The notes beneath the pieces are model-generated. The model was given only the letters and a program-made list of their open reading frames with translations, had not been told where the DNA came from and did not search any database. DNA of 27,410 nucleotides from IMG/VR virus record IMGVR_UViG_3300030095_005103, positions 1 to 27,410 of that record; one strand, given 5' to 3'. The stretch comes from a virus (Duplodnaviria > Caudoviricetes). Position numbers and translations under genes: made by a program. Shown here one piece after another: positions 1 through 27,410 of the stretch (within the stretch, counting starts at the first letter, position 1; every line of letters starts with the position of its first letter).

Positions 1-869
1 TGAAGATATTCATGGTCTTTGTGATGACCAAGAGCCAAAGCAGCAGAACGACGAACATTTCCAGCGACAACGCATCGCCCGATTAGGTTCTCGGTGTCTA
101 CGATGTCAACGGAGGATATTTCTTCGCCAACTCTCGCAGCGTAAAGTTCTGACAGTTCCTTGTGTAGTTCTTCAAGGGGATCAGAGCCACTTGATGTGCC
201 GCCAAAGCCATGGATAGGTGCTCCATAGGGACGTATAACAGAGTAATCAAACTTTGGAACTTTGGCACCGAAGAAGTAACCATTCAGAAGAATCTTAACA
301 GAATCTACCCAGCCCTCACGAGAGTCTGGAATAAGGTGAACGTCATTTGTGAATTCTGGTTCTTGAACAGTCAGCGTATTCGCACCGAGAGTATCAAAGC
401 CAACCCCAATGCCCAACATAAGAGCATCCATCATCCAAGCAAAGAGATAGCCCCCCTTGGTGTTTAGTTCTCGGGTAGAACGAAATGCACAATTGAACAG
501 ACCTGCTGCTGTGCGGGTGTTAACAAACTTCGTTCCCATCATCCATAAGCCACGACCGGGGGGCGTCCACTTAAGATTGAAGAGGCGATCAAAAGCATCC
601 TTAGCGGTGCGCTGTGCCTTCTGGTCATTCCATTCAAGACCAAGCTTGTAGACATGCTGCTTCTGCATGTCAAACATACCCTCAATGACACGACGGCACG
701 TCTGGTGCCATTCTTCGGTGCCAGTTGCTTCCTCATCAAACTCACTCAAGCGACGGGCATAGGTGCGCTTGAATGTTACATAACCGAGTGGACCCCAGGG
801 GACCTCACGCTCTCTGTATTGATCAATGAATGTATCTGATAGTTTAAATCTACGAATGTGGGTTCTCAT
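1..869 (-). CDS. nrdJ: Class II (adenosylcobalamin-dependent) ribonucleoside-triphosphate reductase, N-terminal part, truncated by the window edge
   Basis: Not in the ORF track. Manual translation from ATG at 869 (ATGA overlap with the helicase stop) gives MRTHIRRFKLSDTF...GYVTFKRTYAR...WTPPGRGLWMMG...LFNCAF...LMLGIGVGFD...IPDSREGW...GFGGTSSG...IGRCVVAGNVRRSA, hallmark motifs of monomeric RTPR/NrdJ. The frame is open to the window edge. Confidence 0.93.
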   Translation of the reverse strand, partial: MRTHIRRFKLSDTFIDQYREREVPWGPLGYVTFKRTYARRLSEFDEEATGTEEWHQTCRRVIEGMFDMQKQHVYKLGLEWNDQKAQRTAKDAFDRLFNLKWTPPGRGLWMMGTKFVNTRTAAGLFNCAFRSTRELNTKGGYLFAWMMDALMLGIGVGFDTLGANTLTVQEPEFTNDVHLIPDSREGWVDSVKILLNGYFFGAKVPKFDYSVIRPYGAPIHGFGGTSSGSDPLEELHKELSELYAARVGEEISSVDIVDTENLIGRCVVAGNVRRSAALALGHHKDHEYL

Positions 870-2263
870 CTAATTTTTCTCCTTAATTTTTTGAATTTAT
901 CGTACTTGTTTTTTAGAATTTCTTTTTGTTCTTTCGGACCAGCGACCACAGGGGAGGCTGAAATGTTTGTTGCTGCGCCAGCAGCAACAATTGCCTTGGG
1001 CAACATCTTGATGTTAACGCTAGAAGTGTCCATAAAGAGATCGTAAACAATGCCATCGGGACCATTACGATTCTTAGCGATAAACATCTTCGCTCTATTA
1101 TTTTGCTTATCTTCAATCGTGCGAGACAAAGTACAGATGAAGTCAGCGACGAAGCACTTGTTGAATGCCTCAGAGATCTGCTCCATGGTCACAACTTCTG
1201 CATTTAGACCAGAGCGGTTGGTTTGTGAGGCTGTCCAGACAGGACAGTTCATCTCATTAGATAGACCTCTTAGTTCCTCGTAGATTGACTCCAGTTCCGT
1301 TCTTTTTTCTTTCCGTACTACGACGGGTCTTAACAAATCTGCGTAGTCTACGATGATTAGACCGGGCGTTATGCCCCTCTTTATTAGACGGGCAAGGTGC
1401 GCCTTGATAGTGTTAGTCGAGGCAGACTTGGTTGGGTATTCTTTGACGATTAGAGTTCCGTCAAGATCCTTAATTTCTTCATAGATTTCATCCTTGAAAT
1501 TTGTAAGATCTGAAAGAGGATACTGTGTAATGCAAGAATCATAGCGACAAGCCACAACTGTGTCCTGTAATTCTAGAGTGTAATGGATTACAGTTTTGCC
1601 TTCTTTGATCGCCTGTGAGCCAAGGTGAACAAGAGCCATAGACTTGCCTGCTCCAGTAGGGGCGATAACGACACCAAGCTCGTTTCTACCAAGCCCACCA
1701 CTCGTGATGGTATCAATCTCTTTCCAACCAGTTGAGACCGGGAGTCTAAACTTTGGTTTATACCTCTCTTCAAAGTCTGCAATGAAATCATATCCAAAGT
1801 TGTTTTCTGAACCTAATTTAAGGGCGTCGTTGATTACCTTTGAGATCTCATCGAAAGAACAGGTCTGTAGAAGGTTGACAGACTTCATCATTGCTTCTTT
1901 TAACTTTTGCTTTCGGCAGAAGTCAAGAGAGGTCTCTTTGATGTAGTCTATGTCATCAGACATCTCGTTCGTATGGACTCTCGCATAGTAATCACGCACC
2001 TGCTTCTGTGTTACTTCCGACTCTCGATCTAGTTCTGTTCTGACAACAGAGATCATGGCATTTGTGGATGGGTGCTTCCCATACTTTGTTCTATACTCTA
2101 CTATCTTTGCCACAAATACACGAAGATATTCAAGTTCCAAGAACTCGACATTCAGAACCTCCGTTATTTGATCTGCGAATGGGCGGTCCTCAAATATGAG
2201 TTGAACGAGCCCCTCTTGGAAGGACTTGCCGTACCTCCCAAAGTCTGCCTTGTGTTTAAGCAT
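866..2263 (-). CDS. Replicative DNA helicase, DnaB / T4 gp41-like
   Basis: Walker A APTGAGKS, TLE, Walker B LIIVDYADL, WTASQTNR and KNRNG motifs; SD AGGAG upstream. Confidence 0.93.
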   Translation of the reverse strand: MLKHKADFGRYGKSFQEGLVQLIFEDRPFADQITEVLNVEFLELEYLRVFVAKIVEYRTKYGKHPSTNAMISVVRTELDRESEVTQKQVRDYYARVHTNEMSDDIDYIKETSLDFCRKQKLKEAMMKSVNLLQTCSFDEISKVINDALKLGSENNFGYDFIADFEERYKPKFRLPVSTGWKEIDTITSGGLGRNELGVVIAPTGAGKSMALVHLGSQAIKEGKTVIHYTLELQDTVVACRYDSCITQYPLSDLTNFKDEIYEEIKDLDGTLIVKEYPTKSASTNTIKAHLARLIKRGITPGLIIVDYADLLRPVVVRKEKRTELESIYEELRGLSNEMNCPVWTASQTNRSGLNAEVVTMEQISEAFNKCFVADFICTLSRTIEDKQNNRAKMFIAKNRNGPDGIVYDLFMDTSSVNIKMLPKAIVAAGAATNISASPVVAGPKEQKEILKNKYDKFKKLRRKIR

Positions 2264-2288
2264 GCCACTCCTACGTTTTACAATACTA

Positions 2289-2316
2289 AATATAACACAC
2301 CTAGGTCAAACGTCAA
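2289..2316 (-). promoter_or_regulatory. Sigma70-like promoter for helicase-nrdJ
   Basis: TTGACG, 16-nt spacer ending TGT, then TATATT, ~25 nt upstream of the helicase ATG. Confidence 0.6.
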
Positions 2317-2355
2317 GGCGAGTTGGAACTTTTTTTTGCTCTTGACGATGCCTAA

Positions 2356-2667
2356 CTATTTCATTGACTTGGAACCACGGCACTTCCACTTCTTTCTGGA
2401 TAGCGCATTGGCGCAGGGTGGATTCTTACATTTTTTGATCTTTGCGGATCGTGCGCAGTAAGCATCACCCTTGGCTGTGCCGGGTCTTATTCGATCACCG
2501 CCACTCTTAGCTTGACCTGATTGTCCATAGGAGCGACATTTACCATCTACGCGTTTTGCAAAGCGCTTGCCCTTGGTAGGCTTACAGGCTTTCTTTTTCT
2601 TCTCACGTATAATGGCTTTATATTCTTCTTTAATTATCTTTTTAACATAGTCTTCTGTGAAATCCAT
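2356..2667 (-). CDS. Probable independently initiated 103-aa basic Cys-rich protein nested in-frame at the 3' end of the large ORF
   Basis: Minus strand reads ACTAATTA-taac-GAGGGA-aatatc-ATG: late-type promoter, SD and ATG inside the ORF. Product MDFTEDYVKKIIKEEY...RPGTAKGDAYCARS...SRKKWKC. Confidence 0.65.
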   Translation of the reverse strand: MDFTEDYVKKIIKEEYKAIIREKKKKACKPTKGKRFAKRVDGKCRSYGQSGQAKSGGDRIRPGTAKGDAYCARSAKIKKCKNPPCANALSRKKWKCRGSKSMK

Positions 2668-4989
2668 GATATTTCCCTCGTTATAATTAGTCTTAGAGTT
2701 TTTCTTTCTGCTACCGTCTTCGTACCAGACCGTCCCGCCGTCTGCTTTGCGGCGATCCATAACAGCCTGTCGCTCTTTAGCTCTCTTGCGGCGGGCAACT
2801 CTATCCATGTGGTTTTTCAACTCTTCAGCTTCATCCTGAAATTCTTCTTTGTCTTTGATACCATCAAAAATTTTCTGCCGCAACTTCGTAACTTCCGGTT
2901 CGGGCATCAGAAACCTGCCACCCTGAGCGTAGGGTGCTCGGGCTTTATGTAACTTGTACGACCACTCGAACACAAGAACTTCAATAATAGATTTTGTAAA
3001 TTTTGTTTCTTTTTGCATATTTCTTATAAATATCTTTTCAAGAACATCAATCGGTGTGGTGGAAAAGTTTACAAGGTATGTCTCTAGTATCGCGCGGACA
3101 GAGTTAATAAGTTCTTGCTTATCAGGATCATCCTCAGATATATTCCATAATTTATAAAAATCAGCGTTATATATTTGTCTTATAACCTCTGGTGGAAGAG
3201 GGGTTCTTGGATTTTTTTCTTTTATTAAAAGACCAAAAATAGGCTTAAAATTATATTTTTCTGGGTTTTTTAGAGACTTTTTAATGATATAATTTAGAAA
3301 GTTTGAATCATCTTTTACTCTTTGTATCGCCTTATAGCCAACACCGTAGTCTTTATCAAAAATAAGTTTCTCCAAAACGCCGCCGGGTCCATACCAGTCT
3401 TTAGTATATTCAGAAAGTTCATCAAGAATAAGTCCAGCCACTGCTTCTCGCACATCGCTAGACGGATCTTCAGCAAGTTTTTTTATGAGAGGGTAACGCA
3501 TCCCATCAATTTCAGATGGGGCACCCCTCATAGCTTTAATAAATTTTAATTTATTCTCCTCTTCGTTTTCTTTAAACCAATTTTGTAAATTTTCGTTTGA
3601 AAATACTTTATTGTAAACTACTCCCTCATGTGGTCTATCTTCTGATTCACCATCAGATTCAATTCTCAATATTTTATTTAAAGTTTCGAAAGGGGTGTTC
3701 GGGTTGGCGCCGACATTAACCAAAATAGGATCATTATCAACCCCCCAATCTTCTGATTCATCAGAGAAGTTTTTATAAATAAAGTTTAAGACTTCTGGTG
3801 ATGTGGTTTTTGAATCTGCTGTATTTTTAATGAATTCATTATAATCGTAGTAATGGAGTCTGCCGCTTTTCTCAAGAAAATCAAGATATTTTTTAATTTG
3901 AAACCCTGATGCCTCTCCAGAAGATACTCTTGACGCCATCGCAAGGCTAAAGGATCTAAACTTGCCAAATTTCTCTAAGGCTTTAATAAAGGTGGCATCA
4001 GAAAGGGCAGGGCTATTTATTATGTCTCTAAAAAAACTCTGTTGTATAGCCCAGTTACCTTCCTCGCCATACATTTGAAATTTTGCTTCAATTCTCTGAT
4101 CCGTAATTTCATACATTCTATCTAAAACTTGTGCGCTTGGATTCGAAGACAAGATACGTTTCATAAAATCTTCTAGTTCCAATCCCTCCATGCCTCTAAC
4201 GGCATTATCAAATTTGCTTGGATCGTCGGACTGAGCTATATCTAAAAATTGTTGTTTTGCGGGGTGTTCTCCAGCAACCTTGGCAGCATGTTCTTTCATT
4301 GCGCCCATTATGGGCTCATATTGACCACCCAAAACTGACTGTAGATCACTCGCTGTGTATCCCTTGTTAGCAGCATCAACAGTTATGTGACCGTGAGACC
4401 CTTCCAAATATGGCTCTCCATTAACAAAGCCAACACTAATCTTTGCGGTTGGATCTTCACGAGGATCGGTTCCTTTTTTAATCAAATAATATAATATGAT
4501 ATTTTCTTCGTCTCTCGCAACATAGGAAAGAAAAAGGTTTTGAGTTTTTGTCGCGGCAGTACACCAAGTGGTGCCTGCGCCAAGCTTACAAGAAGCTTGT
4601 GTGGTATGCGGCATCGCCACAATCCAGTCACCAAAGGTTCCGAGATAAGTTACTTCTTCATCTTTAATACGACGTTGTTCGCTGGATTTGGAGGCACCAA
4701 GTTCTTCTATTGTTTGTCGTAGAATAGCGGGTGTTTTGTATGCATAAATATCAGGAGACTTTCCTTTTGCTTTTAATCTCTGCTTTTGTTTGTCAAAAGC
4801 AATGACAACTCCTACAATATCTTCAACCGGCTCTCCCGCACGACGTTTGCGAATCCAATTAAGATACTGAACGTTTTTGATACCTGCGTCATAAGCAGGT
4901 TGCAGTTCAGGAAACTTTTGAATTAAGTCCTCTGCCTTACCTTCGATAAATAGCCTGTATTCTTCCGCTATGATCTTTTTAAGATTCAT
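2356..4989 (-). CDS. Large modular protein (877 aa): N-terminal IIxEEY motif, PcfJ-like 'SCxxGxGTxWC' domain, LRV/HEAT-like helical repeats, C-terminal basic Cys-rich module
   Basis: Start reassigned to ATG 4989 (ATGA overlap with the upstream stop; MNLKKIIAEEY). Motif ASCKLGAGTTWCTAA; repeat-like segments NPNTPFETLNKIL, KLAEDPSSDVREAVA, TTPIDVLEKI, TTSPEVLNFI. Confidence 0.7.
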   Translation of the reverse strand: MNLKKIIAEEYRLFIEGKAEDLIQKFPELQPAYDAGIKNVQYLNWIRKRRAGEPVEDIVGVVIAFDKQKQRLKAKGKSPDIYAYKTPAILRQTIEELGASKSSEQRRIKDEEVTYLGTFGDWIVAMPHTTQASCKLGAGTTWCTAATKTQNLFLSYVARDEENIILYYLIKKGTDPREDPTAKISVGFVNGEPYLEGSHGHITVDAANKGYTASDLQSVLGGQYEPIMGAMKEHAAKVAGEHPAKQQFLDIAQSDDPSKFDNAVRGMEGLELEDFMKRILSSNPSAQVLDRMYEITDQRIEAKFQMYGEEGNWAIQQSFFRDIINSPALSDATFIKALEKFGKFRSFSLAMASRVSSGEASGFQIKKYLDFLEKSGRLHYYDYNEFIKNTADSKTTSPEVLNFIYKNFSDESEDWGVDNDPILVNVGANPNTPFETLNKILRIESDGESEDRPHEGVVYNKVFSNENLQNWFKENEEENKLKFIKAMRGAPSEIDGMRYPLIKKLAEDPSSDVREAVAGLILDELSEYTKDWYGPGGVLEKLIFDKDYGVGYKAIQRVKDDSNFLNYIIKKSLKNPEKYNFKPIFGLLIKEKNPRTPLPPEVIRQIYNADFYKLWNISEDDPDKQELINSVRAILETYLVNFSTTPIDVLEKIFIRNMQKETKFTKSIIEVLVFEWSYKLHKARAPYAQGGRFLMPEPEVTKLRQKIFDGIKDKEEFQDEAEELKNHMDRVARRKRAKERQAVMDRRKADGGTVWYEDGSRKKNSKTNYNEGNIMDFTEDYVKKIIKEEYKAIIREKKKKACKPTKGKRFAKRVDGKCRSYGQSGQAKSGGDRIRPGTAKGDAYCARSAKIKKCKNPPCANALSRKKWKCRGSKSMK
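2684..2691 (-). promoter_or_regulatory. Putative late promoter (ACTAATTA), internal to the large ORF
   Basis: Matches the (A/C)CTA(T/C/A)TTA motif found before structural genes; followed by SD and ATG. Confidence 0.55.
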
Positions 4990-5528
4990 CCTTCTTTTCC
5001 AGATTTTGATTTCTTGCCCCATTTTCCCTTATTACCACAGGCTCCGGGTGTAGGTCTACACGAAGGGTATTTTGATCTCTTCTCTCCATCGCTGCGCCCA
5101 CAAGGTGAGCACTTCTTCTTGCCTGACTTTTTATCTTTGCGGCAAGTATTGCAATCAACCCACCCCCCCTTCTTGCCGGGGGCGCCCTTGCGACCAAACC
5201 AGTCCTTAAGGCTACTTTCAGAGGAAGGCTTAGCCGTTAACTTTTTTTTTTCATTCATTACCGCCCGATACTCTTCGTGAATAATCTGAAGGAGTCGGTC
5301 ATCCATTTCTATGCTCTCTTTTTTCTTTGACTTGTTGCCCCAGTTGGCAGCACCAACTTTGCGGCACTTAACAAGTGCGCCGCTGGCGTAGGCTGATGGC
5401 CATACATCGTAGCGAGCACGGACCTTGTGGTAACAAGCGTCTTTCTTACCTTCTTTCTTTTTCTTTTCGTCTAGCTCGACTTCTTCTTCGTTGAGAAAGT
5501 CTTCATCAAATTCGTAGAGTTCTTCCAT
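4986..5528 (-). CDS. Lys/Cys-rich two-module phage protein with acidic N-terminus, probable virion/head-internal protein
   Basis: 180 aa. Modules DACYHKVRARYDVWPSAYASGALVKCRK and LKDWF...GWVDC...CGRSDGEKRSKYPSCRP, of a kind I recall from T4-like phage hypothetical proteins. SD GAGGTG and late motif upstream. Confidence 0.75.
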   Translation of the reverse strand: MEELYEFDEDFLNEEEVELDEKKKKEGKKDACYHKVRARYDVWPSAYASGALVKCRKVGAANWGNKSKKKESIEMDDRLLQIIHEEYRAVMNEKKKLTAKPSSESSLKDWFGRKGAPGKKGGWVDCNTCRKDKKSGKKKCSPCGRSDGEKRSKYPSCRPTPGACGNKGKWGKKSKSGKEG

Positions 5529-5545
5529 TTACCACACCTCGGTAA

Positions 5546-5553
5546 TAAATAGT
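5546..5553 (-). promoter_or_regulatory. Putative late promoter (ACTATTTA)
   Basis: Identical octamer precedes the neck, sheath and capsid-accessory genes. Confidence 0.7.
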
Positions 5554-5554
5554 G

Positions 5555-6520
5555 TCACTTATCATTACATTCCCTTGAAATCTTATTTAGAAATGTTTTT
5601 AGTTCTTCCCAATTCAACTCACCAAAGCCATCTTCAATCATTAGTTTTAGGAGTTCAGTCTTGTTAAAATCGCATTCAAAGTTTTCCAGGGCGTGGTCAA
5701 TGACCCGTTTACCTTGAACCGAAATAAGCGGAGAGTACAATTGCATCATCTGGTAGTTATGTTCAATAAGTGTTCTTGAATCTGCGATGTTTTTATAGAC
5801 TTTTAGTTTTGAGTCTATGTTCTCGCAGTAATTTATGAGTTCATCGATCATCACACTGCGGTCTTCTTTCATAAACGGAAGTTTGCTGGCAATTGTTTTC
5901 ATACCAACACGATTGACACCCGGTAGATTGTCGCTGGCATCACCATCCATAGCACGAGCGAGTGCCATGTTTGTTGGGTGGACGCCCATAGATTCAATTA
6001 CTGTATTCTTTGTTTCGATCTTGTCTGTGGTTGGTCTATAAACTACAGTCTCATCGTTACAAAGCTGTAGAAAGTCTTTGTCATTTGAAACGATTACCTT
6101 CTGCCAGCCATCATAGTGTCGAGAATTACAGACATAAGAAATAATATCATCTGCTTCCACCCTCTCAAGAATAAGTTGGATGATTGGCATTTGATTGAGA
6201 TATTCAATTGTTCTCATTTGTTGCCAAACTTTGTTTTGTAGTTCTTCGTTCTCGGTTAGATTATGAACGGAACGATTGAGGCGTAGTGGCTTACGACCTT
6301 GCTTGTAGCCAGAGTTTAAACTCTTTCGCTTTTGAGATCCGTTCGGTCCATCCCAACAAATTACAATCTCGTTTGGCTTTGTCATTCTTACAAGTTTTTG
6401 TAGAATTTTGATAGATCCCTTGATTCCACCTATTGGTTGTCCGTGATTAGACAGACTGGGATCAACAATAAACGCCCTCAAAAACATATTGAGGGCGTCG
6501 ATGATGAGTACACGCTTCAT
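5555..6520 (-). CDS. 5'-3' exonuclease / flap endonuclease (T4 RNase H / Pol I N-terminal domain family)
   Basis: LIIDALN, ICWDG, YKQGR, VEADDII, IVSNDKDFLQL and GDASDNLPGV motifs; SD GGAGGT. Confidence 0.93.
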   Translation of the reverse strand: MKRVLIIDALNMFLRAFIVDPSLSNHGQPIGGIKGSIKILQKLVRMTKPNEIVICWDGPNGSQKRKSLNSGYKQGRKPLRLNRSVHNLTENEELQNKVWQQMRTIEYLNQMPIIQLILERVEADDIISYVCNSRHYDGWQKVIVSNDKDFLQLCNDETVVYRPTTDKIETKNTVIESMGVHPTNMALARAMDGDASDNLPGVNRVGMKTIASKLPFMKEDRSVMIDELINYCENIDSKLKVYKNIADSRTLIEHNYQMMQLYSPLISVQGKRVIDHALENFECDFNKTELLKLMIEDGFGELNWEELKTFLNKISRECNDK

Positions 6521-6538
6521 AAATTACCTCCACCCCAT

Positions 6539-6567
6539 AACATAACAGGGAGGAGGCTGTCTGTCAA
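6539..6567 (-). promoter_or_regulatory. Sigma70-like promoter for the exonuclease gene
   Basis: TTGACA-17 nt (ending TGT)-TATGTT; the -35 box overlaps the recA stop codon. Confidence 0.65.
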
Positions 6568-7694
6568 GACGTTTTGTCTACCTCATAGAAGTCTGATGCT
6601 TCACCTTCTCGCTTGTCGAACTTTTGAATCACGACTTCATCCATAAAATCATAAACATGCTGTCTAAACTCCGGGTCAGAATCCATTACCTCAACCCACT
6701 TGCTGGGTTGGAATTTCTTGGTATAGCCGTTATGTTCAAATGTATACCAAGAGCCAGCAACAGACATAAAATTCTTAAGAGCCTCAAATAAACTTTCCGT
6801 ACACTGCACACCAATTGGGTCAGTTCCCCACAAGATACGAAACGCACAAGTTCTGCCTTGTGTTCCAAAGCGAGACTTCTCAAGCTTGACTTTAACCTCT
6901 GAACCAATGCGAAAGCCATTGTCATCAAGCACATAGGCTGCTTTGCTCTTGCGACCTTTAAGCCAGATACGAAGAGAATAGGCATAATGCATAGCCTTTC
7001 CGCCTGGAGTGGTGAAGGGTGTTGTCATAGCAATCTGTCTTGCCATCGGTCCCTGTGGGATGTTGGTCTTCAACTGATTAAGGACAAGGAAGGTAGCCTT
7101 CTTGTCTGCAAGTGGGATAACCAATTTTGACATCCCCTTCGCAAGAATGCGAGCCTTTACAGCCATTGAAGATTGAGGGTTGAAATCTCCCTCAACGTCA
7201 GAAACAGCAGGAGTAAATGCCAGAGAATCCCAAATAAACAATAACTGGTCATCTGTTGCTCCTAACAATTCCTCTATAGTTTCAAGTACAAACTCTACCG
7301 ACTGTGCCTGGACATACATCATAGAGCCGAGGTCACACCCAGCTTTCTCTAAGAAGGATGGGTCAATCGCAGACTCAGAATCAAAGTAGATTGGAGTAAT
7401 CCCCATCTTCTGGGCGTTTGCAGCGACCTGGGCAGCAATGAAAGATTTTCCGGTTGCCTCAAGCCCCGCTATCTCTGTAATCTTACTAACAGGGATACCT
7501 GCATATTTTCCCTTGCAAATAATTGAGTCAAGCCAACGCGATCCTGTCGGAATCCACTGTTTTACTGCTGTTGGATTATCTTCTCTTAGATCATGAGCAA
7601 CATTAAGCCCAGCCTTCTTATTTATCATTGCCCTCATCGCACTCATGTCTATGCGACCGGCTTTAACTTCTTTCTTTGCTTTCTTCTTAGCCAT
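6564..7694 (-). CDS. recA: RecA/UvsX-family recombinase
   Basis: IPTGS, Walker A GLEATGKS, YFDSESA, Walker B FIWDS, LNQL, TPGGKAMHY and KSRF motifs. Confidence 0.93.
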   Translation of the reverse strand: MAKKKAKKEVKAGRIDMSAMRAMINKKAGLNVAHDLREDNPTAVKQWIPTGSRWLDSIICKGKYAGIPVSKITEIAGLEATGKSFIAAQVAANAQKMGITPIYFDSESAIDPSFLEKAGCDLGSMMYVQAQSVEFVLETIEELLGATDDQLLFIWDSLAFTPAVSDVEGDFNPQSSMAVKARILAKGMSKLVIPLADKKATFLVLNQLKTNIPQGPMARQIAMTTPFTTPGGKAMHYAYSLRIWLKGRKSKAAYVLDDNGFRIGSEVKVKLEKSRFGTQGRTCAFRILWGTDPIGVQCTESLFEALKNFMSVAGSWYTFEHNGYTKKFQPSKWVEVMDSDPEFRQHVYDFMDEVVIQKFDKREGEASDFYEVDKTS

Positions 7695-7735
7695 TAAATT
7701 TCTTCCTTTGTTTTTGAACCTCTATGTTCATATAT

Positions 7736-7764
7736 ATTATAACACAGAGCAACCAAAGGAGCAA
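7736..7764 (-). promoter_or_regulatory. Sigma70-like promoter for recA
   Basis: TTGCTC-17 nt (ending TGT)-TATAAT, directly after a terminator. Confidence 0.7.
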
Positions 7765-7796
7765 CAAAAAACCCCCACCTTTTTACGGGTGGGGGC
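7764..7796 (-). terminator. Rho-independent terminator after the SSB gene
   Basis: CCCCCACC/GGTGGGGG stem followed by TTTTTTGTT on the minus strand. Confidence 0.85.
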
Positions 7797-7818
7797 AACT
7801 GAAACAGAAACGCTTTTA

Positions 7819-8586
7819 CTAGCCAGTCATCAGTTCATCAAATGCCTTATCAACACTTGACTTCTTGTTGTTGTTATATTGCTTGATCTCGCGAGACCGA
7901 GACTCGGCAGACTTGTCACCTGACAGCATGTTATTCAAGATAGCATCCACTTCTTCTGGAGAATATCGAGTGAATAGGGCATCAATGTCAGGCATGTTCT
8001 GGAGCAGCCCTGGGATTGCATCCTCATCCTTTAGGAGTGTACTGGTGTTCCGGCGCATCTTCATATTGGTTTGAGGATATGCGCCCGGCTTCTTCGGCTT
8101 CGTGTATGTAATTGTAATATCGGTGCCGTCTTCGGGATCAGTGATGTCGCCGTACTCTGGATCAAGGATATAACCAAGGAGCAATTCATATGCCGTCTTG
8201 CCGTATCCATAGACCTTGACACCTTCTGACTCAAGACCCCGAACAACCACAGGCGAGAAATAGCGGTTGCGTGCGAAGAGAGACTTTGCAAGCTTCTTTG
8301 TCTCTTCATCGTTGTTATCAGTCCCATCTCGCCATAGCTGTGAAGCAAACTCGCAGATCGGGCACTGCTCACCAAAGTTTCGTTTTGGACACATAACACC
8401 GCCTTTGTGCCCTTCAATGTTGTAGTGAAAGTGAACCTCCTTTAAAGGATCCCCATCAGCAGTTGGGACGATACGCACATCTGTATCGCCTTCATCTGGC
8501 TTAAACCAGACACTTGATTTATCATTCTTTCCGTTCCCACGAAGTGCGGAAAGCTTCTTCCGCATCAGTTCCATATTGATTCCCAT
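7819..8586 (-). CDS. Single-stranded DNA-binding protein, T4 gp32-like
   Basis: Start reassigned to ATG 8586 (SD AAGGAG; MGINMELM). WFKP...VRIVP, HY...CP...CPICE Zn-type motif, YGDITDPEDGTDI, acidic/hydrophobic tail VDKAFDELM. Confidence 0.88.
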   Translation of the reverse strand: MGINMELMRKKLSALRGNGKNDKSSVWFKPDEGDTDVRIVPTADGDPLKEVHFHYNIEGHKGGVMCPKRNFGEQCPICEFASQLWRDGTDNNDEETKKLAKSLFARNRYFSPVVVRGLESEGVKVYGYGKTAYELLLGYILDPEYGDITDPEDGTDITITYTKPKKPGAYPQTNMKMRRNTSTLLKDEDAIPGLLQNMPDIDALFTRYSPEEVDAILNNMLSGDKSAESRSREIKQYNNNKKSSVDKAFDELMTG

Positions 8587-8637
8587 AATAATCTCCTTGT
8601 TGTTGGGTATAGTATAGTAAGCGTTCCTTACCATCTT

Positions 8638-8666
8638 AAAGTAACACGCCGTCCAAGTCCTGTCAA
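8638..8666 (-). promoter_or_regulatory. Sigma70-like promoter, proximal to the SSB gene
   Basis: TTGACA-17 nt (ending TGT)-TACTTT. Confidence 0.65.
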
Positions 8667-8713
8667 GCGTATTTGTTTTGGGTTATGTTTGGAGCATTCC
8701 CTTGCTCATCTCT

Positions 8714-8742
8714 ATTATAGCTTGCTCAGTCTCTGCTGTCAA
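8714..8742 (-). promoter_or_regulatory. Perfect-consensus sigma70 promoter, distal to the SSB gene
   Basis: TTGACA-17 nt-TATAAT, overlapping the 3' end of the tubulin-like gene. Confidence 0.85.
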
Positions 8743-9589
8743 GCATTGATTGTCCTTGAATGAAATTTGTGTGCGCCACGCAGAATCCAAAGTCCGTTTC
8801 GTAGGGCGATTCATAGATGGCATAAGTCACATTTTTGAATGCGTTTCGGGGTTTCTTCTTCAAACTCTGGACTACCTTTGAATGTAGCTTTCCATCGGTC
8901 TCAAGGCGCTTCTCTGCTATACATAAGTAGTATGCTACGTCGCGATCTTCCTCTAAATTATAGTACCATTGTTCAGAAAGTTTATCTACCGAAATGATAC
9001 CAACAGAGCGGATTCTTTGCACCTCTGAAGGCTTTGAAAGGTTACCAACAATTGGTTCTGTGTGATCAAAAACATTTAGATAATGAACAGCGTAGTAGAT
9101 ACTCTTGTTGATTACTTCAAAGTATTTTTTTATTGGGATCTCGCCTATTGTTTTCTCTATTGCTGGGTTTGATAAAATTGTAAAACTACTGAACAGCCCA
9201 GATCTTGCGTATTCTTGCAGGATCCCAAAGATTGCTCTCTCTTGTAGTTTAGCATCACCTATCAGCAGATCTACATCTGGCTTAATGTAGAAGATCTCAA
9301 TGGCTCTGTCCTTTATCTGTTGTAGTATCGCTAGTGTGTAATTTGCCGAGAAAGATGAGCCGCAAACAAACACCTGAACCCTTTCCTGAACTGCTTGTAT
9401 AGTCTTGTACGATGAAAGCTTGGGCGCGTTATCCTCACAATCCTCTGCTTTTGCCACTTTTGGCAGATTTCTTGTCCATTTGGTGTTCTCCTGACCTTCC
9501 GAGAACAAGAAACAATTATATTCCTTGTGGTCTTGGAATAAAGAAACCACATTACAGCCTGCTTCGCCTATGCCTATTAGCGAAATCAT
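8726..9589 (-). CDS. Tubulin/FtsZ-like protein with degenerate signature motif
   Basis: N-terminal LIGIGEAGCNV matches the FtsZ/TubZ/PhuZ T1 loop. VFVCGSSFSA sits where GGGTG(S/T)G is expected. ILSN and YFEVINKSI segments fit the fold; 287 aa. Confidence 0.7.
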   Translation of the reverse strand: MISLIGIGEAGCNVVSLFQDHKEYNCFLFSEGQENTKWTRNLPKVAKAEDCEDNAPKLSSYKTIQAVQERVQVFVCGSSFSANYTLAILQQIKDRAIEIFYIKPDVDLLIGDAKLQERAIFGILQEYARSGLFSSFTILSNPAIEKTIGEIPIKKYFEVINKSIYYAVHYLNVFDHTEPIVGNLSKPSEVQRIRSVGIISVDKLSEQWYYNLEEDRDVAYYLCIAEKRLETDGKLHSKVVQSLKKKPRNAFKNVTYAIYESPYETDFGFCVAHTNFIQGQSMLDSRD

Positions 9590-10776
9590 AACTTCAACTC
9601 CTTCAAATCTCCGTAGCTTTTGCCTGCCTTTACATTTACTCTAAACGATCCAAGTTTGTTGTTTTGGAACACCTCCTTTAATTCTGGTATTCTATGTCTA
9701 TCTTCTTCATGAATGTCAAGTACAACTTCATCGTGAACAATAAAAGCAACTTTTGATTTTGTGTTCTCAAGGATCTTGTCAATCTCGACTGCCCTAGCGA
9801 GTGTAAGATCTGCTGTTGTACTTTGAATAATATAACTGAAAGCTCTTCTCTCTTCTACTGAGATCGTCCGCCTGAATGGTGTTACCACGCGATTACCATA
9901 AAAATAATTACCAAGAACACGATCCCTGCTGTAAACAGAATTTTTGAGAGAATTGTCGTTGTGGTTATAAAAAGAAGAAAAGAATCTGACTTTCGCTTCT
10001 TCCCGATCAATGGGGTGATCGCCATAAAGGTGTTTCATATTCCATTCGTGAATATCTTCTTGTGGCTGCTCAACACCTGAGAGTGCTAAGAAGGTTCTTA
10101 CCTCTGCTCCGTTATAATCAAACGACACGAACCAGTCATTTGTTGGCTTGATTAGAGAACGAAATTTTGACTTCATTGTGAGAATAGGATTGCTTACTCT
10201 CTTGGTCGTGAGACGCCCTGTGACGGTTCCAAAAAGATTGTAGTCTACGTAATGCGACTTCTTTTTTACAAGCATCCTGATGTCTTCTCGGTCGCTCGTA
10301 GTGGTCATTAGGCGACGGCATCCATCCACGTTGATGTTCAATTTCTGGTATTTAATCTTGTGGAGAAGCTTATAAGTGCGATCAAGGTGAGCGTAGTTTT
10401 CAGGGCGAGAATAGTTCTCAAAAACGTGCTCTGTGATCTTGTTTCTGACCTCACAAAACTGAAGCAAGAAGTCACTTGGCACGAGATCAAAGAAGCAGTT
10501 ATCGTGCAGGTTGATCTTGCCTATTGAAAGTGATAGAAGGTACGCCTTGAAGGTTTTTTGAAGCTCAGTAAGCTCATCTCTTAGTTCTTCTGGGCAGACC
10601 TCTTCTAATTTTTTGCCTCCACAATAGAGCCAAGCAAACTCAACATCGGGATCTTGAATAGATCCTGTGTATTTCCAAGTTCTTGTTAACCCATCAGGGA
10701 TATGGTCGAAGTGCAGATTGCCATCAACGTAAACGCCGACACACTCTGACTTGTCGTCCAGTGTTTGGAAGATCAT
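9586..10776 (-). CDS. polA: Compact family A DNA polymerase (polymerase domain only)
   Basis: TVTGRL, motif A SFDYNGAEVR, motif B REEAKVRFFSSFY, IQSTTADL, motif C IVHDEVV; only 396 aa. Confidence 0.88.
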   Translation of the reverse strand: MIFQTLDDKSECVGVYVDGNLHFDHIPDGLTRTWKYTGSIQDPDVEFAWLYCGGKKLEEVCPEELRDELTELQKTFKAYLLSLSIGKINLHDNCFFDLVPSDFLLQFCEVRNKITEHVFENYSRPENYAHLDRTYKLLHKIKYQKLNINVDGCRRLMTTTSDREDIRMLVKKKSHYVDYNLFGTVTGRLTTKRVSNPILTMKSKFRSLIKPTNDWFVSFDYNGAEVRTFLALSGVEQPQEDIHEWNMKHLYGDHPIDREEAKVRFFSSFYNHNDNSLKNSVYSRDRVLGNYFYGNRVVTPFRRTISVEERRAFSYIIQSTTADLTLARAVEIDKILENTKSKVAFIVHDEVVLDIHEEDRHRIPELKEVFQNNKLGSFRVNVKAGKSYGDLKELKL

Positions 10777-11969
10777 ACATCCTCTCGTTTCTCTTGTTCT
10801 CTTATAAGATAACTCAGCGAGCCGCGATAGTCAAATGGTTGCGAGATAAATCTTTCAAAGGATCCTATCGCATAATTTACACCACTCGTCCTTGACAGAT
10901 TTATGAAGTCTGTTATATTATGATCCTGTTCTGCTTTTGAATGTTTGTTTTCTTCTTCTATAAATCTAAACATACAATATAATTTAATAAAATAATCTTC
11001 ATTATAAATATTATTAATATTATCTAATGTATATTCTGTTCTGTTTATAATTTTAGTTTTTCCACTACAACTATCATATTCAATATGTTTTGTTTTTACA
11101 ATTTGATTATACATTTGTAATAATTGATTTTTAAATAAATTATAATAAGAAATGTGAGTTTGTTTGAATCCTATAAGCAAAAGAGACTCTGTTGAAGAAA
11201 ATCCTTGGGGTTTCAATAAGTTCTCCACTACATCTTCATGTCCTATATCAAGAGTTATTCTCCAGGGAATTGATGCGTCCACCATAAAGCCAAAACTATT
11301 GCAAGCATTCAAGTAGTATTCAAAATTTCTACTATTCTTAAACAGATCAATTTTTTGCCGATCGTTTGTGTAGGTAAGGTCTGCGATCTCTATCGTCAAT
11401 CCGCTTACAAGCGGAGAGCAGTGGCGACTTCTAATGAATCCTGTCTTGGTTATTGGGTGGGAGGGTCCGAGTGCCGTTATATACCCAATCAGATGATTGA
11501 TGAAATCATCAAAACTCCTGATAATGATTTTGTCTTCATCCACCTTGCTTCTAATTGCTAAAACGATGTCACTTATATAAGAATTATATAGATTTTCTGG
11601 GCTTCTGTATCCATCATACGCTATGAGATTTGTTAAGTAATCATCATTTCTATCTATTTTGCCTATTTGTGCTGCTTTTTTGAATTGTCTTGAGAGTTCT
11701 TGAAAACCTTCTGCTACAAAATTTAAAACTCTAATTGAGTTTCTATTGGACGCATTATTAATATTTGAAAATGAGGCCATTATTTCATTTGGCTGTATAG
11801 TTACATAATTTCTGTTTACTCTACCGTACAGGTATTTTTCTCCAAAATTAAAATCAACTACATTTGAGTAAGTCTGAGAATACTGGATCATTTCGCCTCG
11901 GTAAATTACTGACTTGTCGAATAAATCTCGCGTCCCCTCTTCATTGGATTCTTTGTAAAAAATAGACAT
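10773..11969 (-). CDS. Hypothetical protein (398 aa), last gene of the tail/baseplate block
   Basis: Long ORF; likely start ATG 11969 (TGATG overlap with the upstream stop). No motif recognised. Confidence 0.75.
   Translation of the reverse strand: MSIFYKESNEEGTRDLFDKSVIYRGEMIQYSQTYSNVVDFNFGEKYLYGRVNRNYVTIQPNEIMASFSNINNASNRNSIRVLNFVAEGFQELSRQFKKAAQIGKIDRNDDYLTNLIAYDGYRSPENLYNSYISDIVLAIRSKVDEDKIIIRSFDDFINHLIGYITALGPSHPITKTGFIRSRHCSPLVSGLTIEIADLTYTNDRQKIDLFKNSRNFEYYLNACNSFGFMVDASIPWRITLDIGHEDVVENLLKPQGFSSTESLLLIGFKQTHISYYNLFKNQLLQMYNQIVKTKHIEYDSCSGKTKIINRTEYTLDNINNIYNEDYFIKLYCMFRFIEEENKHSKAEQDHNITDFINLSRTSGVNYAIGSFERFISQPFDYRGSLSYLIREQEKREDV
10806..10834 (-). promoter_or_regulatory. Sigma70-like promoter opening the replication block
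   Basis: TTGACT-17 nt-TATCTT embedded in the upstream CDS, followed by SD GAGAGG and the polA ATG. Confidence 0.65.
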
Positions 11970-14900
11970 CAAATATCCCACCTAGCGCTTTGGTTAATAG
12001 TTTTTCTAGCAACACATTTTTGAACTTCGGAACCTTCTTTTTTTCTTTTTTTTGGACTTGACTTATCGGTGCTGTTACCCTCTTTGCTAGCAACCCAAGC
12101 AGCGTTTAGCGTAGTTGAGGCTTCGCCAGGACCGATCTTGTGTGTTGTTTTTGTGATCATGCAGTAGCCACCAATGCCAAAGCGTGTTAAGTCTTCTGTA
12201 GTGTTTGGAGAAAAGCCTTTTGGATCAACATAAATGTAGGTTCCTGGGAATGTCTGGACATTCAAAAACGAATCCACAGTAACATTATAAACTTCTCTTA
12301 ACTGGGTTAAGCCATCAAATCCTTCCTGTTCAAATCTTACCTCTTTTAATCCTGGGGTGCTGGTCTTTTCAAGACTTATATTTTTAATAATTCCCTCGTC
12401 TCGTCCCAAAACATAATGAAAAATACCAGCATCTGAATCTTGTTCTACATTGCCAACAAAAGAATCTGACGGAGAGTTTCTGCCAATTGAGAAAACATAA
12501 TAATTTATCATTCTTTCTATGGACAATTCAGATATGGGAGCGCCGCGCTTGCCATTTAACAGCAGTATTGGTTCACCCTCTTTTCTGGCTCTCTTATTAA
12601 AGACCGCTTGGTAAGTAATGTCATCTATCGGTGCCCTTCCTGACTTCCATTCGCCGACTTTGTTGATTTTTCTATTATAGGCAACAACACTCGTGCTATT
12701 TACATGTAGTTTCTGGGCGTTGTTAACACGACCACAACTTTCAGAGTTTAAAAAGTTAGTAACCAAATCATTACACAAATCTTTAATAAACTTTGAAATA
12801 GGGTAGTTTATTATTTCCTTAGAAATAACTTTTTTAGACAAAAATTCAAAGAAATAATTTAGTGAAACAGGGATATCACCTAGGGTTGTAAAAGTAGAAG
12901 AAAAGTTTCGTGCTGGTGAGTAAATTTCTGCTGGTCCAAGTACAACTCGCATCTGTTGAAATTGTTGTAAAGAGTTTTTTATTGATTTTTGTGCTTCGTT
13001 AATAAATTGTTTAAAATCTTTGTTTGATGCATTTGTAAATTTTCCTGTATTTACCACTTCTTTGTAATATTCTGAGTCTTTTAAGTTTGTTGCTATGTTA
13101 AGTTCTCTCTCTATCAATTCCATGGCAACTGCCACTATGTCTTGAATATAAAAGTATGGAGTTGAGTTGTTGTCTTGAGACACAGCAACAGCGCTCAGTA
13201 GTTGTTGCGCTGTGGTTCCATCTGGCTCTTTATTTTGAGCAAGAATTTTTTTAATTTCACTTACCTGTGTGGCACTGAGTCCCGCATTTGAATATGGCTT
13301 GGGGAATTGTACGCTGCTGTCTGTAGGATCATTTAATAACTTTATAACGTCCTTGTATGATAGATTTAAATAATAGATTTTATCTTTGGCAGCCAACTCT
13401 GAGACTAAATCGGAATACGCTCTTAAATTCAATTTTTGAACAAACTTTTCATCAAACTTAAGCAACTCTGTTAATTCCTCACTTTTATCTCCGCAAGATT
13501 GTTTTTTTACAAAATTAAAAATTGCTTCTCTGACTATTTTTTCTTTGGTAAGAGAGGCGAAGATGTTAAACTGAGACTGGGCAAAAGCATCTTCAATGTA
13601 TGCAAGGTATTCAATATCAAAATTGACGGCGCCTGTTTCATCAAAATCAAATGTGTGAATTGTGGGTGTAAGATAGATGGTTATATAAGAATTATAGATT
13701 GCCTTTTTTTGTCCTGGCTTTAAGCCAACAAAGGTATCTCTTGGGACATTCCAGCCAACAACTGCCTTAAGTCTAAAATTTAGTTTTTCAGCGTTCTCTT
13801 TCTGAATTTGCGTTAGATCTGGTAGTCTGCTCTTTGCCACAGGTCCAGTTTTTAAAGCGAGATCGGCATATCTAAATCCGTTTCGTTCTTTTAATATATC
13901 ATCAAAGGTGGAGGCGAACATGCTCAATTTTGCCGTTATTGCTTTTTTGGCTGAAAACGGATCGGTTCCTTCGTAAGAAAACGTAAAGTCTTTTAGTCCG
14001 ACGCCGTAGCCTCTTTGTCTCTGCAATGCGCCGCTAGCAATACCCAAGTCGTTTGTTATGTTTGTGTCAAAAGTTATCGCTGTTTCCACATCTTTTCCAT
14101 TTTCATCTCTCACTACCTTATATAAACGAATGTAGGGCATAAGTTGGGAGACTAATTCTGGTCTTAGTTTGAACAATTCCCTTTGGCTTGGATCTGTTAC
14201 GAGGCTATTGGTGAAAGCAAAAGGGTTTCCGCCTATTTTTATTGGATGATTGGTGGCTCTATTGACATAAGGATAAGATTTGTTTTTTTGTGATTCCTCC
14301 AATAGTTCTTTTATAAAAGTTAAAAGAAGACACTGCTCGGAGTATGCCAAGTTGTCTCCTGCGAAAGACTCAATTGTATCTACAAGACCTTCTTGCAGGG
14401 CGCGGAGTTTTTTGAGTCTTTCGCGCGCCTTTAGGGCATCATCCATGCTGCTGGCACTAGCCCCACCGGAGGACAACTGGACATCACCAGCCATGTCCAC
14501 TTCCGGAGAGATACTTTCTCTCTCTGCCCGCTCAATTTCTCTCTCAAGAGCATCATTAAATAATTTGACAACACCCCGCTTAACATGCTCATAAATGTCA
14601 TCTGGGCAGATCCTTATAGCAGAACTTGCGGCTGTAATTATGGCATTTGTGACTGTCATTGCTGAAGCCCTGAAGCCAGAAATCCTGACGCCTTCTTCAG
14701 AGTATGAACTCATTGAAAAATCATATGATTCAAACAGGGCATCGACTTGTGTACCAAATTCTGATTGATTGAGTTTTTTATAGTCTGTGTTTAGTAACGT
14801 AACAAGATCTACGATGGGTTGTGTTGGATCTCCAATGTCAGAACTAAAAATACTACCTTTGACTTCTACCATATGCTTTTGTAGTTTTGTCCTATCGGCG

Positions 14901-15187
14901 CCGACATAGTTTCTAGTATCTATTTTTTCTAATTTTTCCCTATCATCAACAAACGGGTCAACACCGTCTTTGCTATAATTGTAGATTACACTCCAATCTG
15001 GTTTGTTTTCAAATGTCGCTTTGTCAAGACCAAGTAGATCCAGATCGTATTGCGCGACAAGAAAAGACCACTCCTTTTCAGAATAAATCGTATTATAAAC
15101 ACTCTCCAATTGAGACTCATAAGTTTCTTTAAATGTCTCAAGATCACCAAGAGGTTGATCTATATTAAAACACCATTCTTCTGCCAT
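11969..15187 (-). CDS. Large baseplate protein, probable hub (gp27/gpD-like C-terminal half)
   Basis: 1072 aa; follows the tube-initiator and LysM genes. C-terminal PGTYIYV...GGYCMITKTTHKI...TTLNA pattern is typical of hub proteins. Confidence 0.55.
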   Translation of the reverse strand: MAEEWCFNIDQPLGDLETFKETYESQLESVYNTIYSEKEWSFLVAQYDLDLLGLDKATFENKPDWSVIYNYSKDGVDPFVDDREKLEKIDTRNYVGADRTKLQKHMVEVKGSIFSSDIGDPTQPIVDLVTLLNTDYKKLNQSEFGTQVDALFESYDFSMSSYSEEGVRISGFRASAMTVTNAIITAASSAIRICPDDIYEHVKRGVVKLFNDALEREIERAERESISPEVDMAGDVQLSSGGASASSMDDALKARERLKKLRALQEGLVDTIESFAGDNLAYSEQCLLLTFIKELLEESQKNKSYPYVNRATNHPIKIGGNPFAFTNSLVTDPSQRELFKLRPELVSQLMPYIRLYKVVRDENGKDVETAITFDTNITNDLGIASGALQRQRGYGVGLKDFTFSYEGTDPFSAKKAITAKLSMFASTFDDILKERNGFRYADLALKTGPVAKSRLPDLTQIQKENAEKLNFRLKAVVGWNVPRDTFVGLKPGQKKAIYNSYITIYLTPTIHTFDFDETGAVNFDIEYLAYIEDAFAQSQFNIFASLTKEKIVREAIFNFVKKQSCGDKSEELTELLKFDEKFVQKLNLRAYSDLVSELAAKDKIYYLNLSYKDVIKLLNDPTDSSVQFPKPYSNAGLSATQVSEIKKILAQNKEPDGTTAQQLLSAVAVSQDNNSTPYFYIQDIVAVAMELIERELNIATNLKDSEYYKEVVNTGKFTNASNKDFKQFINEAQKSIKNSLQQFQQMRVVLGPAEIYSPARNFSSTFTTLGDIPVSLNYFFEFLSKKVISKEIINYPISKFIKDLCNDLVTNFLNSESCGRVNNAQKLHVNSTSVVAYNRKINKVGEWKSGRAPIDDITYQAVFNKRARKEGEPILLLNGKRGAPISELSIERMINYYVFSIGRNSPSDSFVGNVEQDSDAGIFHYVLGRDEGIIKNISLEKTSTPGLKEVRFEQEGFDGLTQLREVYNVTVDSFLNVQTFPGTYIYVDPKGFSPNTTEDLTRFGIGGYCMITKTTHKIGPGEASTTLNAAWVASKEGNSTDKSSPKKRKKEGSEVQKCVARKTINQSARWDI

Positions 15188-15188
15188 C

Positions 15189-15527
15189 TTAGACCCCCAG
15201 CACTTCTAGCGCAGCAGGAAGGTCTAAAGGTATGTCAAGGTAATCGCCTGTCTTGATGTGACCTTCGGTTGGATAACCATTCCACCAAGCGATAACCCAC
15301 CAAAAGTCTACATCACCATAATACTGGTGTGCTAACTTATAGAAACGATCTCCAACAGTCCATAGATGACCTGTGGTTGGGGTGCCTGCTCTCTCGGATA
15401 CAGTGGGGTGTCGCATAGTAGGCGTTGTGTAATGCCTTATGCTTTTCTTGCCTCTCTTGCCCACAAGGTCTTTGTAGTGGTCTATGTTGTTGTCTACTAT
15501 TCTTTCGTTGTTTCTTACGTTAGCCAT
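15189..15527 (-). CDS. LysM-like baseplate protein (T4 gp53 / P2 gpX-like)
   Basis: GDRFYKLAHQYYGDVDFWWVIAWWN...GDYLDIP. Confidence 0.8.
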   Translation of the reverse strand: MANVRNNERIVDNNIDHYKDLVGKRGKKSIRHYTTPTMRHPTVSERAGTPTTGHLWTVGDRFYKLAHQYYGDVDFWWVIAWWNGYPTEGHIKTGDYLDIPLDLPAALEVLGV

Positions 15528-15536
15528 TTGTTAATC

Positions 15537-16598
15537 CTATGTTATATCAGAGAACAAAATATATTCAATTTTGGCATCAATAGTTCTTTCTTTTGCAGTA
15601 TCATAATTTTGTTGTGCTTCTAATCTTGCCTCGTTTCTTCTTTTTTGTTGTTTTTTGGTTATATGCATACGATTCATCTTACTTTGTGTTTTTTGAAGCT
15701 TTGCTTTTGCCAAGTCTTCTCTTTGTTGTGCGCTATCTTTAGCTTGCCTTGTTTCTTCTAAGGTTTTCTGCTTTCCTCTTTCGCTTGGAGGCACACCTTG
15801 AGAGACCCTATCTTCCCCTGGTTTTAAAAAAACACCATAAGGAAATGAGGGTGTATTATTTGCTTCGCCCTCAAATCCAATGGTCTCTTCGTGTATCGGA
15901 GTAAAACTAACATTTATTTCTATTAATTTTGGAAGTATTGTATTATGAACTGCGGTTGGCTGTCCCCCCGCTTCGTCTATTTTTGAAAATGCGCCTTCGC
16001 TTTCAAGTCCATGGTTTACAGTGCAAGAGGTTATCGCACCAAGGATACCTTGATTTGGCGCTGCTGTTGATTTGTAATCAGAATAAAACTGTTCATAAGA
16101 ACGACGCCCATGTATGTCTCTGCCTACACCACTAACTCCCCGTTCTGATGGACCCAAGGTATAGGCTAGGTCTGTTTCAACTTTGCTCAACAAGTTCATA
16201 ACTTTTAAGCGAACAAGCGGAGCCTCTGAAAGAGTCAGGGCGTTGGAGACGCTTGCATAACTAGGATAAAGCATTTGGATAAGTTTTCCTGCTCTGCCAA
16301 GGTTTTCAAACGCCTCACTCTCAGATGCTGCAGGGACCTTAAAAGCAAGCGTGATGCTTCTACTGGTTCCCTTATACTGTTGTATTGGGTCAGTTCTGCC
16401 AAAGACCTCAACCGCATTAAAGTTTGGAGAATACGTATCGCTAAACGCTGTGATAAAAGCCTTGAAGAAAATAGACTCTTTGTTACGTATGTTTTGAAAA
16501 GAGATAACCTGATCTCGCTGGTTTGCGAGAGCGTCAGAACCATCGAGAAGTGTGTTGTCTTCTGGGTTGTACTTTCTTATGTCAAATTCAAGAGCCAT
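15537..16598 (-). CDS. Baseplate / tail tube initiator protein
   Basis: FKAFITAFSDTY...GRTDPIQQYKGTSRSITLAF...LYPSY...APLVRL pattern; lies immediately after the tape measure gene. Confidence 0.6.
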   Translation of the reverse strand: MALEFDIRKYNPEDNTLLDGSDALANQRDQVISFQNIRNKESIFFKAFITAFSDTYSPNFNAVEVFGRTDPIQQYKGTSRSITLAFKVPAASESEAFENLGRAGKLIQMLYPSYASVSNALTLSEAPLVRLKVMNLLSKVETDLAYTLGPSERGVSGVGRDIHGRRSYEQFYSDYKSTAAPNQGILGAITSCTVNHGLESEGAFSKIDEAGGQPTAVHNTILPKLIEINVSFTPIHEETIGFEGEANNTPSFPYGVFLKPGEDRVSQGVPPSERGKQKTLEETRQAKDSAQQREDLAKAKLQKTQSKMNRMHITKKQQKRRNEARLEAQQNYDTAKERTIDAKIEYILFSDIT

Positions 16599-16599
16599 T

Positions 16600-18819
16600 T
16601 TAGATTACCGCCTTTCTTGCTGCTCTGCCAATAGAGTTTTCGACCTCGACATCAAAAAAGTCTTTGAATTTCTTATTGGCAAAGTTGATGTTAACTTTGG
16701 TATCGCTGCTATTTCCGCTATAGTTGTTGTTTGTCTCTCGCGTGACTTCTCTCATTGTTTCTTTTTGTGCGGTGATTAGGTTGCCGGAAGCATTGGCTGC
16801 TATCTGCGCGCCAGTACCAACACCCGCCAGTCCATCGCCGGTCATCTTTGTGCCCACGAGTATGCTTTTGTCACCTGTAAACATCTCACCACCAAGTTCT
16901 CCCATTTCACCTATGAGCTTGCTGATGGGGCTGCCGGCAAAGGCTGCCATTTCTGCTATAAATGCAAATCCATCTCCTATTTTGTGAAGACCTTCAAGGA
17001 AAGAAGAGGCGAAAGGTTTTTCGAACAGGAGGTAAGCCATGGATGCAAAGGCAGCGATTGCTGCCCCTATTGCTACCGCTGTAGCAGTCACGGGAAGCGT
17101 AGCTGCAAAAAAAGCCGCACCAAGAAATGTGAGTGCCATCGCCAAGCCTGTAACTACCGCTAACGCAACTTTCATACCGAAGACAACGTCATCTATATTT
17201 TCCATCATCCAATCAGACAAAGAAGTCAGCATTTCCACCACTGGTTCTATTACTGGTATAAGAGCCATCATGAGGGTATTAAGTTTTTCTTGAAAACTCT
17301 GTGTCTTTGCTGCTTTCTCAGCCATGTCGGCATACTGATCTGATGTTTTGCCTATGTTTCCTGCAAGAGAATCCATGTTCCCAGACATAAGTGCAGCCAG
17401 TTCTGCCTCGCCCTCAAGACCTGCTGATTCGGCAAAGAATTTTCTTTGATAATACGACATTTCATCAAAAGATAGCCCAGCATCAAGTATGGAGTCCCTT
17501 ATCATCTTGAACCTTTCTACTGGATCTGTCGCAGTAACTAACTCCATCGCATTAACAAAGTTGCCACCAAGGGCAGCATTCAATTTGCCGGCTGCTGTGG
17601 CAGCGCCTTCAAAAGTATCAAACTGTCCTGTAATACTCATAAGCCTGCCCACTTCAATTCCTGTTACCTTTGCAGCAACAGCCAAGTCTTTGAATGCCCG
17701 AACACCATCAGAGCCAAACTTAGCCAGTTGTGGTCCTGCTTCGGCAAAGTCAGAAGCCATTTTTGATGGCGCAACGCCTATGTCCATACCAAGGGCAGCG
17801 ATCTCTCTTTGTGTGGCAGCGGCTTGCACACCAGTTTGTCCCATAGCCTTGATTGCTATTTGTGATCCACGAGCAAAGTCTTCGTTGCTGACGCCGAGTT
17901 TTGAAAGAGCGACTGCGTTCTTCGTTATTTCTTCTCGTGCTCCAGCAGACATTATTGTGAAGTCAGAAACTCCTGTAAACAAAGCCTGAAATGATTCACC
18001 AGCCTCTTTTGCTGATGCTCCAAACCTTCGCACGTCTTCGGTAACTTCATTAAGCGAACTAGCAAACTCTCTTGATGCGCCGGTTGCCTTCATAAAGGCA
18101 CTTTGGGCATCCATCACTTCTATTGCTAGTTTAAATATCTTTTTCCAAACTGCTGCGGCAATACCAACTGCTATAAATGCTCCAGCCAAGCCGGTGAGTG
18201 CTGCCATGGCGCCGCCCCCACCAGTCGTCCCTGCTTGTTTTACCAAATCAAACAAACTACCTTCAAGTTTTTTAATCATCCCGCCTGCTTCTTTGCCGTA
18301 ACCACCGGCACGAATCAAGCCTTTGCCAATATTTGTTAATCCACCAACTATATTACCACTTAACAAACTACCAAAACCAGATTTTAGTTCATCAACAGCC
18401 GTTTTTGTTTGCTTAAGCCCTTCTTTTAAGCCTTCTATCTTTTTTATTTGTTTTTCTATTTGCTCAGCAACATCTTCACCTTGTCTTTTTTGCTCTTTTA
18501 GAAGTTCTAGTTGTTTTTGTTCCGCTTCTATCGCTTTTTCTGCTGCTGTCACTCTGTCGGCGGCTCTCTTGCTCGCTTCTTCCGCCTCTTCTTTGGCGGC
18601 TTTTATTGAATCAGTCAAAAATTTATATTTTTGTATCTGTTTATCGACGGCGCGCTCGGTCATTTGCGCGAGGTTTTTTTGTGAGTCACCCAATTCCTTG
18701 AACTGTTTTACCAGTTCTTTCATCGCGCCCTCAGACATTCCCTTAAGTCGTGCTCTAATCTCTTCAACAGAAGCGCCGGCTTCTATTAAATTTTTTAATT
18801 CCTCGGTTGTGATCGCCAT
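16600..18819 (-). CDS. Tail tape measure protein
   Basis: 739 aa, Ala/Gly-rich and helical with N-terminal coiled coil and hydrophobic segments; FDTFEGAATAAGKLNAALG motif; position after tube and chaperone. Confidence 0.85.
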   Translation of the reverse strand: MAITTEELKNLIEAGASVEEIRARLKGMSEGAMKELVKQFKELGDSQKNLAQMTERAVDKQIQKYKFLTDSIKAAKEEAEEASKRAADRVTAAEKAIEAEQKQLELLKEQKRQGEDVAEQIEKQIKKIEGLKEGLKQTKTAVDELKSGFGSLLSGNIVGGLTNIGKGLIRAGGYGKEAGGMIKKLEGSLFDLVKQAGTTGGGGAMAALTGLAGAFIAVGIAAAVWKKIFKLAIEVMDAQSAFMKATGASREFASSLNEVTEDVRRFGASAKEAGESFQALFTGVSDFTIMSAGAREEITKNAVALSKLGVSNEDFARGSQIAIKAMGQTGVQAAATQREIAALGMDIGVAPSKMASDFAEAGPQLAKFGSDGVRAFKDLAVAAKVTGIEVGRLMSITGQFDTFEGAATAAGKLNAALGGNFVNAMELVTATDPVERFKMIRDSILDAGLSFDEMSYYQRKFFAESAGLEGEAELAALMSGNMDSLAGNIGKTSDQYADMAEKAAKTQSFQEKLNTLMMALIPVIEPVVEMLTSLSDWMMENIDDVVFGMKVALAVVTGLAMALTFLGAAFFAATLPVTATAVAIGAAIAAFASMAYLLFEKPFASSFLEGLHKIGDGFAFIAEMAAFAGSPISKLIGEMGELGGEMFTGDKSILVGTKMTGDGLAGVGTGAQIAANASGNLITAQKETMREVTRETNNNYSGNSSDTKVNINFANKKFKDFFDVEVENSIGRAARKAVI

Positions 18820-18835
18820 AAAGATACCTCACCAA

Positions 18836-18843
18836 TAAATAGG
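18836..18843 (-). promoter_or_regulatory. Putative late promoter (CCTATTTA)
   Basis: Lies between a terminator and the SD (GAGGT) of the tape measure gene. Confidence 0.65.
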
Positions 18844-18851
18844 TCTTGGAC

Positions 18852-18880
18852 AAAAAAGAAAAGCGCCCCAAAGAGCGCTT
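18852..18880 (-). terminator. Rho-independent terminator
   Basis: AAGCGCTC-tttg-GGGCGCTT followed by TTCTTTTTT, just after the stop at 18884. Confidence 0.75.
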
Positions 18881-18883
18881 ATT

Positions 18884-19123
18884 TTAGAAGGTTTTTGGCA
18901 TTGTTGGCTGGTTAAAGGGTGTTAGTTCTTGAGACTTGCCACCGCCCTTGGAAGCATTTTTAACTGATTCTGCTTCCATCTCAAGTTGTTTGATGGTGCG
19001 CTTAACAAACCAGTTTCTAAGCCCTACAGGCAGGCTATACGCTTCAGCAAAACTCCACCCACCCGAATACTTTAGAAAGAAAATCTGTTCGTACAGACCC
19101 TCGTTGTATTCATCGGTCAGGCC
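18884..19123 (-). CDS. Start-less 79-codon frame: frameshift extension ('T' part) of the tail assembly chaperone, gp51-like
   Basis: Not in the ORF track. GLTDEYNEGLYEQIFFLKYSGGWSFAEAYSLPVGLRNWFVKRTIKQLE...KTF* fills the gap to the terminator. No ATG/GTG/TTG precedes the conserved-looking part; the frame is entered at a T7 run. Confidence 0.75.
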   Translation of the reverse strand, partial: GLTDEYNEGLYEQIFFLKYSGGWSFAEAYSLPVGLRNWFVKRTIKQLEMEAESVKNASKGGGKSQELTPFNQPTMPKTF

Positions 19124-19931
19124 AAAAAAAGTCCGCTGTCAACGGCACCTCCATTTCCTGCTCATGACCGCATTCGGTACAGGAAAATTCTTGGGTTAGA
19201 TCGATGTTTGGGGTAGCTTTTTTAATAGCCATACGAAGATGACGAGAATCAAATGAAGGCAAGTTTTGCGATACATATTGTATCGCCTGTGTAGAACTAT
19301 CCCCATTTACACTCACAATAATTCTTTCAAGCTGCTGCGTAACCAAATTATTTGATTTTGCCAAAGTGGTAACGGCGCCCTCATCTCTGCCTGTAAGCAA
19401 TCTGGCAACAACTTCAACTTCTGTTTTCGGGAGAATACAGGTGATTGTTCCATCACTATTATCAGTGACTCCCAAATCTTCTCTCGCAACTCCGTGAATA
19501 AGATTCGCAGAATTCAAATCAAAAGAGTAATTCTGTTTAGCACCACAAGCAGGGCACTGCACGTTTGTTTCATAATCGTTACCATAACCAGAAACTCTGG
19601 CAGCAATAACAATAGCGTTTCGATCTCCTGTTAACAACGATGAAGGATCGATTCCTCTGTTGACTATTAGACTCTGAATTAGTCTATCAATGGCAACGCC
19701 CTTTTTAAGAAGAGATCTTGAAGTAAGAATGTCTTCTTCTTTGGCAGTCATCTGCTTGATTTCGATAGAAGTCTGGTTATGCAGAGGATGACCTTGTGCA
19801 TAAAAGCGACCCTGTGAAGGAAGGTCCACAAACTCTGTTGGAACCACAAATGAAAAGCCACCGCCATTGTCTGTTGGGGGGCTTGTGTCGTGCTGGACTG
19901 TGTTTCCAACACGATTCTTGTTTCTTGACAA
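19110..19931 (-). CDS. Tail/baseplate-hub assembly chaperone (T4 gp26-like) with two CxxC pairs
   Basis: VDLPSQG..Y, MTAKEEDIL, GDRNAIVIAARVSGYG, CPAC and CTEC, ends FFWPDR. TTG start with SD GAGGTG; lies between tube and tape measure. Confidence 0.8.
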   Translation of the reverse strand: MSRNKNRVGNTVQHDTSPPTDNGGGFSFVVPTEFVDLPSQGRFYAQGHPLHNQTSIEIKQMTAKEEDILTSRSLLKKGVAIDRLIQSLIVNRGIDPSSLLTGDRNAIVIAARVSGYGNDYETNVQCPACGAKQNYSFDLNSANLIHGVAREDLGVTDNSDGTITCILPKTEVEVVARLLTGRDEGAVTTLAKSNNLVTQQLERIIVSVNGDSSTQAIQYVSQNLPSFDSRHLRMAIKKATPNIDLTQEFSCTECGHEQEMEVPLTADFFWPDR

Positions 19932-19960
19932 TTTACACCTCGCGTTTTATATTGTCTAAA

Positions 19961-20548
19961 TTATACCTTGAAGAACTCTCGACCGCCGCCACTTACTGCT
20001 GAAGAGTCTGTGGTAGTCTCTACTCTTGCCCAGTCGTACTTGAGGGTCACAGAGACTTCGGTAAGTTCATCATCACCGTAAGAGAGTGAATCGCCAAACT
20101 TAACATCTTCAACAAAAGAGTTCCAAAGAGTCCAAGTTTCAAGCGGATTGCCGTCTGAGTCAATCTGGGTGATAGTAACGATACCGAGAGCACCTGCTGC
20201 CTTTGCCTTGGAAATAGTACCAAGAGACGTAGTGTCGGTTGGTGGAGAGTAGCCACTCTGAACAAGAATGTCAGCGAATGTAGCAGTCATGTCTGGCTCA
20301 ACCGGATCGACCATGGTAATGGAAATTGGATTCCAAGTAACCGAGCCTGGGTAATAGAAGGTATGGTTAAGATACTTGTGTTCTGCGCTGGCTACAGCGA
20401 ATGAAGGCTTCTGTGCAGACTTGGCATACCAAGCAAGAGCACCACCGGGGGTAGCGTTGATACCGTTAAATTCAACGATAAATCTAAAGTTACGTTTTGG
20501 ATCTTTGAGGGTAGTGTCCTCACCAAAGTTAGTTGACCAGAATGGCAT
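19961..20548 (-). CDS. Tail tube protein (gp19-like)
   Basis: DPKRNFRFIVEF, YYPGSVTWNPISIT, ETWTL, LSYGDDEL..VSVTLKYDWA; follows the sheath gene. Confidence 0.88.
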   Translation of the reverse strand: MPFWSTNFGEDTTLKDPKRNFRFIVEFNGINATPGGALAWYAKSAQKPSFAVASAEHKYLNHTFYYPGSVTWNPISITMVDPVEPDMTATFADILVQSGYSPPTDTTSLGTISKAKAAGALGIVTITQIDSDGNPLETWTLWNSFVEDVKFGDSLSYGDDELTEVSVTLKYDWARVETTTDSSAVSGGGREFFKV

Positions 20549-20575
20549 TTGTTAGGTTCTCCTGTAATTCATAAG

Positions 20576-20583
20576 TAAGTAGT
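20576..20583 (-). promoter_or_regulatory. Putative late promoter (ACTACTTA)
   Basis: Intergenic, upstream of the SD AGGAG of the tube gene. Confidence 0.6.
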
Positions 20584-20587
20584 GGGC

Positions 20588-20603
20588 GGGGGCAAAAGCC
20601 CCC
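20588..20603 (-). other. GC-rich stem-loop after the sheath stop, without a U-tract
   Basis: GGGGGC-tttt-GCCCCC. Confidence 0.6.
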
Positions 20604-20609
20604 AGGTTA

Positions 20610-23459
20610 TCAGTCGTCAAATGATGCGCCGGTAGAAGCAACAATGAAGTCGATAGCGATGTACTCAATTGCTCTTGCGGGCTTAATCATAATCTTTGCG
20701 TAAACAACATTCTGGTCGATAAGGTCAGGTGTTGTGGTACTCTCGTCTAGGATGAGTTTGTAATCGGTGATGCCGAAATCAACCTTGACATTTGCAAGGA
20801 ATGGCTCGATTAGGTTCTTGAAACGACTCCAAGTTGCTTGTACGTTCTGTTCAAAAAGAATCTGAGTGGAAAGTATGGAAATCTGCTTCTTAAGGAAGAT
20901 AACCAAACGACGAACATTGATTCTATCAAGTGCAGATGGGCGCTCTTGTAGAGTCTTCTGCCCGAAGACAACAATACCAGTGCTTGGGAAACTAGCGATT
21001 GGGTTAATGCGAGCTTCGTAAAGAACGTCGCGCTCCTTGGAAGTCAGCCTGCGTGATACTCCGGTGACAGGAATGCCTGCGGCACCGTCTGAGAGCCCAC
21101 CGCGATTGAAGCCTGCGGGCGCAAACCAAATCTTTGAGCTACGCTCGGAAGATGCAAGGACACCCATCATTGCAACAGTGGGAGGAACCCAGAGAGCCTG
21201 ACCAGTACCTTCGTCTACGGTCTGTACCCAGGGGTAGAAAGTGGCACCGTATGATGAATCAATTTGGCGCTGGCGAAGATTATTAGCTGCCTGTGTTGGG
21301 TTATCACCTTGTCTATTTGCCGCGTTCGACTGATATGCTTCAGAATTTGGCTTATAAACATCTGGAAGGTCAATAAGCGCTAGTGCGTCGGCACGATCTT
21401 GACAAACATTGACCATGTGGGTAGTTAAGCCATCCTTTGTTAAGCCTGGAACAGCAAGAAGGTTCATGTCTACGAACTCTGGGTCTGCTACGGTATCGAT
21501 GGCACGCTTGTAAGTGTTGTAAGCGTAGTTTGTTTTATCAGTCACACTTCCTCCAGCCATGCCAGTGTTGTAAAGGGGATCTGGCTTAGTGATGTCGAAG
21601 CCATCGAAGCCACCCCAGAGAGGCATAGTGAAGCGATCGTAGCCTTCGTCAATGAGATCCTTGTACGACCCACTCGTTTTAGAAGTTTCCGCAACACGAG
21701 AGCCAGAAGAGTAGAAAGCTCCAGTCGTGTTCACAATGATATCATCCATTGTGAAAATGTAGGAACTACCAACCGTGCCAGTACCATCAGTATCAGACCA
21801 GTTGCTCGCAAGCCATAGTCTATGATAATCTTTTACGGACATGTCGCCACGGGTGCTATCACGAGTTCGGGTTGTTTGCATACCAAAGTATGCGTTAGTC
21901 TGATCGGACATTCCACCATCTGAAGCAGAATGACGAAGGCGAACAACTGGCCAAGCAAGAGAGCCTGTAAAGTTTCCTCCTGCGCCGCTAACGAAAAAGC
22001 TATTGGCTCCCCCATATACATCCGATGAATCAATGTATTTGTTGGTTACTGATGCGTCCAAGGCAGAACCACTCCAGTTAGTTATAGATGAGAAGTTAGG
22101 AGGACCGTAGTAACCAAACGGAATAGATGACGGGTTACCAGCATTTACTTCGCTTACATATACAAACTTTGATTGATTGGGGTAATCACCGTATAGGCGC
22201 AATCTTCTTTCTGATTCAACCCAGGAGTAATACTGGTTTCCGATAGCCTTTTCAATGTATTTTGGCGAGGTAGGATCCATAGTTAGTCCATCAAATCTCT
22301 CCAGAACAACAGGGCTGCTGTCGGTATCGGTAAGAGATCGAAGAACTACAGAGAAAGTGCCGTACTCTGTGGAAGTGGTAGAGGAATAGCGAATCTTCTC
22401 AATAGAGACCTTCACATTTTTGTGTAGCCATTCTCCGTGTCCTCGACCCTTTAGCTTAAAAAGCTTATCTACTGCGGTTGCTACAAAGGAGCCAGGATCT
22501 CCCTGGTCTTGTCCAACAACCCAGCCAGTCTGGGCTTCCTCTGTAGAGCGCTGCATCTTGTGGGGACCAGTAGTTCCGTTGCTGATTGCCTGAATGACTC
22601 CAAACATCTTGCTTCCGACGAGACTTGTGGAACTACCGGTAAGAGAACTAACTGCTCCATCTCTAACTTCTTGTTCAAATGTTTCTCCAAGCCAGTAGTT
22701 TCTTTCAAGATTGGAGGCATAAAAGTCTCCTCCCGCAACTAACTGTGGGTTTGTGTTGAAAACTTTTCTAATGAATCTTTCACTTGAATCATCAAAGTTG
22801 AAAGTAAAGGTCTTGTTTGAATCATCAGACGCCACAGCACCTTCGATGAATACTGTAAACTTCCCTTCAGAATCACTTTCAATAACTTTACCAACACCCT
22901 GCGCTTTTGTAGTAGTTCTAGCTAGACTGCCGCTAAGCTGGACAGATGCATCTTCGTCAATATACCAAACTGCTGCTAAGACACCAGTTCCCAAATCTGA
23001 CGCTCCGGTGCCTCCGATGCCTCCAGAGCTTGATGGAAAAACCCAAAGACCAAATGCACCGCCGTTAGTAGCAATGGCGTCGCTCGGGCTCTCGGTAGTT
23101 TTCCAACCAGCAACACCAGCAGCGGTTTTGTTATCATTTTCCACACCAAGAAGTCTTACGTAAGTCACAGGTGCGACTGAAGCGTTAAGGAATGCCTTGG
23201 CAGCGTAGGTGCCATACATTGGCGACTGGTAGTTACCGTCGCGATAAATATCGCCGCCCGCATTACCAGGGACGGTATCTCCATACATGGTCAGGAAGTC
23301 AGAAAATGACTCAATCTTGACAGGTTGCATTCCAAGTCCACGGACGGAGCGACCAATGACTACTGGTCCAATCGCGTCTGGGCGGCGGGGTCTGAATGAG
23401 TTATCAATCTCGTTGATAAACACGCCAGGAGATACAAATTTAAAACTTTTTACGGGCAT
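20610..23459 (-). CDS. Contractile tail sheath protein (gp18-like)
   Basis: FVSPGVFINEID N-terminus; YPWV, WFAPAGFNRG, RINPI, FGQKTLQ, ALDRINVRRL, KPARAIEYIAIDF. Confidence 0.96.
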   Translation of the reverse strand: MPVKSFKFVSPGVFINEIDNSFRPRRPDAIGPVVIGRSVRGLGMQPVKIESFSDFLTMYGDTVPGNAGGDIYRDGNYQSPMYGTYAAKAFLNASVAPVTYVRLLGVENDNKTAAGVAGWKTTESPSDAIATNGGAFGLWVFPSSSGGIGGTGASDLGTGVLAAVWYIDEDASVQLSGSLARTTTKAQGVGKVIESDSEGKFTVFIEGAVASDDSNKTFTFNFDDSSERFIRKVFNTNPQLVAGGDFYASNLERNYWLGETFEQEVRDGAVSSLTGSSTSLVGSKMFGVIQAISNGTTGPHKMQRSTEEAQTGWVVGQDQGDPGSFVATAVDKLFKLKGRGHGEWLHKNVKVSIEKIRYSSTTSTEYGTFSVVLRSLTDTDSSPVVLERFDGLTMDPTSPKYIEKAIGNQYYSWVESERRLRLYGDYPNQSKFVYVSEVNAGNPSSIPFGYYGPPNFSSITNWSGSALDASVTNKYIDSSDVYGGANSFFVSGAGGNFTGSLAWPVVRLRHSASDGGMSDQTNAYFGMQTTRTRDSTRGDMSVKDYHRLWLASNWSDTDGTGTVGSSYIFTMDDIIVNTTGAFYSSGSRVAETSKTSGSYKDLIDEGYDRFTMPLWGGFDGFDITKPDPLYNTGMAGGSVTDKTNYAYNTYKRAIDTVADPEFVDMNLLAVPGLTKDGLTTHMVNVCQDRADALALIDLPDVYKPNSEAYQSNAANRQGDNPTQAANNLRQRQIDSSYGATFYPWVQTVDEGTGQALWVPPTVAMMGVLASSERSSKIWFAPAGFNRGGLSDGAAGIPVTGVSRRLTSKERDVLYEARINPIASFPSTGIVVFGQKTLQERPSALDRINVRRLVIFLKKQISILSTQILFEQNVQATWSRFKNLIEPFLANVKVDFGITDYKLILDESTTTPDLIDQNVVYAKIMIKPARAIEYIAIDFIVASTGASFDD

Positions 23460-23512
23460 TAGGGGTTCCTCTCTTTATAAAACAGTGCCATACAGCACTT
23501 TTAATCTCATTG

Positions 23513-23520
23513 TAAATAGT
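23513..23520 (-). promoter_or_regulatory. Putative late promoter (ACTATTTA)
   Basis: Intergenic, upstream of the sheath gene. Confidence 0.7.
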
Positions 23521-23552
23521 AGGAGTGCGCCCAAAGAGACTTCAGGATATGT

Positions 23553-24440
23553 CTAGTCTATAAAAAAGTCATCGTTGTCTACTGGAACCACTGTTTCTCT
23601 TGGAAAAACAACTTCTACCGCATTCTCTTCTTTCCTTATTATAGGTCGGTCATCGTTGTTTCCTTCACCTATAAGGTAACCAATAACTTTTATGCTAATC
23701 TCACTTGTAAACTGTCGCTCGTCTTCTCCAAGGCTTGCAATATTGTTGGAGTGGGCGAAGCCTTGGTCGATAAATGCTTCGTAAAGGTGACCGTTTCTGC
23801 GCATTACAAAAGAGTTTATTTGTCCTGTTCTTGTCATAAACGGCTGAGTGAGATCATTCATCTGTTGTTGGTACTCTGTCTTGACAACTATTTTATAATC
23901 AACGTTTATATAAATTGGGATTGGTATTGTGAGAGTTTCAATGACAATCTTTTTGTTTACTCTCGGGAAGTATTTTTGCCTATCGCCGGAACTGTTTGTA
24001 CGTGTGTTGCCAACAACTGCAAAGTTTCTTGTTTTGTCCTGTTTGATTCTCTTGGCAATAACCATTCTTCCTGTGCGTCCGTCTCTTTTATCCGAGTAAA
24101 GGTGTGCCTGAAACCCGCCTTTTCTGGCAGGATCTTTAACGATGCCGGTTCTCTCTATTGAAACAACTGGGAGAGTTATGACTCCACCACCATCATCGAT
24201 AGGGTGTCTTAAATCATGGTTCTTTTTGATCTGAAATGCTCTTTCGGGAGTCTGCCATAGAACAGGGACTCTCTTATTTCCTTCGTTAGTTAAGGTTGAA
24301 AGTTCAAGATCTTCTTTTAGCCAAGACATCATAGCGTAATCGATGTCTTCTATGCTGGAGCCAAGCATACCTAATTCTTTCAGGGTAAACTCGCCTCTAT
24401 CTTCTGGCAGTTGTGCGAAATCAAAGTTTTTAGGTAGCAT
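23553..24440 (-). CDS. Tail completion / sheath terminator protein (gp15-like)
   Basis: Likely start ATG 24440 (MLPKNFDF; SD AAGGGA). EDIDYAM, VPVLWQTPER, LPVVSIERT, SLGEDERQF..EI; lies between neck and sheath genes. Confidence 0.65.
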   Translation of the reverse strand: MLPKNFDFAQLPEDRGEFTLKELGMLGSSIEDIDYAMMSWLKEDLELSTLTNEGNKRVPVLWQTPERAFQIKKNHDLRHPIDDGGGVITLPVVSIERTGIVKDPARKGGFQAHLYSDKRDGRTGRMVIAKRIKQDKTRNFAVVGNTRTNSSGDRQKYFPRVNKKIVIETLTIPIPIYINVDYKIVVKTEYQQQMNDLTQPFMTRTGQINSFVMRRNGHLYEAFIDQGFAHSNNIASLGEDERQFTSEISIKVIGYLIGEGNNDDRPIIRKEENAVEVVFPRETVVPVDNDDFFID

Positions 24441-24921
24441 CGAATAATCCCTTGCGTGCCCTTTTGCAAATAGCAGAGGTCTCAAATGTATTATTTACTT
24501 GACCAAACAGCTTTCGAGAAGAAGATAATTTCATAATTTCGTAGTATCTCTCGCCGTAAAGAACGAAGTCGCCTTCACGAACGAATAGGTTCTGATCTTC
24601 TGTGAGTCTGCGCTTGTGAAAGTGAACAGTGATCTGCGAAGTGCTGTCTAATCCAACAGAGTCAAGGTATGAAGAGCCTTCATCATCAAACATCACAAGA
24701 GCATAAACTCTTATCGGAGGAAGATAAGTTTTTTCTACTGCCTCACCGTATAGTTCGTGGAAGTCTGTTGCATCCATGTCAATTGGGTAGTATAGGATCT
24801 GTTGTCCAATAACTTTTTCAATAAGCTCATCATTAACCTGCTTAACAAGATCTCTTTCTTTCTTACCAAGAAAGAGTGGAGGTGGAGGTGATGCTGGTCT
24901 GGACCATTCGTTATCTGACAT
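24430..24921 (-). CDS. Neck / head-completion protein (gp14-like)
   Basis: ELIEKVIGQQILYYPI...LYGEA..K...EGDFVLYGERYYEI; synteny. Confidence 0.7.
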   Translation of the reverse strand: MSDNEWSRPASPPPPLFLGKKERDLVKQVNDELIEKVIGQQILYYPIDMDATDFHELYGEAVEKTYLPPIRVYALVMFDDEGSSYLDSVGLDSTSQITVHFHKRRLTEDQNLFVREGDFVLYGERYYEIMKLSSSRKLFGQVNNTFETSAICKRARKGLFDAT

Positions 24922-24925
24922 TCAT

Positions 24926-26206
24926 TTATCCTACAAAGATAGGCAGCGGAGAGCGACGAAGAGTTTCTTCTGCTGCCGTGACCTTCTCTTGATCTTTCTT
25001 AGCTAGTTCTGTGTATTCAATCTCTTTCAACATATCAGTTAGCTTCTGACGGAGATCGTCTTTTTCTTTTTGAGCCTCGGATAGAAGTGAAGAATAGTTT
25101 AAGGTGACGGACTCGCCTGGGATTGGGACAGTCTGGAACTTGCCACGAATTTGCCCAAGCATTTCCTTGCAGAGTGCGAGAGCATAGTTGCGAATCCACT
25201 GTTTGCCCATTGAGTTGATGTTGATGTATGGAATGTTATCAAAAGGAAGAGTGTTTATGTTGTTGACACCTCTGACTCCTGTATTGGTATCCCCATCTTC
25301 ACCCCAAGAGTTGTCTGCTATTCTAAAGCGGAACCAAACACGGTTCATATAACTAGCAAAGCCATCCTCTCCGCGAGGCGTTGGATACAAGCGCAGCTTG
25401 TTGTCTATAATCTCAAATGAATAATGAGAGGTTCTTGTGTAAAGCGAATCTTCATACATGATTGCTTGTAATTTATTTTGCCAAGTTGGGATTATTTCAA
25501 ATGTTGAATCATCGGAGTATTGACCATAGGTGGAATAGTTTCCAACCACTCCCATGCCGCCGCCGTAGTAGCCATAGAAGCGCCACATCGAAACTGGGGA
25601 GCGGTAATAAACTTTATCTATGATGATGCGTGAATCACCAATTTTTCCTGCATACGGAACTGCACCGCCTGAATCATCTAAACCTGTATCTGAAGCTGCT
25701 GACACAATAGTTTGAAGGTCATAGTCTTGTTGGTTCCTGACAGTCGTAAACGATGCAGAATAAATACGAGTTGTGCCGCCGACACCTGCCATTGTTGAAA
25801 CGCCATCACCAATCTTGTTGGCATACGACAGCATGACTTTTGGATACTGAAGGCTTGCGCTAGATGGTCCGCTGATAGTCTCACCTTTATGATCAAAGGT
25901 GCCAGTTAGTTTGCCTAGTGCATCTGATAATACATTCTTTCCTTGATGCATGTTGATGATGTATGAGTATTCTAGGACTGCCTCTTCATAGGCAGCATAG
26001 ACATTGGCATTTGTAAGCTCAATATCAACAACATCTCCACCAAGCCTCTTGTACACAAAATTTACTTGCAGTGCTGCACCAGTCAAAAACTTTTCTGAAC
26101 TGCTGTAAACTCCAAATGGAACTGCTGTGGCTACGTCAGAGGCAGACCCGGTTGATGATAAGATTATCGCACTGGTTTCTGAAAGTGGTTGTAAGTTTGT
26201 GGGCAT
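24926..26206 (-). CDS. Neck / head-tail adaptor protein (gp13-like)
   Basis: RLGGDVVDIEL, WIRNYALALCKEMLGQIRGKF..PIPG..VTLN...L, C-terminal PLPIFVG; SD AGGAGG. Confidence 0.8.
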   Translation of the reverse strand: MPTNLQPLSETSAIILSSTGSASDVATAVPFGVYSSSEKFLTGAALQVNFVYKRLGGDVVDIELTNANVYAAYEEAVLEYSYIINMHQGKNVLSDALGKLTGTFDHKGETISGPSSASLQYPKVMLSYANKIGDGVSTMAGVGGTTRIYSASFTTVRNQQDYDLQTIVSAASDTGLDDSGGAVPYAGKIGDSRIIIDKVYYRSPVSMWRFYGYYGGGMGVVGNYSTYGQYSDDSTFEIIPTWQNKLQAIMYEDSLYTRTSHYSFEIIDNKLRLYPTPRGEDGFASYMNRVWFRFRIADNSWGEDGDTNTGVRGVNNINTLPFDNIPYININSMGKQWIRNYALALCKEMLGQIRGKFQTVPIPGESVTLNYSSLLSEAQKEKDDLRQKLTDMLKEIEYTELAKKDQEKVTAAEETLRRSPLPIFVG

Positions 26207-26228
26207 TCATGGAGCCTCCTGTTCGTAG

Positions 26229-26236
26229 TAAATAGT
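26229..26236 (-). promoter_or_regulatory. Putative late promoter (ACTATTTA)
   Basis: Lies between a terminator and the neck gene SD. Confidence 0.7.
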
Positions 26237-26244
26237 GAAAGGAT

Positions 26245-26280
26245 AAACAAAAACCCCCTCATCTTGTTAGATGAGGGGGC
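26245..26280 (-). terminator. Rho-independent terminator
   Basis: 11-bp stem CCCCCTCATCT-aaca-AGATGAGGGGG followed by TTTTTGTTT. Confidence 0.9.
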
Positions 26281-26298
26281 AACAAACATTAGTTTGAA

Positions 26299-26445
26299 TT
26301 ACTCAGACTTAGCAGCCTTTTTTCTAGTGGTCTTCGCACGAGGCTTGGCGGACGCCTTCTTCTTTGCGGGAGCCTTGGCAGGTGCTTTGGGGGCACTTGC
26401 CGATCGGTTCTGCCTTCTATCTAAACTTACTTTTAAAAAATTCAT
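26299..26445 (-). CDS. Small Lys/Ala/Pro-rich, histone H1-like basic protein (48 aa)
   Basis: Below the ORF-track cutoff. MNFLKVSLDRRQNRSASAPKAPAKAPAKKKASAKPRAKTTRKKAAKSE*; AGGA upstream; fills the gap between the upstream gene and the terminator. Confidence 0.75.
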   Translation of the reverse strand: MNFLKVSLDRRQNRSASAPKAPAKAPAKKKASAKPRAKTTRKKAAKSE

Positions 26446-26463
26446 TTTAATTTATCCTATATA

Positions 26464-27039
26464 TCAAACAGTTGAGTACGCGATTGCGGCGTTTCCAGTG
26501 CCAAGAGGCTCGGCAGTAATTTCAAAGTACCACTCACCGGCAGCCACACAAGTAAATATGGCTCTGGAACCGATACCCCAAGCTGAGTTAGTACCAGCGC
26601 CAGTAATAACAATACGATTATTGGCATCTGCTGGGCGGTCGGGTGCTAGAACTCTACTTGAGCTATAGCCCAACGCGAATGAGTTAGTGCAAAAAGTGTT
26701 GCCGGTGTTGGCGTTGATGGTAAGCACACCGCTGGCAACCAAGTCAGCACCCTGAATAATTTCAATCTGCACGCCAACGTCTGCTGCTAGCATATTTGTT
26801 GGTAAGTTTAGGGTCTTTGCTGCGCCATCAAGCAAACAAACAAATCTCTTTCCGTGGTCCGCTCTGACAAAGTTAACTGTGGCGGTGTCGTCCGCTAGGT
26901 TAGCACCGGCGGTTGTGTGCTGAGTTGCAAGCCTGCTCTGAGCCAAACCAGTAAGACTGGCACCATCCATAGCCAGTTCTCTCTTTAGATTTTCAAACAA
27001 GGTCTCAATTCTGCCGAGACCAATTCTTCTACTTCCCAT
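26464..27039 (-). CDS. Probable virion structural protein (capsid decoration/fibre-like)
   Basis: 191 aa, Gly/Ala/Thr-rich and beta-strand-like; strong SD AAGGAG; directly after the major capsid gene. Function inferred from position only. Confidence 0.6.
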   Translation of the reverse strand: MGSRRIGLGRIETLFENLKRELAMDGASLTGLAQSRLATQHTTAGANLADDTATVNFVRADHGKRFVCLLDGAAKTLNLPTNMLAADVGVQIEIIQGADLVASGVLTINANTGNTFCTNSFALGYSSSRVLAPDRPADANNRIVITGAGTNSAWGIGSRAIFTCVAAGEWYFEITAEPLGTGNAAIAYSTV

Positions 27040-27071
27040 AATATTTTCTCCTTTATGATTATATTATTGCA

Positions 27072-27169
27072 ATAACTTGTCCTATCCAATGAATTATTAC
27101 CAGCCACCTCGGTAATAAAACTTTCTAAGGGCAGTGGCCTCGCCCAGAGGAGAATATTTCAAGTTGTTG
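27072..27169 (-). ncRNA. Candidate structured RNA: three-way junction with two complementary loops
   Basis: AACTTG..TCC(T)/(A)GGACAAGTT closing stem; hairpins GGGC-gaggccact-GCCC and TTATTACC-gaggtggct-GGTAATAA; starts just after a late promoter motif. Confidence 0.6.
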
Positions 27170-27177
27170 TAAATAGT
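27170..27177 (-). promoter_or_regulatory. Putative late promoter (ACTATTTA)
   Basis: Immediately after the capsid gene terminator. Confidence 0.7.
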
Positions 27178-27183
27178 ATCTCT

Positions 27184-27215
27184 AAAAGCAAAAACCCCCT
27201 ACCGAAGTAGGGGGC
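27184..27215 (-). terminator. Rho-independent terminator with cUUCGg tetraloop after the major capsid gene
   Basis: CCCCCTAC-ttcg-GTAGGGGG followed by TTTTTGCTTTT. Confidence 0.92.
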
Positions 27216-27241
27216 GTAGGTTGAGTAAGTTGTCTTACTTA

Positions 27242-27410
27242 TCAGGAAGTAGCGCCAGACTCGCCAAGGAGACCACGAACGATGACTAGACCGTACATAT
27301 CTGGGCGAACCATCTTCTTCGCGTAGCGGGTCATAACACCCTTGCGCGGCACGAAGTCTTCAGGTCCGAAGATTGTGGGAGTAGTCTGTAGTGGCACGTA
27401 AGGTGCGTAG
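27242..27410 (-). CDS. Major capsid protein (T4 gp23-like), C-terminal fragment
   Basis: Manual translation YAPYVPLQTTPTIFGPEDFVPRKGVMTRYAKKMVRPDMYGLVIVRGLLGESGATS* (TGA TAA) matches the gp23-family C-terminal YxPYVPL...F.P..G..TRY pattern. Confidence 0.9.
   Translation of the reverse strand, partial: YAPYVPLQTTPTIFGPEDFVPRKGVMTRYAKKMVRPDMYGLVIVRGLLGESGATS

Follow-up and report, generated by a model that had tools for sequence, protein, structure and literature searches.

The window, by which we mean the whole stretch of DNA that was analysed, is an entire IMG/VR virus record of 27,410 bases with an estimated completeness of 15%, and its genes lie on the minus strand throughout. Read along that strand, it begins with the 3' end of the major capsid gene, which is followed by an intrinsic terminator, a ACTATTTA box, the structured element studied here, the ribosome-binding site AAGGAGAA and an open reading frame (ORF) of 191 aa (Table 1). 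The genes after this ORF encode head-tail adaptor-like, sheath, tube, baseplate hub and tape measure proteins, and further on lie the replication genes, namely gp32, a RecA/UvsX-like protein, a DnaB-like helicase and a class II ribonucleotide reductase. By its sheath and tube genes, the phage that the window comes from is a contractile-tailed myovirus. Its sheath is at best 28-39% identical to those of cultured phages (e.g. Microcystis phage Mel-JY01 and Flavobacterium phage immuto), which points to an uncultured lineage of large myoviruses. The gene psbA (PF00124) was absent from all four near-complete relatives, and these relatives are probably not typical cyanomyoviruses. No tRNA or tmRNA was found in the window. 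Elsewhere on the minus strand, a 402-aa and a 396-aa ORF lie next to each other and overlap (9586-11981); as only the second matches family A DNA polymerase, over the C-terminal part of that family, they may constitute a split polymerase gene.

The ACTATTTA box has four exact copies in the window, at distances of 18, 54, 23 and 131 nt to the ORF starts, and the looser pattern ACTAWTTA has five matches, all on the coding strand, compared with 2.2 expected (5 of 100 shuffles reach five). From the position of the exact copies ahead of ORFs and the strand bias of the looser matches, the box behaves like a late promoter element, and it is almost unchanged across 107 leaders. The distance of 131 nt is that of the element studied here, and it bears out the remark of an earlier note on this DNA that this leader is far longer than the other late leaders. 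The terminator that the same note had placed on the 5' side of the element is present as well, and a comparable G+C hairpin with a T run stands ahead of the box in most homologues.

Table 1. Features of the leader and of its flanking genes, in the order of transcription (window coordinates).
Feature	Position	Strand	Evidence or remark
Major capsid gene, 3' end (truncated by contig end)	27242..27410	-	phrog_138 major head protein, E = 1.1e-5
Intrinsic terminator of major capsid gene	27194..27215	-	9-bp G+C stem, then T run
ACTATTTA box, presumed late promoter -10 element	27170..27177	-	recurring copies, near-invariance
P1 5' strand AACUUG	27160..27165	-	partner 27079-27074; covaries
P1b 5' strand UAUUC	27152..27156	-	partner 27087-27083
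Anti-SD UUCUCCU, invariant	27148..27154	-	complementary to ribosome-binding site; also kept in type C
P2 hairpin GGGC/L2 GAGGCCACU/GCCC	27129..27145	-	stem 27145-27142 with 27132-27129; L2 27141-27133
P3 hairpin, 11 levels (two U.U in window), L3 GAGGUGGCU	27091..27121	-	27121-27111 with 27101-27091; L3 27110-27102
P1b 3' strand GGAUA	27083..27087	-	partner P1b 5' strand
P1 3' strand CAAGUU	27074..27079	-	partner P1 5' strand; covaries
P4 palindromic hairpin GUUAUUGCAAUAAU	27063..27076	-	closing pair G-C 59, G.U 47 of 106
Ribosome-binding site AAGGAGAA	27046..27053	-	GGAG-AUG spacing 6-10 nt in 106/106 leaders
191-aa ORF behind leader	26464..27039	-	N-terminal basic helix and beta-rich body

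Positions 27165-27074 of the minus strand fold into a three-way junction in which the two hairpin loops are complementary over 7 positions (27139-27133 of L2 with 27108-27102 of L3). The minus-strand sequence had been transcribed exactly in the earlier note, and the three-way junction drawn there coincides with the RNAfold minimum-energy fold (-28.3 kcal/mol). Since this sequence has a z-score of -1.90 and 7 of 200 shuffles fold equally well, the lone sequence is weak evidence for this fold.

Relatives of the element were collected from IMG/VR with two patterns. An exact search with the 17-base P2 hairpin returned 95 loci, 92 of which have the whole architecture, the other 3 being G+C-rich chance matches. 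The second pattern used segments outside P2, L2, P3 and L3 alone, to avoid anchoring on the loops, and returned at least 119 loci (about 130 estimated), 76 with the window's hairpin and 43 with a different one. Together, the two sets gave 106 distinct leaders of the window's kind (types A and B), from which a covariance model, R1, was built. R1 finds one strong match per record in all five large relatives, one of which has terminal repeats; four of the five are 98-100% complete, so that the element is present in one copy per genome in four genomes of 185-195 kb. Among the best 80 of about 3,400 capsid-protein stretches (63-92% identity), 73 extend 200 nt or more past the capsid gene, and the RNA is present in 13 of these 73. 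Two divergent RNAs among the 13 led to a third subfamily, type C, for which 73 pattern matches contained 34 true loci and 30 distinct sequences. Overall, the element occurs in about 170 uncultured marine phage contigs, with about 135 distinct leaders. In cellular genomes, the anchored pattern gave no match beyond a single Noviherbaspirillum locus (L227), which lacks the hairpins and loops and was set aside as chance.

We used these leaders to assess the fold by comparison. In a MAFFT alignment of the 106 distinct leaders (A2), scored against a 37-pair model that includes the loop-loop helix, 92.5% of the cells are paired, compared with 85.4% in shuffles, and none of 500 shuffles reaches the observed value. 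When the partners are slid by 1-3 columns, the paired cells drop to 34-47%. Pairing above the shuffled level in 106 leaders indicates that the fold is more than chance. Covariation among relatives, which the earlier note had named as the check on its proposal, is borne out by compensatory changes in stems P1, P1b, P2 and P3 and in the loop pair. One column pair of P1 (14-120) is A-U, G-C or G-U in 53, 24 and 21 leaders, respectively, the P2 stem varies between G-C, A-U and G-U, and P3 has both-side changes at 10 of its 11 pairs across the 106 leaders. P1b of the window's kind shows wobble changes only, with U.U in 21 of 97 leaders. Its type C counterpart is a G+C-rich helix of 7-8 bp with many compensations, and with type C added, in an alignment fitted to the model, both-side changes occur at all 5 pairs. 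The frequency of G.U pairs in the stems indicates that it is the transcribed (coding) strand that is under selection.

The loop-loop helix is 100% paired in A2. Two of its positions change from C:G to G:C and from A:U to G:C, in 17 sequences each, and another is divided between U:G and U:A (68/38). The window's loop type combines GGCCACU with G/AGUGGCU, type B combines GGCGGCU with G/AGCCGCU, and type C combines GGCCCCU with GGGGCU. A second alignment, of 98 distinct leaders with all three loop types, was fitted to a nested model without the loop-loop helix. Here, the loop-loop columns 50-83 hold A:U in 53 leaders, C:G in 28 and G:C in 17, with 0 unpaired, and two loop-loop pairs (A:U/G:C/C:G and C:G/G:C) switch with zero unpaired cells. 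Both-side changes are found at 24 of 37 pairs in these 98 leaders, compared with 17.2 in shuffles (0 of 500). In type C, many leaders lack the outermost loop pair (23 unpaired cells), and the loop-loop helix therefore consists of 6-7 pairs. Type B loops occur on two different backbones (that of L106 and that of the others). There are three loop “alleles” in about 135 distinct leaders. The covariation counts are counts of sequences rather than of events, and the three loop types may go back to as few as three or four events. In summary, the comparison of leaders identifies the element as a real, strongly conserved folded RNA with co-evolved loops.

Some parts of the fold differ from the earlier drawing or vary between types. 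Of the closing helix described in the earlier note, P1 (AACUUG/CAAGUU) stands; the UCC/GGA extension is possible in 22 of 106 leaders and was rejected, and the UAUUC/GAAUA helix (P1b) is conserved in its place. P2 could conceivably be extended by pairing UCUCCU with AGAAAG, at the cost of two C.A mismatches; the two strands are nearly unvarying within types A and B, and AGAAAG is missing in type C. P4 shares 3 nt with the 3' strand of P1, so that full P4 and full P1 are mutually exclusive. It contains GUUAUCGAUAAC in 2 leaders and is absent from type C.

Neither the window nor nine divergent loci match a family in Rfam 15, which agrees with the earlier suspicion of an undescribed RNA. A search of window positions 26900-27410 at E up to 10 gave three weak matches, which score 14.7-18.8 bits where the gathering thresholds are 49.5-85 and which all fall on the terminator region, and the nine divergent loci at E up to 1 gave seven weak matches, all below the gathering score. 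A query of 1011 bases had no match in cultured phages (blastn ‘distant’). Searching the literature by words and by 13-letter sequence words returned no relevant paper. The 2023 catalogue of Fremin et al. (PMC10690425) comprises 8,495 candidate RNAs from IMG/VR and may hold the motif; the sample numbers of four relatives do not occur in file 4 of that article, in which the tables come without sequences. The RNA is thus apparently uncatalogued. At about 100 nt, and present in more than 100 uncultured marine myovirus contigs, it is among the better-supported uncatalogued structured RNAs of phage genomes. To RNA structural biology it offers a natural three-way junction that is compact and has an unusually well-supported kissing contact of 7 bp in three compensatory “alleles”, of a size that suits direct probing, native gels and reporter assays.

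The earlier note had left two roles side by side, a cis-regulatory leader and a processed capsid RNA. The first fits the locus, in which the ribosome-binding site and AUG follow directly behind the element, and RNA-library contigs (X2, X5) span the leader into the downstream ORF. The second, a processed, capsid-associated RNA resembling pRNA, found no support: the element is not a stand-alone gene, the phage is a myovirus, and Rfam gives no pRNA match. No contig from seven RNA or RNA(?) runs crosses positions 27166-27199, the interval of terminator and box, contigs of run X15, whose run kind is not on record, do cross them, and one RNA(?)-library contig ends at 27165, a weak indication. The RNA-library data are assembled contigs in which 5' ends and levels are not readable and DNA may be present, and the contig ends at 27153, 27121 and 27092, like the uncovered parts, are uninformative. 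The role of the element as a cis-acting 5' leader, serving the gene that follows the major capsid gene, is well founded.

The gene behind the leader is hard to place by homology. Its 191-aa product has no match in PHROG or Pfam, and a PDB profile search returned 0 matches. AlphaFold2 models it with a pLDDT of 82 as a helix (residues 8-22) followed by strands. The viral clusters that match it are unnamed, and the nearest named Atlas clusters are beta-sandwich C-terminal domains of tail-fibre/depolymerase proteins (0.88), a likeness that we take as a lead only. Downstream products in the relatives are 160-310 aa long and have a basic N-terminal segment, MGxRRxGxKRL..., as their sole common part; none of 25 diverse products belongs to a Pfam or PHROG family, and none of 73 other complete products aligns to the window's protein past the 48 N-terminal residues. 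The window's type of protein, in turn, is found behind other leaders, in L002 (86% identity) and L003 (62%). Both loci have the same slot after capsid gene, terminator and box and keep the N-terminal motif, and R1 has no match in either leader. Many further capsid relatives either have no such gene or carry an MGxKRVG gene after long leaders of other kinds. The same leader before unrelated bodies, and the same protein behind other leaders, imply that leader and body are separate modules. By this comparison, the slot is hypervariable, with protein bodies that can be exchanged and four or more distinct long leaders among related phages, and we infer that its product is a virion-surface accessory protein. 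The RNA thereby gives phage biology a handle on the control of a hypervariable virion-accessory gene slot.

Several further features of this region were observed. The first 25-48 codons, which encode the basic helix, are common to downstream proteins that are otherwise unrelated (the window compared with L005-L099), which suggests recombination break points just inside the ORF and an N-terminus that serves them all as an anchor module. The slot defined by capsid gene, terminator, ACTAnTTA box and MGxKRVG gene is also occupied by three or more further long leaders (65-150 nt) whose sequences are unrelated to the element (L002:2390-2500, L003:2420-2500 and many of L228-L307, e.g. L241, L243, L258, L263 and L251). 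Hairpins of their own and G-rich ribosome sites (GGAGGG) are seen in some of these leaders, and the slot seems to need a long leader of whatever kind. In 12 of 80 capsid loci, a second conserved intergenic motif (...CCGGTAAnTTTTTGAGATTTTCGTTTTT...; e.g. L230:1895-1960 and L231:1890-1955, and 10 more of L228-L307) stands between the terminator of the capsid gene and the late box; it is absent from the window and could represent a further promoter type or a small repeat. On the minus strand of the window, an 8-bp hairpin with a terminator-like score, GGUCUCGGCAGAAUUGAGACC, lies 19-39 nt into the ORF (27001-27021), and right after the 191-aa gene an ORF of 48 aa (26299-26445), very rich in Lys, Ala and Pro (...APKAPAKAPAKKKASAKPRAKTTRKKAAKSE), resembles a histone-tail or DNA-binding peptide and has no family match.

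Our preferred reading, held tentatively and at somewhat less than even confidence, is that this 5' leader of a late mRNA controls translation in cis by holding or releasing the anti-SD. Transcription would start about 5 nt past the box, so that the message would begin with P1. While the junction is folded (ON), UCUCCU would be occupied by P1b, the junction and the P2 base, leaving the ribosome site accessible. Once P1 and P1b opened, UUCUCCU could pair with AGGAGAA and close a cloverleaf of P2, P3 and P4, in which translation would be blocked (OFF). The P2 and P3 hairpins fit both folds, and so, therefore, does the kissing helix. This helix would lock P2 and P3 into a rigid unit, raising the barrier between the folds and shielding the 5' end. 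Candidate triggers of the change are folding kinetics, temperature, a protein, or the pairing of two messages.

The core of the anti-SD:SD helix, CUCC:GGAG, can form in 106 of 106 leaders, and at least 7 contiguous base pairs in 104. In the nested-fold ensemble of these leaders, the ribosome site is paired with a mean probability of 0.68 (0.6 or above in 72 of 106). The energy of the P1 fold minus that of the masked fold is -0.10 +/- 1.75 kcal/mol, with 77 of 106 leaders within 2 kcal/mol; these energies leave out the loop-loop helix and all tertiary contacts, and the sequences are related, so that the near-zero difference is not independent evidence. The anti-SD:SD helix shows no covariation: its core is invariant, and its variable position is U-A in 95 leaders, U.G in 7 and C.A in 4, with no C-G. 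For the 27 distinct complete leaders of type C, the junction fold is predicted to be more stable than the masked one by 7.8 +/- 3.9 kcal/mol, and the probability that the ribosome site is paired is only 0.21, so equilibrium masking is not universal. As a different leader class in this gene slot is also followed by AAGGAGAA as its ribosome site, the complementarity to the CU-rich stretch may be partly incidental. It is the invariant anti-SD:SD helix, the type C energies and the lack of P4 in type C that keep our confidence in this mechanism where it is.

The leader might instead serve as a protein-binding site, either for a phage translational repressor or for the downstream product through its basic N-terminus (MGxRRxGxKRL); the bound protein would stabilise one fold and match synthesis to need, as in the leaders of T4 gp32 and of ribosomal proteins. 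Such a role would account for loops that are almost frozen, at three types in about 135 leaders, beyond what pairing demands, and for a basic N-terminal segment, modelled by AlphaFold2 as helix 8-22, that is common to all products while their bodies differ. However, L002 and L003 have the same N-terminal motif without the RNA, so the motif is independent of the leader. The product matches no RNA-binding family, and no candidate repressor was found. We consider this reading rather unlikely. CsrA-type GGA sites were dropped by eye, as the loops carry GAGG and there is no consistent GGA motif.

A compact junction at the 5' terminus, locked by the kissing loops, that does not switch at all, and that constitutively guards the late message from 5'-end-dependent decay and keeps the CU-rich stretch off the ribosome-binding site, is in our view unlikely. 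In every type, P1 does lie about 5 nt downstream of the box, the strongly favoured junction fold of type C fits an always-folded element, and there is one copy per genome, ahead of a gene that has a promoter and terminator context to itself. Yet this leaves the invariant exact complement of the ribosome-binding site and the balanced folds of the window's kind unexplained, and close relatives use quite different leaders for the same slot.

It is distinctly unlikely, in our estimate, that the loops pair between molecules in the manner of phi29 pRNA or retroviral dimer sites, with L2 of one message contacting L3 of another to give dimers or rings when the message is abundant; such pairing might serve to count messages, to co-localise them or to fulfil a virion-associated role. 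Seven complementary bases in 9-nt loops with two unpaired 5' purines resemble known intermolecular kissing sites, the P2 and P3 levels (about 8/11 in the window, 8/10 in type B and 8/6 in type C) are awkward for parallel helices within one molecule, and the three loop types would act as mutually incompatible ‘locks’. Against this, the covariation fits pairing within or between molecules alike, the RNA is an mRNA leader rather than a free RNA and has no tie to packaging, and the lysine riboswitch provides a precedent for intramolecular kissing over about 6 bp. One speculative and improbable variant is a self-counting mRNA, in which, late in infection, L2-L3 pairing between accumulating copies would open or fix the junction and switch translation of the capsid-accessory gene by message concentration; if this were true, three incompatible lock types would prevent cross-talk between co-infecting phage lineages. 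A metabolite-sensing riboswitch, with its pocket in the three-way junction and the anti-SD as expression platform, is very improbable: the junction with loop-loop contact, the leader position of purine-type riboswitches and the two competing predicted folds would suit it, but the junction strands are AGAAAG/AUCAUU in types A and B and CUGUC/AAC(U/C) in type C, a difference that speaks against a conserved ligand pocket, no Rfam family matches, and a late virion-accessory gene with a varying body offers no metabolic logic.

Several known RNAs share parts of this architecture. The purine riboswitch (RF00167) is a leader with a three-way junction, a closing P1 and two touching hairpin loops, and some members mask the ribosome-binding site. 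The element shares the P1-P2-P3 junction and the loop-loop contact, and to this extent the comparison made in the earlier note stands; a conserved junction pocket is not shared, as the strands differ between types A/B and C. Purine riboswitch loops form two standard pairs plus non-canonical contacts, whereas the element forms 6-7 standard pairs, its helices are unequal, its junction strands vary by subfamily, and there is neither a covariance-model match nor an indicated ligand. In small podoviruses, the phi29 pRNA (RF00044) acts as a free RNA, with binding to the portal and 4-nt pairing between molecules. It is likewise phage-encoded, with a three-way junction and a loop complementarity kept by covariation across phages, but the element is an mRNA leader with a ribosome-binding site and ORF, found in myoviruses of about 190 kb with sheath, tube and baseplate, and it does not match the pRNA model. 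Loop-loop helices of 6-7 standard pairs occur in the lysine riboswitch (L2-L3), the HIV-1 DIS and ColE1 RNA I-II, and the element's 9-nt loops with unpaired flanking purines resemble those of the HIV-1 DIS; with no relation in sequence or family, these are geometric precedents only. The ROOL and GOLLD RNAs are natural bacterial RNAs, often found in phages, that are described as forming ornate RNA-only complexes (bioRxiv 10.1101/2024.12.08.627333); they are large non-coding RNAs, whereas the element is a 100-nt mRNA leader.

For the control of translation by a held or released anti-SD, which we favour, the comparison is with the maturation-gene leader of MS2. As described for that phage, an upstream complement masks the ribosome-binding site at equilibrium, and a metastable structure allows a burst of translation (PMC4615214). 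MS2 is an RNA phage, and its leader has no sequence in common with the element and no loop-loop helix. The long-distance helix of MS2 covaries (PMC4615214), whereas its counterpart in the element is invariant. In silico, the competing fold that sequesters the anti-SD is balanced in types A and B, and in type C the open fold is favoured by 7.8 kcal/mol; the masked fold is thus predicted to be disfavoured in type C, unlike in MS2. The A-protein leader of MS2 and other Levivirus phages lies 5'-terminally before a virion-protein gene, has an upstream complement that can pair with the SD at long distance and close a cloverleaf of hairpin arms, and has an alternative local structure that holds the complement and lets ribosomes in (PMC4615214). 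The element shares the upstream complement, and the remaining features match what we propose or predict for it.
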